A stretch of DNA of 64,000 nt from an uncultured Rickettsiales bacterium (GTDB taxonomy: Bacteria; Myxococcota_A; UBA796; UBA9615; CAYRNR01): the NCBI GenBank assembly GCA_964504165.1, contig CAZDDH010000006.1:4235-68234 (forward strand), read 5' to 3'. Below are positions 1 to 64,000 of this stretch, piece after piece. Made by a program: the position numbers and the translations under genes. The notes beneath the pieces were generated by a model, which searched no databases, had not been told where the DNA came from, and worked only from the letters and a program-made list of their open reading frames with translations. Each line of letters begins with the position of its first letter. Positions within the stretch are counted from its first letter, which is position 1.

Positions 1-628
1 GGGTCGAACTCCACAGGGTCAGGTTGCCCTCCAGGTCGAACTCGGCGAGGGCGGTCTGGGGCTCCAAAAAGGCGCCGTCCTGCATCTTTGATGTCAGCGA
101 GCCGGTGACCGTCGCGGCTGCCTTCGACCGGGCCGCGTCCACGTCACCGAACTCCTGGTGTACCCGGGCGGAAATGTTGTCGCGGTACTCCTCGTGCAGA
201 AGCTCCACGCCCTCGTCGGACGCGTGGTGGGCATCCAGCACCAGCGGCAGTTCCTCGTATTCCACGTCGATGAGGGCCAGCGCGGCGATGGCCGTCTTCA
301 GATCCACCGCCGCCACCGCCGCCACCTCGTCACCGATGTAGCGCACCCTATCGGTGGCCAGGATCGTCTCGTCGTAGCGCGCCGGGGAGACGCCGTATTT
401 GATCGAGCCGGCCTCCTCGGCGGTGATCACCGCCCTGACGCCAGGGAGGGCACGGGCGGCCGTCACGTCCAGATGGGTGATGCGGGCGTGGGCCACGGGG
501 CTGTGCAGGATGGCCCCGGTGAGCATCCCGGTGCGGGTCAGGTCATCCGTGTAATCGGCCTTGCCGGTGACCTTGGCCAGGGCATCGACCTTGGGGGCGC
601 GGGTGTTGAGGACGCGGAACTCACTCAT
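1..628 (-). CDS. Molybdopterin-binding large subunit of a xanthine-dehydrogenase/CO-dehydrogenase-family Mo hydroxylase. Partial: the N-terminal ~209 aa are in the window and the gene runs off the left edge.
   Basis: Reverse-strand translation from ATG (cat 626-628) gives MSEFRVLNTRAPKVDALAKVTGKADYTDDL..., a typical CoxL/XdhA N-terminus. A GGGAGG RBS lies 5 nt upstream. The start overlaps the stop of the small subunit by 8 nt. No stop before position 1. Confidence 0.8.
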   Translation of the reverse strand, partial: MSEFRVLNTRAPKVDALAKVTGKADYTDDLTRTGMLTGAILHSPVAHARITHLDVTAARALPGVRAVITAEEAGSIKYGVSPARYDETILATDRVRYIGDEVAAVAAVDLKTAIAALALIDVEYEELPLVLDAHHASDEGVELLHEEYRDNISARVHQEFGDVDAARSKAAATVTGSLTSKMQDGAFLEPQTALAEFDLEGNLTLWSST

Positions 629-1109
629 GATCGCCTCCCTGGTTCATCTGCGTGGCAGCGTCCTGCACCGCCTCGATGATCTTCTGGTACCCCGAGCAGC
701 GGCAAAGGTTGCCGGATAGATAGGTCTGCACCTCGTGGGCGGTGGGGTCCGGGTTGCGGGCCAGCAGGGCCACGGAGCTCAGCACCATGCCCGGCGTGCA
801 GTACCCGCACTGGACCGCGCCGTGTTCGACGAAGGCCGCCTGTACCGGGTGCAGTTCCCGGCCGTTTGAGACCCCCTCGATGGTGACAATTTCGTGGCCC
901 ACGGCGGCGATGGCCAGCACCAGGCAGGAGTTGACCGGAGCGCCGTCCATCAGCACCGTGCACGTGCCGCAGTCGCCGACGCCGCAGCCCTCCTTGGTCC
1001 CGGTCAGGCCGATCTCCTCGCGGAGCGCCTGGAGCAACGTTCGGTTGGTGGCCACGGCGATCTCGTGGACCTCACCGTTGACGGTCAGTTCGATGAGCTG
1101 CTTAGCCAT
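621..1109 (-). CDS. (2Fe-2S)-binding small subunit of the Mo hydroxylase (CoxS/XdhC-like)
   Basis: MAKQLIELTVNGEVHEI...CGVGDCGTCTV...CRCSGYQKI shows both classical [2Fe-2S] cysteine motifs. ATG at 1109 (the upstream part of track ORF 621..1379 is a spurious extension). Start overlaps the upstream FAD subunit by 8 nt. Confidence 0.9.
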   Translation of the reverse strand: MAKQLIELTVNGEVHEIAVATNRTLLQALREEIGLTGTKEGCGVGDCGTCTVLMDGAPVNSCLVLAIAAVGHEIVTIEGVSNGRELHPVQAAFVEHGAVQCGYCTPGMVLSSVALLARNPDPTAHEVQTYLSGNLCRCSGYQKIIEAVQDAATQMNQGGDHE

Positions 1110-2070
1110 GCTGGCCTCCTTCCACGGCCCGGAGAACCGAGGCTTCGAGGGCCCGGCGGGTGAGTACCTCGATGACCTCCCGGCGGTAGGCCGCCGTGCC
1201 CCGGTGATCATCGATGGGGGTCGCGTCCTGCTGTCCGGCGGTCCTGGCTGCCGCGGCGAGGGTGCCGGTGTCGGCCGTCTTGCCGACGAGCGCGGCCTCG
1301 GCGGCGGTGGCCCGGATGGGGGTCGGGCCCACCGCACCCAGCGCGATGCGGGCCTCGGCGATCGTCCCGCCCGGCCCATCCAGGGTCACGCTGGCGGCGG
1401 CGGCGGCGATGGAGATCTCCAGCGCCTCGCGGTTGCCCATCTTGCGGTAGGCGCTGCCCTGATACGGGCGGGGTGCGGGGAGGAGGATGGCCCCGAGCAG
1501 CTCTTCCGGTGTGAGCATCGAGGAGCCGGGAGCGGTCATGAACTGGTCCGCCGGGATCTCACGGGAGCCGCCGGCGCTGACCGCGGCCAGGCTCGCCCCG
1601 AGCACGATGGCCGGCGGCGCCGTGTCGGCGGCCGGCCGAGCGTTGCACAGGTTGCCGCCCACCGTCGCGCGGTTCCTGATCGTGGTGGCGCCGATGGAAA
1701 ACGCCCCCTCCGAGAGCGCCGCGTTGTGTTCGCAGATCACCGGGTGGTCCGCTAGATCGGTCAAGGTCGTCATGGGCCCCACCCGGATCCGTCCGTCATC
1801 GAGTTCGGTGACACCACTCAGTTCCGCGACGCGACCCAGCGAGATCAGCACCCCGGGGGCCTCTGTCCCAGCCAGGGGATGTCCCTTGCCGGGGAACGCC
1901 TCGCCGTTGCGGGGGGTTGGGTGCACGTCGTACAGCGTGCGTTTCTTCATGTTCACCAGCAGGTCGGTGCCGGCCGCCAGCAGGCGCGCAGCTCGACCGT
2001 GGGCGGCCAGCATCTCGCAGGCCTCCTCGACGCTGGTGGGTTCCAGGAGTTTGAAATCGGGAAGGATCAC
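1102..2070 (-). CDS. FAD-binding medium subunit of the Mo hydroxylase (CoxM/XdhB-like)
   Basis: MILPDFKLLEPTSVEEACEML...AGGTDLL... is an FAD-binding PCMH-type fold typical of CoxM. GTG start at 2070 overlaps the TetR stop (GTGA). Confidence 0.88.
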   Translation of the reverse strand: MILPDFKLLEPTSVEEACEMLAAHGRAARLLAAGTDLLVNMKKRTLYDVHPTPRNGEAFPGKGHPLAGTEAPGVLISLGRVAELSGVTELDDGRIRVGPMTTLTDLADHPVICEHNAALSEGAFSIGATTIRNRATVGGNLCNARPAADTAPPAIVLGASLAAVSAGGSREIPADQFMTAPGSSMLTPEELLGAILLPAPRPYQGSAYRKMGNREALEISIAAAAASVTLDGPGGTIAEARIALGAVGPTPIRATAAEAALVGKTADTGTLAAAARTAGQQDATPIDDHRGTAAYRREVIEVLTRRALEASVLRAVEGGQHG

Positions 2071-2738
2071 GGTTTTTCTCCCGCGCCGGCCCCGCTGGAC
2101 GAGGAAGGCGAAGAGGGTGACAGCGTCGCGCCGCCGGCGTTGCCGTGGCTGCGCATTCCGCTGAGGAGCAGGTCGAAGGTTCGTTCGGCAAAGGGGACCA
2201 CATCCGCCTCACCGGGGGCGTGGTCGTACGGGGGGGTGAAGCGCTCGAAGAGCTGGGCCAGGAAAGCGCCCGTTCCATCCGGGTCGGCTACCGCCAGGTC
2301 ACCGATGTCGTTCCCCTGCTTGATCAGACTCGCCGCCAGCTCCCCCTGCCGGCGCACGTAGCTCTCCACCCGCCGGACGATCTCCGGCTTGAACGACCGG
2401 AAGAACTCGTCGCCGTGGGGGTACTTGTGGGCCAACTCGGCGATGGCGTGGACCCGGTGGAGCATCAGGTCGTGCAGCCGGTCCACCGGTGGTCGTTCTT
2501 CGGCGGCGATGGCCTGCAGCTGGTCGAGGATACGGCGGTTGGTCTCCTCGGTGAGGGCCAGCATGATGTCGGCCTTGGAGCGGAAGTACAGGTAGGCCGT
2601 TCCTTTGCCGATACCTGCGTCTGCGGCGATCTCCCCCATGGTCGTCTTGGCGAATCCGTACTGGCGGATGCGGTTCCATGCCGCCCGCAAGATGCGCTCT
2701 CGTTTGGCGGGATCCGCTGCGGTTCGGTTCGTGCTCAT
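2067..2738 (-). CDS. TetR/AcrR-family transcriptional regulator, first gene of the Mo-hydroxylase operon
   Basis: N-terminal HTH ...GFAKTTMGEIAADAGIGKGTAYLYFRSK... with a TetR-like C-terminal ligand domain. ATG at 2738 (cat 2736-2738); an in-frame TTG at 2762 is an alternative start. Stop overlaps the coxM-like start. Confidence 0.8.
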   Translation of the reverse strand: MSTNRTAADPAKRERILRAAWNRIRQYGFAKTTMGEIAADAGIGKGTAYLYFRSKADIMLALTEETNRRILDQLQAIAAEERPPVDRLHDLMLHRVHAIAELAHKYPHGDEFFRSFKPEIVRRVESYVRRQGELAASLIKQGNDIGDLAVADPDGTGAFLAQLFERFTPPYDHAPGEADVVPFAERTFDLLLSGMRSHGNAGGATLSPSSPSSSSGAGAGEKP

Positions 2739-2754
2739 CCGGCTCACTGGATAA

Positions 2755-2779
2755 CTGACCAAAAATGTTTTCTGGTCAG
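2755..2779. promoter_or_regulatory. Inverted repeat CTGACCA-N11-TGGTCAG (candidate TetR operator) directly upstream of the TetR gene
   Basis: CTGACCAAAAATGTTTTCTGGTCAG: perfect 7-bp arms around an AT-rich 11-nt core. It sits 17 nt upstream of the ATG at 2738 on the coding strand. Confidence 0.4.
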
Positions 2780-2864
2780 TGAGGCATTTTGCTCGCGGGA
2801 TCGCTCGCGTGTCAAACGAATTACAAAGATAGGGGGCGGGCGCGCGTGCGAGGAGGGAAGGGGG

Positions 2865-3083
2865 TCAGCCGCCGAACGCCGGGAGGATCAACTCCACCCG
2901 ATCCCCCTGGCCCAGGGAAACGTCGGCCAGTTCTGCGGCGGGAACGTACACGCCGTTGTGCTCGACCATCACCACCTTGGCGGGTTCACCGCGGGCGGCG
3001 AGCAGTTCGGCGAGGGTCATACCTGCCCCCACCTCCTCGGGGAAACCGTCCACGGTGATCTGGATGTTGCCTGAGTCGGTCAC
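2865..3083 (-). CDS. ThiS/MoaD-family sulfur-carrier protein (72 aa, C-terminal GG)
   Basis: MTDSGNIQITVDG...GDRVELILPAFGG is a ubiquitin-like β-grasp carrier with a terminal Gly-Gly. GTG start at 3083. Confidence 0.6.
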   Translation of the reverse strand: MTDSGNIQITVDGFPEEVGAGMTLAELLAARGEPAKVVMVEHNGVYVPAAELADVSLGQGDRVELILPAFGG

Positions 3084-3292
3084 GTAACCAGTCTAGTCAT
3101 CAATCTGAGGCCCGGCACAAAAAAAACCGAACCGTTGGAAATAGAAGGGGCACCTAACCAGTAGAGACAGTTACATGCTCACCTTGTCGGCCTTCCGCGT
3201 GAGATTGGGTTTGGCGTCAAGGTATCGAGGTAGCCACGAGAACCGGACAGGACGGCAACAGGGTCCAAGGGGTATGTCTGTGTCCGGGCCGT

Positions 3293-3345
3293 GAAGATGA
3301 GTTCATCTTCTTGAATATGAATTCATCTTCAGCTACTCTGAGTAG
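3293..3345. promoter_or_regulatory. Tandem palindromic operator candidates with an overlapping sigma70-like promoter, upstream of the TetR-efflux operon
   Basis: Site 1 at 3293-3310 is GAAGATGA-GT-TCATCTTC, a perfect 8-bp inverted repeat. Site 2 at 3313-3330 is GAATATGA-AT-TCATCTTC, with one mismatch. Site 3 at 3333-3345 is CTACTC-T-GAGTAG. A possible promoter is TTGAAT (3311-3316) – 17 nt – TACTCT (3334-3339). All lie 60-115 nt upstream of the TetR ATG at 3408. Confidence 0.45.
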
Positions 3346-3407
3346 GCTCGAGGGGGCCGGCTGGACGTCCGGTGGGGTTCGCCACAAATCCAAACGGAGG
3401 GTGTGTC

Positions 3408-4058
3408 ATGCCGGATGACCGGCCCGATATTCGGTTGAGCCGCAAGGAAAGGGAACGGGAACGAACCCGCCGGGATATCCTGGACGCTGCGCTGCAGGTC
3501 TTCGGGCAGGCGGGGTACCACCAGGCGTGCATGGAGGACGTGGCGCGGGAGGCCGGGTTCTCCACCGGAGCGCTGTACAACTACTTCCGCAACAAAGAAG
3601 ACATCTTCGTATCCCTGGTTCGCAGGGTGTTCGGCGAACTGGAGAGCCAGTTCACCAGCGCTCTGGAGAAGCCGGGGTCGTTCCACGACGGCCTCCAGCA
3701 ATTCCTCGACACCGTCGCCGAGTTCTCCGAGCACAACATCGTCGCGTTCCGCTTCATGATGGCCGCCGAGGCCCAGCCACCGGTGGCCAGCGAACAGCTC
3801 CACAAGGACATGATCGGTGGATTCTTCCGCATGATCGATGCGCTCTCGGGCCTGATGGAGCGGGGCATCGACGAGGGCGCCCTGCGGGAGCAGGACCCCA
3901 ACATCGCCGCCCACGCGATGATGGCGTTGCTCGGCCACTTCCTCCGCGGCTGGGTCATGTCCCAGGCGGAGGATCCACCCCGCCCGGTGCAAGAGTTCAT
4001 GGAGATGGTCCGGACGCACTTCCTGTACGGCGCCGCCGTACCCATAGAGGACAAGTGA
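3408..4058 (+). CDS. TetR/AcrR-family repressor of the adjacent efflux operon
   Basis: Has the TetR_N HTH motif (RRDILDAALQVFGQAGYHQACMEDVAREAGFSTGALYNYFRNKEDIF). ATG at 3408 is preceded by a GGAGG RBS (3396-3400). Stop overlaps the TolC start (ATGA). Confidence 0.85.
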   Translation: MPDDRPDIRLSRKERERERTRRDILDAALQVFGQAGYHQACMEDVAREAGFSTGALYNYFRNKEDIFVSLVRRVFGELESQFTSALEKPGSFHDGLQQFLDTVAEFSEHNIVAFRFMMAAEAQPPVASEQLHKDMIGGFFRMIDALSGLMERGIDEGALREQDPNIAAHAMMALLGHFLRGWVMSQAEDPPRPVQEFMEMVRTHFLYGAAVPIEDK

Positions 4059-5512
4059 TGCTACCGATACGTAAGCCCAGTTTGTGGGTCGCTCTGTTGC
4101 TGGCGGTGTTGGCCGCCGGCACCGCCAACGCCCGCACCCTGACCGCCCAGGACGCTGTCGTCCTGGCCCTGGACCACAGCTTGTTGCTGGACGCCGCCGA
4201 ATACGGCGAGGCCCAGGCCAAGGCCCAGGCGGACGAGGCGTTGATGCAGTTCTTCCCCAAGATCACGGGGACGGCCGGCTACACGCGCCTGGATCCGGTC
4301 CCTTACATGGAGTTCGATACCAGCGATTTCATGACCGACATGGAGCCGGACTTCAGCGATATCGATCCGGATACGTTACCGCCGGGCTGGACCATCGAGT
4401 TCCTGGAGATGTTCGCCGAGGGCATGATGGGCGGCACCTCGGACGAACCCACCGAACCGACCCGCATCGACATGGGCATGGCCAACAACTGGCAGCTGGC
4501 GGGGCAGGCCGAGCAGATCATCTTTGCCGGTGGCGCCCTGCACCAGTCCCGGGCGGCGAGCATGGACATGTGGCGGGCCAGCGGGGAGCAGGTGCGGTTC
4601 ACCCGGCACGATACGGCGTTCCAGGCGGAGCAGAGCTTCTACGGGCTGGTGGCCGCCCGCAACGCGGTGCGGGTCACGGCGGATGCTCAGGCGCTGACCC
4701 AGGCCTATGTGGACGATCTGCAGAACCTGGTGGACGTGGGCATGGCCAGCCGGGCCGATCTGCTGGCAGCCCAGGTGCAGCTGAGCCAGGCCAAGCTGGA
4801 TGCCATGAAGATGGCCCACATGACCGGCCTGGCCGAGCGTTCCTTCCGCATCATGTTGGGTATCCCCATGGGTGAGCGGCTGGAGCTGGTGATGGATGAC
4901 CAGCTGCCGGTGAACGATCTGCCGGCCGAACGGAATGCCATCGTCGAAATGGCGCTGCGCAACCGCCCGGATCTGGCCAGCATGGATTACACCCTGGACG
5001 CCATGAAGCACTACTCCAACGCGGCCTGGGCGTCGTGGCTCCCCGCGGTGGTGCTGCTGGGCAACCTCAACGCCCAGAACCCCAACTACTCCAACGAAGC
5101 GGAGTGGATGTACAGCGCCAACGCCACCGTGGCGCTGAGCTGGTCCCTGTGGGATCGGGGCGCGGCGATCCACCAGAACCGGGCCGCCAAGGCCGGCTAC
5201 CGGCAGCTGGAGAGCCAGCGGGCCTTCATGGTGGAGATGATGGACGTGGAGCTGGAGTCGGCCATCACCTCCTTCGACGAGGCCGCCGCCGAGCTAGCGG
5301 TGGCTCGCGAGGGCCTCGGCCAGGCCCAGGAGAGCATGCGGCTCGAACAGGAACGGTTCGAGGCAGGCGTGGCCAACAACACCCAGCTGTTGACGGCCCA
5401 GACGGCCATGGCCGGCTCGGAGCTGTCGGTCCTACAGGCCGAAACCCAGATGCGAATTTCATACGCGGCGCTCAGAAAAGCCGTGGGGATGGAACCGGAG
5501 GTCGGACGATGA
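4058..5512 (+). CDS. TolC-family outer-membrane efflux protein (OMF)
   Basis: 484 aa with signal peptide MLPIRKPSLWVALLLAVLAAGTANA and two repeated coiled-coil/β-barrel halves typical of OMF proteins. ATG at 4058. Track ORF 3527.. is a spurious 5' extension in the same frame. Confidence 0.82.
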   Translation: MLPIRKPSLWVALLLAVLAAGTANARTLTAQDAVVLALDHSLLLDAAEYGEAQAKAQADEALMQFFPKITGTAGYTRLDPVPYMEFDTSDFMTDMEPDFSDIDPDTLPPGWTIEFLEMFAEGMMGGTSDEPTEPTRIDMGMANNWQLAGQAEQIIFAGGALHQSRAASMDMWRASGEQVRFTRHDTAFQAEQSFYGLVAARNAVRVTADAQALTQAYVDDLQNLVDVGMASRADLLAAQVQLSQAKLDAMKMAHMTGLAERSFRIMLGIPMGERLELVMDDQLPVNDLPAERNAIVEMALRNRPDLASMDYTLDAMKHYSNAAWASWLPAVVLLGNLNAQNPNYSNEAEWMYSANATVALSWSLWDRGAAIHQNRAAKAGYRQLESQRAFMVEMMDVELESAITSFDEAAAELAVAREGLGQAQESMRLEQERFEAGVANNTQLLTAQTAMAGSELSVLQAETQMRISYAALRKAVGMEPEVGR

Positions 5513-6645
5513 ATCACACCCTGAGGAACGGTCTTGCCCTGGCGGGAGTTTCGTTATTGGCCCTGGCCCTGGCGGGATGCCAGGCGATGGGGTTCTCCAG
5601 CACGGAGGTCCAGGAGGTGGGCGCGCTGGTGTCCGTCGAGGACGTGCACAGCGGCTACCTGGAGCGCACGCTCGAACTCACCGGATCCGTGGACGCCGGC
5701 CAGTCGATCCGGATGGTCCCGGACATGCCCGGCAAGGTGAAGCGGCTGCCTGTGAAGGTGGGTGATCGGGTCCCCAAGGGCACCCTGCTGGCCCAGCTGG
5801 ACCTGGACATGGCCCAGCTCCAAAAGGAGCAGGCCGAGGCGGCGGTGAAGCTCGCCGAGCTCCAGCTGGAGAGCGCCACCACCGAGTTCGGCCGCGCCGA
5901 GCAGCTCCACCAGAGCGGCTCCTTGACCGGCCAGCAGTTCGACCAGGCCCGCACCGGCCTGAGCATGGCCGAGCAGCAGCTGGCCCAGGCCTCGGCCGCA
6001 CGCGGCCTCGCCTCCGAGCAGATCAGCGGCGGCGCCCTGTACGCCCCGTTCGACGGCGTGGTGACCCAGGTGGGTTGCGAGCAGGGGGAGTACTTCAATC
6101 CCATGGGGATGTCCGCCACCGGTGGGGCAGCCGTGCTGGTGTCGCTGGTGAACCTGGATACGATCCGCGTCGATCTCCAGGTGGCCGACTCGGACATCGG
6201 CCGCATCCGCGACGGCATGTCCGTGCGGATCTGGGTGGACGTGGTTTCCGACCAGCTCTCCGAGGAGGGCATCGAGGGTACGGTCACCAATATCGGCCTG
6301 GCCGCCGATCCGGCCACCCGCACCTTCCCCGTGCGGGTGGAAGCGACCAACCCCGAGCAGATCGTCCGCGCTGGCATGCACGCCCGGGTGGGACTGGTGC
6401 TGGAGCGCAAGGAGGGCGTGCTGTACGTGCCCGCCGATGCGCTGCGCAATGACGGCAGCGGGGACTACGTGATGGTGGCGGGCACGGCGGAAAAGGGCTC
6501 GGTGGCTCGCAAGACCGATGTGACGATCGCTCTCAAGGGCGACCAAGGGGTGGAGATCGTCTCCGGTCTCGAGGGAGGCGAGAAGGTGGTCGTGGAGGGG
6601 AACTTCGGGCTTCCGGATGGAGCCCTCATCGAGGTGTCCCAGTGA
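5509..6645 (+). CDS. RND efflux periplasmic adaptor (membrane fusion protein, HlyD/AcrA family)
   Basis: Lipobox LALAGCQ followed by a coiled-coil hairpin (AQLQKEQAEAAVKLAELQLESA...) and β-barrel/MPD domains. ATG at 5509 overlaps the TolC stop (ATGA). Confidence 0.88.
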   Translation: MNHTLRNGLALAGVSLLALALAGCQAMGFSSTEVQEVGALVSVEDVHSGYLERTLELTGSVDAGQSIRMVPDMPGKVKRLPVKVGDRVPKGTLLAQLDLDMAQLQKEQAEAAVKLAELQLESATTEFGRAEQLHQSGSLTGQQFDQARTGLSMAEQQLAQASAARGLASEQISGGALYAPFDGVVTQVGCEQGEYFNPMGMSATGGAAVLVSLVNLDTIRVDLQVADSDIGRIRDGMSVRIWVDVVSDQLSEEGIEGTVTNIGLAADPATRTFPVRVEATNPEQIVRAGMHARVGLVLERKEGVLYVPADALRNDGSGDYVMVAGTAEKGSVARKTDVTIALKGDQGVEIVSGLEGGEKVVVEGNFGLPDGALIEVSQ

Positions 6646-9600
6646 GTATCACCGACGTCTCCGTCGATCGGCCGGTCACCATCACCATGCTGGTGATGAT
6701 CGTGGTGGTCATCGGCGTGATCTCGTTCACCAAGCTCGGCGTCGACCTGATGCCGGACGTGGACTACCCCACCTTGACGGTGATGGTCCGCTACCCGGGG
6801 GCCCAATCCGAGGAGCTGGAAGCCATCGTCGCCAAGCCGTACGAGGGGGCCATTGCCGCCGTCAACGGCGTCAAGAAGATCAAGACCGTCTCCCAGGAGG
6901 ACGTGACCTTCATCCTCATCGACTTCGTCTGGGGCACGGATCTGGACGCTGCCGCCGCCGATATCCGCGAGCAGGTGGCCTGGATCGAGCCTTACCTGCC
7001 CGAGGACGTGGAGTCCCCCATCGTCATCAAGTTCTCCCTGGCTTCCATGCCGCAGGCCTTTTACCTGGTCAACGGCATGGAGGACACGGTGGTCCTCAAG
7101 AAGATGATGGAGGACACGGTGCAGGCCCGCCTGGAGCGCCTCGACGGCGTGGCCCAGGCCGCGTTCTTCGGCGGCCGTACGCGGGAGGTCCAGGTCAACC
7201 TGGACCGCAGCTCGATGCTGGGCTCCGGCGTCGGTTCGGACCAGGTGCTGATGGCCCTGGCCTACCAGAACATGAATATGCCCGCCGGCCGGCTGATCGT
7301 GGACCGGGAGGAGCTGCTGCTGCGTACGGTGGGGGTCTACGACAACCTCCAGGACATCCGTAACACCACCGTGGGCATGTCCAGGACCTCCGGCGCGCCG
7401 GTGAAGCTGGCCACCATCGCCGACGTGGAGTGGGGCACCAAGGACGTGCGCAACAAGGTGCGCAGCGGCCCCTTCGAGTCGGTGATGTTCATGGTGCAAA
7501 AGGAGTCGGGGGCCAACCCGCTGCAGACGCGCCGCGAGTACCTCGCCGAGCTGGAAGACGTCAAGAAGCTGTTGCCCAAAGAGATCGAGTTCGGGCTGCT
7601 GTTCGACATCGGCAAGATCATCGCCCAGCTGGGCAAATCGGTGGTCCAAAACGGCATCGTCGGCGCCATGCTGGCGGTGATCATCATGTACCTGTTCCTG
7701 CGCAACATCCGGCCGACGGCCACCATCGCGGTGGTGATCCCGCTGAGCCTGCTGGCCACCTTCATCCCGATCTACATCTCCGGCGACACGCTGAACATGA
7801 TGACGATGGGAGGGCTGGTGCTGGGCATCGGCATGCTTGTGGACAACGCGGTGGTGGTGATCGAGAACATCTACCGGCACATCGAGCTTGGGGAGGGGCG
7901 GCGTAAGGCCGCCAAGCTCGGCGCCCGCGAGGTGGGCATGGCGATCATCGCCTCCACACTGACGACGGTTGTGGTGTTCCTGCCCATCGTCATCGGCGGT
8001 GGGCTCGCGGCCCGGCTGGCCCAGGGCCTGGCGCTGACCGTCGCGGCGGCACTGTTCTGCTCGTTGTTCGTGGCGCTGACCATCGTGCCCATGCTGGCGT
8101 CGGTGTTCTTCTCCAACAAGGGCAGCAAGGACTCCCTGACGGGTGGCCGGCTGTTCGCCCGTTTCAAGGGGCTGTACCGGCGGCTGCTGACCTGGTGCGT
8201 CGGGCACCGGATCATCACCGTGGCCGCCGTGACGGCGTTATTCCTCTTCACGTGCGTGCTGCCGGCGACGCCGCGCATCGGCGCGGAGTTCATGCCCGCC
8301 TCCGAGGATCCGTTCCTGATGGCCAAGATATCCATGCCGGTGGGGACGGCGCTGGAGGAGACCGAGGCCGCCGCCATCCGCGTCGAGAACGTCATTTCCC
8401 AGTATCCCGACGTGCTCACCATCGGATCGATGATGGGCGTGGACGAGAACGACCCCGGCGCCGGCATGCAGGAGAGCAACCCCACCGGCCCCCACGAGGC
8501 GGTGGTGTTCGTCCGCCTCAAGGACAAGAAAGACCGGGTCACCGCCGGCAACGACGAGCTCAAGACCTCCATCCGCGAGAACCTGCCCGTTGTGCAGAAC
8601 ATGCGCGTGGAGTTCGTCGACATGGGCGGCGGCTTCGGGGGCAGCACGTCCCCCATCGACATCAAACTCTACGGCAAGGACCTGGACGTCTTGCGGGACT
8701 GGGCCGAACGCGTCGCGGAGTCCATCGAAGACGTGCCGGGCATCGTCGACGTGGACACCTCGTTGCGGGCCGCCAAGCCCGAGAGCCATATCCTCATCGA
8801 TCGCGCCAAGGCGGCCAACTACGGCCTGACGGTGGGGCAGGTGGCCCAGGCCATCAAGACGGCCACCCTGGGCGCCGTGGCGACCCGGTATCGAGAAGGG
8901 GGCGACGAGTTCGACGTGCGGGTGCGCTACAACGACTCCTACCGGGACTCCAAGGCAGCCTTGCGCCAGATCCTTGTACCGTTGCCGATGGGGGGGACGA
9001 TCCCGCTCAGCCAGGTGGCCGTACTGGAGGACGGGGAGGGGCCGGTGCAGATCACCCGGGAGAATCAGACCCGCCGCGTGTCCATCACCGCCAACCTCGA
9101 GAACACCAACCTCGGCGCCGCGATGGGGGAGGTGACCAAGCGGGTCGATCCCATCAAGAAGCAGCTGCCGGTGGGCTACATGCTGGAGTTCGGCGGCGAA
9201 TACGAGGACATGATGACCACCTTCGGCCAGCTGCTCATGGGCCTGGCCCTGGCTGTCTTGTTGGTCTACATGGTGATGGCGGCCCAGTTCGAGAGCTTCT
9301 CCCACCCCTTCACTATCATGTTCACCATGCCGCTGGCCCTCATCGGAGTGATCTGGATCTTCTTCCTGACCGGGACCAACCTCTCGGTGACCTCGTTCAT
9401 CGGGGTGATCATGCTGGCGGGCATCGTGGTGAACAACGGCATCGTGATGATCGATTACGTCAACCAGCTGCGCAAGCAGGGCCTGTCGCTCCATGAAGCG
9501 GCCATCGAGGGCGCGACCACCCGCCTGCGGCCGGTGATGATCACCTCGCTGACGACCATGATGGCGATGGTGCCGATGGCCTTCTTCAAGACCGAGGGCA

Positions 9601-9806
9601 GCGAGATGATGGCGCCGCTGGCCCTCACCGTCATCGGCGGCCTCGGGGCGGCTTCGCTGTTCACGATGATCGTGGTGCCGGTGGTGTACATCATCATCGA
9701 CAACATCGCCGCCAAGGGTGGCATGGCGTGGACGTGGATCTTCCACCGGGACGAGTACAACCGCGCCAACGGCGTGCCTGCTGCTGCAGACGATCTCCAA
9801 CCCTAG
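6642..9806 (+). CDS. RND efflux transporter permease (AcrB/CzcA/HAE family), 1054 aa
   Basis: Twelve-TM RND architecture with two large periplasmic loops and a conserved N-terminus (MSITDVSVDRPVTITMLVMIVVVIGVISFTKL). GTG start at 6642 overlaps the adaptor stop (GTGA). Confidence 0.95.
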   Translation: MSITDVSVDRPVTITMLVMIVVVIGVISFTKLGVDLMPDVDYPTLTVMVRYPGAQSEELEAIVAKPYEGAIAAVNGVKKIKTVSQEDVTFILIDFVWGTDLDAAAADIREQVAWIEPYLPEDVESPIVIKFSLASMPQAFYLVNGMEDTVVLKKMMEDTVQARLERLDGVAQAAFFGGRTREVQVNLDRSSMLGSGVGSDQVLMALAYQNMNMPAGRLIVDREELLLRTVGVYDNLQDIRNTTVGMSRTSGAPVKLATIADVEWGTKDVRNKVRSGPFESVMFMVQKESGANPLQTRREYLAELEDVKKLLPKEIEFGLLFDIGKIIAQLGKSVVQNGIVGAMLAVIIMYLFLRNIRPTATIAVVIPLSLLATFIPIYISGDTLNMMTMGGLVLGIGMLVDNAVVVIENIYRHIELGEGRRKAAKLGAREVGMAIIASTLTTVVVFLPIVIGGGLAARLAQGLALTVAAALFCSLFVALTIVPMLASVFFSNKGSKDSLTGGRLFARFKGLYRRLLTWCVGHRIITVAAVTALFLFTCVLPATPRIGAEFMPASEDPFLMAKISMPVGTALEETEAAAIRVENVISQYPDVLTIGSMMGVDENDPGAGMQESNPTGPHEAVVFVRLKDKKDRVTAGNDELKTSIRENLPVVQNMRVEFVDMGGGFGGSTSPIDIKLYGKDLDVLRDWAERVAESIEDVPGIVDVDTSLRAAKPESHILIDRAKAANYGLTVGQVAQAIKTATLGAVATRYREGGDEFDVRVRYNDSYRDSKAALRQILVPLPMGGTIPLSQVAVLEDGEGPVQITRENQTRRVSITANLENTNLGAAMGEVTKRVDPIKKQLPVGYMLEFGGEYEDMMTTFGQLLMGLALAVLLVYMVMAAQFESFSHPFTIMFTMPLALIGVIWIFFLTGTNLSVTSFIGVIMLAGIVVNNGIVMIDYVNQLRKQGLSLHEAAIEGATTRLRPVMITSLTTMMAMVPMAFFKTEGSEMMAPLALTVIGGLGAASLFTMIVVPVVYIIIDNIAAKGGMAWTWIFHRDEYNRANGVPAAADDLQP

Positions 9807-9957
9807 ATCCCTAACCCTCCCGAACCAGCCCCGAGAATCCCCGGAAGGATCCGAATGTCCGGGTTCCGTCCAGCCGGTGGAGCGAACCGGCTCAGCGCAC
9901 GGATCTCCACGGATGATACCGGCCGTCTTGCTTCGATGGATTGGGGGATTGTGGCCC

Positions 9958-10033
9958 TGGTGGGCAGGGACGGAATCGAACCGCCGACACGGGGATTTTC
10001 AGTCCCCTGCTCTACCTGCTGAGCTACCTGCCC
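9958..10033 (-). tRNA. tRNA-Phe: tRNA-Phe (anticodon GAA), 76 nt with encoded CCA
   Basis: The reverse complement folds as a canonical cloverleaf: GGGCAGG/CCTGCCC acceptor stem, GCTC..GAGC D-stem, GGGGA-CTGAAAA-TCCCC anticodon arm with GAA, GGCGG-TTCGATT-CCGTC T-arm, discriminator A and CCA. Confidence 0.9.
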
Positions 10034-10209
10034 GGGCCAGAGGTGCAGCGTTTCTAGACAACCATGATCCAAATGTCAACATCCGCGAGTGCGGTGGAAC
10101 CGGTTGACGGGCGAGGAATCACCCTGGCTGTGCTGTCAACACAGGGGTAACGTAGGTATCGTCAGGGGTCGAAACAATCCAGGAGCAATTGGGGCAGGGA
10201 GGCAACACC

Positions 10210-10554
10210 ATGTTCAGTAAGACGACGGTATGGATGGGAATCGCAACCTTGGCGATGGCGTTTGGCCTCGGCTGTAGCGACGTTTGTGATGTGTTCTGCG
10301 AGACCAACGTGGAGAAGATCGAGGAGCTGGGTTGCATGTCCTCCGCCGAATGGAACACGAGCTGGTCGGCTCAGGGCTATGCCAACGCGGACGACTACCT
10401 CGAGCATTGCATGGCGGACAAGGCAGCGGTCTATCGCGATGCCAAAGAACAGTCGGATTCAGCAGCGGCAGACGTCCGTCAGACCTGCAACGACAAGCTC
10501 GAAGAAGCCGAAGCGGCGGACAGCTGCGGTGTCCTGGGGGACGCCGGGTACTGA
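10210..10554 (+). CDS. Small cysteine-rich lipoprotein (114 aa), paralog A
   Basis: Signal peptide and lipobox (MFSKTTVWMGIATLAMAFGLGC), 6 further Cys, motif C-x3-C-x3-C...EE-x-GC...EWNTSW. RBS GGGCAGGGAGG precedes the ATG at 10210. Confidence 0.6.
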   Translation: MFSKTTVWMGIATLAMAFGLGCSDVCDVFCETNVEKIEELGCMSSAEWNTSWSAQGYANADDYLEHCMADKAAVYRDAKEQSDSAAADVRQTCNDKLEEAEAADSCGVLGDAGY

Positions 10555-10637
10555 TCCCTCTTTCGGTCCAACACGCCGTTCCGTGGGGCTTCGCTCCTCT
10601 GGCCGGGCCCACCCCATCGGCCAATAAAGACTCCCAA

Positions 10638-10666
10638 TTGCACTGCTTTCTTCTGTCCTGTAATAT
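10638..10666 (+). promoter_or_regulatory. Sigma70-like promoter candidate TTGCAC – 17 nt – TAATAT upstream of lipoprotein paralog B
   Basis: -35 TTGCAC (10638-10643), 17-nt spacer, -10 TAATAT (10661-10666), about 60 nt upstream of the ATG at 10725. Confidence 0.35.
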
Positions 10667-10724
10667 CCCGCCGAACCTGGGGCGGGTGTGCCCAAAGCGG
10701 CCCCACCGCCAGCCGGAGGGATTC

Positions 10725-11165
10725 ATGATCGGCAGGTTTATCGGTCTGGTAGCGGCGATTTCGTTGAGCCTAACTGCGGTTGGCTGTGGCGGAACATGTG
10801 ACGAACTGTGCAACTTTGCGGCGGATTACTACGAAGAGTGCCTGCCGCAATGGAACACGACCTGGGACGGGCTCGCTCCCGAGGGCGAGGCCTGGGAGAA
10901 CAAGGGCGACTTCCGCGCAGCCTGCCTCGACAGCGCCGAGTCGGGCCGCGCCCAGGCCGGCGATTGTTGCCTCGATCAGGAAGACGAGGACAAGATCGAG
11001 GAGTGCGAGGCCAACACCTTGCTGGCCATCGAGCGCAACTGTGAGGACACCAAGGAACTCTACCGCCAGCCGTGCTCCGAGTACTGGCAGGAGGTCTACA
11101 TCCTCGGTGGCCCCGCGTTCCCGGAAGAAAACCCCACCTGCTCCGAGGAAGAGACCGAGGAATAG
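10725..11165 (+). CDS. Small cysteine-rich lipoprotein (146 aa), paralog B
   Basis: MIGRFIGLVAAISLSLTAVGC lipobox. Shares C-x3-C-x3-C...EEC..WNTTW with paralog A, has 10 further Cys and an acidic tail. GGAGGG RBS at 10715-10720. Confidence 0.65.
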   Translation: MIGRFIGLVAAISLSLTAVGCGGTCDELCNFAADYYEECLPQWNTTWDGLAPEGEAWENKGDFRAACLDSAESGRAQAGDCCLDQEDEDKIEECEANTLLAIERNCEDTKELYRQPCSEYWQEVYILGGPAFPEENPTCSEEETEE

Positions 11166-11475
11166 GCCCGTCGGCCGGGGTTTCACCCGACCTCAGGGCC
11201 CCCCTCTCCTGCCCTCTTCCCTTGCAACGGAACCACGAAAACCCAGGGGCCGGTGACGGCCGGTACGGGGGTCATTGCTCGCGCTCGCGCGCGTTTGCGC
11301 TTGCGGCCATTCGGTAATTGTTCGGTATCATTACCGTCGTTGACATGCCGAGAGGGGCACGACTATCCTTCTGACCAGTGTGAGTTGACGCTGCTGCGAG
11401 TACGTTCTTATGGAAGTTTGTACGTGTGCGCGCGGACGGGACAATCACAAAACCACCCTGAGGTAGGGGCTCACG

Positions 11476-12192
11476 ATGACAGGTAAAATGCACGGATTCC
11501 TGGGGATGTTCATTCTCAGCGCGATGTTGGTTCTGCCGGGATGGGCTGCAGCGCAGCCAGCTGAGGGCGAAGAGGGAAGCGGGGACGAATCCGCCGACGG
11601 GGAGGCGCCGGCCGAACCGGAGGCCACGACCACAGAAGCAGCGCCCGAGGTGGAGGAGATTTCCATCACCCGCGAGCTGCGTACGGTGGAACAGAACGTG
11701 AACGTGCTCAAGGAGAAGGTCTTCCGCTCCAAGGCGCGGTTGCTGCTCCTCGAGGAGAAGGTCATCAAGGGGGTGGTCGCAGGCGCCAAGGCCTCGCTGA
11801 TCCACGTCAACAAGCTGGGCAACTCCTACCGCATCGAGTCCATCTCGTACTTCTTCGACGGCACGCCGATCTTCGAGAAGATCGACAGCGGCAGCGAGTT
11901 CCACCGCAAGAAGGAGCTCAAGATTTTCGAGGGCAACATCCCCCCCGGCAGCCACACGATTACGGCCAACATCGTGGTCAAAGGGCACGGCGGCAGCGAG
12001 TTCTCCTATCTCAACGACTACACGTTCAAGGGCCAGGAGAGCTACTCGTTCATCGCCGAGGACAACAAGACAGCGGTCATCCGTATGGTCCTCGAGAAGA
12101 AGGGCGGCACATTCGGCAAGTTCGAGGATGGGCCGGCGATGAAATTCGAACAAGAAGACGTGGGCAACATCCCCGGTGGTGACGAGTCCTAG
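11476..12192 (+). CDS. Secreted protein (238 aa): signal peptide, acidic low-complexity linker, coiled coil, β-rich C-terminal domain. First gene of the TPR/motor locus.
   Basis: MTGKMHGFLGMFILSAMLVLPGWAAAQ signal peptide, then an E/A/G-rich segment, a heptad region (VEQNVNVLKEKVFRSKARLLLLEEKV) and a β domain. RBS GAGGTAGGGG lies 7 nt upstream of the ATG. Confidence 0.7.
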   Translation: MTGKMHGFLGMFILSAMLVLPGWAAAQPAEGEEGSGDESADGEAPAEPEATTTEAAPEVEEISITRELRTVEQNVNVLKEKVFRSKARLLLLEEKVIKGVVAGAKASLIHVNKLGNSYRIESISYFFDGTPIFEKIDSGSEFHRKKELKIFEGNIPPGSHTITANIVVKGHGGSEFSYLNDYTFKGQESYSFIAEDNKTAVIRMVLEKKGGTFGKFEDGPAMKFEQEDVGNIPGGDES

Positions 12193-12224
12193 CGTGACCC
12201 TCAGGATGGGAGGCGCGGCCCTTC

Positions 12225-14702
12225 ATGCGAAGAAGCGCAGATAAAAAAATAAGACTATGTTCGGCCCTCCGTGGAGCGACCTTGTTGCTCCTGGGGGTCT
12301 GCTGGATCGCCGGGAACGCAGCGGCCGCCCAACGTGCGGGTGGCCGGGGCGGCTCCTTGAACCCGACCACACACCTGGATCTCCTCGTCGAGCGGTTGAA
12401 CATCCTCGAGATCCAGTTCAACAACCTGCGGGACTCGGTGCGTGGTGCCCCCCTCAGCCGTTCGCCGGCGGAGGTCAACGACCTGCTCTTCGAGGCGAAC
12501 TTCGCATTCCTCACCGAGGACTACGAGCGCTCCTCGTTGCTGTACTTCTCCTTGCTGGAGAACGGCGACCTGGTCGGCCACGGCGAGGAGGCCGAGGCCC
12601 AGTACTTCCTGGCCGAGAGCCTGTTCCTGGCGCGCAATTTCTATCCGGCCCAGGAGGCCTTCAAGAATATCGTATCCATCGGTCCGACCCATCCGCACTA
12701 CGACGGCGCGGTGATGAAGCTGATCGAGATCTGTGGGTTCACCGGCGACGTGGAGCTCTTCAACTACTACTACAACAACTTCTTACAGACGACGCGGTCC
12801 GGAAGCGGCCCGTCTGCTCTGCGCGTGCGGTACGCGCTGGGGAAGACCCTCTATCGCCAGGGCAAGCTCGACGAAGCCAAGGCGATGTTCAACGAGTTCC
12901 CCAAGGGCAGCACCTACACCTCGCAGGCGCGGTACCACTACGGCGAGATCCTGGTGAAGGAGGGCTACGAGATGGCCCTCGCCGGCAACACCGAGGCGGC
13001 CGAACAGCGCTACCGGGCGGCCATGCCCGTGTTCCAGGACGTCATCCAGCTGCCCATCTCCACGGATGAACAGCTGAAGATCCAGCACCTGGCTTATCTG
13101 GCGCTGGGGGCCCTGAGTTTCGAACTCAAGGATCTGCCCGCGGCCATCGCCGCGTACCAGAATATCCCCAATAGCTCCTCGTTCTTCGCCGACTCCCTGT
13201 TCCAGATCTGCTGGGCCTACATCCAGCTCGGCGACTACGAGGGTGCCCTACGGACCATCGATATCTTCTTGCTGGCCTTCCCGGACGACACGCGGGAGCC
13301 GGAGCTGAAGCTGCTCGCGGCTCACCTGCGGGTCAAGCTCAAGAACTACGAAGACGCGGTGACCGAGTACAAGGCCGTCGTCGCCGAGTACGAGGACATC
13401 AAACAGCGCCTGGACGTGCTGGTGGGGTCGGACGTGGATCCCATGGTGTACTTCAACCAGCTGGTGGACGAGTCCTACATCGTGGACGTGAACTACCAGG
13501 TCCCCGAGTTGGCCGCCCGGATGGCCCGCGAGGATCCCCGCCTGGCCAAGGCGGTGGGCGTGGCATCGGACCTCCAGCGGGAGGCCATGGAGATCGCCGA
13601 GGGGCAGGAGACTGTTGCGACCATCGAGGCCGCCGTCTACGCCGAGGACTCGGGCGACCTGATGACCGCCTACCGGGCCAAGCGCCAGGAGATGGATGGC
13701 CTGGACGCTCAGATCCTGGACATGGAGTCGGATCTGGTCATCGTGGAGGCCAACTACCTCATCGACGCGTTGGGGGGCGAGAACGCCGCCGGCATCCAGC
13801 AGATCGTCGAGCGGCGCCGTCAGCTCAGCAGGGAAGTGGCCTCTGTATCGGCCATGTACAGCGATCGCGCCGAGTACCGGGAGGACGTGGAATCCGCGGC
13901 CAAGGCCGTGGACAACGAGGCCTACAAGCTCGAGACGATGGTGGACGACATCCTCGCGCGCCTGGCGGGCAACGAGATCTATCTCAAGACCCAGCTGGCC
14001 AGCGGGGCGATGACCGACGGGGAGGTCCAGGGCCACAAGCTGGCGATCCAGGCACTCCGCGACGAGTTGCGTGAGCATCAGGAGGAGTTCGACAGCATCC
14101 ATCGCGCCATGGCTACCGGTCGTCTGACGGCGAGCCTGGGGGATGAATCGGACGAGACCGAGCAGGGCAAGCGCAAAGAGGTGCGCGCGCAGATGGCGCA
14201 GCTGGCCGAGGACCTGATCGGCTATCGGTCCGGCGTCACCAAGGGGAACGCCCGCCAGTTCTTCGCCTCCATCGACTCCGGTCGCCAGCGGCTGAGGAAC
14301 ATGCGCAACGACGGGCAGAGCATGCGGGTCGACCTGGAGCGCCGTGAACGGGAAGAGCTGGACCAGATCCGCCAGCTGCTCAGCCAGGAGAAGAGCGCCC
14401 TTTCGTCGTATGCCGTCGATGCTCAGCAGTACCGCACCGATAGCACGGACGTCTCTGGCCACATCGCCGAAGCGAGCTTCCGCGGTGTGCAGCGGGAGTT
14501 CGAGGACACGGTGATGCAGGCGGACATGGGGGCCATCGACGTCTTCTGGATGCAAAAGGAGGAGGTCACCACGCAGCGCGAGAACCTGCGTGACGAGCGC
14601 AACGCCATGCTCAAGGAGCTCAAGCGTATGTACTCGGGGCTCCTCGACTTCGACGAGGAAGAAGAGGACGAAGACGATGACACCTGGGGGGTGATCGAAT
14701 GA
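12225..14702 (+). CDS. Periplasmic TPR-repeat / coiled-coil protein (825 aa), GltD/GltE-like scaffold candidate
   Basis: Signal peptide (RLCSALRGATLLLLGVCWIAGNAAAAQ), multiple TPR-like helical repeats, a long C-terminal coiled coil and an acidic tail (DFDEEEEDEDDD). Stop overlaps the next start (ATGA). Confidence 0.85.
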   Translation: MRRSADKKIRLCSALRGATLLLLGVCWIAGNAAAAQRAGGRGGSLNPTTHLDLLVERLNILEIQFNNLRDSVRGAPLSRSPAEVNDLLFEANFAFLTEDYERSSLLYFSLLENGDLVGHGEEAEAQYFLAESLFLARNFYPAQEAFKNIVSIGPTHPHYDGAVMKLIEICGFTGDVELFNYYYNNFLQTTRSGSGPSALRVRYALGKTLYRQGKLDEAKAMFNEFPKGSTYTSQARYHYGEILVKEGYEMALAGNTEAAEQRYRAAMPVFQDVIQLPISTDEQLKIQHLAYLALGALSFELKDLPAAIAAYQNIPNSSSFFADSLFQICWAYIQLGDYEGALRTIDIFLLAFPDDTREPELKLLAAHLRVKLKNYEDAVTEYKAVVAEYEDIKQRLDVLVGSDVDPMVYFNQLVDESYIVDVNYQVPELAARMAREDPRLAKAVGVASDLQREAMEIAEGQETVATIEAAVYAEDSGDLMTAYRAKRQEMDGLDAQILDMESDLVIVEANYLIDALGGENAAGIQQIVERRRQLSREVASVSAMYSDRAEYREDVESAAKAVDNEAYKLETMVDDILARLAGNEIYLKTQLASGAMTDGEVQGHKLAIQALRDELREHQEEFDSIHRAMATGRLTASLGDESDETEQGKRKEVRAQMAQLAEDLIGYRSGVTKGNARQFFASIDSGRQRLRNMRNDGQSMRVDLERREREELDQIRQLLSQEKSALSSYAVDAQQYRTDSTDVSGHIAEASFRGVQREFEDTVMQADMGAIDVFWMQKEEVTTQRENLRDERNAMLKELKRMYSGLLDFDEEEEDEDDDTWGVIE

Positions 14703-17700
14703 AGACCTTCCTCACGCTGGTCCTATGCCTGTGGATGCCAACGGTCGTGCTCGCTCAAGAGGCCGAAGAGGGCGAAGCCCCACCGCCGGCCGCCGAACCC
14801 GTGTACCAGGGCAGCGATACCGACATGGAGCTGTTCCGGACGGCCTACCTGCGTTATTCGGACCGGATGGAGGAGATCCGGGCGGAAATCAAGCGGGTCG
14901 TCACCCATCGCTACGAAGAAGAGCTGCATAACATCCGGTCCAGCTACGACGTGCAGACCGAGGAGAAGGAAGCCGAAGAGCGTGCCGCGCGCCTGGAGGC
15001 CATCCGGGAGCACGAGAACTTCATCTCCAAGTACCCGGACAGCCCGTACACGGCCCACCGCATGTTCCGGCTGGCGACCTTATACCTCGAAGAAACCGAC
15101 TACCAGATGGCCGTGGACAACGCCGACTACCGGATGCTCGAAGAGCAGTTCGACGCCGGTGAGATCAGCACCCTTCCGGAGCCGCCGGGCAAGAACTACG
15201 CCCGCAGCATCCGTCTGTTCAAGCGCCTGACCGCGGACTTCCCGGACTACAAGTACCTGGACGCCACCTACTACTTCTTGGGCTATTGCTACGCGGATGA
15301 ACTGAGTGAACAGCAGGACGACGAGCTGGCCCGGGCCACGTACCACGAACTGGTGGAGCGGTTGCCCGACAGCCGCTATGCGGCCAACGGCCACTTCATG
15401 CTCGGCGAGATCTACTTCGAGGATCTGCAGTTCGACGAAGCCATCGTGCACTACACCGAGGTGATGAACACGGGCGTCGAGGAACTCTACGACCGCTCCC
15501 TGTACAAACTCGCTTGGGCTTACTACCGCAAGGACGATCTGGACAACGCCATCCCGCGCTTCGTCCAGCTCATCGACTTCAGCGACTCGATGATGGTGGA
15601 AGAGGGCAAGGAGAGTCAGCTCAAGCCCGAGTCCTTGAAGTACCTCGCCATCTCTCTGGTGGAGCAAGCGGACGATGCCAACCGAACGCCGATGGGGCGG
15701 GCGGAGGCCTTCTTCGAGGAGATCGGAGATCGCGAGTACAAGTACGAGGTCCTCACCGGCATCGATGACGTGCTGTGGCAGCAGGGACGCTACGACGAGG
15801 AGTTGATGACCCTGGAGCGGCTCCAGGAACTGTACCCATTCAGCCCGGACAACCCGGATTTCCAGTACAAGATCATGAACCTTCACTACCTCAAGGACGA
15901 TCGGGATCCCGAAGCTGCTGTGCAGGCACGTATCGACCTGGTGGAGCGTTTCAAGGAAGGGACCCCCTGGTGGGAGGCCAACAAGGACAACCCCGATGCC
16001 CTGCGGGCTGCCGCCAAGTACATCGAGGAATCCCTGGGCGACGTCGCCAGGACCTACCACGCCAGCGCGCAGACCAAGTTCACCGAGCCGGGTGAAGAGC
16101 CTGCCAGGTCCGAGTACATCAAGGCCGCGGTGGCCTATCGGGACTACCTGGACCGTTTCCCGTTCGCCAAGGACGCCTACGAGACCCAGTACCAGATCTC
16201 GGACTGCTACTTCTTCGCCGGCGAGTACGAGATGGCCATCGTCGAGTACAAGAAGCTCGACTCCTATCCGGACAAGACCTACCAAGGGGACGTCCTGGAC
16301 TCCCTGGCGTTCGCCTACGAAGTGCTGATGAACAAGAACGAGGGGGACTACAAGGCCAACCCGTCGTCACTGGCGAACATGGAGATCCCGCTGGGGGACA
16401 AGCCCGAGCAGATCCCGGTCATCCCCATCAGCGAAGCGCGGATGAACTTCATCAAGGCGGTGGACGACCTCTACGCCTTCGATCCGACGCACAAGGACAT
16501 CCCTCGTAAGCAGTACATCGTCGCGGAGATCTTCTACTACCACAACCAGATCGACGAGGCCCGCAGGCGGTTCACCGACATCCTCGACAAATACCCCGAG
16601 AAGTCGTTCGCCGCGTACGTGGCCGGCTACATGGTGGACAGCTACCACAAGACCGGGGACGTCAAGAAGGTCCTGGAGCTGTGCGAGCACTACCTGCAGG
16701 TGGAGATGCTGGGTGACGACCCCGAGTACTGGGCCGAGCGCCTGGCCTTCTACAAGGTCAAGCGGCGCAACTCCCAGTTCAAGCTCGCCGAGCTGGCGGG
16801 TGTGACGGACAAGAAGGAGTCGGCGCGACTCTTCGAGGCGTACTACCGGGAGTATCCGGACAACGAGAATGCGGCCATGGCCCTGTTCAACGCGGCGTTG
16901 CAGTACGAGAACGCCGGGAACACCGTCAAATCCCACTCCCTGTACGAGGAGTTCCTCGACGTCTACGGCAAGGACGAACGCGCACCGAGCATCTTCTTCC
17001 GCATCGCCGGGCAGTACGAGCGCACCATGGACCTGGAAAAGGCCATCGACTACTACACTAAGGTCGCCGCGCTGCACCCCAACTACAAGGATCCGGAGAC
17101 GGGCGAGAACTACACCGCCAACGCCTACTACAACGCCGCCTTCCTGAGCCTGGGGCTCAAGAAGTATGACCAGGCCGCCAAGTTCTTCCTCAAGTACGCT
17201 TCCTATCCGGACGTCGAGGATATCCACGAGGCCTACTGGCGCGCTGCCGAGGCGTACAACGACGGGGGCAACTCCAAGAAGGCCCTCAACCAGTACCAGG
17301 AGTACAACCGGCGCTACGGCGACAAAGAGATCAATCGGACGATGGAGTCCCTGATCAAGCAGCACAAGATTTACAAGGAGCAGAACAACTCCCGCATGAT
17401 CGCCAAGATCGAGGAGCAGCTGCTGGAGGCCTACCACAAGGCACGTGAGGCGGGCGTCGAGCTCAACACCGTCAGCGTGGCCGCTGCCTCTGGCTATGCC
17501 TTCCCGACCCTGGAGACCAGCCTTTTCGAGTACGACAAGATCAAGCTGCCCAACACCATGAAGCAGGAGGACCTCGCGCCGGTCCTGGAGGAAAAGAAGG
17601 AGATGGCCAAGGTGATCCAGGAGGAGGCCAGCACGTTCATGGCCACCTACCCGGACTTCGACCACATCATGGCCTGCTTGTACATCAAGGCGTCCGTGAT

Positions 17701-18049
17701 CCAGAAGTACGCCGAGATGATCTACGCCTGGGACCCGCCCTACGACCGCAAAATTTTCGGACCCAAGACCGAGGACTCGATGTTCGAGTTCAACGACATC
17801 GTCGACGAGATGAAGCTCGAGCTGGCCGAGCCCTTCGAGATCGAGGCCGTCAAGTTGTTCGAGATGGTGCTCGCCAAGGCGCGGGAGATGAAGAAGAACT
17901 CCCCGTGGGTCGACAAAGCCCGCGAGGCGCTGCACAAGGTGGACCCGAACACCTACCCGATGCTCAAGCCCATCAAGGTTCACTACGACGATTCCGTCTA
18001 CGAGCCCATGCCGCAGGCCGTGGCCGCGCCGGTGGAGGAGACACATTGA
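14699..18049 (+). CDS. Periplasmic TPR-repeat protein (1116 aa), GltD/AgmU-like scaffold candidate
   Basis: Signal peptide MKTFLTLVLCLWMPTVVLAQ. Dense TPR-like repeats throughout (e.g. YYFLGYCYADEL.., YKLAWAYYRKDDLDNAI..). Translationally coupled to both neighbours. Confidence 0.88.
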   Translation: MKTFLTLVLCLWMPTVVLAQEAEEGEAPPPAAEPVYQGSDTDMELFRTAYLRYSDRMEEIRAEIKRVVTHRYEEELHNIRSSYDVQTEEKEAEERAARLEAIREHENFISKYPDSPYTAHRMFRLATLYLEETDYQMAVDNADYRMLEEQFDAGEISTLPEPPGKNYARSIRLFKRLTADFPDYKYLDATYYFLGYCYADELSEQQDDELARATYHELVERLPDSRYAANGHFMLGEIYFEDLQFDEAIVHYTEVMNTGVEELYDRSLYKLAWAYYRKDDLDNAIPRFVQLIDFSDSMMVEEGKESQLKPESLKYLAISLVEQADDANRTPMGRAEAFFEEIGDREYKYEVLTGIDDVLWQQGRYDEELMTLERLQELYPFSPDNPDFQYKIMNLHYLKDDRDPEAAVQARIDLVERFKEGTPWWEANKDNPDALRAAAKYIEESLGDVARTYHASAQTKFTEPGEEPARSEYIKAAVAYRDYLDRFPFAKDAYETQYQISDCYFFAGEYEMAIVEYKKLDSYPDKTYQGDVLDSLAFAYEVLMNKNEGDYKANPSSLANMEIPLGDKPEQIPVIPISEARMNFIKAVDDLYAFDPTHKDIPRKQYIVAEIFYYHNQIDEARRRFTDILDKYPEKSFAAYVAGYMVDSYHKTGDVKKVLELCEHYLQVEMLGDDPEYWAERLAFYKVKRRNSQFKLAELAGVTDKKESARLFEAYYREYPDNENAAMALFNAALQYENAGNTVKSHSLYEEFLDVYGKDERAPSIFFRIAGQYERTMDLEKAIDYYTKVAALHPNYKDPETGENYTANAYYNAAFLSLGLKKYDQAAKFFLKYASYPDVEDIHEAYWRAAEAYNDGGNSKKALNQYQEYNRRYGDKEINRTMESLIKQHKIYKEQNNSRMIAKIEEQLLEAYHKAREAGVELNTVSVAAASGYAFPTLETSLFEYDKIKLPNTMKQEDLAPVLEEKKEMAKVIQEEASTFMATYPDFDHIMACLYIKASVIQKYAEMIYAWDPPYDRKIFGPKTEDSMFEFNDIVDEMKLELAEPFEIEAVKLFEMVLAKAREMKKNSPWVDKAREALHKVDPNTYPMLKPIKVHYDDSVYEPMPQAVAAPVEETH

Positions 18050-19668
18050 TGCGCCACCACCTACCTGTCCTGGCCGCCATTTTGGTGTGCATGCCGTTCC
18101 TGGGCGGGGTGCAGCAGTGCGGGAGCACTCAGCCGACGAACTCGGGTGATCAGCAGCCCGACGCGGGCGCCACGACCACGGACGCCACACCCACGAGCGA
18201 AGGCGGCACCGCGACCGACGAGGCGGGGGCACCCGCCGAACCGGGAGCCGTTGACCCGGAAACCGGCGAGCCCGTGCCGGCCGCCCCCCCCGCTCCCCCG
18301 GCCGAGACCGCGGAGCAGATCGCCCGGCGTGAGTTCGACGATGGGGTGATGGCGATGAACCTGGTGCCCCCCCAGTTGCCAACTGCCGTCGCGCGTTTCG
18401 AGAGCGTGGTGTCGCGTGTGCCCGACTGGGCCCAGGGCCACTACAACCTGGGCCTCGCCTACATGAAGCAAGGCAACGTGACCAAGGCCATCCCTTCGCT
18501 GGAGAAGGCCACGAGCAAGGATCCCACCATCGGTGAGGCATGGGTTGCGTTGGGTGTGTGCTACGAGCGCCAGGAGCGGCGCGGTGCGGCGTTGGATGCA
18601 TACTCGCAGTGCATCAAAAATGACCCGGAGAACGCCGACTGCCGGCTCGGCTCGGTGCGCATGGACTTTGCTGCCGGCGCCAGCGCGGATGAGATCGTGG
18701 ATCGGATCCGGGACATCCTGCGTATCAACTCCACCTCGGTAGGGGCGTACCTGTTGCTGTCCCAGGCTTACATGAAGCAGGGGGAACCCCAGCTGGCCAA
18801 GTTCGCCCTGGAGAAGGCCCGCCGGGCGAATCCCCTCGCCGAGCAGAATCCGACGCTGCACTGTAATCTGGGCATGATCTACCGCGAACTCGGGCTGGAT
18901 TTCGAGGCCAAACTCGAGTTCGAGAAGGCCATCGAGCTGGACCCCAATCACATCCAAACGCGGGTCAACCTGGCCAACCTCAAGCTCCATGATCTGGATT
19001 TCGAGGGAGCCCGCGATCTGGCTGCGCCCGCGGTCCAGCTGGATCCCAACCACGTAGGCGCCCGGCTGGCACTGGCCGTTGCCAAGCGCGGTACCGGTGA
19101 TCTGCAGGGCGCGGTGACCGATCTGACCTATGTGCTGGAGAACGATCCGGGCAACAAGGATGCGCTGTTCAACCTCGGCGTGCTCTACTCGGACTTTTCT
19201 CGTGAGAACGACAAGGCCGTCCAGACGTACGAAGAGCTGATCCGGATTCTGCCCGAGGGGGAAGACCGGGATCAGGTCCAGAGTTACATCGACGAGGTCC
19301 GCAAATCCCAGGAGCGCGAGCTGCGGGATCGGGAGCGCGAGCAGCGTCGCAAGGAACGTGAGGCGCAGCGTAAGGCTGATGAGGAGGCCCGTGCCGCCGA
19401 AGAGGCCGCCGCCGCCGCTGCCGAAGCTGCTGCGGCCCAGGAGGCCGCCGCCGCTGCCGAAGCTGCTGCGGCCCAGGAGGCCGCCGCCGCCGCCGAGGAA
19501 GCAGCTGCCGCTGCCGCCGAAGCCGCCGCCAACGAGGCAGCGGGTGCCGAGGCTCCTGCTGCCGAGGCTCCTGCTGCGGGGACGCCGCCGGCAGAAGGTG
19601 AAGGGTCGCAACCCGCAGCCGAGGAAGAGACCCCCGCGGAACCAGCCCCGGCGGGCGGGAGCGAGTAG
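18049..19668 (+). CDS. Periplasmic TPR-repeat protein (539 aa) with a C-terminal Arg/Glu coiled coil and an Ala/Glu-rich low-complexity tail
   Basis: Signal peptide MRHHLPVLAAILVCMPFLGG. TPR repeats (HYNLGLAYMKQGNVTKAI.., AWVALGVCYERQERRGAAL..). Tail REREQRRKEREAQRKADEEARAAEEAAAAAAEAAAAQEAAAAAEAAAAQE... ATG at 18049 overlaps the previous stop by 1 nt. Confidence 0.8.
   Translation: MRHHLPVLAAILVCMPFLGGVQQCGSTQPTNSGDQQPDAGATTTDATPTSEGGTATDEAGAPAEPGAVDPETGEPVPAAPPAPPAETAEQIARREFDDGVMAMNLVPPQLPTAVARFESVVSRVPDWAQGHYNLGLAYMKQGNVTKAIPSLEKATSKDPTIGEAWVALGVCYERQERRGAALDAYSQCIKNDPENADCRLGSVRMDFAAGASADEIVDRIRDILRINSTSVGAYLLLSQAYMKQGEPQLAKFALEKARRANPLAEQNPTLHCNLGMIYRELGLDFEAKLEFEKAIELDPNHIQTRVNLANLKLHDLDFEGARDLAAPAVQLDPNHVGARLALAVAKRGTGDLQGAVTDLTYVLENDPGNKDALFNLGVLYSDFSRENDKAVQTYEELIRILPEGEDRDQVQSYIDEVRKSQERELRDREREQRRKEREAQRKADEEARAAEEAAAAAAEAAAAQEAAAAAEAAAAQEAAAAAEEAAAAAAEAAANEAAGAEAPAAEAPAAGTPPAEGEGSQPAAEEETPAEPAPAGGSE
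19414..19485 (+). repeat. In-frame perfect 36-bp tandem duplication encoding an AAEAAAAQEAAA repeat
   Basis: gccgctgccgaagctgctgcggcccaggaggccgcc occurs twice back-to-back (19414-19449 and 19450-19485), inside the CDS 18049..19668. Confidence 0.8.
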
Positions 19669-19705
19669 GAAATGGGATGCCCCGAGGACCTCGTGCGTGG
19701 TCAAG

Positions 19706-19732
19706 AGACCGTCAAACAAGAGACGGTTTGTC
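19706..19732 (+). terminator. Weak hairpin/terminator candidate downstream of the third TPR gene
   Basis: ACCGTC-aaacaaga-GACGGT is a 6-bp stem with an 8-nt loop, followed by TTTGTCG. It lies 40 nt after the stop at 19668. Confidence 0.3.
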
Positions 19733-19819
19733 GAACATGCGCAACTAGTCCGCGGGACAGCACGTTGGATGGGTTATAACCGTCGCGTTTGATGGTTTGG
19801 AAAAGCGCTGTGAGCGTGG

Positions 19820-19848
19820 TTGTGCCAGGTCTGCGAGTTCCCTATAAT
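19820..19848 (+). promoter_or_regulatory. Sigma70-like promoter candidate TTGTGC – 17 nt – TATAAT upstream of the motor sub-operon
   Basis: -35 TTGTGC (19820-19825), 17-nt spacer, consensus -10 TATAAT (19843-19848), about 50 nt upstream of the GTG at 19897. Confidence 0.4.
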
Positions 19849-19896
19849 GGGATGCTCTTGGGCTAGGACCGGAACCGAAAAAGAGGAGCAATATCG

Positions 19897-20154
19897 GTGA
19901 GTTTGGTACGTTTCAGCCGATCGATAATGCTCGGGGCGATCGCGGTCGTCCTGCTGTGCTGTGCCCCCGTGGGCCAGGCACAACAACGTAAAAAAATCGT
20001 CATAGAAGAGGCGGAACAGGTTGAAGGTACGGTTCAGAAGCCCCAGGTGACGTACATTGTCACTCGCCAGGACATCGAGGACCATGAGCAGTTGAAGCTG
20101 GACAAGAGCTTCGTACCCAAGATCGTCGAGTCTGTGGACAAGGAACCTTTCTGA
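19897..20154 (+). CDS. Small secreted or membrane-anchored protein (85 aa), hypothetical
   Basis: GTG start with RBS AAGAGGAG 6 nt upstream. N-terminal hydrophobic segment MLGAIAVVLLCCAPVGQAQ followed by a charged tail. Confidence 0.5.
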   Translation: MSLVRFSRSIMLGAIAVVLLCCAPVGQAQQRKKIVIEEAEQVEGTVQKPQVTYIVTRQDIEDHEQLKLDKSFVPKIVESVDKEPF

Positions 20155-20244
20155 ACGAATTAGAGGATCGAACATTGAGCGGCCGTGGACTACGTGCCGT
20201 TCAGTGAGATACGGATACAAGTTCATTCCAAGGAGGATTTCGGA

Positions 20245-20898
20245 ATGGGAAGCATGGTTGAGTTCTTCAGTAAGGGTGGACCGTTCATGTACGGGATCTT
20301 GGGCGTGTGGGTTATCGCCCTGGCGACCATCATCGAGCGGTTCTACTTCATCTTCTTCAGGTACAACCTAAACGGCGCCGCCTTCATGGCTCAGATCCAG
20401 AAGCTCGTGATGGCGAACAACATCGACCGCGCCATCAAGCTGTGCAACGCAGAGGCGAACGCCGCGTTGAGCCGCGTGCTCAAGGCAGGCCTCACCCGCG
20501 CCAACCGCAGCACGTTGGAGATCCAGAACGCTGTGGACGAGGCCACGCTGGAGGTCATGCCTCTGGTGACCAAGCGCACCCCGATGCTGGGTATGTGGGC
20601 CAACGTCGCCACCCTGACAGGTCTGCTGGGAACCATTTCCGGTCTGATTCAGGCGTTCAAGGCCGTAGGTGCCGCATCCGCCGAACAGAAGCAGGCCCTC
20701 TTGGCTTCCGGTATTTCCATCGCCATGTACACCACGATGTTCGGTCTCATCGTGGCCATCCCGACCATGGTGTTCCACGCCATCATCCAGGGTCGCACGA
20801 CCAAGGTGATCGACGACGTGGACCAGTACTCGGTGAAACTGGTCAACCTGCTCAGTGCTCGTCAGCGTGGTTCGCTGAAGGAGTCTGAAGGTCAGTAG
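20245..20898 (+). CDS. MotA/TolQ/ExbB-family proton-channel protein (AglR/TolQ-like)
   Basis: MGSMVEFFSKGGPFMYGILGVWVIALATIIERFYF... is a typical ExbB N-terminus and first TM, with two more TMs near the C-terminus (ISIAMYTTMFGLIVAIPTMVFHAII). AGGAGGA RBS at 20231-20237. The track's in-frame GTG at 20185 is an alternative start that cannot be excluded. Confidence 0.9.
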   Translation: MGSMVEFFSKGGPFMYGILGVWVIALATIIERFYFIFFRYNLNGAAFMAQIQKLVMANNIDRAIKLCNAEANAALSRVLKAGLTRANRSTLEIQNAVDEATLEVMPLVTKRTPMLGMWANVATLTGLLGTISGLIQAFKAVGAASAEQKQALLASGISIAMYTTMFGLIVAIPTMVFHAIIQGRTTKVIDDVDQYSVKLVNLLSARQRGSLKESEGQ

Positions 20899-20998
20899 AT
20901 CGGTCTGCTGGGCTTGAGCGTGGTGTCCTGAATGGGGCATCACAGTCGGCTAGCGAACGCGGCCCAATGGCCGCCGCCGTAGAAACCTGGAGAGCCAA

Positions 20999-21568
20999 AT
21001 GAGTGCTGCCGCGAATCGTAAAAAAGGCGCCATTCAGCAGAAGGTCGAGCCACCAAATATGGTGCCGATCATGAACCTGATGACGATTCTCATCCCGTTC
21101 ATCCTGCTGTCGGTACAGTTCGTTCACCTCGCGGTGATCGACAGCTCCCTGCCGGCCATTGGAGCGCCCAAGGCCACATCGGAGACCGTGGACGACAAAC
21201 CCCCGCTGATGCTAACGGTGGCCGTCACCGACCGAGGATTCATCGTGGGTGGAAACGCGGCCATTCTCTCTACAGGTGAAGAAGAGGAAGCCGGACAGAT
21301 CACGGATGTTGCCCAGGCCGTCGAGCGCGAGCCGACCATCCCTGTGGATAACGAGGGCAACCATCAATACGAGAAGCTCACCGAGCTGCTCGTCAAGGTG
21401 AAGGCCGAGTATCCGGATGAGCAGAATGTCATCCTGATACCGGAGTCCGAGATCGTCTACGAAGTCATCATTGGGACCATGGACGCCACGCGAGACCACG
21501 AACCCGAGGGAGCCGAAGAGAAAGAAATGCTCTTCCCCTTCGTGGTCATCGCCGGTGGCGCACAGTAG
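20999..21568 (+). CDS. ExbD/TolR-family protein (AglQ/AglS-like), first copy
   Basis: Short cytoplasmic N-terminus and a single TM (MVPIMNLMTILIPFILLSVQFV) with a conserved acidic residue context, then a periplasmic domain. GGAGAG RBS. Confidence 0.82.
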   Translation: MSAAANRKKGAIQQKVEPPNMVPIMNLMTILIPFILLSVQFVHLAVIDSSLPAIGAPKATSETVDDKPPLMLTVAVTDRGFIVGGNAAILSTGEEEEAGQITDVAQAVEREPTIPVDNEGNHQYEKLTELLVKVKAEYPDEQNVILIPESEIVYEVIIGTMDATRDHEPEGAEEKEMLFPFVVIAGGAQ

Positions 21569-21577
21569 GAGCCAGCA

Positions 21578-22090
21578 ATGCCAAGTCCAGCAGAGCTCCG
21601 CGCTAAATCGAAGAGCAGGGCCGGCGAAAAGCAGGAACTGTCCATCACGTCGCTCATGGACATGATGACCATCATCCTGGTTTTCCTCCTGAAGAGCTAC
21701 TCCGTGGAAGATATCCAGGTGAAGCCTTCAGCTGACCTGCGGTTGCCCGCATCCTCCTCCAAAAAGGCACCCGAGGTCGCCGTCAACCTGGTGGTTTCCA
21801 AGCGGACCATTTCAGTAGACGGGGTCAAGGTCATCGATGTCAGTGACATGGCCGTGGCCGAGGAATACAAGCGTGGGACCATGATCACGCCGCTGTACGA
21901 TACGTTGCAGGAGAAGGCAGACGATGCCAAGGCAATCGCTGCTCGCAACGTGAATCAGCCGTTCACGGGACGCATGCTCCTCCAGTGCGATGAGAAGGTA
22001 CCTTTTTCGTTGCTTCGCGAGGTGATGTACACTGCCGGCCAGGCGCAGTTCGGTGAGTTCAAGTTCGTGGTCTACAAGAACAGTGAATAA
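21578..22090 (+). CDS. ExbD/TolR-family protein, second copy
   Basis: ITSLMDMMTIILVFLLKSY is the ExbD-type TM with the conserved Asp (LMDMM). Periplasmic ExbD fold. Confidence 0.82.
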   Translation: MPSPAELRAKSKSRAGEKQELSITSLMDMMTIILVFLLKSYSVEDIQVKPSADLRLPASSSKKAPEVAVNLVVSKRTISVDGVKVIDVSDMAVAEEYKRGTMITPLYDTLQEKADDAKAIAARNVNQPFTGRMLLQCDEKVPFSLLREVMYTAGQAQFGEFKFVVYKNSE

Positions 22091-22228
22091 CTGGGATTAG
22101 GACCTGAGCAGAACTCGTAAACCCTGCTATGATAGAAGGGCGTGCTCTCCGGGACGGGAGCACTGAAGTTCCGGGTCATGAAGGCCCGAAGCTGAATAAG
22201 GAACCGAACAGCACCTGAAGGGACGTCG

Positions 22229-23578
22229 ATGGGCGCCAAGGCTCAACCAAGCCACAAGGTCCTTCGGATCGGCATCATCCAGGGCGGGAAGATTCTCGAA
22301 GAGCGGTTGATCCGTTCAGGCGAGAACGTGACCGTGGGTGAATCCACGAGGAACACGTTCGTTCTTCCCAAATCGTTTCTGCCCAAGCAGTTCAAATTGT
22401 TCGTGGCCAAGGGGCCAGCGTACGCGCTGGCTTTCACGGACAAGATGCAGGGCAAGATCTCCATCAACAACGCGGTGCAGCCACTCAACAAGTTGGCTGG
22501 CAACGTCGCCAAGAAGCGGGGCGACGCCTACTACCTGAGCTTGACTGAGAAGAATCGAGGCAAGGTCCAGATCGGACCGGTCACGATCTTGTTCCAGTTC
22601 GTACAGGCGCCACCTGAACCCAAGAGGGTCGCTGTCAGCTTCAGCCCGTTCAGTGTCGGGCAAGTGGACTGGGTCTATCTGGGGTTCTTCTTCTTCTCGT
22701 GCATCGTCAACGGTGCCGCGTACATCTATGTGGACTCACAGCCGACGCCTGGGAAAGTCAGTATCGAGGACATCCCGGATCGGTTCACCCAGGTCTTCTT
22801 CGATGAAGAGACCGATGTCCAGGTCCCCGAGGAAGAACCCGAAGAGGATGGACTCGGCGAGGCTGAGGAAAAACCCGAGGACACCGGCGAGCCTACTGAC
22901 GCCGGCGGCGAGGCCGATGAGGGAGAGCCCGAAGAGCAAATGTCGGCCGAGGAGATCCGCGACCAGCGCAAGGCCGAACTGATGCAACAGGGGCTCGCTG
23001 CACTCATCGGTACGACAGGCGATACCGCGTCGGGCGATGCTGTGGCAGACCTCCTAGCCGATGGTGGGAGCTTGTCCGGCGACCTGGACGCAGCGCTCGC
23101 ATCCGCGGACGGCATCAAGGTTGCCCGTCGAGGCGAGGACACCACACTACGCGAGGGTGGATCCGGAACCGGCAAGGTCGGGAGTATCACCGACATGAGT
23201 GGTGCCGGGGGCGGAACAGCCGGCAGCGGCGAGAAGGTCCAGAAACAGGTCGAGGCCAAGGTCGGCGGCAACCTGGAGATTACCTTCGGTGACGCGGGCG
23301 ATGTCAGTGCGGTCAAGAAGTACGTGTCGCGCAAGAAGGGCCAGATCAAGGCCTGCTACGAGGAGCAGCTCAAGGGCAACCCCGATCTGCAAGGCAAGGT
23401 GGAAGTGACCTGGACCGTGCTGCCCAGCGGCGGCGTGTCCGGGGTTCACGTGGCCAGCAACAGCACGGGGAACAAGGGCCTGGAAAGCTGCATCATTCGC
23501 CGCATCAACCGTTGGAAGTTCCCCGAAGGGGCCGACGAGTTCGAGATCACCTACCCCTTCAACTTCTTCTCCGGATGA
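22229..23578 (+). CDS. FHA-like N-terminal domain – single TM – acidic/Pro and Gly-rich linker – TonB C-terminal domain protein (GltG/NfsG-like energy transducer candidate)
   Basis: The N-terminus (VLRIGIIQGGKILEERLIRSGENVTVGESTRNTFVL...GKISINNAV) resembles an FHA fold. TM is WVYLGFFFFSCIVNGAAYIYV. Then an acidic linker (PEEEPEEDGLGEAEEKPEDTGEPTDAGGEADEGEPEE) and a Gly/Ser-rich stretch. The C-terminus KACYEEQLKGNPDLQGKVEVTWTVLPSGGVSGVHVASNSTGNKGLESCIIRRINRWKFP matches the TonB-C pattern. Confidence 0.78.
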   Translation: MGAKAQPSHKVLRIGIIQGGKILEERLIRSGENVTVGESTRNTFVLPKSFLPKQFKLFVAKGPAYALAFTDKMQGKISINNAVQPLNKLAGNVAKKRGDAYYLSLTEKNRGKVQIGPVTILFQFVQAPPEPKRVAVSFSPFSVGQVDWVYLGFFFFSCIVNGAAYIYVDSQPTPGKVSIEDIPDRFTQVFFDEETDVQVPEEEPEEDGLGEAEEKPEDTGEPTDAGGEADEGEPEEQMSAEEIRDQRKAELMQQGLAALIGTTGDTASGDAVADLLADGGSLSGDLDAALASADGIKVARRGEDTTLREGGSGTGKVGSITDMSGAGGGTAGSGEKVQKQVEAKVGGNLEITFGDAGDVSAVKKYVSRKKGQIKACYEEQLKGNPDLQGKVEVTWTVLPSGGVSGVHVASNSTGNKGLESCIIRRINRWKFPEGADEFEITYPFNFFSG

Positions 23579-23755
23579 GTCGCTACTTTTTTTGACCGCC
23601 TGACGACTCAAATTTTTTCACAAAGTGTTATCCGCGCAGCGAATGAGCGGTTATATCAACTGCCAATTCAGGTTCAATCGATCGTGCGGGGCAGTTGACA
23701 CGATGGCTCTCCAGCCGTACGCTGAGAGTTCCGTCGGGGTTGCGGAGGATTCTTG

Positions 23756-24313
23756 ATGAGAGTTAACGGAACAGGCCATTGGCCCGGAAGATTCCTGGGC
23801 ATCATGCTGCTCGCAGCTTGTTTGGTAGCTCCAATTGCCCAAGCAGCCGAGGGCGATCCAGCGGATACCGCCAACATGACGCCGCGGCAGCAACTCGATT
23901 TTGCTGAAGAGGCGGTCTCCGACGTCAAGGGCGGGGCCAGGCACGTATTGAAGATGGTGGAGCAGGCACAGAAGAACAAAGACGTGCTGCTGCTCAATTG
24001 CCTCAATGAAAAATTGGCTGGGCTGAAGGCTCTGTTGAAGGTTGTTGAGGACGCGGACATGGCCATGCAAGAGGCGATGGCACGCGAGAACAACGATCTA
24101 GCAAATCACGAATTCCAAAAAGTCACCATGGCCCAGCAGCAGGCATCTCAGCTGGTCGTGGAAGCAGAGGCTTGCGTTCCGGAGGTCGGTGTTTCGTACG
24201 CCGGGCACGGCCGCTGGTCAGTGGATATGCCTGAAGAGCAAGATGATGCGGATGACTACCTCTCGGATCCCAGTGGTTTCGAACGGGCTCCTGAGAAGTC
24301 GCCCTTCAATTGA
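23756..24313 (+). CDS. Secreted α-helical hypothetical protein (185 aa)
   Basis: GGAGGA RBS 6 nt before the ATG at 23756. Signal peptide FLGIMLLAACLVAPIAQAAEG. A TTG at 23753 is an alternative start. Confidence 0.6.
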   Translation: MRVNGTGHWPGRFLGIMLLAACLVAPIAQAAEGDPADTANMTPRQQLDFAEEAVSDVKGGARHVLKMVEQAQKNKDVLLLNCLNEKLAGLKALLKVVEDADMAMQEAMARENNDLANHEFQKVTMAQQQASQLVVEAEACVPEVGVSYAGHGRWSVDMPEEQDDADDYLSDPSGFERAPEKSPFN

Positions 24314-24505
24314 GGGTTGAAGAGGGACGTTCCATCGGATAAAAATCATTCATCAACGCGGTGCTGAGGATGTGCGATGTGGGGCCGCGTGCGGGGATTT
24401 CAACGACAGCCGGATAAGACAGGAAGTCAAAATCGATCGGGATTGAAGAGGGACCCTCTGGGTTTCACACGGACAGGAAGATCTGTAGTAGTGTCTGACG
24501 TTGGA

Positions 24506-25834
24506 ATGAGCAGTATGAAGAAACGACTGTTGAGATTGGCTGGGCTGTGCGTGGGGGTGTCCTTGTGGATGTACCCCACCGTGTCTGCGGATGCTGCTGA
24601 AGATGATGAGGGGATTCGCGCTGGAGCCAGCGGGCGTTTTCAGCCCGGGATCGAGATTGGTGCAAGCTACGATAGTAATGTCTACCGGTCTGAATCCAAT
24701 GGCGAGGGAGACCTCGTTCTTCGCGTGGAACCGCACCTCCGCTACATCCTGCGTTCCGAGAACGCGGATTTCGAGGTGTACGGCGAATACCATCTGAAGC
24801 AGTACACCGGGGTCGCCGTAGACCACCAGAATGACTCCGTCGGGCACAAGGACCTGAACGTCTATGCCAACTACCTGGCTGGGCTCGATCTGGTCACGAG
24901 GCCCAAGGGGCAGTTCTCGTTCCTGTTCGGTGACAAATTGAGCAGGCTCTCCCGTGAGTTCGATAACGTCGATCTGCCCCAGTTCCGCTACTCCTTGATG
25001 GACAGCCTCAATAACAAAGCTCACATCGGAGTAGAGGGCCGGCCAGGGACCTCCTTGCGTATTCGGGGTACGTTCAACATCGATCTGGCGCGATACACCG
25101 GGGCCAACGCCCAGGGGTTCGGCGAGAGTTCAGATCGCCGGCTGTACGGCCAGGCCTTCGATTTCTACGGCAACATCGAAGTTGGCTGGAAATTCTTCCC
25201 CAAGACACAGGCGATGTTGATTGCCGACTTCGGCCACATCATGTGGGAACCGGATCTTCAGGATTCTTTCACCGTTGCCGGCTGCGATGAGTCTCTGTGT
25301 TCCATGAACCAGTACGACTCCGACCACTGGCGGGTTTGGCTGGGGGTCCAGGGCAAGATCAGCCGCAAGCTGGCTCTGCAGGGCCTGTTCGGGTACGGCA
25401 ACGCCTACTTTCCAAACAGCTCGGAAGGTGTCGGGGGAAATCTGCGCGGCGCGGACGGTATCCTGGGTAAGGTTCAGTTGCACTGGAATCCGGCCCTCAC
25501 TCAGAAGATCACAATCGGCTTCCTGCGCGACTACCGGTTTCTGTATTTCTCCAACTACTACATCACGACGTCGCCCTACGTGAGATACCGCGGGCAGATC
25601 GCCGGATTCATCCTGCCGACAGCCGAGTTCAAGTACCTCTACCGGACCATCGCCGGCGACGTGGACCGTACGGACCACGAGATCAAGGCCCGTGCGGGTG
25701 TGGACTTCCAGATCCGAGACTTCTTCTCCGTGGGCGTGGACTACACTTACTGGTCCATCGTCGCTTCCTCGGACGGCAGTGAACCGACCTTCTCGGACCA
25801 CATGATCGGCCTGACCATCGAACTCGGCTACTGA
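24506..25834 (+). CDS. Outer-membrane β-barrel protein, hypothetical (GltA/B/H- or NfsA/B-like candidate)
   Basis: Signal peptide MSSMKKRLLRLAGLCVGVSLWMYPTVSADA. Alternating amphipathic β-strands with aromatic girdle residues and a C-terminal ...IGLTIELGY strand. ATG at 24506; ATG at 24515 is an alternative start. Confidence 0.7.
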   Translation: MSSMKKRLLRLAGLCVGVSLWMYPTVSADAAEDDEGIRAGASGRFQPGIEIGASYDSNVYRSESNGEGDLVLRVEPHLRYILRSENADFEVYGEYHLKQYTGVAVDHQNDSVGHKDLNVYANYLAGLDLVTRPKGQFSFLFGDKLSRLSREFDNVDLPQFRYSLMDSLNNKAHIGVEGRPGTSLRIRGTFNIDLARYTGANAQGFGESSDRRLYGQAFDFYGNIEVGWKFFPKTQAMLIADFGHIMWEPDLQDSFTVAGCDESLCSMNQYDSDHWRVWLGVQGKISRKLALQGLFGYGNAYFPNSSEGVGGNLRGADGILGKVQLHWNPALTQKITIGFLRDYRFLYFSNYYITTSPYVRYRGQIAGFILPTAEFKYLYRTIAGDVDRTDHEIKARAGVDFQIRDFFSVGVDYTYWSIVASSDGSEPTFSDHMIGLTIELGY

Positions 25835-25983
25835 ACCGTTTCCCCTTCAGTTGATCGAATCCTGAATCAATACGGGCGCCGCTGCGTCTGACCCACTGAA
25901 TAGCTCAGGAACGCTGCGCCTGAAGGGTAACCCCGTGGGCAAGGTATGGTCCCCATTTTGCCCATGGTAATTTGGCGAACATA

Positions 25984-26013
25984 TTGACATGGAAGGCCGC
26001 CGAAGCTTAAAAT
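25984..26013 (+). promoter_or_regulatory. Sigma70-like promoter candidate TTGACA – 18 nt – TAAAAT upstream of ftsK
   Basis: Consensus -35 TTGACA (25984-25989) and -10 TAAAAT (26008-26013) with an 18-nt spacer, about 80 nt upstream of the GTG at 26093. Confidence 0.35.
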
Positions 26014-26092
26014 TCTCGTGGCTCGATCTCGTTGGAGATGAATGCTGTAAAGCCCGCGGGAGCCACGTTCGTGGGCAGCTGAGGATGGGAAA

Positions 26093-28816
26093 GTGGCGAA
26101 AAGACGAGCCGGTACGACTCGCCGTCGCAAGGCACCGAAGAATAGCGCTCACTCCGAGCGCCTGCGCAGGCATGCGCGGGAATCCATAGGTCTGGTGCTG
26201 CTCGCCCTTGGAATCCTTCTATCCCTGGCGCTGCTCAGCTACCACCCGACGGATCCATCCCTCAATACGCAGAGCGCGGAGCCGGTGCGCAACTGGATCG
26301 GTCCCTTTGGGGCGACTCTCGCCGACTACCTGTTCCAGCTACTCGGTGTAACCAGTTTCGTTACCGCCGGAGTCTCACTGGTCTTCGGTGGGCGGTTGCT
26401 GGTGCGCCGGAAATCACCGGTGCATTGGCCCGAGGTGGCCGCACTATTCACCGTGGTCGTGATGGTGGCGCTGCTGGCTCAACTGCTCATCGGCAGCGTG
26501 CACTTCCGGGGGGAACCCCTTCCCACCGGTGGAGCCATTGGCGAGATCCTGGCCTCGTTGCTCACCCGCCTGATGGGGCGCGCGGGCAGCGTGGTGGTCA
26601 CCTGCTTTGCCCTGCTGATCATGATCAAGCTGGCGCTGGATGTGTCCTTCTCCGAGATCTGGGAACGGACGAAGGGCCCCATGGCTCGACTGTGGGGCTG
26701 GGGCCGGGCTCAACTGGCATCTGCGGGGCAGCGCACTCGAGCAGCGGCTCAGGGTGGCTTGCAGGGGATTCGAACGCGCTGGACGGACTATCTCCAGGCG
26801 AGGGCGCGGCGCAGGTCCGCCCGCCAGCGGAGTCGAGAAGAAGACGAGCAGCTGGAAGAGTTGGCGGTCGAGGCTCAGGAGGGGATGCGGGACACGCTCG
26901 AGAGTTCGGAGTTGCTGGCCGTCCCCCCCCGGATCGTGCACGGCGGCGTGAGCGAACCCGCAGATGGCGACTCACAGGAAGTCATCAGCCTCGAGAAGCT
27001 GGACTCCGTGACCCAATCGGACCGGACGAAGGCCCCCCCGGAGGACGCCTGTGCGGTGGAGGTCGAGGTGGAGGAGACGGGCGCGGGTGAAGCGCCGGCC
27101 ATCGTCGCCGACGATCCGACCCTGCTCCCCGAGACTCCCGCTGAGTTGCTCATGGCGGTGACCGCACCGGCCGGGAGTGAAAAGGCCGGCGACGAGCCCA
27201 GCGAGCCAGCCAAGCCCACAGAACCAGCCGAGGCCGCTACGGGCGAGCCGGAGATCGTCGAGAGCGAACATCTGCAGGCCAACCCCAAACAAGAAGTGGA
27301 CAGCCTGCGAGGGTGGTCCGCCGACGTGGAGTTCAAGGTTCCGCCGATGGCCCTGCTGGACCCGGTGTCCCGGGACCGTTTCGGCTACAGCAAGGAAGAA
27401 CTCCACGGCTTCGCCAGGACCCTCGAACGCAAACTGCTGGACTACAAGGTCAAGGGTCGGGTCACGGCCATCCGTCCCGGCCCGGTCGTGACGATGTACG
27501 AGTTCGAGCCCGCCCCGGGGGTGAAGATCTCCACCATCGCCAACCTCTCCGATGATCTGTCGCTGGCGTTGAAGGCCGAGCGGGTACGCATCGTGGCCCC
27601 CCTCCCGGGCAAAGGGGTGGTGGGCGTCGAGGTCCCCAACCTCAAGCGGCAGACGGTCTTCCTGCGGGAGGTGCTGGCTCACGAATCGGCGGAGATCGCC
27701 AAGCGTGCCCTTCCCATCGCCATGGGCAAGGACATCATCGGCCGCCCCAACGTGGCGGACCTGGCCAAGATGCCGCACATGCTCATCGCAGGGACCACCG
27801 GTTCGGGTAAGTCGGTGGCGGTCAACTCCATGCTGACCACCTTGCTGCTGAGCCGCACCCCCGACGAGGTCCGCATGATCCTCGTCGATCCGAAGATGAT
27901 CGAGTTCAGCGTCTACGAGGACATCCCCCACCTGCTGTTCCCGGTGGTGACCAACCCGCGCCGTGCCACAGCCGCTCTGCGGTGGGCCGTCGGGGAGATG
28001 ACCCGCCGCTACGAACTGCTGCGCTTTTTCAAGAAGCGCAACATCGCCGGCTTCAACAAGCAGATGGAGGAGCAGCGCGAGGCCTGGGAGAAGGGCGGCG
28101 ACGAGGCGCTGAGCTACGACCCCGAAGATGCCAAGTGCCCACTCACCGGCCCGCCGGAGAAGCTGCCTTTCATCGTGATCGTCATCGACGAGCTCGCCGA
28201 TCTGATGATGGTGGCCAAGAAGGACGTGGAGGACTGCATCGTCCGGCTGGCACAGATGGCCAGGGCCGCAGGTATCCACATGATGCTGGCGACCCAGCGA
28301 CCGTCCGTGGACGTGATCACGGGGCTCATCAAGGCCAACTTCCCGGCTCGCTTGTCGTTCAAGGTGGCATCGAAGGTGGACAGCCGTACCGTGCTGGATT
28401 CCAACGGTGGCGAAAACCTGCTGGGCGCCGGCGATATGTTGTTCCTCAAGCCGGGGCAGTCTGGATTGCTCCGCGTTCATGCGCCGCTGGTGACGATCTC
28501 GGAGATCGAACGGATCTGCGAGGAACTCCGCGTACAGGCCGAGCCGGCCTATCTGGAGAATGTCCTGGAAGCGGCTGTCGCGGCAGAAGCGGCGGGTGAG
28601 GAAGAGGAAGAGTACGACGAGTTCTACGACCGTGCGGTGGCTATCGTGTCCGAGACACGCAAGGCCAGCACATCCATGCTTCAGCGCCGGCTGAAGATCG
28701 GGTACAACCGCGCAGCGCGGATCGTGGAACGCATGGAAGAAGAGGGAGTCGTGGGGCCGGCGGACGGCGTGAAACCGCGCGAGGTATTCGTGCAACCGTT
28801 CGGGGCAGAGATGTGA
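26093..28816 (+). CDS. ftsK: DNA translocase FtsK/SpoIIIE
   Basis: N-terminal 4-TM domain, Pro/Glu-rich linker, motor domain with Walker A (AGTTGSGKS) and the C-terminal gamma winged helix. GTG start at 26093. Confidence 0.9.
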
Positions 28817-28835
28817 GACGGACAAGGGAGCGACG

Positions 28836-29495
28836 ATGAGGCTGGTTACGACGGGTGTGATCTCGATGATGCTCTTACTGGGAATGGTGAGTGTGGCGTC
28901 GGGGGAGAAGGGATCGGGACTGGATCAGGTGCTCCATGGTGTGAACGAGCACTATGCGAACGTGACGGCGATCCAGTGTTCGTTCGAGCAGGAGAACCAG
29001 TACCTGGGTGGCGAGAACTTCGTCCAGAAGGGGACGCTGTTGATCCAGCGCCCTGCCAAGATGAAGTGGGACTATACCAGCCCGTCCCTGCGCCAGTTCA
29101 TCAGCGACGGCGAGAGCCTGTGGGTCTACCACCCGGACGAGAAACGGGCCTTCGTGATGAACGACCTGGATTCGGGGGACCAGGCGCGGATGTTCGGCTT
29201 CATCTTGGGCCTGGAGGACGTGCGCAGCCAGTTCACGGTCACCCTGCTGCCCGAGCCGGGAGAGGGCGGACGGATCCGGCTGCAGCTCGTCCCCAAGGAG
29301 GCGATGGCCGGTGTGGACAAGATCTGGGTCGAGGTGGAGCCGGAGAAGCACGCCATCGTGTCGGTGACGTTCGATGATGGCATGGGCAACCTGACCGTGA
29401 CCCGTCTCACCGATGTACAGACCAACCCGGAGATTCCCACCGGTGAGTTCACCTTCGAGGCCCCTGACGGGGTTGAGATCCTTCCCTACAACTAG
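28836..29495 (+). CDS. lolA: Outer-membrane lipoprotein carrier LolA
   Basis: Signal peptide and LolA fold motifs (..QCSFEQENQYLGGENFVQKGTLLIQRPAKMKWDYTSP..). Conserved ftsK–lolA adjacency. RBS AAGGGAG. Confidence 0.85.
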   Translation: MRLVTTGVISMMLLLGMVSVASGEKGSGLDQVLHGVNEHYANVTAIQCSFEQENQYLGGENFVQKGTLLIQRPAKMKWDYTSPSLRQFISDGESLWVYHPDEKRAFVMNDLDSGDQARMFGFILGLEDVRSQFTVTLLPEPGEGGRIRLQLVPKEAMAGVDKIWVEVEPEKHAIVSVTFDDGMGNLTVTRLTDVQTNPEIPTGEFTFEAPDGVEILPYN

Positions 29496-29498
29496 CCC

Positions 29499-30851
29499 GT
29501 GACATCCCCAAAAACCGACAAGAACGCTGGACCGACCGTCCACATCGCGGCGCTGGGGTGCGCCAAGAACCAGGTAGACGCGGAGGTGATGGCGGGCCAG
29601 CTGAATACGCTGGGCGCCCGGATCGTAGACGACCCGGAGGACGCCGAGGTGCTGGTCGTGCATACCTGCACGTTCATCGAGGACGCCTCCCAGGAGTCGG
29701 TGGATGTGGTGCTGGAGCTGGCCCGGCACCGTGAGCAGGGGCGGTGCCGCAAGCTGGTATTGAGCGGATGCCTGGCCGAACGGTACGGCGAGAAGTTGCT
29801 GGAGTTGATGCCGGAGGTGGACCTGGTAGCGGGTACGGGAGCCGTACATCAGGTCGCTGAGATGTGCCTGGATGATCAGGCCGGCGTCGTTCGCCCTCCG
29901 CCTCAGTGTGCGGCGCTGGACGGTGCCGTCAGGGCGGGCATGCCACAGGGAGGATCGGCCTTCGTGAAGGTGGGGGAGGGGTGCTCCCAGCAATGTTCGT
30001 TTTGCATCATCCCCCAGCTGCGCGGTCCGCTGAGGACCCGGCCGGTGGCGTCCATTGTCGCTGAGGTACGGGAACTGGTGGAGAACGGTGTGCGAGAGGT
30101 GAACCTCATCGGTCAGGACACAACCGCTTTCGGGCGGGACCGGGGCAAGGTGCGGCTGCCAGACCTGTTGTGGGCGCTGGACGACGTCGAGGGGTTGGAC
30201 TGGATCCGCATCCTGTACGCTTACCCTGCTCGGTTCAGTGATCGGTTGATCGAGGCCATCCGAGAGGGGCAACGGGTTGTTCCCTACGTGGATGTGCCGC
30301 TGCAGCACGTGGATGGCGGCGTGTTGAAGGGCATGGGGAGGGGAACGTCCGAGAAGACGGTGCGAGAGTTGGTCGAGCGGCTGCGCGCTGGGATACCGGG
30401 CGTGGCGCTGCGAACCACGTTCCTGGTGGGGTTCCCCGGTGAAAGCGAGTCGGCTTTCGGCAAGCTGATGGACTTCGCCAGCGAGGCACGCTTCGAACGC
30501 ATGGGTGTATTCCCGTTCAGCGCCGAGGAGGGGACGCCTGCGGCCCAGCTACCGGGCCAGCTCCCTGAAGATGTCCGCGAGGAGCGTCAGGCTGCCCTGA
30601 TGGCCTTGCAGGAGGGAATCCACCTCGAACACAACGAGGCGCTGGTAGGAAGCCGTCAGCGAGTGCTTGTCGAGGGACTGGAGCAGGGCCCCCTGTGGAC
30701 GGGACGAACGGCACTCCAGGCACCGGAGGTGGACGGCTGCGTGATCCTGGACGGCGGCGACCTGGAAGCGGGCCAGATGATCGATGCGACGATAACAGGG
30801 GTGGATGGCTACGATCTGGTGGCGAGCTTGGCCCGCCAAGGGGAAGGATAG
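29499..30851 (+). CDS. rimO: Ribosomal protein S12 methylthiotransferase RimO (MiaB-family radical-SAM enzyme)
   Basis: N-terminal MTTase domain (IAALGCAKNQVDAE), radical-SAM CxxxCxxC (CSQQCSFC) and a C-terminal TRAM domain. GTG start at 29499. Confidence 0.88.
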   Translation: MTSPKTDKNAGPTVHIAALGCAKNQVDAEVMAGQLNTLGARIVDDPEDAEVLVVHTCTFIEDASQESVDVVLELARHREQGRCRKLVLSGCLAERYGEKLLELMPEVDLVAGTGAVHQVAEMCLDDQAGVVRPPPQCAALDGAVRAGMPQGGSAFVKVGEGCSQQCSFCIIPQLRGPLRTRPVASIVAEVRELVENGVREVNLIGQDTTAFGRDRGKVRLPDLLWALDDVEGLDWIRILYAYPARFSDRLIEAIREGQRVVPYVDVPLQHVDGGVLKGMGRGTSEKTVRELVERLRAGIPGVALRTTFLVGFPGESESAFGKLMDFASEARFERMGVFPFSAEEGTPAAQLPGQLPEDVREERQAALMALQEGIHLEHNEALVGSRQRVLVEGLEQGPLWTGRTALQAPEVDGCVILDGGDLEAGQMIDATITGVDGYDLVASLARQGEG

Positions 30852-30854
30852 GAT

Positions 30855-31202
30855 CTAGAGATAGGCGATGGCCTTGACCACCTGAGCCACGATTTCCCTT
30901 TCTTCGTCGGTCACCGCTGAGAACTGGATGCCCATGCCGGGGTTGGGATTGTCGTCGTCTGGCCTGAACGGGTTGATCCACACGACCTTGCCCTTCACCT
31001 CGACGGGGTCTTCCGTTCCGGGAGGCTGGAAGCGCATCTCCACGGTGGTGCCCACGGGCAGCGGCTCCCTGGTCTCGATGAAGATCCCGCCTTCACTGAT
31101 GTTCTGCGTGTACTCGTACAGAAAATCGCCGCCGCCTTCGTTGCGATAATCCATCCTGGTCCGCATGGCTTTGCGTTCGTCGTGGCGTTTCTCTGTGCTC
31201 AT
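30855..31202 (-). CDS. PilZ-domain (c-di-GMP-binding) protein
   Basis: RxxxR...D/NxSxGG signature: RHDERKAMRTRMDYRNEGGGDFLYEYTQNISEGGIFIE. Confidence 0.8.
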   Translation of the reverse strand: MSTEKRHDERKAMRTRMDYRNEGGGDFLYEYTQNISEGGIFIETREPLPVGTTVEMRFQPPGTEDPVEVKGKVVWINPFRPDDDNPNPGMGIQFSAVTDEEREIVAQVVKAIAYL

Positions 31203-31332
31203 CGCCCCTCCTGGGAACGTCCGTGCTTGTTGTAGGCGCTGCTATGTTGTCAAGGGGAGTGGTAGCGGTCAAGCCCGCCCACCAATGGAACAAAAAGTAA
31301 ATTCTGGCTGGAGTCGGAGAGCGGTCTGCCGG

Positions 31333-33645
31333 TCACCCGGATGAAGCGATACTCAGAGTGTAGGTCTCGCAGGGGTCGGCGGTTCCGCTCTGGCGAACGA
31401 CACGGAAGTAGTAGTTGTCCGAGTCGTCGTCCAGCCAGTCCCCCCCGAAGCTGACGCTGGTCTGTCCCGGGCCACCATCCTCGAGGGAGTTGTCCTTGTA
31501 GAGTTCCAGGTAGACCGTCACCCCCGCCGGCGCCGTGACCGAGCCGGTCACCGAGTAGTTCCCGCCGAAGGGATCCCCCTGGTAGATGTAGAACCAGTCC
31601 TCGTCCGAGTTGTTGTGGAGGGTCGCATCGGACAGGGCCGTGGAAGACGTGGAGGTCGAATTGCTCGAGTACAGCTGTGGTGCGCTGGCGCGGGAGTCGT
31701 TGGACTCGTAGGGATCGATCTCGTCCTCCCCGATGGCGCCGTCGCAGTCGTTGTCCATCCCGTCGCAGTAGTCGGCCGCTCCGGGGTGGACGGCCGCCTC
31801 CCCGTCGTCACAGTCCCCGTCGCAGTCGCTGTATCCGTCCCCGTCGTCGTCCGTCTCGTTGGTGTCGTTGACCCCGTCGCAGTTGTTGTCCAGCTCCCCG
31901 TCGCAGTTCTCGGGGGCGCCCAGATAGACCAGAGCGTTGCCGTCGTCACAGTCGCCGTCACACTCGGTCATGCCGTCGCCGTCGTCGTCGAGTTCGTCGC
32001 CGTCGAGGGTGCCGTCGCAGTTGTTGTCGGCCACGCCATCGCAGACCTCGGCGGCGTTTGGGTTGACGTTGGGGTTGTTGTCGTCGCAGTCATCCTCGTC
32101 GCAGCTGGCATGGTCTCCGAAGATATCGCCATCGTTGTCGCTGGCGTAGCAGTCGCAGTCGTCGTTGTCGTCGCTGGGCGTGCCGAAATCGAAGCCGGCC
32201 CCGAGGGAGGTCGTGGAGCCGCACCAGTTGGCCGGATCGTCGTTGGCGACATAGTCCAGCTGGCTCATGTCCAGCATGATGGGCTGGCCGGCTGCTGTGG
32301 ACGGCCAGGGGCCGCTGAAGTCGTACTCCACGCGGTCCACTTCCACGACGCCGATGCTCAGCACGATCTCGTCGACGGTGTCGTCGAGGTTGAATCCGGC
32401 GTACTCGTAGTCCACCGCCACGTTCCCGTTGCTGCCCATGTCCCCGTTGTTGCCCAGGGTGGCGAAATGCCCGGGGAGGATCATCAGCGCGTCGTCGATG
32501 GTGTGGCTCTCCCCATTGGTGATGTCGGAGATGACCCAGCCGTACAGCCCGATGGTCTCGCCGGTGTTGTTGTACACCTCGAACCACTCGCCCGAGCCGT
32601 CGTTGACGGCGTCCGGGTTGGCCTGGACCTCGCTGATGACCACGTCGCCGTCGTTGGGCAGGACCACGACCGAATCCTGGCCCAGGGGGCCCTCCAGCTG
32701 CCCGTCGGTGGGGACGACCTGGCAAATCCACTCCTCGCTGACGGTCGTTTCCGCCGCCAGCACCGTGTCCGTCGTGTTCCCCGTCTGGGCACCGTCGAGC
32801 AGCCAGTTGTACAGGTAGGTGACCGTATCCCCATTGGGATCGACGGAGCCGCTCGCCGTGCACAGCAGATCATCCGATGTCTGTGGATTGGCCGGCGTGA
32901 TCTGCACGGTGGGCTGGGACGGGGCGGAGGGTTCGGAGTTGATATGGATGGTGATCTCGTCTTCGGCGATCTGATCGGATGCATCGGTGACGGTCACCCG
33001 GATGGTGTGATCGCCCACGCTGAGTTGGTCCGTGGAGACGAACATCCAGCCCTCATCGCTGGGGACCGTCGTGTCGAATTCTCCATCCAGGTTGGACCAC
33101 CAGGAGACCGTCAGGTTGGCTGGGCCGTTGTCATCATCGGCCGTCGCGGCAAAATCCACCTCTTCGTCCATCTCGAAGGTCTCGCCGTCCGACGGGCTGT
33201 TGATGGCCACGGTCGGGACCTGGTCGAGGGGAGTCTCCAGGACGATGATCTCGATGGTGTCGGTATCGGATAGATCGTCCGAATCTGTGGCCGTGACGGA
33301 AATAGAGTGAGTCGCGCCGACCAACGCCGGGGCGATGAAATACGTGAGCCCGTCGGCGCTTGCGGTGCTGGTACCCAGCTCCTCGATGATGGTGTCTACG
33401 CCATCCGAATAGACGGTTTGCCACACGATCTGGAGTTCGTCTGGGGTGTCCAGATTGTCCGAAACCTGCGCTGAGAACTCGACGCCGTCCCCCTCGTCGT
33501 ACGTCGGCGTGCCATCGACGACCGAGGGTTGCAGGATCACGACCGTGGGCGGGATGGGGGTCTTGTGGGCGCCGGGATCCTGGCACGAGGACAGCAGCAG
33601 GACCATCGCAGCCAAGCAGATAATCAGTCGCAGGCAGTGGTACAT
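31333..33645 (-). CDS. Large surface lipoprotein (770 aa): Ig-like domains + lamin-tail domain + three MopE-like 'putative metal-binding motif' Cys/Asp repeats + C-terminal β domain
   Basis: Lipobox LLLSSCQ. Repeated ~90-aa Ig-like modules. LTD-like segment GEWFEVYNNTGETIGLYGWVISD. Repeats CDGxxDxxCDG...DCDDxN (e.g. TECDGDCDDGNALVYLGAPENCDGELDNNCDG). Confidence 0.8.
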   Translation of the reverse strand: MYHCLRLIICLAAMVLLLSSCQDPGAHKTPIPPTVVILQPSVVDGTPTYDEGDGVEFSAQVSDNLDTPDELQIVWQTVYSDGVDTIIEELGTSTASADGLTYFIAPALVGATHSISVTATDSDDLSDTDTIEIIVLETPLDQVPTVAINSPSDGETFEMDEEVDFAATADDDNGPANLTVSWWSNLDGEFDTTVPSDEGWMFVSTDQLSVGDHTIRVTVTDASDQIAEDEITIHINSEPSAPSQPTVQITPANPQTSDDLLCTASGSVDPNGDTVTYLYNWLLDGAQTGNTTDTVLAAETTVSEEWICQVVPTDGQLEGPLGQDSVVVLPNDGDVVISEVQANPDAVNDGSGEWFEVYNNTGETIGLYGWVISDITNGESHTIDDALMILPGHFATLGNNGDMGSNGNVAVDYEYAGFNLDDTVDEIVLSIGVVEVDRVEYDFSGPWPSTAAGQPIMLDMSQLDYVANDDPANWCGSTTSLGAGFDFGTPSDDNDDCDCYASDNDGDIFGDHASCDEDDCDDNNPNVNPNAAEVCDGVADNNCDGTLDGDELDDDGDGMTECDGDCDDGNALVYLGAPENCDGELDNNCDGVNDTNETDDDGDGYSDCDGDCDDGEAAVHPGAADYCDGMDNDCDGAIGEDEIDPYESNDSRASAPQLYSSNSTSTSSTALSDATLHNNSDEDWFYIYQGDPFGGNYSVTGSVTAPAGVTVYLELYKDNSLEDGGPGQTSVSFGGDWLDDDSDNYYFRVVRQSGTADPCETYTLSIASSG

Positions 33646-33708
33646 GACTCTCTCCCGAGTTGCCTTAGTTTAACGCGTTCGGAGTATTTCGACCTGCCTG
33701 GCAGTAGG

Positions 33709-35292
33709 TCAGGCCTCGCGGAAACCGGTGACCGGAAGCTCGAGGATGAAGCAGCCGTTCCCCTCGACGTCGAATTCGGTGCGTAGATTCCCGCCCATTC
33801 CGCGGGCCAACAGGCGCGCGATGTTGAGCCCGAGCCGGGACGATGAGTAGGGCGTCGGCCCCTCGTGCTCAGGGAAATGTGGGCCGAAGATGAAGCCGTC
33901 GTCGTGGCCCGGCTCCAGCCGCTTGGAGGGGATCTCGAGCTGGTACTGGTTGCCCATCAAGCAATGATTGATCTGGGAGCCGATGCCGCCGACGAAGGGG
34001 CGCGGATCCACGATCTCCTCGAAGATGCGCTCGGTCCAGCCCCGATCCACACATAGCAAAGGGATCCGGCCACCGGCGGTGATGGCGTGGTCGAACACCG
34101 GCGGCTTGCCCCAGTCCGCTTCGCGGATCAGGCGTAGGGCGGTGACCTCCTCACGGGCCGGTTTGGCCAAGCCGGCGTGGAGCTTGGAGATCATCAACAT
34201 GTCATCCACCAGCTCCTGGAAGGCGGCAGTATTCCGTTTGATGATGCCGGCAAATCGCCGTTGTTCCGGATCGAGTGGGCCAGAATCGGCATCGAGCAGG
34301 AGGTTGGCCTCATTGCACATGGCATCGAGGGGAGTCCTCAGCTCATGGCTGACACCGGCGACGAAGCGGCTGCCCGTTTGCCCGGCCTGTTCCAGTTCCA
34401 TGCTCCGGCTCTCCATGGCAGCCAGCTCCGCGTACTGGGCCCGCAGGTCATGCAACAGGACCAGGTAGTCGTCCTCCGAGCCCAGGGTGAGGATGCGATA
34501 GGCGACGGGGATCGGCTCGCCACCCTTGACGGGGATCTCGCTGCGGCCCTTCCTGTCATTGAGCTCTTGGTCGGTACTGGACCACCCCAGGTGGACCACC
34601 GCATCCACCAGGATCCCCTCCAGCAGAGACGACGAACGGCCGGTGAGGTCCTCGGCCGCACGATTGGCACGACGGATCCAGCCGCTGCGGTCGACGACCA
34701 CCACGGCGGTGCTGATGGCGGCCAAAATGGCTTCCAGCCGCATATGTTGCGCGGTCGCCCGCCCGAGTTCCTCCCGGCGGGTGGCACGGTGCTGGTCCAG
34801 CGCTTCGAGTAACGGCAGCAGGAGCAAGATGCTGATCCACAGATAGCCGATCTGCAGAACCAGCCTGAGCATGGAATCCAGCGTGAGCGCCTGCCCCCCT
34901 TGGGGGGGCACGAGCAGGGCGGAGCCCAGCACCAGGGAGAGGAACACGGATATGGCCACGGATGCCAGGCCGCCCCTCCACAGCAGGGCCATGGCAACCG
35001 CCGGCAGCGCCGCGAGCACCCACAGCGGTGTGTCCAGGAAGCTGACCATGCGGCTGCACAGCAAGACGGCAGCAGACAGCAGCAGGATATGCAGGGTCCG
35101 GCTGATGACCGGGCGCCGGAGGATCACCGAGCTGATGAACAGGAGCACCTCGATGCCACCGATGGCCAGCAGGACCGCGGTCAGAGTCCAGGGGCTCTCG
35201 ATGCGGTTTGACGAGACGGCAACCGACGTCAATCCCAGCATCAGCAGGATCAGACCAAAAATGGTCAAGATCCGCTCGTTCGATTCGCTCAT
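33709..35292 (-). CDS. Membrane sensor histidine kinase (multi-TM N-terminus, PAS-like, HisKA, HATPase)
   Basis: H-box VAGVSHELRTPLDAM. N, G1 and G2 boxes in the C-terminal part. About 6 N-terminal TM helices. Confidence 0.85.
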   Translation of the reverse strand: MSESNERILTIFGLILLMLGLTSVAVSSNRIESPWTLTAVLLAIGGIEVLLFISSVILRRPVISRTLHILLLSAAVLLCSRMVSFLDTPLWVLAALPAVAMALLWRGGLASVAISVFLSLVLGSALLVPPQGGQALTLDSMLRLVLQIGYLWISILLLLPLLEALDQHRATRREELGRATAQHMRLEAILAAISTAVVVVDRSGWIRRANRAAEDLTGRSSSLLEGILVDAVVHLGWSSTDQELNDRKGRSEIPVKGGEPIPVAYRILTLGSEDDYLVLLHDLRAQYAELAAMESRSMELEQAGQTGSRFVAGVSHELRTPLDAMCNEANLLLDADSGPLDPEQRRFAGIIKRNTAAFQELVDDMLMISKLHAGLAKPAREEVTALRLIREADWGKPPVFDHAITAGGRIPLLCVDRGWTERIFEEIVDPRPFVGGIGSQINHCLMGNQYQLEIPSKRLEPGHDDGFIFGPHFPEHEGPTPYSSSRLGLNIARLLARGMGGNLRTEFDVEGNGCFILELPVTGFREA

Positions 35293-35669
35293 TCCTTGCG
35301 CTCCCGGCCTTCCAACAAACCGCTTACCGCCGAATGAAGCTGCTTCAGACTGACGGGTTTGCTCAGCGATCCATCGAACCCGGCCGCCAGCATCAGGCGT
35401 TCGTCATCGGGGAGGACATGGGCCGACAGGGCAAGCACGGGAATGTGGCCGGCGATCTCGCGGAGGTTGGCCAGGGTCGTGAAACCGTCCATCCCGGGCA
35501 TCTGCAGATCCAGCACGATGAGGTCAGGTGGCGACTCTGCGACCAGATCCAGGGCCGTCTGGCCGGATGCCGCGGCCTTCACCTCGTACCCCGCGACCTT
35601 GAGGAGCTCCACGATCAGCGTGCGGCTGTCCGGTGTGTCGTCGACGACGAGGATCTTTGCGTCTCCCAC
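35289..35669 (-). CDS. Single-domain response regulator (CheY-like receiver)
   Basis: KILVVDDTPDSR...DLIVLDLQMPGMDG...SKP receiver signature. GTG start at 35669. Stop overlaps the downstream HK start (ATGA). Confidence 0.85.
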   Translation of the reverse strand: MGDAKILVVDDTPDSRTLIVELLKVAGYEVKAAASGQTALDLVAESPPDLIVLDLQMPGMDGFTTLANLREIAGHIPVLALSAHVLPDDERLMLAAGFDGSLSKPVSLKQLHSAVSGLLEGRERKE

Positions 35670-35670
35670 C

Positions 35671-37377
35671 TCAGTCCTCCTCCATCCTCAACACGGGGAT
35701 ATCTTCCCAGGATGCCACGAGCCGCTCCAGGCGCAGCGCTTCGGCGTCGTCCGGCGTCTCGTCCTTGGGGAAGGCGATGCTGAAGGTGCTCCCCTGCCCC
35801 GGACGGCTCCTGAGGTTGATCACCCCCCCCTGACGTTCGACCAGACGCCGTGCCACAGCCAGGCCCATGCCCGTGCCGGTGTCGCGGGTGGTGGCAGTCC
35901 GTCCGCGGTCGAAAGGCTCGAACACCCGGGCCTGCTCCGTCCAGGAGATGCCGACGCCCGTGTCTTCGACCTCCACCTCGATCCGGTCCACACCGTCCAT
36001 GACGCGCACGGAGATGCGCCCCCCCGGCGGGGTGAACTGGATCGCGTTGGACATGATGTTGAGCAATGCCCTGGACGTCATCTGCCAGTTCCCGTTGACC
36101 ATCAGCGTGGCGGGGGGTGGGACGACCGTGAGCACGATCTGGTTCTTTTCGGCGGTGGAAGCGATGAGCAGAGCGGTCTCGGCGGCCATCTGACCGATGT
36201 CGTACGGGTCGATGTCGAAGGCCGGCCGATCCCCCTGGCGGACAAATTCGCGGACATCGTCCAGGGAACCCTGCAGGAGATGGCCGGTCTGCTGGATGAG
36301 TTCGAGGCTCGCGCGACGCTCATCGGTGAGTTCACCGTGCTTTTCGAGCAGCAAGAGCTCGGTGAACCCCAAGATGGCGTGTAGCGGCGTGCGCAGCTCG
36401 TGGCTCATCAAGCGCAGGAACTGCTGGCGTTGCAGCGCGGCCTCCTCCAGCTTCCTGAACCGTTCTTCCTCGTGCTTGACCTGGTCCACCATGACCTGGG
36501 AGCTGTGGAGGACGGCCACCCATCGGGCCAGCTCCTGGCTTCCCGTCGGCATGCGGCGGACGTCCAGCGACCAGCGCTTGCCCCGCTTCGGGCCGGTGGC
36601 GGTGTAGGCCTCCACGGCGTGGTAGTGGTTTTGCAGGTCCTTGGCATCCGGGATCGGTTCGTAGCCCTCCGGTGGGCGTATCAGCTCGGTGATATGCCTT
36701 CTCTCGATGGCGTTGCCCAGGCATTCCACTGCGTCATGGTTGTAGTCCAGCACCTTCAGATCGCGGTCGAGCAAAAGCACAGGTTCGTCGATGGCCTCGA
36801 GGGCGGTCCGTTCGATCTTCTGGCGTTTCCGCAGACGCCACTGCTCGTGCACCATGCTCTTGGCGTTTCTTCGTTCCCGCATGGCGATCAGCAGAGTCAA
36901 CGATCCCAGCACGATGAGCATCGGCAGCCCGATGGCGGCGGATGCCAGGGACGATGCGTCCGGCGAAAGCATCCACGCCGGCCGGGCCAGTACCGCCGGT
37001 GCGATGGCGACCAGCGGGATACCCGGGATGGCCAGCAGGCGCCAGCGCGTGGGATTGCGCGCGGCCTCGAACAGGCCCGCAGCGGCCACCGTCAAGTAGA
37101 TGGGCGTGGACAGGGGATCGGCAAAACGGCACAGCAGGATCAACAGCAGCGTGACCCACGGCAACCGCAGGTCGATGAAGCCCGTGCCAAATGTCGGCCG
37201 GGGTAGCCGGACCAGCAATTGCTCGAAACCCACCAGTACGACCAGCGTGATACACGCCGGGCCCAAACGGACGTTGGGGTGTTCGGCATAGACCAACAGG
37301 ACGGTGAAGCCGAACATGGCCGAGATCAGCTCGAGCCGCGTTATGGACCGTCTCAGGTTGGTACGAGGATCGCTCAC
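35671..37377 (-). CDS. Membrane sensor histidine kinase (second HK of the operon)
   Basis: H-box LMSHELRTPLHAILGF. HATPase N/G boxes (IMSNAIQFTPPGGRISV.., DTGVGIS.., GTGMGLAV). Multi-TM N-terminus. GTG start at 37377 is tentative (short RBS spacing); an internal ATG (MFGFTV..) is possible. Confidence 0.78.
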   Translation of the reverse strand: MSDPRTNLRRSITRLELISAMFGFTVLLVYAEHPNVRLGPACITLVVLVGFEQLLVRLPRPTFGTGFIDLRLPWVTLLLILLCRFADPLSTPIYLTVAAAGLFEAARNPTRWRLLAIPGIPLVAIAPAVLARPAWMLSPDASSLASAAIGLPMLIVLGSLTLLIAMRERRNAKSMVHEQWRLRKRQKIERTALEAIDEPVLLLDRDLKVLDYNHDAVECLGNAIERRHITELIRPPEGYEPIPDAKDLQNHYHAVEAYTATGPKRGKRWSLDVRRMPTGSQELARWVAVLHSSQVMVDQVKHEEERFRKLEEAALQRQQFLRLMSHELRTPLHAILGFTELLLLEKHGELTDERRASLELIQQTGHLLQGSLDDVREFVRQGDRPAFDIDPYDIGQMAAETALLIASTAEKNQIVLTVVPPPATLMVNGNWQMTSRALLNIMSNAIQFTPPGGRISVRVMDGVDRIEVEVEDTGVGISWTEQARVFEPFDRGRTATTRDTGTGMGLAVARRLVERQGGVINLRSRPGQGSTFSIAFPKDETPDDAEALRLERLVASWEDIPVLRMEED

Positions 37378-37465
37378 CGCTCCCTAAAATATCACTTCCT
37401 CAACTTCGGTGATGGCCGGGAGTATGTCCGTCGTAGGTTGAGCATCGTGCCCGCGCAGCGCATAG

Positions 37466-40400
37466 TTGTATGTTGTGAAGTCTGGCATCCTCCTCGCGTC
37501 TCGATTCCGCGTGATCCGCACCCTGGGTAAGGGCGGGATGAGCAAGGTGTTCGAAGCCATCGACACCCACTACGACCGGAGGGTTGCCCTCAAGGCCATT
37601 CGCCGGGCTGAGGGCCTGTCGTTACTCCGTTTCAAGGAGGAATTCCGTAGCCTGGCGGAGCTGCGCCACCCCAACCTGGTCGAACTCTACGACCTGGCCC
37701 GCGACGGCAAGCGGTGGTTCTTCAGCATGGAGCTGATCGAAGGCATCGACCTGATCACTCACATCGAAGCGGTGGGCGGTTCCGGGAGCATGTACGGGCT
37801 GAGCACCGACGACTCACAGCTCGAGGATGGTGATCTCAGCGAGCACTCGGCGACCCCCTGGCACGAAGTGCGGAGAATGTACGCCGAGATCGGGCGGGCG
37901 CTGGTCTACCTGCACGAACGGGGCACGATTCATAGGGATCTCAAGCCGTCCAACATCCTCGTGGACGCCATGGGACGACCCCGGATCCTGGATTTTGGAA
38001 TCGCCAAGTTCGTCGGCGTCGCCGAAGAGGTCCAGACGGCCCTCAGCCGGCGCAAGGTCGGAACACCGGGGTACGTGGCACCGGAACAGATCAAGGGCAA
38101 GGCGATCCCAGCGTCGGATATCTACTCGTTGGGGGTCATCCTGTATCGCATCTTGACGGGACGCCTGCCGTTCCGCGGCCGGAAGCGGGATGTCCTCGTC
38201 GCCCACCTCACGGAGATGCCACCGCCTCCGGGGGACGTCCCCGGCGTGGATAGCGAACTGGCTGAACTGGCCATGCGCATGCTCGACAAGGATCCGGCGC
38301 GTCGCCCCATCGCCGCAGAGCTCGAGCAGCTGGCGGCACTGGACGCGCCGCGCCAGTCCATCGACATGCCGTCCCTGGACGATACCGATGTTCAGACACC
38401 GTTCGTCGGCCGGGAGGGGCCGGTCCGCGAAGCCCTGGGGCACCTCCTGGAGATGACCATCGGCGGGCCGTTGATGGTGTGCATCGACGGCCCTTCGGGT
38501 ATCGGAAAGACCCGCCTGGCCGAGGAAGTCATTGATCTGGCGCGCCAGCGGGGAGTGCGGTGTTTCTACTCCCGGTGCTACGAGCGGGAGCAGATCCCCT
38601 ACAAGGCCTTCGACTCGACCGTCGATCAGCTGGTGGGAACCCTGGTCTCCTCGGAGGATCGGGAACTGCTGCTCAACGCCGTGGATCTGGACAAGCTGCG
38701 GATCCTGTCCCGCATGTTCCCCTACGCGGCCGAACTGATGCGTCAGCGCAAGGACGAGACCTCCCAAGAACGGCCTGTCCTGCGTGAGCCTGCGGTGCGC
38801 AGGCATCAGGCCTTCACCGCCTTGCAGCGGCTGCTCGATATCGTCGCTGGAGGATCGGGGCTGTTGCTGTTCATCGACGATCTCCAGTGGGCTGACGGTG
38901 GTAGCTTCGAGCTGCTGGACCATCTGCTGCGTCAACGGGGGCAGCGGCTGGGCATCATGGCCACGCTTCGTCCGGACGAGGGGGTCGTACCTGCCTGGAT
39001 CACCGAGAATAGGCCCAGCGCGAGCCGGCGGATCTACCACATCCCGCTGTCGTCGATGGAGGCGAACGAGACGGAGACTCTGGTCCACTCCATCTCCCCG
39101 GGAATGTCCCTGACGGACGAAACGGTGGAGAGTATCGTCGAGGAGGCCGAGGGCAACCCGCTGATCATCGAGGAGTTGGTCCGTTTCAACCGCGACAACG
39201 TCCTGGAGTCCGGGCGTTCGACGTCTCCCATCTCCTTCAACGAGATGGTGCGACGGCGCCATCGGTCGCTGGAGCCGGGGGCCCAGGATATCGTCGAGAT
39301 CTGCGCTGCCGCCGCTTACGCCCTGGAGCTGGGAGCCATCGCCGCGGCGGCCAAGCTGTCCATACAGGAGACGAGTTCGCTGGCGGTGATGTTGACCGAC
39401 CAACGGATCCTGCGGCGGGTGGCCGGCAAGGAAGGGCGCGTGCAGCTGGTGCCGTTCCATGATCGGGCGACGCGCATCGTTTTAGAAGAAGTCGAACCCG
39501 CTCGCCGTCGCCAGATTCATCGACGGCTGGCGGCGTCCCTCGAGCAGTCGAGCCCCGAGTCCTTCCACGCTCTGGCCGACCATTGGCGAATGGCCGGCGT
39601 GCCGGAGCGTGCCTCGACATACGCACTGCGTGCGGCCGAACATGCCGAGCAGGTGCAGCTGCTGGACCGGGCGATCCGGTATTACGCGATGGCCCTGGGG
39701 TTCCCGCCTGCAGGGGTCGAGGAGTGGCAGATCCGGATCCGGCTGGCCGAGGCCCTCGACCGGCGTGGGCGCTTCACGGAAGCGGGCCGGGCGTTCCGTG
39801 CTGCCGCCAGCCGCTCACCCATCGAGGTGCGTAGCTCGCTGATGTTGCGCGGCGCCCGGGCGATGCTCAAGAGTGGAGACGCCCCCCTGGCGGTCCGCAC
39901 CATGTCCAACGTGACCGAACTGATCTGGGCGGAGCCGCTCGTGCTCCCCTGGGGCCGGCTATTGTTGGGTACGGCCCACGAGGTTCTGGGATCCCGTCCC
40001 TGGATTCCTCCGGGGCTGGTCTTCCGCGGGAGTGGCGATGAGATCGGGGGAGAGATCTGCCTGGACGTCGCTCAGGTGCTTCGATTCCTGTTGCCGCAGC
40101 GCTCACTCCATCTGATGTTCCGGGGGCTGAGGCTGGCCCGTCATCGCGGCGATCCGGTGATGACCGCCCGTGCCCTGGTGGCACTGGCGGGATTCGTGGG
40201 GACCATCGGTTCGCCGTGGTTGCTGAGGAGGGCACAACGACTGCTGGGCAAGGCCGAGGCGCTGTTCGGTGCCGATCGCGCCAAGCGTGGCCTGGCGGAC
40301 CTGCACGGGGCCCGGGCGTTCTTGTGCTCCATGGACTGCCGCTGGGACGACATGCGGGCCTCGACGGCCCAGGCGCTCGAGGTCTTCCGCGACGAGGGGG

Positions 40401-41182
40401 TCGAGCGATCCTGGGAGGCCCAGATGGTCCAGGTCCAGGCCGTCCTCGGCGAGGTGGATGCCGGGGACCTGACGCAAGCCGATCTGCTGTGTGCCGAGTT
40501 GTTACCCGAGCGTAAGTCCTGGTCCGATCCCGATCTCCTGTTGTGGATACGTTGGGCTCGGATCCGTATCGAGATGGCATTTGGGCGCTGGGAGGTGGTC
40601 GAGAAGCTGTGCCGGGTGGGGCTCCGTTCCACGACGGAAACCCCCGCGGCGTCCCGGCCCTTGTGGTCACGTTTCCGTGGGGCGCTTGCCGTGGCACAGG
40701 CCGGGCAGGGCAACGACAGCGCTGCGGTCACCGGGTTGGAGCGGACGCAGCTGGCCCTCCGCCGTCAGTACGGGCTCGATCCGCTCTCCCTGTCCGAGTT
40801 CCGCAACTGCGCCGTCTTCGTGTACGCCTCTGCTGCTGGCCGGGAGGTGGGCTCTCAGCGCAAGCGCTACCTACGCCGCACCCGACGGATCGCCCGGCGG
40901 CTGAGCCGATCCACGCACCGGGTGTTCCATGCGCGCGGATTACGCTGGCTGGCCGAGGCGGACCTCATCGATGGTCGGGCGGAGCGTGCGGCCCGTACGG
41001 CTAGACGGGCCGTGGACGGCCTGCTGCGCGGCGGGCAGCGCCGGGAGGCGGCCCAGGCGCGGGTGGCCCCGGCCCGGGCCGCGGCCGAGGCTAAACACCC
41101 GGAGGCGGAGGAAACCCGCCGGGTGGCAGCGCGTCAGGTTGGCGAGATTCTCAAGGGGGCAGGGGGCTCGAAGGAGCCGTAG
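37466..41182 (+). CDS. Ser/Thr protein kinase fused to an AAA/STAND NTPase and a C-terminal TPR-like helical domain (1238 aa)
   Basis: Hanks kinase motifs (LGKGGMSKVFEA, VALK, HRDLKPSNILV, DFGIAK, GTPGYVAPE), then P-loop GPSGIGKTRLAEE and a long helical repeat region. Confidence 0.85.
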   Translation: MYVVKSGILLASRFRVIRTLGKGGMSKVFEAIDTHYDRRVALKAIRRAEGLSLLRFKEEFRSLAELRHPNLVELYDLARDGKRWFFSMELIEGIDLITHIEAVGGSGSMYGLSTDDSQLEDGDLSEHSATPWHEVRRMYAEIGRALVYLHERGTIHRDLKPSNILVDAMGRPRILDFGIAKFVGVAEEVQTALSRRKVGTPGYVAPEQIKGKAIPASDIYSLGVILYRILTGRLPFRGRKRDVLVAHLTEMPPPPGDVPGVDSELAELAMRMLDKDPARRPIAAELEQLAALDAPRQSIDMPSLDDTDVQTPFVGREGPVREALGHLLEMTIGGPLMVCIDGPSGIGKTRLAEEVIDLARQRGVRCFYSRCYEREQIPYKAFDSTVDQLVGTLVSSEDRELLLNAVDLDKLRILSRMFPYAAELMRQRKDETSQERPVLREPAVRRHQAFTALQRLLDIVAGGSGLLLFIDDLQWADGGSFELLDHLLRQRGQRLGIMATLRPDEGVVPAWITENRPSASRRIYHIPLSSMEANETETLVHSISPGMSLTDETVESIVEEAEGNPLIIEELVRFNRDNVLESGRSTSPISFNEMVRRRHRSLEPGAQDIVEICAAAAYALELGAIAAAAKLSIQETSSLAVMLTDQRILRRVAGKEGRVQLVPFHDRATRIVLEEVEPARRRQIHRRLAASLEQSSPESFHALADHWRMAGVPERASTYALRAAEHAEQVQLLDRAIRYYAMALGFPPAGVEEWQIRIRLAEALDRRGRFTEAGRAFRAAASRSPIEVRSSLMLRGARAMLKSGDAPLAVRTMSNVTELIWAEPLVLPWGRLLLGTAHEVLGSRPWIPPGLVFRGSGDEIGGEICLDVAQVLRFLLPQRSLHLMFRGLRLARHRGDPVMTARALVALAGFVGTIGSPWLLRRAQRLLGKAEALFGADRAKRGLADLHGARAFLCSMDCRWDDMRASTAQALEVFRDEGVERSWEAQMVQVQAVLGEVDAGDLTQADLLCAELLPERKSWSDPDLLLWIRWARIRIEMAFGRWEVVEKLCRVGLRSTTETPAASRPLWSRFRGALAVAQAGQGNDSAAVTGLERTQLALRRQYGLDPLSLSEFRNCAVFVYASAAGREVGSQRKRYLRRTRRIARRLSRSTHRVFHARGLRWLAEADLIDGRAERAARTARRAVDGLLRGGQRREAAQARVAPARAAAEAKHPEAEETRRVAARQVGEILKGAGGSKEP

Positions 41183-41189
41183 CTTCGGA

Positions 41190-42389
41190 TCAGACGATGC
41201 CGAGTTCCTTGCCGCACTTGGTGAAGGCGGCGATGGCGCGGTCGATTTGATCGATGTCGTGCCCAGCCGAGATCTGCACGCGGATGCGAGCCTGGCCACG
41301 GGGCACCACCGGGAAGAAGAAGCCGATGACGTAGATGCCCTCTTCCAGCACGGCGTTGGCGAACTTCTGCGACAGGGCGGCGTCGTTTTCGAACTTGCCC
41401 AGCATGATCGGGCAGATGGGATGCACGCCGGGGCGGATGTCGAATCCCGCGTTGTTCATCTCCTTGCGGAAATGCATGGTGTTGGTCTCGAGCTTGTCGC
41501 GCAGCTCGGTGGTCTCGGAGAGCATGTTCAGCACGGCCAGCGTACCGGCGGCCACCACCGGGGAGAGGGTGTTGCTGAACAGGTAGGGGCGGCCCCGTTG
41601 ACGCATCAGGTCGACGATTTCCTTGCGGGCAGAGATGCAGCCGCCGGACGAGCCACCCAGCGCCTTGCCGAAGGTGGTGGTGATGATGTCGATGCGGTCC
41701 ATCACGCCACAGTGCTCGTGGGTGCCGCGGCCGTTCTTGCCCATGAAGCCGGTGGAGTGGGAGTCGTCCACCATCACCAAGGCGTCGTACTTGTCGGCCA
41801 GATCGCAGATCTGCTCGAGGTGGGCGATGTCGCCGTCCATGGAGAATACGCCATCCGTGGCGATCATCCGGTAGCGCTGGCCCTGGGCCTCCTTGAGGCA
41901 CTCTTCCATGTGGTTCATATCGTCGTGCTTGATGATGTAGCGCTTGGCCTTGCACAGGCGGATGCCGTCGATGACCGAGGCGTGATTGAGGCCGTCGGTG
42001 AGGATGGCGTCCTCCTTGCCCAGCAGCGGCTCGAAGACCGATGCATTCGCGTCGAAGCAGGACGAGAAAAGGATGGTGTCTTCCATGCCCAGGAACTCGG
42101 AGACCTTGGTCTCGAGCTGCTTGTGGATGTCCTGGGTACCACAGATGAAGCGCACTGAGGACAGCCCGTAGCCCCACTCGTCCAGCGCCTGACGCGCCGC
42201 TTCGAGGACCTTGGGGTGGCTGGAAAGGCCCAGGTAGTTGTTGGCACAGAAGTTCAATACTTCCTGGCCCGTGCTGATGCGGATCCCGGCGCCCTGCGGG
42301 CCCATGATGATCCGTTCGTGCTTGTAGAGCCCGCTCTCGTCAATATTCTGGAGCTCTTGCTGCAGATCTTCCTTCATCTTGCCGTACAT
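41190..42389 (-). CDS. kbl: 2-amino-3-ketobutyrate CoA ligase (glycine C-acetyltransferase)
   Basis: Near-collinear with E. coli Kbl (…ERIITSAQ / [11 protein letters not shown] / VRFICGTQD / CKAKRY / [10 protein letters not shown] / DSHA.GF / PLP-lysine TFGKALGG). ATG at 42389 with a GGAGG RBS 8 nt upstream. Confidence 0.93.
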
Positions 42390-42452
42390 GATTGGTTCCT
42401 CCGAGCTGGGGAAATGGTGTCGAAGCCGTTTGTTTGCCGCATTTTCCCTTCC

Positions 42453-42471
42453 CCGACCCCCTAGGGGTCGG
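42453..42471. repeat. 8-bp perfect inverted repeat CCGACCCC-cta-GGGGTCGG in the kbl 5' region
   Basis: Read directly from the sequence. About 65-80 nt upstream of the kbl start, on the kbl coding strand. Confidence 0.5.
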
Positions 42472-42666
42472 AGAAGACCGCGGGGATTGTACTGAACCCT
42501 TCGGCTCGTTGCGAGTACAGAAGCTGATCCGGACTGCGATGGACCCCAACAAACGCAGATGTTATGTTCCGTTGACTGAAATTTGACGACTCGGGGGGGA
42601 TCGTCGTATGGGAACTTGCTTCGGGCGAGCAAAAAGCTTGGCCCGAACGCGATGGAGGAGGTTCAA

Positions 42667-43377
42667 ATGCTGCGACGTAACGGACTGGTTTTGATGGCCC
42701 TGACCATTGGTATGAGCTTGCTGCTGGCAGGCCCGGCCTTCGCGAAGAAGGCAAAGGACTCGGGTAGCGACAGCGGCTCGTCCGAATTCGACCCGGAGAA
42801 CATCGACGAGTGCAAGATCCAGTCGGTCAACGCACTCAGCGCCAAGACCGAAGGTCTGGCCACGGAGTGGGGCGGACTCAAGGGCAAGGTCGACGCCATC
42901 CCCACCAAGATCGGCGAGGCGGCCGGCAAAGAGGTAGCGACTGTCGACGCCGCCCTCGAGGAAATCATCGCCCTGGAGCTGCCGCTCAAGGTGGATGTGG
43001 CCGCCCTGTCGGTGAGCTTCGACAAGGAAGGGATGGACGAGAAGAAGGCTGCCGTGTGCACCGCCATCGAAGAGGTGGCCAACGAGATCAAGTCCGTGCC
43101 GGACGACGCCACGGTCGTCAGTGACAAGGCCGTCGCGCTGGGCACGGAGATCTCCGCGTTCATCCCCGGCGTCGCTGGCGAGTTCAAGGGCAACCCCCTT
43201 CAGGCCGCCGCCGAGGTCCCCAAGGCGACCCAGATCCTCAAGGGCCAGGTGGACTACCTGACCGCCCTCCCCGATGAGATCAAGGTCACGGCCGAGATGG
43301 TTCCGGCGTTCTTCGAGGGGCTGGCCAAGGCCGCCACCGATACCGCAGACACCGTCGAAGAAGCTGCCGCCGAGTAG
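42667..43377 (+). CDS. Secreted Ala/Glu/Lys-rich α-helical hypothetical protein (236 aa)
   Basis: GGAGGAGG RBS. Signal peptide LVLMALTIGMSLLLAGPAFA. Amphipathic helical repeats. Confidence 0.65.
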   Translation: MLRRNGLVLMALTIGMSLLLAGPAFAKKAKDSGSDSGSSEFDPENIDECKIQSVNALSAKTEGLATEWGGLKGKVDAIPTKIGEAAGKEVATVDAALEEIIALELPLKVDVAALSVSFDKEGMDEKKAAVCTAIEEVANEIKSVPDDATVVSDKAVALGTEISAFIPGVAGEFKGNPLQAAAEVPKATQILKGQVDYLTALPDEIKVTAEMVPAFFEGLAKAATDTADTVEEAAAE

Positions 43378-43449
43378 CGCTCAGCGCTCCCTGTTCCCCA
43401 CCCGCCCGTATTCCGCTCGACTCCCCGAACAAGCCGTTGCCGAAGGGCA

Positions 43450-44769
43450 TCAGTTCGCGCAGGCTTCCTCGATCTCCACGACACTGCGCGGCACACCGGC
43501 GGTGAGATTGCGTGAGCCTTCGTCCGTGACCAGGATGTCATCTTCGATGCGGACCCCTATCCCCCTCATCTCGGCGGGGGCCCGAGTGTCGGACGCGGGC
43601 ACGTACAACCCGGGCTCGACGGTGAAGACCATGCCCGCCTCCAGCGCTCGCGGTTTGCCGTCCAGGTAATAGGCCCCCACATCGTGGACGTCGAGGCCCA
43701 GCCAGTGGCTGGTCTGATGGGGGTAGTACCGGCGGAACAGCTTGTCCTCCAGCACTCGATCGGCCGGCCCCTCCACGAGCCCCAGATCCACCATCGACGT
43801 GGATAGCTTCCTGAGTGCCAGTTCGTGTAGGCCGTCGAGCGTCTGACCCGGGCGGACCGCCTCGATGACCGCCAACTGGGCATGTAGGACCGCCTCGTAC
43901 AGATCCCGTTGAGGGGCGCTGAATTTCCCACGCACCGGGAACGTATGGGAGATGTCCGCGCCATAGCCGTCCACCTCGGCTCCCGCGTCGATGAGCACCA
44001 GATCGTCCTCTCCACAAGCTCTTGCGTTGGCATCGTAGTGGAGCACGCAGGCGTTGGCTCCGGATGCCACGATGGTCGGATAGGCCCAGCCCCATCCACC
44101 GCGCTTGCGGAACGCCGCCTCCAAGATGGCCTGGATTTCCCATTCGCCGGTGTCGGCGCGGGTGGTGGCCATCACCTGGCGCAGGCCTTCGTTGGTGATG
44201 CGATTGGCCCGGGCGATGGCCTCGACCTCCTCCGGATCCTTGAGCATTCGCAACTCGTGTAGCGTCAGGGATGGATCCATCACCGAGTGGGGCCCCTTGT
44301 CCGGTCCCCTGGGGCCTCCCCGGACGGCCTGGAGGGCCCGGCCGACGGCCCGCGACTCGTCGGTTTCGTGAGCGTTGCGGTAGATCAACACCTGGGCGGG
44401 TCGCAGGAGGGACGTCAGCTCTTGGGTCAGGTCCTGGATGTCGTGGGCTGCGTCCACTCCGAGCTGGTCTGGCGCGTCCTCGACTCCGATGCGCGGCCCG
44501 GTCCACAGCTCCTGATCTGGGTTGCGGTCCTGGAGGAACAGGACAGACGCCGGCGCATCGAGGCCGCGGGTCACCAGCAGGGCGCACCGTGGCTCGGCAA
44601 AACCGGTGAGGTACCACAGGTCGCTGTCCGGCCGGTACGGATAGACGACGTCCCCGTTTCGGGGCGAAGGAGGAAGGGAGAGGAACAGCGCAGCGCTCCT
44701 GTCGGGCATACGTTCGATGAGCCTCGAACGTCTGTTGGCGTGCGTTTCGTTGGCTTGGGGCAGAACCAT
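43450..44769 (-). CDS. pepP: Xaa-Pro aminopeptidase (M24B, PepP)
   Basis: N-terminal AMP_N domain (YPYRPDSDLWYLTGF) and M24 'pita-bread' catalytic residues (DAGAEVDGYGADISHTFPV, HGLGLDVHD, EPGLYV). Confidence 0.88.
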   Translation of the reverse strand: MVLPQANETHANRRSRLIERMPDRSAALFLSLPPSPRNGDVVYPYRPDSDLWYLTGFAEPRCALLVTRGLDAPASVLFLQDRNPDQELWTGPRIGVEDAPDQLGVDAAHDIQDLTQELTSLLRPAQVLIYRNAHETDESRAVGRALQAVRGGPRGPDKGPHSVMDPSLTLHELRMLKDPEEVEAIARANRITNEGLRQVMATTRADTGEWEIQAILEAAFRKRGGWGWAYPTIVASGANACVLHYDANARACGEDDLVLIDAGAEVDGYGADISHTFPVRGKFSAPQRDLYEAVLHAQLAVIEAVRPGQTLDGLHELALRKLSTSMVDLGLVEGPADRVLEDKLFRRYYPHQTSHWLGLDVHDVGAYYLDGKPRALEAGMVFTVEPGLYVPASDTRAPAEMRGIGVRIEDDILVTDEGSRNLTAGVPRSVVEIEEACAN

Positions 44770-44854
44770 GACACCTCACTAGAACCTGTAGGGGAATATC
44801 TCAAGGATGCCCTACCATGATATACATCGCCTCCTTCGAGGTCCGGGAGAAATC

Positions 44855-45853
44855 ATGACCCATCTGACACAAACCATCGAACGGCTCGCGGCCGAAGTGA
44901 AGGGCGCTCGGCGAGTCCTGCTGGCCGGGCCCACGGATGCGGATGGCGACTCCGTCGGCGCCTCCCTGGCTCTGGCCGAGGTGATGAGGCGGTGCAACCC
45001 CTCACTGGTGGCGGTCGTCGCCTCCGGCGCGCCAATCCCCCGGCGCTATCATTTCCTGGAAGGCTGTGATTCGGTGGTGGGGCCAGATGAACTCGAGGGC
45101 CCCTTCGATATGGCCATCGTACTGGACGGGGTCAGGCATCGGATCGGGGATGTGGGGCCGGCGTTCGACGCCGCGCCCTGCCACGTGCTGGTGGACCACC
45201 ATCGCTCTAGCGACCCGGGGGACTACCACCTGCCCATCTGGGACGCTGCCCGCTCGAGCACCTGCGAGATCGTTCACGAGATCGCCGGTCATCCGAGCTT
45301 TGCCGTGCCCCTGGACCGGATCCTCGCCGAGCACCTGTACGCGGGTATCGTGTTCGACACGGGCGCCTTCCGTTACTCCAACACCTCTCCGGAGACATTG
45401 CGGGCCGCCGCAGCGATGCTGGAGCAGGGTATCGATGCACAGCGCATCATCGAGCGTCTGTTCCTGGACACCCGCGCCGAAGATATGGTCCTGCGGGGGC
45501 GGGTGATGGCCGATGTACAGCTGGATACGAGCGGCAAGGTGGCCCACGGCTGCGTGACCCTGGAACGGATGCGTGAGACGAGGGCCACCGGCGAAGCCAC
45601 GGAGGGACTGGTCAGTACGCTGGTCTTCATCGAGGGCGTACAAGCCGCTGCGCTGTTCATCGAGCTGCCCGCGGGAGGGATACGGGTCTCCCTGCGATCT
45701 CGTGGTCAGGTCGATGTCGCCGGGATTGCTCGCCGGCTGAGCTCCCGGGGTGGAGGACACGACCGGGCCGCTGGGCTGACCCTGGATGGGCCACTCGACG
45801 GGGCCGTCCAGCGTGTAATCGAGCAGCTGAGGGCGGGCCTGGGGGTCGGCTGA
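44855..45853 (+). CDS. DHH-family phosphoesterase (NrnA-like oligoribonuclease/pAp phosphatase)
   Basis: DHH motifs (DADGDSVGAS, VLVDHH) and a DHHA1-like C-terminus with GGGH. ATG at 44855; the ORF is open in-frame from 44807. Confidence 0.78.
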   Translation: MTHLTQTIERLAAEVKGARRVLLAGPTDADGDSVGASLALAEVMRRCNPSLVAVVASGAPIPRRYHFLEGCDSVVGPDELEGPFDMAIVLDGVRHRIGDVGPAFDAAPCHVLVDHHRSSDPGDYHLPIWDAARSSTCEIVHEIAGHPSFAVPLDRILAEHLYAGIVFDTGAFRYSNTSPETLRAAAAMLEQGIDAQRIIERLFLDTRAEDMVLRGRVMADVQLDTSGKVAHGCVTLERMRETRATGEATEGLVSTLVFIEGVQAAALFIELPAGGIRVSLRSRGQVDVAGIARRLSSRGGGHDRAAGLTLDGPLDGAVQRVIEQLRAGLGVG

Positions 45854-46034
45854 ACGCTCCACCCGATCCCAAGATCGATCCGATTTTCTGTCCGGTACAG
45901 TGGTTGGACCATCGAATCTCTTGACAAGTAGACCTTGCGTGTCTAGGATTCTTCTGTTGCTGGGTGAATGACCATTCAGCGCACCGGCCACCCGCTGTTG
46001 GGTAGCCAGGGGCCAGGCCCCGAGGAGAGGGATC

Positions 46035-46541
46035 ATGAATCTCCCGATTATCGAGAAGATCCAGGAACATGCCCGCAAGGCCGAAGACGCAACCAAGGAG
46101 CGTATGGAAAGGACGCGCGACCAGATCAAAGAGATCCAGAACAAGGGTCAGGAACTGGTCAGCAAGAGCAACGAGACCATCCGCCAGCGTGCCACTCGGT
46201 CCCGCAAGAACATCACTCGCGCCGAGGCGCAGGCACTGGACACCATCGGTGCCTGGCTCGACCGCCTGAACGAGGTAACCGGAGAGAAGGCGGAGTTCAT
46301 CGACAAGGGCCGCCAGTTCATCGACCAGGTTTCCCGTGACGTGCGCATGGGCAACCTGACCATGGAAGATCTTCCCATCGGGGACTACGACAGCCTCGGC
46401 GTCAAGAAGATCGCAGCGGCCCTCAAGGAGTTGCCGCCTGACCAGCGCGAGATGGTCCGCGTCTACGAGCAGGCGCACAAAAACCGCGTGTCGGTGGGGC
46501 GTGCCATCGACCGGCTGGCCAAGGCCGAAGCGCAGGCCTAG
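46035..46541 (+). CDS. α-Helical hypothetical protein (168 aa) with a C-terminal helix-hairpin-helix-like segment
   Basis: GGAGAGGG RBS. Lys/Glu/Arg-rich coiled coil. ...DYDSLGVKKIAAALKELPPDQ... Confidence 0.6.
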   Translation: MNLPIIEKIQEHARKAEDATKERMERTRDQIKEIQNKGQELVSKSNETIRQRATRSRKNITRAEAQALDTIGAWLDRLNEVTGEKAEFIDKGRQFIDQVSRDVRMGNLTMEDLPIGDYDSLGVKKIAAALKELPPDQREMVRVYEQAHKNRVSVGRAIDRLAKAEAQA

Positions 46542-46561
46542 ACCAGTCGCCAACCGTTCCA

Positions 46562-46593
46562 GGGCAGCGGGAAATCCCCGCTGCCCTTTTTTT
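46562..46593 (+). terminator. Rho-independent terminator
   Basis: GGGCAGCGGG-aaat-CCCCGCTGCCC hairpin followed by TTTTTTT. It lies 21 nt after the stop at 46541. Confidence 0.75.
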
Positions 46594-46643
46594 GTTCACC
46601 ATCGTTCGCGGTACACTTGCGCCACCGAATTGCGAGGAGCCCC

Positions 46644-47618
46644 ATGCCAGCGTTCAGACGACCCCGACTGGGGCATAACGTGCACCGCCTGATCTGCCGT
46701 CCGATGCGCCGTGATCTGTTTTCGCGTTTTCGCTACAGCGCGCCACTGGCCGACGATCAAGTGCAGGTTACCTGGCTCGGGACAGCAGGTTTCCGAGTGG
46801 AGTACGGTGGCCATACCCTGCTGCTGGATCCCTACCTGAGCCGGCCGGGACTCCGTAAGACTCTGGCGGGGCCTCTGGTTCCGGATGTGGAGGCCATCCG
46901 TCGCCACGCTCCCAGGGCGGACGTCATCGTCGCGGGGCATTCGCACAGTGATCACATCCTCGATATTCCCGAGATCGCCCGCCTCACCGGTGCCCGAGTG
47001 CTGGGGTCGGACTCCACCAGTAACCTCTGCCGGGGGTATGGGCTACCTGCGAGTCAGATCCTGGAGGTCGAGGCGGACCAGGCCGTCGAGGCCGGGCCGT
47101 TCCGGATCACCATCAAGCCATCCCTCCACGGCAAGGCGATCCGGGGGCGCGTACCGCTGGTGGGCAAGATCCCCCAGGGCGCACATCCCCCGTTGCGCTT
47201 CCAGGAATACCTCAACGATACGACCTTCGGGATCGTCGTGGAGTGCCGCGACGAAAACCTGCCCGGGCAGGGCCTGACCCTGTTCCATCTGGGCAGCGCG
47301 GATTACTACCCCGAGACCATCGAGGGGCAACGCGCGGACGTGCTGCTGCCTTGCCTGATGGGCCGGGAACACCACGCGGGATTCGTCCACGGCCTGCTGG
47401 AGCAGCTCAGGCCCCGGGTGGTCATTCCCTGCCACTTCGATGATTTCTTCGTGCCGATGGAACGGCCCATCCGCGAGCTACCCGGGGCCGACCTCGAGGG
47501 ATTCCGCCAGGACGTGTTGCGCAACAGCGTGAACACCCGCCTGGTGATCCTCGACAAGCTAGGGTGTTTCCGTTTCGGTTTCGACGATCCAGCCTTGCCC
47601 GAACGCAACTGGGCCTGA
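46644..47618 (+). CDS. MBL-fold metallo-hydrolase
   Basis: HxHxDH motif (VAGHSHSDH) and downstream His/Asp ligands. ATG at 46644 with GAGGAG 4 nt upstream. The frame is open from a TTG at 46617. Confidence 0.72.
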   Translation: MPAFRRPRLGHNVHRLICRPMRRDLFSRFRYSAPLADDQVQVTWLGTAGFRVEYGGHTLLLDPYLSRPGLRKTLAGPLVPDVEAIRRHAPRADVIVAGHSHSDHILDIPEIARLTGARVLGSDSTSNLCRGYGLPASQILEVEADQAVEAGPFRITIKPSLHGKAIRGRVPLVGKIPQGAHPPLRFQEYLNDTTFGIVVECRDENLPGQGLTLFHLGSADYYPETIEGQRADVLLPCLMGREHHAGFVHGLLEQLRPRVVIPCHFDDFFVPMERPIRELPGADLEGFRQDVLRNSVNTRLVILDKLGCFRFGFDDPALPERNWA

Positions 47619-47629
47619 TTCCATCGGAA

Positions 47630-48460
47630 TCAAGGGAGCTGGAGTTGCTCCACCTTGGAGCCGTCAGGGGCCGCCGGCGGGGGGCGGTCGGTGCCGAAGT
47701 GCTGGTCGATATTGGCCGCGCGCTTTTCGACCTCGCGTACCAGCTTCACGAGCCCGCCGGGGCCAAATTCGTTGACGAGCCAGGACGGGATCTTGCCGCC
47801 GATGTCGCTGAGATCCTGGTATGCGATGAAGCAGCGGCCATCGGGCAAGTCGATGAGCAGCCAGCAGCCGTCGTTGCGGGGAGTGACCACGGCCGCATCG
47901 ATCTCGTCGGAGGTGATCTTCTCGATGACGCCCTGTTCGGCGTAGGCCTCGATCAGGCTTTGCGCGTCCGGCTCGAGCTCCCAATAGGATTCCCACACGG
48001 TGTGGCCGGAGGTGGCCCATAGCGGGCCGTTGGTGCGGGTACGGATGATCCAGTGGCGGTCCTTGACGGCCGGCAGGGAGAGGTACTGGTACACGAGCCG
48101 GGAGTGCCCGAAATCGTCCAGGCACACACCCTCCCTGATGTGGGGCATGAACTCCTCGTGGTGATCCCGGTCGCAGATGGCCAGCCAGATCTGCCACGCC
48201 TGGACCTCGGCCACGTGGAATACGGTGGCCCCCAGCGTGTCGGTGCCTTCCATGGTCTGCTGCATGATCACCGGCTCGCCGGATGCCAGGCGGACAAAAT
48301 CCGACTCCGAGAGTTGGGGTAGGGTTCCCCCTTGGCGCTCGGTCAGGGTGGCCTCCAGGGATTCCAGATGAGCGGCCAGCCCGGCTCCGTCGAGAGGATC
48401 GGCTGCCCGGGCGTGCGGGGCCCACAGAAGGGCACCGACCAGCAGCAGGAGCGGCCTCAT
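47630..48460 (-). CDS. Secreted protein with a START/SRPBCC-like lipid-binding fold (tentative)
   Basis: Signal peptide MRPLLLLVGALLWAPHARA. β-rich domain with Trp/Tyr-rich strands. Start overlaps the upstream HEAT-protein stop (ATGA). Confidence 0.55.
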   Translation of the reverse strand: MRPLLLLVGALLWAPHARAADPLDGAGLAAHLESLEATLTERQGGTLPQLSESDFVRLASGEPVIMQQTMEGTDTLGATVFHVAEVQAWQIWLAICDRDHHEEFMPHIREGVCLDDFGHSRLVYQYLSLPAVKDRHWIIRTRTNGPLWATSGHTVWESYWELEPDAQSLIEAYAEQGVIEKITSDEIDAAVVTPRNDGCWLLIDLPDGRCFIAYQDLSDIGGKIPSWLVNEFGPGGLVKLVREVEKRAANIDQHFGTDRPPPAAPDGSKVEQLQLP

Positions 48461-50781
48461 GATTCCCAGGGCGGCTTCTCGGATGAGGGCAGCTGGGCCG
48501 GCGGCGCAGCCGGTGCCGCCGATCGGGGCGATGGGGTGACCCCCTCGCCTGCGGTGCGGACCTGCTCGGATGGATCGAGGGGTAGATCCCTCAGCGCCTT
48601 CTGCGCCTCCGGATCGTCCCGACGCCGCAACTCCTGGACCGCGGCCGCGCGCAGCTCATCCGGGTAGAACGGTTTGCGCCCGATGAGGCCCCGCTTTCGG
48701 TTGAGGACCTGGTCCAGGGCTTCGATGACGGCCTTGCCGGGTAAGGACGAGAGCCGCTCAACCGCAGCCAACCGGACGGCCAGCACCGGGGATTCGTCGG
48801 CCACCTGCATCAGGAATTGCAGGACGTTGAATTCCGGATCGTAACGGAAGGCCGTGACGATGGCTTCCAGGGCATCCGGTGTATCCAGCTCGACGCCCTC
48901 GGCAACCGATCTCAGCACCCGGCGGGCTGCCGGAGTGTCCATCTCCGCGCAGGCCACGATGGCCTCTTGGCGCACGCGCGGATCCTCGTTGTCCAAGAAG
49001 CGGGCGATCCAGTCCAGGAATCGGTCATCCCCGATCTTTCGGATCACCAGCAGGAGGTTACGGACGTAGTACCAAGGGTGGTCGTCCGCGTGTTCGATCT
49101 CCAGCAGGATCGAACGGAAGGTCCTGTTGAACGCGCCGCGCGTGATGGAGTGTTCCTGGGACAACAGGCGGGCCACGATGTCCACGATGGAGAGCCTGAT
49201 CCGCGGATTCTGGGAGCGCTTGAGTTCGGCCAGCAGCAGGTCGCCGACGTTGGGGCCCAGGTGCATGAGGATATCGTTGGAGCGCCGCGAGATCGGTACA
49301 TCCGCGTCGATGCAGCCCAGCAGCAACCGGTCGACCAGCTCGGGACGGCACAACCAGCGCAACAGCTGGTTGGCCCGCGACCGGATGATCAGGGGCGTGC
49401 GCTGGGACATGCGCATGTGGTCGACCACCTTGAGGGACGACAACGCCGGCTCCAGATCCCCATCGGCGATCCGTCCGGGAATGAGCGTCTCGAGGGCCTC
49501 GCAGATGAGCATGAACAGGTCCGGATCGTCGGTCTTCGAGCTGCGGAAGGCCAGTTCCTGGACGACGCGGCTCGCCAGCTGATCCGCGTGGACCAGGCCC
49601 TTGAGGGTCTGCTCGCGGAGGCCCTTGTTCTGGGGGAGGGGATAGGCGAGGAATCGGGCGATGACATCCGGGGGAAGATCCAGCACCAGCGAAGCCATGC
49701 GCTGGGTGAAGATCATCGTCTCCTGGGGATCCCCCAGCTGACTGATAGCCGTCGAGTACCGGCCGACCAGCTCGCGTAGCACCGTGTGGCGCGTGGCGGA
49801 ATCCTGGCCCTCCAGGGCCACCTCCAGATAGGTACGGACAAAGGTGTCGAACTTGCGGAAACCGGCACCCGAGGCGTAGCCGACGAAGTGCCGTGATGCC
49901 AGCAGGTTGACCGGATCCCAGCGCGCCAGATCGGGATCGTCCTCGAGCATCGAGAAGTCGTACCGCACCGTGTCGAGCTGGGAACCCCGGAGTTTCCAGA
50001 AGGGAAAGCCCTCGGGGAACACGTCGTATTTGACTCCGGTGAAATCCATCTCGCCCAGGTCGACGGAGTTGAAATCGAAGCTGGCGAAATCGATCTTGCT
50101 GACATCGACGTCAGCCGCACCCACGTCGGTGAGCTCCACGGAATCGGTCGCACCGAGCTCGGGCACGGGATAGGAACCCGAGATGGAGGCATCGCCGGTG
50201 GAATGGAAGATGTCCAGCCTGCTGCTGACCACGCTTTCGCCGACGTCACCCCCGCCCATGGTGGTACGGACGATGGCGAAGTTCACCGCGATATGCTGGA
50301 TGGACCGCGATTTCAGCACATCGGCAAGATCGACGGGAGCGTTGGCATTGTCGGGTAGCTTGTACAGCAACCCGCAGAACCCGACGAGTTCGGTCCGGTT
50401 GAGCTGGGGCATGAATCCCAAGCTGGTGATTCCCCTCGTCCGCAGGAACGTGGAGGTCATCACCGCGTAGTCCATGGTCTCCCCCGGTACCGTGGGGACA
50501 CAGCCGTTGACCTGCATGTACTGATCGGTGGACTGGAGGATCAGCGGCTTGCCGTGGGCGTGGAACGGCTTGAGCTCGTTCAGCCATTGCTGCGCAGCAT
50601 CCAAGACCACCGGATGGTCAGGCGTATAGAGCCGCATGTTCAGCAGCAGGTTCCTGAACGACCTCAAGACGGACCCCACCTGTTTGGGCGGGGGAACCAT
50701 CACCTCGGATAGGTCGAAACGTCTGGTTTCTGGAGTCTTTTTGGACACAGCTATCCACTCCTCATCGGAATGCTGGCCCAT
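48457..50781 (-). CDS. Large cytoplasmic HEAT/PBS-lyase-repeat protein (774 aa), hypothetical
   Basis: C-terminal HEAT-like repeats (..DPRVRQEAIVACAEM.., ..NPRIRLSIVDIVARL..). No signal peptide or TM. Confidence 0.72.
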   Translation of the reverse strand: MGQHSDEEWIAVSKKTPETRRFDLSEVMVPPPKQVGSVLRSFRNLLLNMRLYTPDHPVVLDAAQQWLNELKPFHAHGKPLILQSTDQYMQVNGCVPTVPGETMDYAVMTSTFLRTRGITSLGFMPQLNRTELVGFCGLLYKLPDNANAPVDLADVLKSRSIQHIAVNFAIVRTTMGGGDVGESVVSSRLDIFHSTGDASISGSYPVPELGATDSVELTDVGAADVDVSKIDFASFDFNSVDLGEMDFTGVKYDVFPEGFPFWKLRGSQLDTVRYDFSMLEDDPDLARWDPVNLLASRHFVGYASGAGFRKFDTFVRTYLEVALEGQDSATRHTVLRELVGRYSTAISQLGDPQETMIFTQRMASLVLDLPPDVIARFLAYPLPQNKGLREQTLKGLVHADQLASRVVQELAFRSSKTDDPDLFMLICEALETLIPGRIADGDLEPALSSLKVVDHMRMSQRTPLIIRSRANQLLRWLCRPELVDRLLLGCIDADVPISRRSNDILMHLGPNVGDLLLAELKRSQNPRIRLSIVDIVARLLSQEHSITRGAFNRTFRSILLEIEHADDHPWYYVRNLLLVIRKIGDDRFLDWIARFLDNEDPRVRQEAIVACAEMDTPAARRVLRSVAEGVELDTPDALEAIVTAFRYDPEFNVLQFLMQVADESPVLAVRLAAVERLSSLPGKAVIEALDQVLNRKRGLIGRKPFYPDELRAAAVQELRRRDDPEAQKALRDLPLDPSEQVRTAGEGVTPSPRSAAPAAPPAQLPSSEKPPWES

Positions 50782-50893
50782 TGTATACGCTCACTCGGTG
50801 TACACAACTGTAACGCTCATTTACGTACGCGCGGGATTCTGGTTAGCTTCGGGCGCGGGGTCGGTTCCGGCCGCCGCGCCACGGGAGGTAGGA

Positions 50894-52252
50894 ATGACGG
50901 CACCGAAGTGGCTGCAGGAAGTGGACTGGGAGCAGGTTCAGGCCGAGGCGCTGGATTTCTTGCAGCGCCTGCTTCGCATCGACACGACGAATCCTCCAGG
51001 CAATGAACTGGCCGCTTGCCAGCTGATCGCGGAGGTGCTCGAAGAGGAAGGTATTCCCCACGAACTTTTCGAAGTGGCCCCCGGGAGAGCCAACCTCGTC
51101 GCGCGCATCGAGGGCGACGGTGGAGGCGAGCCGGTCCTGCTGTCGGCCCACCTGGATGTGGTCGAGGCGGACGACGAGGCGTGGACCTATCCGCCCTTTG
51201 GCGGCGAGATCCACGAGGGCTGTGTGTGGGGCCGCGGTGCCATCGACATGAAGAACATGGCTGCCATGGAACTCGCGTGCGTGCTCGCCGTGAAGCGGCA
51301 CGTGGGATCGAAGATCGGACGCGACCTGATCTTCGCTGCGGTCGCTGACGAAGAGGCCGGTTGTGAGCTGGGCTCCCTGTGGCTGGCCCGTCACCATCCC
51401 CAGAAGGTGCGCGCGGGTATCGCCATCGGTGAGGTGGGAGGATTCACGGTCCATGTCGGTGACACGCGCATCGTGCCGGTGCAGGTAGCCGAGAAGGGTG
51501 TGTGCTGGCTCAAGATCACCGCAAGCGGCGAGGGCGGTCACGGATCGATGCCGATCGGCGACAGCGCCATCGGACGGATCGGTGAAGCGGCACAGCGCCT
51601 GGCCCGCACCGATCTACCCATGCATGTCACACCGGTCGTGCGACATTTTGTCGAACAGCTCGCATCGCACCAGCCGGCGGTGAAAGGAATCGTGCTGAAA
51701 CGGTTGCTACAACCCTGGAGCAGCGACTGGATCCTCGACCATGTCATCCCAGACGCCGAGCAAGCGCAGCTGTTCCGGGTACTGTTGCGGAATACGGCCG
51801 CGCCGACCGTGCTCCAGGCGGGATCCAAGGTCAACGTGATCCCGACGGCGGCCGAACTCAAGGTGGATGGCCGCACACTCCCGGGACAGGACGATGAGGC
51901 CTTTCTCGCCGAGGTTCGTGCCGTCATCGGCGAGGGGTTCGAGGTCGAGATCGAGCGATCCTTGCCGCCGGTCGAAGGGCGCGTCGATGATCCGGTGCTC
52001 GCCGTGATCCAGGAGGTCATCGACCAGCTAGATCCTGGCGCCGTCGTCATCCCCAACACGATTACCGGATTCACCGATGCCAAGGCCTGGTCATCGTTGG
52101 GCAGCCGCTGTATCGGATTTTCGCCGATCCGGCTCGGGCCCGAACTTCCGTTCAAGAAGATGTTCCACGGTGTGGACGAACGCATCCCCGTGGACGGATT
52201 CCAGTTTGGTGTGCGGGCTCTGGTCGAGACGGTGGCGCGGATTCTGGACTGA
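50894..52252 (+). CDS. M20-family metallopeptidase/deacylase (ArgE/DapE/CPG2-like)
   Basis: Metal ligands HLDVV, DMK, ADEE(AG), a dimerisation domain and a C-terminal His. GGGAGG RBS before the ATG at 50894. Confidence 0.88.
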   Translation: MTAPKWLQEVDWEQVQAEALDFLQRLLRIDTTNPPGNELAACQLIAEVLEEEGIPHELFEVAPGRANLVARIEGDGGGEPVLLSAHLDVVEADDEAWTYPPFGGEIHEGCVWGRGAIDMKNMAAMELACVLAVKRHVGSKIGRDLIFAAVADEEAGCELGSLWLARHHPQKVRAGIAIGEVGGFTVHVGDTRIVPVQVAEKGVCWLKITASGEGGHGSMPIGDSAIGRIGEAAQRLARTDLPMHVTPVVRHFVEQLASHQPAVKGIVLKRLLQPWSSDWILDHVIPDAEQAQLFRVLLRNTAAPTVLQAGSKVNVIPTAAELKVDGRTLPGQDDEAFLAEVRAVIGEGFEVEIERSLPPVEGRVDDPVLAVIQEVIDQLDPGAVVIPNTITGFTDAKAWSSLGSRCIGFSPIRLGPELPFKKMFHGVDERIPVDGFQFGVRALVETVARILD

Positions 52253-52254
52253 CT

Positions 52255-52983
52255 CTACTTCTTCTTGGCGGGCGCCTTCTTGGCCTTGGGCGCGGCCTTC
52301 TTCTTGGCGGCGGGCTTCTTGGCCGCAGGCTTCTTGGCCTTGGGCGCGGCCTTCTTCTTGGCGGCGGGCTTCTTGGCAGCGGCTTTCGGCGCGGCCTTCG
52401 GCGCGGCCTTCGGCGTGGCCTTCTTACGCCGGATCTCCTTGCCGTCGCGTACGGTGGCCACAATCTCGTCACCGTCCACCTTCACGGTCACGGCATCGCC
52501 AGCGTAGCGCTTGTCCAGCTTGACCTTGGCACCATTCACCAGGATCAGGCCGTCCGGATCCACGAATCCTTCGAGACGCCCGCGGCGCCACGCCTGGTAG
52601 TGCTTGGGGCAGAACCCCTTGGACCGGACCGCAACGTCACAACCATCCACCCTGCAGATGGGCGGGGGGCCGACGCGGGGCGGACGGCCACGGCGCTTGC
52701 CCGTCTTGGTCGTCGCCTTGGCCGGCGGCGTCGCGACAGGAGTTGGTGCCGGCGGGGCCGCCGTAGTCTCACTGGCCTTGGCCAGCTGGTCGGTCAACTC
52801 TTTGATGGTCTCGTCCATCCGCTCGAGCCGGTTCTTCAGGTCCCGGATCTCGGAGCGGGTCGGCAAACCCTTCCGGTCGAGGATCTCGTAGACGATGTCC
52901 TCGACCGGAGTCTGCAGCAGCGGAGTCAGGCGTTCGGCCAGGTTGGCCAAGAAGAAATTCGATACGGTGCTCATGGCTGGCAT
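52255..52983 (-). CDS. PhaF-like protein: phasin-type N-terminal helix + Cys4/His zinc-ribbon + small β (KOW/S4-like) domain + histone-H1-like Ala/Lys/Pro repeat tail
   Basis: N-terminus LAERLTPLLQTPVEDIVYEILDRKGLPTRSEIRDLKNRLERMDETIKEL (PHA-granule-associated family signature). ICRVDGCDVAVRSKGFCPKHYQAWRRG zinc-ribbon. Tail KKATPKAAPKAAPKAAAKKPAAKKKAAPKAKKPAAKKPAAKKKAAPKAKKAPAKKK. Confidence 0.72.
   Translation of the reverse strand: MPAMSTVSNFFLANLAERLTPLLQTPVEDIVYEILDRKGLPTRSEIRDLKNRLERMDETIKELTDQLAKASETTAAPPAPTPVATPPAKATTKTGKRRGRPPRVGPPPICRVDGCDVAVRSKGFCPKHYQAWRRGRLEGFVDPDGLILVNGAKVKLDKRYAGDAVTVKVDGDEIVATVRDGKEIRRKKATPKAAPKAAPKAAAKKPAAKKKAAPKAKKPAAKKPAAKKKAAPKAKKAPAKKK
52276..52383 (-). 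repeat. In-frame 54-bp tandem duplication (2 copies, ~94% identical) encoding the AKP histone-like tail
   Basis: cttcttggccttgggcgcggccttcttcttggcggcgggcttcttggc(c/a)gc(a/g)gg at 52276-52329 and 52330-52383. Confidence 0.7.
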
Positions 52984-52998
52984 CTCCCTATCACAAGA

Positions 52999-53256
52999 TT
53001 AGCGGCGGTCTCCTGTCACCTGTATTCTCGATATTCGCGGCCCGCTGTTCTGCTTCAGCTGGTCAATCTCGTCCCGTACCGACTCCAACAAACGTTCCTG
53101 CTCACCGGTACGCGACAGGACTTTTTGGAATTCGGTGCGAGACGGAATTTCCTTGCGCTCGATGACCTCGAGTACGACGTCTTCGGCAGTTCTCTGCAGC
53201 AGCGGCATCAGGCGCTCCCGCAAGGATCGGAGTATGAGGTCAGAAAGCGGGCCCAT
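52999..53256 (-). CDS. PhaI-like short phasin-type protein (85 aa), paralog of the N-terminus of the adjacent PhaF-like gene
   Basis: LRERLMPLLQRTAEDVVLEVIERKEIPSRTEFQKVLSRTGEQERLLESVRDEI aligns with the N-terminus of 52255..52983. Confidence 0.6.
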   Translation of the reverse strand: MGPLSDLILRSLRERLMPLLQRTAEDVVLEVIERKEIPSRTEFQKVLSRTGEQERLLESVRDEIDQLKQNSGPRISRIQVTGDRR

Positions 53257-53415
53257 CCAACTCCTCCGGACCGACGGAGCAAGAAACTCCGTTTGGGCAA
53301 CAATCCTGGAAAGCTACCGGCCGTTAGGATCAGCTGTCAAGAAAATCCACCGAAACCATGAATAAAACAAAGGACTTGCCGCGCTGTCACAGCTGTATGC
53401 GTCTCGGCGGGTGTT

Positions 53416-53925
53416 TCACGGTGACGGTCGGCCGTACAGTGCATCTGCCTCGGCACGCATATCCACGACCAATTGTTGTAGTTCCGTGACCTGTGATGAC
53501 AGTTCCGTGGCCCCGGAAGCGATCTGTTCGGCGGACTCCAACAGCTGCGTCACAGCTTGTGGATCGCGTGGGTTGACCGTTTCGTTGCGACCGGTCATGG
53601 ACTCGGCCACGGTTTCCATCTGCTGGGCTCCGTTCCCCGTGGCCGCAGCCAGCGTCCGGCAGCGAGTTGCACGGATCTCGAGGTCTGCGGCGATGGCTTG
53701 GGTGTCACCGGCATCGATCAACGCCTGCACCTCAGCAGAAACCTGCGTTCCCTCGGGAGGGGCATTTGCGTCCGTTTCCTTGTCATCAACGGTGCCGGAC
53801 GGTTCCGCCGTAGGTGGTTCGGTGCCCGGCTCGGGGCTGCCACAACGGCAACCTAGCGCGAGCAGCGGGAGCAGCATGAGGAGGCAAAATATGGGCAATC
53901 CAGGCAGGAATTCATGGTGTTTCAT
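53416..53925 (-). CDS. Lipoprotein, hypothetical (169 aa)
   Basis: Signal peptide and lipobox LPLLALGC. Thr/Glu/Ala-rich α-helical mature part. Confidence 0.6.
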   Translation of the reverse strand: MKHHEFLPGLPIFCLLMLLPLLALGCRCGSPEPGTEPPTAEPSGTVDDKETDANAPPEGTQVSAEVQALIDAGDTQAIAADLEIRATRCRTLAAATGNGAQQMETVAESMTGRNETVNPRDPQAVTQLLESAEQIASGATELSSQVTELQQLVVDMRAEADALYGRPSP

Positions 53926-54048
53926 AGGCTGGACGATAGCGACCCATCGTCGAAAAAATCAAGCAAAGGTATGATTCGGTTCATACTCGTGCACTCGCGC
54001 GACGACACCGGGGGTTCCGGCCCCGGAGATGGTTTGGGTGGAGGTCTC

Positions 54049-54675
54049 ATGGCGCTGGACGTTGCGGAAGAAATCCTCGACCGCCTGGAACAACGGGTGG
54101 TCGAAGTGGAAGAGGGAACCACGGCGGAGGTCGTGGTCGTGATCGCCCACCGATCGGGTTCCTACAGAGACGCGGCGGCGCTGTGGGGAGTCGGCGTGGG
54201 GTTGTCCGCATTGCTACTACTGATGGTGGTTCCTGTCGGGTTCTGGGAAGGCACGGTGATGGCTTTGACACTGGTCGCAGGGTTGGCCGGCAGCGCCATT
54301 GCGGCCCGTCAGCCTTTCCTGCTACGCCTGCTGTCGTCGCGTGCGCGTCAGCGCGGAAACGTACGCCGGCGAGCACGGGCAGCGTTCTTCGATGAAGCCG
54401 TCTCGGCGACCCGTGAACGGACCGGACTGCTCGTTTTCTATTCTCTCCTGGAGGACACCGTGGAAGTACTCACCGACCACGGGCTGGACGCGAGGATCGC
54501 CAAGGGCACCTGGAACACGATCGTCGCGGAGGCGACGGAAGTGGCAGGGCCAGGACGATGGGAGCACAACATCGACGAGTTGTTAGCCCGCTGTACGCCC
54601 ATTCTCGCCGAGCGCTTCCCCTGTACCGAAGACAACCCAAACGAGATTTCGAACCGTCCGAGGGTATTGCTGTGA
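54049..54675 (+). CDS. Membrane protein, hypothetical (2 TM). Start uncertain; in-frame alternatives are ATG 53971 and GTG 53914.
   Basis: ATG at 54049 is preceded by GGAGG 4 nt upstream. TM helices AALWGVGVGLSALLLLMVVPVGF and ALTLVAGLAGSAIAA. Stop overlaps the next gene's GTG (GTGA). Confidence 0.45.
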   Translation: MALDVAEEILDRLEQRVVEVEEGTTAEVVVVIAHRSGSYRDAAALWGVGVGLSALLLLMVVPVGFWEGTVMALTLVAGLAGSAIAARQPFLLRLLSSRARQRGNVRRRARAAFFDEAVSATRERTGLLVFYSLLEDTVEVLTDHGLDARIAKGTWNTIVAEATEVAGPGRWEHNIDELLARCTPILAERFPCTEDNPNEISNRPRVLL

Positions 54676-56273
54676 TCCACATCGGCCGACCATTATTTGC
54701 AACACTCCGTCCCCGGTTTTATTGTTTTTTCTTGCTTTGCATCGCGGCAGCGGTGGTCAGCAATCCGCTGGATGCGCTAGCTCGAGTAGGCGGAGGGGAT
54801 AGTTTCGGCGGCGGCGGTGGTGGTGGATTCGACGGCGGTGGCGGTGATGACGCCGTGATCATTTATATCCTCTTTCAGATCGCCCGGCTGTTGATCATCT
54901 TGACCATCGAACATCCTGCCATCGGCATTCCCCTGGACATCATCTTCGTGATCGTCGTGGCCCTCTACATCCGCCGCCGCATGAAGAGCAAGCGGCCGGG
55001 AATCCGTGGTTCCACGACCAGGCCCCCGGCCCGGCGCCAGCCGGCCCGCAACGACGCCATCAGGCGTGCGTCGGCGATCCAGGCCGCCCTGGCTCAGCTG
55101 CGTAGCGAAGATCCCAACTTCTCCCGGCCCCTGTTCCTTGATTTCGTGCAACTCCTGTATACGCGTGCACAAGAACACCGTGGTTCCGGCAAACTCGATC
55201 ACCTCGCTCCGTATATCCGCAACAAGGTCCGCCAGGAGCTGGCCGCGCTGCCGGGCATCGAGCGGGGCTCGTCCGCTCTGGCTGGCGTGGACCGTATCGT
55301 CGTCGGCGCGTCGCGCATCATCGACGTGGGGGGGAAGGGGCAGTCCTTCCGGCGCGTCGGCGTGGAATTCGAGACCAACTACAGGGAGCGCTGGGGGGAC
55401 GGGAAGACGTCGGGTGAGCAGACCCTGTATTGCCAGGAACGCTGGATCTTCCGCCGGGACCACGGGGTTCTGTCCAAGGGGCCGGAGGCGATCACGAGCT
55501 TCCGCTGCCCGAGCTGCGGCGCCGCAGCCGAGCTGTCCCCCGATGGCACCTGTCCATACTGCAAGAACGTGGTGGACCGGGGAGCCTTCCACTGGGTCGT
55601 CGAAGCGGTCCAGGTGATACAACGAAGGCCCCGGGGTCGCTCGGAGATGCATCTGGGGGGTGGAGAAGAGGTCGGTACGGATCTGGCTTCGGTGATGCAA
55701 CCCGAGATCGGTGCCACGCTGCGAGCCCTCCAGGCGCGGGATCCATCCTTCTCCATCGATTCGTTCAGCGAACACGTCCGCGTCGTGTTTTTGGCCTTGC
55801 AGAAGGCCTGGACCGAGATGAACTGGGAAAACGCGCGGGCTTACGAGACCGACCACCTGTTCAGCACCCATCGGTTCTGGATGGATCAGTACAAGGCGGA
55901 AGGATTGCGCAATGTGCTCGACCGCATCGAGATCCAGAAGGTCCAGGTGGTCAAGGTGGAGCAAGACGCTTACTTCGAAGCGGTGACAGCCCGGATCCAT
56001 GCCTCCATGCTCGATTTCGTGCAGGACCCGTCAGGCAAGGTGGTCTCCGGTTCGGCGCGTAAACCACGGGTGTTTTCCGAGTACTGGACCTTCATCCGTC
56101 GCAGCGGCGCCACGGTGGCCGAGGACACCGCCAGCGACCAGTGCCCGAGCTGCGGTGCCGAACTCTCCGTCAGCCAGGCGGGGGTGTGCGAATACTGCGG
56201 CACCAAGGTGGTCACCGGCGAGTTCGGCTGGGTCCTCTCCTCCATCGAACAGGACGAGGTGTACGGCGGCTGA
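54672..56273 (+). CDS. Membrane protein with Gly-rich periplasmic segment and two tandem Tim44-like + Cys4 zinc-ribbon modules
   Basis: Signal/TM (LFATLRPRFYCFFLLCIAAAVVS), then GGGDSFGGGGGGGFDGGGGDD, then a TM. Two repeats each end in CPSCG...C.YC (RCPSCGAAAELSPDGTCPYC and QCPSCGAELSVSQAGVCEYC) after Tim44-like segments. Confidence 0.68.
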   Translation: MIHIGRPLFATLRPRFYCFFLLCIAAAVVSNPLDALARVGGGDSFGGGGGGGFDGGGGDDAVIIYILFQIARLLIILTIEHPAIGIPLDIIFVIVVALYIRRRMKSKRPGIRGSTTRPPARRQPARNDAIRRASAIQAALAQLRSEDPNFSRPLFLDFVQLLYTRAQEHRGSGKLDHLAPYIRNKVRQELAALPGIERGSSALAGVDRIVVGASRIIDVGGKGQSFRRVGVEFETNYRERWGDGKTSGEQTLYCQERWIFRRDHGVLSKGPEAITSFRCPSCGAAAELSPDGTCPYCKNVVDRGAFHWVVEAVQVIQRRPRGRSEMHLGGGEEVGTDLASVMQPEIGATLRALQARDPSFSIDSFSEHVRVVFLALQKAWTEMNWENARAYETDHLFSTHRFWMDQYKAEGLRNVLDRIEIQKVQVVKVEQDAYFEAVTARIHASMLDFVQDPSGKVVSGSARKPRVFSEYWTFIRRSGATVAEDTASDQCPSCGAELSVSQAGVCEYCGTKVVTGEFGWVLSSIEQDEVYGG

Positions 56274-56365
56274 AACACGACGGACGTGTGAACGCTTTAC
56301 AGCAAACCGCCGATGTCCGATGATCCTCTGCCGGCGTCAGCAAGGCGTCGTATCAGGAGGAAACC

Positions 56366-57121
56366 ATGGCGGAGTTGTCAGAGAGTCTCAAAGGTAAGGT
56401 CGCGCTGGTCACCGGCGGCATGAAGGGGATCGGGCTGGCCATCTCCACGGATCTAGCGGCCCATGGCGCGGACGTGGCGGCCTGTGGCCGCGGCATGGAC
56501 GCGGCGGAGGAGTTCACCCGGCTCATCGAAGAGAAGGGCCAACGGGCGTTGCCGCTGCAGGCCGATGTATCGGATCACGCGCGAGCCATCGAGGTCGCGG
56601 AGACGATCCGCAAGGAGCTGGGAGGCTTGGACATCCTGGTGCTCAATGCAGGGCTCAATCGCGACGGCGTGATCTGGAAGATGGGTGAAGATTCCTGGGA
56701 CGCGGTCCTGGGCGCCGATCTCAAGGGCAACTTCAACTACACCCGCGCTGTGTCCCCCGGATTCCGGGAGCAGGGCGGCGGCCGCATCATCATCATCTCT
56801 TCCATCAACGGCCTGCGGGGCAAGTTTGGTCAGTCCAACTACTCCGCCGCCAAGGCCGGCGGGATCGGTTTTGCCAAGGCCGTGGCCAAGGAACTGGGCC
56901 GCAAGAACGTGACGGTCAATGTGGTGGCGCCCGGCATGATCCGCACGGCGATGGCTGCCAACATCCCCGAGAAGTTCATCAAGATCGCGGAAGACGAGAC
57001 GGCCGTCGGTCGCATCGGTGACCCCGAGGACATCGCCGGGATCGTCACCTTCCTGGCGTCCGATCGCGCCCGTCACATCACCGGTGAGGTGATCAAGGTA
57101 GACGGCGGTCAGTACATCTGA
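56366..57121 (+). CDS. SDR-family oxidoreductase (3-oxoacyl-ACP reductase FabG-like)
   Basis: TGGxxGIG cofactor motif (VTGGMKGIGLAI), NAG, catalytic S...YxxxK (SSINGLRGKFGQSNYSAAK), PG-I-T. Confidence 0.88.
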   Translation: MAELSESLKGKVALVTGGMKGIGLAISTDLAAHGADVAACGRGMDAAEEFTRLIEEKGQRALPLQADVSDHARAIEVAETIRKELGGLDILVLNAGLNRDGVIWKMGEDSWDAVLGADLKGNFNYTRAVSPGFREQGGGRIIIISSINGLRGKFGQSNYSAAKAGGIGFAKAVAKELGRKNVTVNVVAPGMIRTAMAANIPEKFIKIAEDETAVGRIGDPEDIAGIVTFLASDRARHITGEVIKVDGGQYI

Positions 57122-57154
57122 CGCACGGAAGACAGGGTTCGGACGGGGTGGGGC

Positions 57155-57607
57155 TCAGGAGCCGAACCAGTTGAGATCCCGGTCCAGATCCTCGCGGTAA
57201 GTCTCCGCATCGTCGCCGAATTCTCGCTCCACGTTCCGGCCCTGCGGGTCGATGACGAACGTGCTGCGCTTGCCGAACAGCTTGTTGAAGCTGACCATGT
57301 ATTCCTTGCCCGCTTCGTCCCGCATCAGGATCTGGGCCAGATCGTCCTCGTCCGTTTCGGAGAACGGTTCCTTGCAGTCCGGGCAGGCGAACTGGATTTT
57401 CGTGCCCTCACCCAGCTCCACGGAGGTGGCCGTCAGACGGCCGTAGACACCCAACCCCGAGGGGAGGAAGACATCCGTGGACACCGAAAAGGTGGGCGCA
57501 TCCAGGCGGCCACGCATCTTGATGATGGGTCCATTCCCCGGGTTGAGTTCGATCTTGCAATGGGGGCACATGAAGGTGTTGTAGTGGTGCCCATTCATGC
57601 CGCTCAT
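57155..57607 (-). CDS. Hypothetical protein (150 aa) with a split CxxC...CxxC zinc-ribbon
   Basis: MCPHCKIELNPG ... FACPDCKEPF; no recognised family. Confidence 0.55.
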   Translation of the reverse strand: MSGMNGHHYNTFMCPHCKIELNPGNGPIIKMRGRLDAPTFSVSTDVFLPSGLGVYGRLTATSVELGEGTKIQFACPDCKEPFSETDEDDLAQILMRDEAGKEYMVSFNKLFGKRSTFVIDPQGRNVEREFGDDAETYREDLDRDLNWFGS

Positions 57608-57684
57608 ACCGCTATCTCCTTTTTGTATGAACCATTCATGATGATCCGTGATCCTGCCCTGAGCAAGGGAGATTTCATCGCCTC

Positions 57685-58758
57685 TTATGGGACGACTATC
57701 TCCACCAGCAAGGGCAGATGGTCTGAAATATCCGGAGAATCCGTCAGCACTCGGGCCTGCTGGACCTCCACTTCTTCCGAGACAAACAGGTAGTCCAAGG
57801 TACGGTCGGGACCGTCCGAACCGTAGGGTTGATACGTCCCGACCGACTCCTCCTCGAGCAGGGCAGTCGGAGAAAACGCCGAGCGCCGCCCTGCGGCGAA
57901 CAGGATCTCGATGGGGTTGTTGTGGTCCGAGTAGTACCCTGCGTCGTCGCCCAGACGGCCCGGATCATCACCGGGGGGGAGCAGGTTGAAATCGCCGCCG
58001 AGGATCCAGGGCGACCCCGCCTCGTCCAGCTCCTCGAGCCGCCGTTCGATCTGCTGGACCTGTGCTTCCAGGGTCCCGTCCCCATAGCTGAACGCGCTCA
58101 GATGGGTGTTGAGCACGACAAAGGGCGGGCCGGAACTCCGCGTGAAGGTGGTTTCGAGGATGGCCCGCTTGAGGTTGAAGGCGCGGCGGTAGAACGGCTC
58201 GTCCAGCAACGCGAGCTGATGGCGGACGGCGGACGACATACCCCGCTGAGCCAGGGTGACGAGCTCCATGTCCACGCGACCCAGGTGTTTCCCTGGGGGA
58301 TGGGGCACATAGCCGGCCTTGTGGTACGGCGCGGCTGCCCAGCCTGCATGGGGTTGGGCAGCCAGCAGGCGATCCAGCTGATCCAGCCTCCCCGTCCGGT
58401 CCGAGTTCCGGTCGATCTCCTGCAGCAGCGAGATATGGGGCTGGTGCTGCCCGATGACGTCGCCAATGGCCCCCAGCGCCTCGTGCACATCCTCGGCCGG
58501 GACGTGCACGGTGTCGCCGCCATCGTAGAAGAAGTGGTGCTTACGCGTGCCGCAAAACTGGACGTTCCACACGAGTACCTTGAGGGAGGTCCCCGGGGCC
58601 AGGACGGACGCCTCACCGCTGCCCTCCACGGCGATCTCCTGCCGATCGGCTGGGTGATAGGTCTGCCCGCGGAACAGGCCCGCCACGGTCGCGCAGGCGA
58701 CCAGCACGCCACCCGCACACCCGGCGGCCAGCTTGAACAGGCGGTTGCTGCGTCTCAT
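57685..58758 (-). CDS. Endonuclease/exonuclease/phosphatase (EEP)-family secreted or membrane-anchored protein
   Basis: N-terminal hydrophobic anchor. EEP motifs (VLVWNVQF, LLQEID, VLNTHLS, GGDFN, SDHLPL). Start overlaps the upstream GntR stop. Confidence 0.8.
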   Translation of the reverse strand: MRRSNRLFKLAAGCAGGVLVACATVAGLFRGQTYHPADRQEIAVEGSGEASVLAPGTSLKVLVWNVQFCGTRKHHFFYDGGDTVHVPAEDVHEALGAIGDVIGQHQPHISLLQEIDRNSDRTGRLDQLDRLLAAQPHAGWAAAPYHKAGYVPHPPGKHLGRVDMELVTLAQRGMSSAVRHQLALLDEPFYRRAFNLKRAILETTFTRSSGPPFVVLNTHLSAFSYGDGTLEAQVQQIERRLEELDEAGSPWILGGDFNLLPPGDDPGRLGDDAGYYSDHNNPIEILFAAGRRSAFSPTALLEEESVGTYQPYGSDGPDRTLDYLFVSEEVEVQQARVLTDSPDISDHLPLLVEIVVP

Positions 58759-59555
58759 GGCTCCGTCTGCTTCTTGCGTGAGCGCCGGCGGAACAGGCCC
58801 TTGGTCTCGTTGGGCGACTCCTCGTCGGGGTCCGCGGATTCGGGCGCCCGGTGGTGTGCCAGCACACGCTCCATCCCCTCTTCGAGGAAGAGGCGCGCGA
58901 GCCCGGCTGCCGCATCGGCGTCCTGGCCCCGCACCGCTTCGATGATCCGGCGGTGGTTTTCGACGATGGCCTCGGGGGCATCGACCAGGGGCTCGAAGTA
59001 GGAACTGTTCCCCAGGTACAGGCTCCGGATCGAGTTGAACAGGAACACGAAGACCAGGTTGTGAGAAGCGGTGGAGATGGTGTGGAAGAAATCGAATTCG
59101 AGCTCGCGGAAGCCGTCTTCACCCTGGGATGCATGCTCCAGCTGGAGCAGCGCTTCGTCCAGGTTGAGGAGATCATCCTCGCTGCGCCGTCGGGCCGCCA
59201 GCCGGGTCGCCTCGACGCCGATGACCACACGCGCCTCGAGGACGTTTTCGAGCAAGCCCACGTTGATGCGGTTCTTGCGCCCGGCCAGGTCGTTGAGCAG
59301 CTCGATGCTGCCGTGGCGCATGTAATCCAGCACCGTGGCCCGGTCGCCGTGTCGGATGAAGATCAGCTTGAGGCCCTCCAGCTTCTTGAGGGCCTCCCGC
59401 AACGTCGTGCGGGTGACCTCGAACTGCGCCGCCAGATCTCGCTCTGAGGGAAGCCGCTGCCCCGGTCGAAGGAGTCCCCCCAGGATCGAGCTACGGATTT
59501 GCTCGGCGACCTGTTCGGAAGCCTTCTTGCGGTCGATGGGTTTGAACCTGGCCAT
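58755..59555 (-). CDS. GntR-family transcriptional regulator (FadR/FCD subtype)
   Basis: wHTH GLLRPGQRLPSERDLAAQFEVTRTTLREALKKLE followed by an FCD ligand domain. Confidence 0.85.
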   Translation of the reverse strand: MARFKPIDRKKASEQVAEQIRSSILGGLLRPGQRLPSERDLAAQFEVTRTTLREALKKLEGLKLIFIRHGDRATVLDYMRHGSIELLNDLAGRKNRINVGLLENVLEARVVIGVEATRLAARRRSEDDLLNLDEALLQLEHASQGEDGFRELEFDFFHTISTASHNLVFVFLFNSIRSLYLGNSSYFEPLVDAPEAIVENHRRIIEAVRGQDADAAAGLARLFLEEGMERVLAHHRAPESADPDEESPNETKGLFRRRSRKKQTEP

Positions 59556-59705
59556 GAAACGTCCCGTGGTGCGATGGTCCTACCAATTTGAGCATTGTAG
59601 GGCAGGGTTGCCCCACTCGCAACCGGCGAAATAGGCGGAAATGCTACTCAAATCGAGTATTCTGTAAAGGGCGGTCTGCGGGAAACGAACGTACCAGGAG
59701 GACCC

Positions 59706-60659
59706 ATGATGCGATTCTTCGTCCCGTTGCTCGCGATCATTACCTTGGCCGGCTGTTTCGAGCCGGAACCGCCACTGGATCTCAGGGCCGATAGCATCAT
59801 CGGGGGGGAGGCGACGAGCGAGTGGGATGGCGTCGGCGCCTATATGGTCGTGGGGAGCGGTTGGTCCACGATTTGCACCGGGACGTTGGTTGCACCCCGG
59901 GTGGTGCTCACGGCTGCGCACTGTGCTCTGGTCGGGGGGGACGCTCACACGTTCTTCGTGGGAGGGTCGGTTTACGACAATGGGGACTACTACGACGTCG
60001 ATGAGGTCGTCGTGCACCCGGATTATTCCGACTCGACGATGCAACACGATCTGGCCGTGCTGCTCATGGACGAGGACGTGGATGCGGACATCTACCCGCT
60101 CCGCACCGAGCCCATCGGCAGCGGTTGGGTCGGTACGATGATGCACGTCGTCGGCTACGGCAACATCCACAGCTACAACGGCACCGATACGGGCGTGAAA
60201 TACGAGACGGACGTGCAGCTGGTGCAGGTGGACGGGGATCTTCTGTACCACGAGACCCCCGGCCACAACACCTGTAGCGGTGACTCGGGGGGGCCGGTAT
60301 TCGTGGAGGTGGATGACGAGTGGGTCCTCATCGCCGTGACCTCCTTCGTCTATGCCACCGAGTCCGGCCAGGACGCCTGCGCGGGTGGGGGCGGGGAGAA
60401 CCGTGTCGATACCCACATGGACTGGTTAGACGAGGTGATGGCCGAGGACTACGAGCCCGACCCGTCGGACGACGACGACGACGACAACGGCGGGGCCGGT
60501 GGTGGCGATGATGACGACGACGGGGCTGGCGGCAGCTATCTGGACGATGGGGGGGGCGGGTGCAAGGCGGCCACGGCCGGAACGGACTCGGCGGGACCCC
60601 TGGCCGTGGCGCTCATGTTCCTGGCAGCTTGGCTTCGACGACCTTGGGGTCGCGGTTGA
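59706..60659 (+). CDS. Trypsin-like (S1) serine protease lipoprotein with a MYXO-CTERM-like C-terminal sorting signal
   Basis: Lipobox LAGCF. Catalytic His (TAAHC), Asp (HDLAVL) and Ser (GDSGGP). Asp/Gly-rich spacer, then ...GGGCKAATAGTDSAGPLAVALMFLAAWLRRPWGRG (Cys – TM – Arg cluster). Confidence 0.8.
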   Translation: MMRFFVPLLAIITLAGCFEPEPPLDLRADSIIGGEATSEWDGVGAYMVVGSGWSTICTGTLVAPRVVLTAAHCALVGGDAHTFFVGGSVYDNGDYYDVDEVVVHPDYSDSTMQHDLAVLLMDEDVDADIYPLRTEPIGSGWVGTMMHVVGYGNIHSYNGTDTGVKYETDVQLVQVDGDLLYHETPGHNTCSGDSGGPVFVEVDDEWVLIAVTSFVYATESGQDACAGGGGENRVDTHMDWLDEVMAEDYEPDPSDDDDDDNGGAGGGDDDDDGAGGSYLDDGGGGCKAATAGTDSAGPLAVALMFLAAWLRRPWGRG

Positions 60660-62130
60660 ACAGTTCCCGGTAGCGATCCACGAAGACATCCTTGCCACCG
60701 ATCAGCTGTAGCGCGAGCGGCATCACGTCGTGGGCCTGGCGGACCATCTCGGCCGAGATGTTGCGGATGTCCCACTGGGCGTGCTTGTCCTCGCGCAGCC
60801 GGGAGACGTGGTACAGCTCGCGGGCGTTGAGGGTGACGAGCACACGGCGCCGGTGAGCGTTGAGCAGAGCGTAGGCGCTAGCCGCCGGATGGCCGATGCG
60901 GGCGGCGAACTCCTCCGACTCGCTGGCGATCTCCAGCAGCTTTTGCTCCAGCCCCACGGCGCGTACGGCCTCGGGCACCGTCACTCCCAGCGTTGGGTCG
61001 TAGGGTTGGGCCGTGAGGGTCATCATGCGGTGCCGCTTGAGCTGGCCGAAGCAGGCAGACGAGAGGGTGATCTCGAAGGTGCAGCCGATGTGCTCGAACT
61101 CACGCAACACCGAATCGAAGAGCTCCATGTGTTGCATGGAGGTGGTCACCAGCTTGCGGCAGGCGTCCAGGCTCATGGCGGTGGCGCGGCGGTAGCAGTC
61201 GCCGTAGTCCTGCCCGCTCACCGCATGTAGCAGGGCACTCACCAGCCTTCGGTCGGCGTGGTCGGTGGCCCCCACCAGGCGCACGGACCCCGAGGTGGAC
61301 GAGCACGGCGGGCAGGAGCGCTCGGGGGCCTCGTCGTTCTCCGCCTCCCCACACCCCACCGCGAATTCGGCCAGATCGCCGTAGGTCTTGGAATCGTGGT
61401 CACAGGCATCGACGAACAGGATCAGGGACGGCGCTACCTTTTCCACCGCGGCGTACATCGCCCGCCCCAGCTGCCGCACCTCGGCCAGTTCGTGGGCCTC
61501 GAAGCGGCGCACCAGAAGCTCCAGGTTCCGGGCGTTGAGGGTCATGCCCAGCTGGCCTTCGGTGGCCAGCGCCGTGACGTAGCGGGCGTCTTCCTTGGCT
61601 TCGCCGCGCAGCAGGCCCATCCCTTGCTTGGTTTCTGCCTGATCGGGGCGTTCTTCTACCAGCCGGCCCAGGATGGCGGCGTTGATCTCGTCGTACAGCT
61701 CATTTTGCCGGCCGACCAGTGCCTGGAATTCTGCGACCAGTCCGGCTTCACCGATCTCGTCCGGGGTGACGAAATCACCGTCCAGGGTGATGTAGCGTTG
61801 AGACTTCTCGGTGAACGAGCACAGCCGCATGCGCTCCACCGCCTCGATAGCCAGCCGGGAGACGCCGATCAGGTCGAAGTTGAACACGGCATGTTCGGCC
61901 ACCGAGTGGTGCCCCATGCCGAAGATGATCTGCCGGTTCGAGCGGCGGGCGTTGGCCACCTTCTCCCGGGCGACGGCGCGCAACTCGTCCACCGGCTTGC
62001 GGTAGCGGCTGATCCGAGCGTAGGCGGCGGAGAGCGTCTCCGGGGTGAGCAGGTTTCGGTCCACGCCGAGTTCCTCGGCCTGTTCCAGCACGGAGGTGTC
62101 GACGTTGTATCCGGCGAGCAGGACGCGCAT
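60613..62130 (-). CDS. thyX: Flavin-dependent thymidylate synthase ThyX, fused tandem-domain form (505 aa)
   Basis: The C-terminal half carries the ThyX RHRx7 motif (LKRHRMMTLTAQ). The N-terminal half is ThyX-like with a degenerate motif (GHHSVAEHAVF...RMRLCSFTEKSQRY). The last 47 nt overlap the convergent protease gene. Confidence 0.82.
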   Translation of the reverse strand: MRVLLAGYNVDTSVLEQAEELGVDRNLLTPETLSAAYARISRYRKPVDELRAVAREKVANARRSNRQIIFGMGHHSVAEHAVFNFDLIGVSRLAIEAVERMRLCSFTEKSQRYITLDGDFVTPDEIGEAGLVAEFQALVGRQNELYDEINAAILGRLVEERPDQAETKQGMGLLRGEAKEDARYVTALATEGQLGMTLNARNLELLVRRFEAHELAEVRQLGRAMYAAVEKVAPSLILFVDACDHDSKTYGDLAEFAVGCGEAENDEAPERSCPPCSSTSGSVRLVGATDHADRRLVSALLHAVSGQDYGDCYRRATAMSLDACRKLVTTSMQHMELFDSVLREFEHIGCTFEITLSSACFGQLKRHRMMTLTAQPYDPTLGVTVPEAVRAVGLEQKLLEIASESEEFAARIGHPAASAYALLNAHRRRVLVTLNARELYHVSRLREDKHAQWDIRNISAEMVRQAHDVMPLALQLIGGKDVFVDRYRELFNRDPKVVEAKLPGT

Positions 62131-62186
62131 GGGTCACTCCCCTGAATGGTTACTGCAGGTCGATGAATGTACCGCCAACCGGGCCA

Positions 62187-63455
62187 CTATTGAAGCGCGA
62201 TCTCGTACTGGGTCGCGGATGGCGCGGTCACTGCCAGGAAGGCGGTGGCGCCGGCCTCCACCGTCACGCTGCCGCCGGAGCTCACGTCCTCGACGGACAG
62301 GTCAGTGGCGTAGGTGATGGCCAGGGTGGTCAACGGGCCACCGCCAAGGTCGCTGGGTGTCACGGTCCAGGTGCCCTCGGGCAACGAGAGGTAGTCGATA
62401 CCGTACGGCGACACGCTGCCGGCGAGCGTGCCCGCCCCCGGGAACGTGCCCGCGTCGGTGACCGCACCGAGGCTGAAGCTCTGCATCCCGTGCTCGCCAT
62501 CCACCGCGTCCATGTACACCGCGACGATCCAGTCCAGGAACAGGGCCCAGGTGTCCCCCTGCAACCCGGCGGTCGCCAGCGCCTGGTCCAGGCTCTCCCA
62601 GCCGTTGGCCGGTTCGGCGGTGATGGCCCGCATGAGGTCGACGCCCCCCCGTTCCCACAGGTAGGAGCCCCACAGCGTGAATGCGCCATAGTGGGCCACG
62701 TTGCCTTCCGGATCCCCCGGCCCCCAGTTGTAGTCGGGGTTGGCCAAGAAGGCGTTGACCCACCCCTCCTCCAGGTAGAAGCCGTTGATGGTGATCGCGG
62801 CCTGGGCCAGGCTCTCGTCGACCCATAGCTCCTCGTCCTCGTCGGAAAAACCGTGCAGCAGGTGGAAGGCCTCCCTGGCGGTCACGGCCAGAGCGTCGTC
62901 CCCGTCGATGGGCTCCATCATCACGCCGTCGAGGTGGACGCAGGCGTAGGCGCATCGTTCAGCTGTGGCCGGGCAGACGTAGGCGTCATCGATGCCCTCC
63001 GTGTCCAGCACGAAGATGTGCATCTTGCCCGACGGCATGCTATCGGTCTGCAACGGCCCGAAGACGGCCTCGACGTTTTGCAGGAGCCCCAACTCGGGAT
63101 CGTAGGCGTCCGGTTCCGAGTAAAGCTCGACGTGGTGCACGAAGCGGTTCACCAACTCCTGGTCGATGAAGGACTCCCACAGCTGGTCGGCCACGAAGAC
63201 CATCACCCGCTCCCCTTCGGCGCGGCAGGTGGTGGCGACATCCACGTAGCCGGCCGAGTCGTGGTCGAACATGGATGTCGTTTCCGCCGTCCCCCAGCAG
63301 GGGGAGTCCGAGTAGTCGGGCAGCCCCCCGCTGTCATCGTCATCGTCGTCAGCCGCCGCCGAATCGTCGTCCAGGGCGATATCGCCTTCGTCCTCCTCAC
63401 AGCCAGCGGGGAACAGCAGCAGCAAGATCAGGGCGAAGGGGACTCGTGGTCGCAT
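62187..63455 (-). CDS. Lipoprotein, hypothetical (422 aa), acidic N-terminal region
   Basis: Lipobox LLLLFPAGCEE, then a DDDSAAADDDDDDSGG stretch and a mixed α/β domain. Confidence 0.7.
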   Translation of the reverse strand: MRPRVPFALILLLLFPAGCEEDEGDIALDDDSAAADDDDDDSGGLPDYSDSPCWGTAETTSMFDHDSAGYVDVATTCRAEGERVMVFVADQLWESFIDQELVNRFVHHVELYSEPDAYDPELGLLQNVEAVFGPLQTDSMPSGKMHIFVLDTEGIDDAYVCPATAERCAYACVHLDGVMMEPIDGDDALAVTAREAFHLLHGFSDEDEELWVDESLAQAAITINGFYLEEGWVNAFLANPDYNWGPGDPEGNVAHYGAFTLWGSYLWERGGVDLMRAITAEPANGWESLDQALATAGLQGDTWALFLDWIVAVYMDAVDGEHGMQSFSLGAVTDAGTFPGAGTLAGSVSPYGIDYLSLPEGTWTVTPSDLGGGPLTTLAITYATDLSVEDVSSGGSVTVEAGATAFLAVTAPSATQYEIALQ

Positions 63456-63618
63456 GGTGGCCTCCCGGACGGGGTCGTGTGGTGACCATTATTACAGCGC
63501 TGGCGTGGCGATGGGTTCAATCATCTTCACCATTCCGGGCCGGGGCCGATTTCCGTCCATCAGGGCGCGCGAGTACCATGGGATCTTGGACACGGTGTCC
63601 GCGATCCTGGGAGAAACC

Positions 63619-64000
63619 ATGGCCTTGAACCGTCTCGCCATCGCTGCTGTCTGTCTGGTGCTGGTCCTGTGCAACGCACCGGGGGCGGCCTCGGCTGGGC
63701 AGGCGGACCGCTATGGGATCGGTGCTGCGGCGATGGGACGCGGGAACGGGGGCATCTGTCTGGAAAACGAGGCGCCGTCTCTGTTCTACAACCCGGCGGC
63801 CATGGCGTTGACCCCTTTCGATACCTTCTCCGCGGGTGGCCAGCTTGGATTCCATTCCTTTACCGACGCCGATGGGGTGTCCTGGAACGGGGATCGGTCC
63901 GGACCGATCCCGCAAGAACCCCTGTCCCCCCATGCTGTGCACCTGTCGCTGCTCAAGCGGATCGCCCCACCCGTGCGTATCGGATTCACGTTCATCACAC
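63619..64000 (+). CDS. Outer-membrane transport protein of the FadL/TodX (OMPP1) family. Partial: N-terminal 127 aa, runs off the right edge.
   Basis: GGGAGAAA RBS. Signal peptide MALNRLAIAAVCLVLVLCNAPGAASA. DRYGIGAAAMGRGNGGICLENEAPSLFYNPAAMAL matches the FadL N-terminal signature. Confidence 0.6.
   Translation, partial: MALNRLAIAAVCLVLVLCNAPGAASAGQADRYGIGAAAMGRGNGGICLENEAPSLFYNPAAMALTPFDTFSAGGQLGFHSFTDADGVSWNGDRSGPIPQEPLSPHAVHLSLLKRIAPPVRIGFTFIT

Follow-up and report, generated by a model that had tools for sequence, protein, structure and literature searches.

The gene pair and the layout of the large protein

We analysed two adjacent genes on the minus strand of a 64,000-nucleotide stretch of DNA (referred to below, at its full length, as the window), which comes from an uncultured marine bacterium. 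The sequence-only reading had described two neighbouring minus-strand open reading frames (ORFs) that begin with a common helix motif, and had quoted a peptide string from each. Both ORFs and both strings are present in the ORF list where it had placed them, and the motif CRVDGCDVAVRSKGFCPKHYQAWRRG was found in the large protein. The common N-terminal motif was borne out by BLASTP, which aligned the N-termini of the small and large proteins with 39% identity over 71 amino acids (E = 7e-15), and the two are paralogous. The small protein is identical to the database protein P0063. Between the small and the large gene lies a spacer of 15–24 nt, in which we found no terminator-like site (Table 1).

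The large gene probably starts at the second ATG (position 52974, M4) and not at the first (position 52983), as judged from the start region and from its relatives. Reading the sequence directly, we found a GGGAG element 9 nt upstream of the ATG at 52974, yet the same element abuts the first ATG. All homologues of the large protein start with MST(I/V)SNF.

Table 1 Positions of the features of the gene pair, counted from the first letter of the window.
Feature	Position	Strand	Remarks
Large gene, mechanical ORF	52255..52983	-	242 aa; from the ORF list
Large gene, probable true start	52255..52974	-	239 aa from the ATG at 52974 (M4)
Small paralogue	52999..53256	-	85 aa; head and zipper only, without the nucleic-acid-binding part
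GGGAG ribosome-binding site of the large gene	52984..52988	-	In the spacer after the TAA stop of the small gene
Acidic head, residues 4–40	52864..52974	-	Two short helices; almost invariant among large orthologues
G-L-P-T-R helix cap and leucine zipper, residues 41–74	52762..52863	-	Homologous to PhaF 99–134
Pro/Ala-rich disordered linker	52705..52761	-	In relatives, variable in length and Lys-rich or coiled-coil
AT-hook-like KRRGRPPR, residues 96–103	52675..52698	-	RGRPPR invariant in the near clade
Cys3-His finger, C110-x4-C115-x9-C125-x2-H128	52576..52656	-	Followed by a basic helix, 126–133
Five-strand small β-barrel, residues 140–188	52420..52566	-	Domain model pLDDT 90.3
Histone-H1-like Lys/Ala/Pro tail	52258..52419	-	pI 11.3
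54-bp tandem repeat	52261..52385	.	Encodes the tail; 2.3 copies, 91% matches, score 211 (Tandem Repeats Finder)

Database searches gave 13 relatives of the large protein, none of them informatively named; its first 55 residues are nearly invariant among them. Residues 1–72 have a pI of 4.85, and the head proper (residues 4–40) has no family match in Pfam or NCBIfam. A word-indexed search with the head alignment returned only small paralogues, none with a name or a Pfam domain. A head conserved to this degree could have a cargo. In the zipper that follows, the hydrophobic residues L49, L53, M56, I60, L63 and L67 are spaced 4-3-4-3-4, and pLDDT across this helix is 84–94 in the structure model. 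The full-length model as a whole is mixed (mean pLDDT 66.5), with helices at residues 5–24, 26–38 and 43–74 and a disordered linker and tail.

We scanned loci from one genome per species and obtained 20, all in metagenome-assembled genomes of marine origin. Their labels read Deltaproteobacteria, Myxococcota, Proteobacteria or 'uncultured Rickettsiales', and some of these record labels are the only hint that the lineage is akin to Myxococcota. Assemblies with the pair include GCA_964542165.1 and GCA_964436045.1. In 20/20 loci the large gene is directly preceded by a head paralogue, at distances ranging from an overlap to a spacer of about 70 nt. Within the near clade the surroundings are syntenic as well: a short-chain dehydrogenase, a Tim44-like protein, a TPM protein and a protein of 169–189 amino acids precede the pair, and an M20 peptidase, a HEAT protein and a 276-amino-acid protein follow it. 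A second clade, at about 40% identity and with a GC content of about 0.70, keeps the pair, often as overlapping genes, and none of the other near-clade neighbours. Only the pairing itself is thus a conserved linkage. We considered the M20 peptidase, HEAT, Tim44-like, TPM and short-chain dehydrogenase genes as functional clues and set them aside because they are syntenic only within the near clade.

At loci L021 and L024 the upstream copy is itself long, with a head, a coiled coil and the same finger as the large protein, and without the barrel. In a rough neighbour-joining tree of heads, built without support values, these long copies fall together with the distant clade's small proteins, which suggests that an old tandem duplication was followed by truncation of the upstream copy.

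Relation of the head to phasins and PhaE

The sequence-only reading had taken the two genes for a PhaF/PhaI-like pair of phasins (proteins of polyhydroxyalkanoate (PHA) granules). We ran the membership searches it had proposed. TIGR01837 scored 16.2–20 bits on the large protein and on heads, far under its cut-off of 94.7 (large protein E = 0.0085). Phasin_2 (PF09361) gave no match, being absent both from the Pfam matches of the window protein at E ≤ 10 and from the best 25 of 54 families that recurred across 28 heads. Other phasin and PhaE models also stayed below threshold. PF05597 reached 15.1 bits on the full-length large protein (E = 0.025) and 19.1 bits on the head alone, against a cut-off of 28.8, and the PhaE model TIGR01834 reached 19.5–22.8 bits against 154.95 (large protein E = 5.8e-4). 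The small protein had no phasin or PhaE match in Pfam or NCBIfam.

These sub-threshold matches are consistent in their placement. They bring residues 23–71 of the protein onto the last 40–45 positions of the profiles, and the TIGR01834 match is confined to profile positions ~275–321 of 324, with the rest of PhaE absent. They also recur: when 28 non-redundant heads were searched against Pfam and NCBIfam, PF05597 was matched by 19 (best E = 3.3e-4), PF09712 by 17, TIGR01837 by 20 (best E = 9.8e-5) and TIGR01834 by 19 (best E = 8e-6). Among the matches listed, phasin and PhaE models were the only families recurring across heads, and none came near its cut-off.

By profile–profile comparison with hhalign, we aligned the large protein with 15 real PhaF sequences, all annotated with PF05597. 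The alignment had a probability of 92.4% (E = 5e-7, score 43.7, 36 columns) and paired residues 31–66 of the large protein with PhaF 99–134 only. A reversed PhaF alignment gave 1.1% and a score of 16.8, and 20 column-shuffle controls gave at most 0.6% and scores of at most 15.2. In PhaF, residues 13–105 form the amphipathic PHA-binding helix and residues 111–133 a leucine zipper for tetramerization (PMC3574117), and this zipper also mediates hetero-oligomerization with PhaI (PMC7590123). The aligned segment thus comprises the zipper and the last part of the long helix before it, and the alignment contains no counterpart of the PHA-binding helix 13–105. Because only PhaF 99–134 aligns, the relation is real and specific but limited to the oligomerization module. 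The phasin motif that had been noticed is accordingly phasin-related in a specific sense, yet it covers this module and nothing else of PhaF.

The surrounding genes point in the same direction. PhaC, PhaE, PhaZ and PhaR were absent from the 20 window proteins scanned, in agreement with the earlier remark that the window holds no PHA synthase or depolymerase, and pha genes were absent from the gene lists of all related loci examined. What stands of the proposed phasin pair is its outline, namely a head-only protein and a paralogue with a head and a basic tail, encoded in small-then-large order as in phaI-phaF. We conclude that the pair belongs to a separate, unnamed protein family and not to the phasin family.

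Finger, barrel and tail across the wider family

Between head and tail, the sequence-only reading had placed an inserted 'Cys4/His' zinc-ribbon. C110, C115, C125 and H128 are invariant in the 13 close homologues and in 49 wider ones, and the predicted zinc site is therefore Cys3-His and not Cys4/His. Y129 and R134 are also invariant in the 49 sequences. The finger model PF24906 (Zf_WRKY19) scored 14 bits on the window protein (E = 0.047), below its cut-off of 27 bits. Multi-finger relatives collected with the family profile do pass it, with P0081, a finger array with two HNH_3 domains, scoring 40.9 bits and P0103 scoring 52 bits. The neighbouring AT-hook-like motif is the window protein's single RGRP; it has no match to Pfam AT_hook (PF02178) at E ≤ 10 and is too short to register. 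The upstream paralogue at L021 carries six PKRPRGRPRKD repeats beside the same finger, and here AT_hook scored 26.2 bits over four stretches, against a cut-off of 17.4.

An exhaustive profile search covered 1.84 billion cluster representatives. The family profile matched 5,409 proteins at E ≤ 1e-3 and 638 cluster representatives at E ≤ 1e-10, a set that also includes multi-finger proteins without the head. The search alignment had become a full-length profile through sequence weighting, and the matches therefore mix head, finger and barrel. When the best 147 representatives were classified with local HMMs, 74 combined a head with a single finger across a spacer of 23–228 residues that is usually coiled-coil, and 19 of these 74 also had a recognizable barrel; another 47 of the 147 were arrays of up to 13–14 fingers without a head. 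The four wider-family members whose contigs we read are single genes, without a small paralogue and without pha genes nearby. By these profile comparisons, head, spacer and finger, often with a barrel, make up the core that unites a wide, unnamed family. The idea of an insertion thus has the history reversed: head-spacer-finger is the common architecture, and the H1-like tail is the clade-specific addition. A fusion artefact was ruled out because the same architecture recurs in the 13 close homologues and in many distant ones.

We modelled residues 105–190 from 49 sequences and obtained a confident domain (pLDDT 90.3, pTM 0.75) comprising the finger, the short helix 126–133 and five strands. 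The finger-plus-barrel region has a pI of 9.7. The strands agree with the small β-domain that had been called KOW/S4-like; the most fitting description is a small SH3-like barrel, for which all matches were non-significant. Among solved and viral predicted structures there was no significant fold match (all E > 0.04), and a PDB sequence-profile search returned no relative, its hits all being generic coiled coils (best E = 0.07). The best local matches of the barrel, none of them significant, were the IstA transposase barrel, the RNA-binding domain of ribosomal protein L2 and SH3. For the IS21 IstA barrel, 46–56 residues superposed at ~30% identity with an rmsd of 1.7–4.0 Å, likewise without significance, and the relative P0146 matches PF22483 at E = 0.0015. 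The finger superposed on that of a Gordonia phage HNH endonuclease at 0.4 Å over 29 residues with 45% identity, also a non-significant match.

The last 51 amino acids of the large protein consist entirely (100%) of Lys, Ala and Pro, with 22 Lys. Tandem Repeats Finder confirmed the earlier observation that a 54-bp tandem repeat encodes this tail. Comparison across relatives, which the sequence-only reading had proposed as a probe of repeat expansion, showed that tail length does vary, from 0 to 110 amino acids across orthologues. A tail is found in the near clade only (20–110 amino acids), its length being zero in the distant clade and at L021; in the distant clade a Lys-rich stretch sits in the linker instead. 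Two assemblies that are 99.9% identical to the window at the DNA level encode a protein of 262 amino acids with 23 more tail residues, equivalent to about 3.6 repeat copies against 2.3 in the window, and two short-read contigs terminate within the repeat. Either the copy number is polymorphic, therefore, or its assembly is unreliable. One relative, P0008, has a precomputed match to PF07382 (Hc2). The likeness of the tail to PhaF, AlgP and Hc2 is one of composition and is not evidence of homology. A match to the valine-tRNA ligase model NF011492 (E = 6e-6) falls on the Lys/Ala-rich tail and was dismissed as low complexity.

Proposed role and comparison with known systems

We lean, with somewhat better than even confidence, towards reading the pair as an oligomeric, multivalent nucleic-acid-binding, nucleoid-associated protein with a head-only partner, an interpretation built on domain content and gene pairing. 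The arrangement of domains, the paralogy, the conserved pairing and the homology of one module to the PhaF zipper are observed, whereas binding of zinc and of DNA, hetero-oligomerization and a role in the cell are inferred. Assembly of the small and large proteins would use the head and leucine zipper that their N-termini have in common. The large subunit would then touch nucleic acid by four basic elements in series, namely the AT-hook-like RGRP, the Cys3-His finger with its basic helix, the SH3-like barrel and the Lys/Ala/Pro tail, and its oligomer would bridge or coat DNA. Small subunits, which are without these elements, would lower the valency or connect the acidic head to another partner. 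In PhaF, tails of the KPAA type are DNA-binding (PMC3574117, PMC7590123). The KPAA-type disordered region of Pseudomonas aeruginosa PhaF binds mRNA and activates translation (PMC12818456), and the ligand of the large protein could therefore also be RNA.

Other explanations were weighed against this one. A role in sequence-specific transcription regulation seems fairly unlikely; finger and AT hook of the large protein would then read an operator and its head would recruit a partner, with the small protein as co- or anti-regulator. The combination of one conserved finger, its basic helix and an adjacent AT-hook-like motif would suit such a role, as would an oligomeric state like that of many regulators, and in Myxococcus the AT hooks of CarD are combined with CarG, a non-DNA-binding partner. 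The long, fast-evolving and non-specific basic tail and linkers suggest bulk binding instead, however, and no conserved target gene adjoins the pair. We regard a tether as unlikely too: it would follow the logic of PhaF/PhaI for a cargo other than PHA, with the acidic head (residues 4–40) on the cargo and the finger, barrel and tail on DNA. The cargo could then be a granule, a compartment or a protein complex, and the head-only paralogue could set the stoichiometry. Were the tether reading true, the head-spacer-finger proteins at large would form a new class of chromatin-associated adaptors in bacteria. A post-transcriptional, RNA-binding regulator strikes us as decidedly unlikely. The mRNA binding and translational activation by the KPAA-type region of P. 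aeruginosa PhaF (PMC12818456) and the weak, local similarity of the barrel to the L2 RNA-binding domain speak for it, but AT hooks and HNH-associated fingers are DNA-associated modules, and half of the family has no tail though finger and barrel are kept.

We judge it very unlikely that the genes encode a true PhaF/PhaI-type phasin pair, coating PHA granules and tethering them to the nucleoid. In favour of this, PhaF/PhaI and the PhaE C-terminus have a homologous zipper module, and the gene order and the H1-like tail mimic phaI-phaF. However, the PHA-binding helix has no counterpart, scores of ~20 bits compare with cut-offs of 28.8, 94.7 and 155 and come with no Phasin_2 match, and the first helix of the large protein is only weakly amphipathic (hydrophobic moment 0.23). 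The absence of PhaC, PhaE, PhaZ and PhaR from the scanned window proteins and related loci, and of the tail from the distant clade and L021, weighs on the same side. A short-chain dehydrogenase 3.4 kb from the pair has similar FabG and PhaB scores and could be taken as a hint of PHA metabolism, but it passes only a FabG model. By far the least probable reading makes the protein a remnant of, or an accessory to, a mobile element or homing endonuclease, as the HNH-array type of the finger might suggest. The finger is common to HNH_3 multi-finger proteins and phage HNH endonucleases, yet a nuclease domain is missing from the large protein, whose place on the chromosome is stable, with synteny across many metagenome-assembled genomes, and tblastn found no match in plasmid or phage collections.

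If the nucleoid-associated reading holds, the pair stands for an unnamed family in which nucleic-acid-binding elements are strung together in an unusual way, and the zipper of PhaF, PhaI and PhaE would be a portable oligomerization unit used outside PHA biology. Its occurrence outside phasins cautions against annotating a phasin from the motif alone. The repeat-encoded tail, which differs between assemblies of 99.9% identity, may reflect rapid tuning of charge in a chromatin protein, or an assembly error.

The closest known system in layout is PhaF/PhaI of Pseudomonas putida, also an operon of a short head-only protein and a longer paralogue with a Lys/Ala/Pro, H1-like tail, joined by a homologous G-[LIV]-P-[ST]-R cap and leucine-zipper module. 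Unlike PhaF/PhaI, the window pair has neither the long amphipathic PHA-binding helix nor linked pha genes; its large protein carries an AT-hook-like motif, a CCCH finger and a barrel between zipper and tail, and the tail is not conserved in its family. PhaE (TIGR01834, PF09712) is alike in its last ~45 profile positions, which match the module in 17–19 of the 28 heads (best E = 8e-6), but the terminal module alone matches, at ~23 bits against a cut-off of 155. PhaM of Ralstonia eutropha and AlgP of P. aeruginosa are granule-to-nucleoid organizers with Lys/Ala/Pro tails (PMC3556143, PMC9239181). Compared by layout and not by sequence, they have in common with the large protein a basic low-complexity tail, an oligomerizing or partner-binding head and possibly a tethering logic, whereas their cargoes, PHB and polyphosphate, are known.

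The nucleic-acid-binding elements have their own parallels. The CxxxxC...CxxH fingers of HNH endonucleases (PF24906; the 'zinc ribbon' HNH of PMC3592412) have the same Cys/His spacing, but the window protein joins a single finger to a coiled-coil head and a barrel and has no nuclease domain. Structurally, its barrel finds the best local match, a non-significant one, in the C-terminal SH3-like barrel of IS21 IstA and Mu-type transposases, whose catalytic domain the window protein lacks. AT-hook proteins such as HMGA and CarD (with CarG) have the same RGRP core flanked by basic residues; outside the hook HMGA and CarD have no homology to the large protein, whose single hook goes undetected by the HMM.

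Genes flanking the pair

The features discussed here are collected in the table. The mechanical open reading frames of the M20 peptidase, TPM and Tim44-like genes are overextended at the N terminus and overlap their neighbours. The Tim44-like domain protein carries C-terminal zinc ribbons and adjoins a protein with a weak TPM domain, and these two genes are kept together in the near clade (close relatives with a syntenic neighbourhood). Throughout that clade, the pair has directly upstream, on its own strand, a gene whose product has a lipoprotein-like N terminus. In the distant clade (about 40% identity) there is likewise an upstream lipoprotein-like gene, encoding about 187–210 aa, but it is on the opposite strand in the three loci read.

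The only conceivable link to PHA near the pair is the short-chain dehydrogenase gene. Its product scored almost equally with models of FabG (253 bits) and the acetoacetyl-CoA reductase PhaB (250 bits), and exceeded the cut-off for one FabG subfamily only.

Features of the pair's neighbourhood and of related loci
Feature	Location	Strand	Length	Remark
M20 peptidase	window 50636-52252	+	538 aa (mechanical ORF)	called homologues 452-460 aa
Lipoprotein-like protein	window 53416-53925	-	169 aa	N terminus LLALGCRCGS; no family match
TPM protein	window 53914-54675	+	253 aa (mechanical ORF)	called homologues 208-209 aa
Tim44-like protein	window 54558-56273	+	571 aa (mechanical ORF)	called homologues 506-525 aa
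Short-chain dehydrogenase	window 56366-57121	+	251 aa	scored with FabG and PhaB models
Longer-tail large gene	L028 and L029 3283-4071		262 aa	239 aa in window
Long upstream paralogue	L021 4888-6126
Long upstream paralogue	L024, C-terminal part of ORF 3421-6627

Tail length and genome labels

The tail of the large protein (window 52258-52419) is 23 aa longer in assemblies that are 99.9% identical to the window. Two short-read contigs, L030 and L031, end exactly within the tail repeat. Either the copy number of the repeat is polymorphic, or the repeat was collapsed during assembly.

Many of the related genomes (L007, L011-L016, L019, L021-L023, L025 and L026) were deposited under the title 'uncultured Rickettsiales bacterium'. 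Deltaproteobacteria or Myxococcota is the label given to sister genomes that carry this locus. GC content is 64–71% in the genomes measured (the window, L009, L011 and L013). The Rickettsiales label of these genomes looks unreliable.

Wider-family members and long paralogues

Three wider-family proteins encoded by single genes, P0087, P0084 and P0089 (loci L027, L032 and L035, respectively), share a context comprising a GldG-type ABC transporter with DUF4340, an Rce1-like protease and an NAD-synthase-like gene, joined in two of the three by an acetyltransferase gene. This common context may reflect synteny or a functional link.

The family profile search of cluster representatives also returned proteins made up of the same CxxxxC...CxxH finger as in the large protein, repeated in tandem in up to 13–14 copies: P0081 (886 aa), which additionally contains two HNH_3 nuclease domains, P0103 (535 aa) and 45 other representatives. 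These look like an uncharacterised class of multi-finger proteins that probably bind DNA.

Loci L021 and L024 have a long upstream paralogue, which comprises the head, a coiled coil and the same CCCH finger as the large protein, without the barrel. The L021 paralogue also contains a unit of about 40 aa in six almost identical copies, every one of which bears a canonical AT hook, PKRPRGRPRKD.
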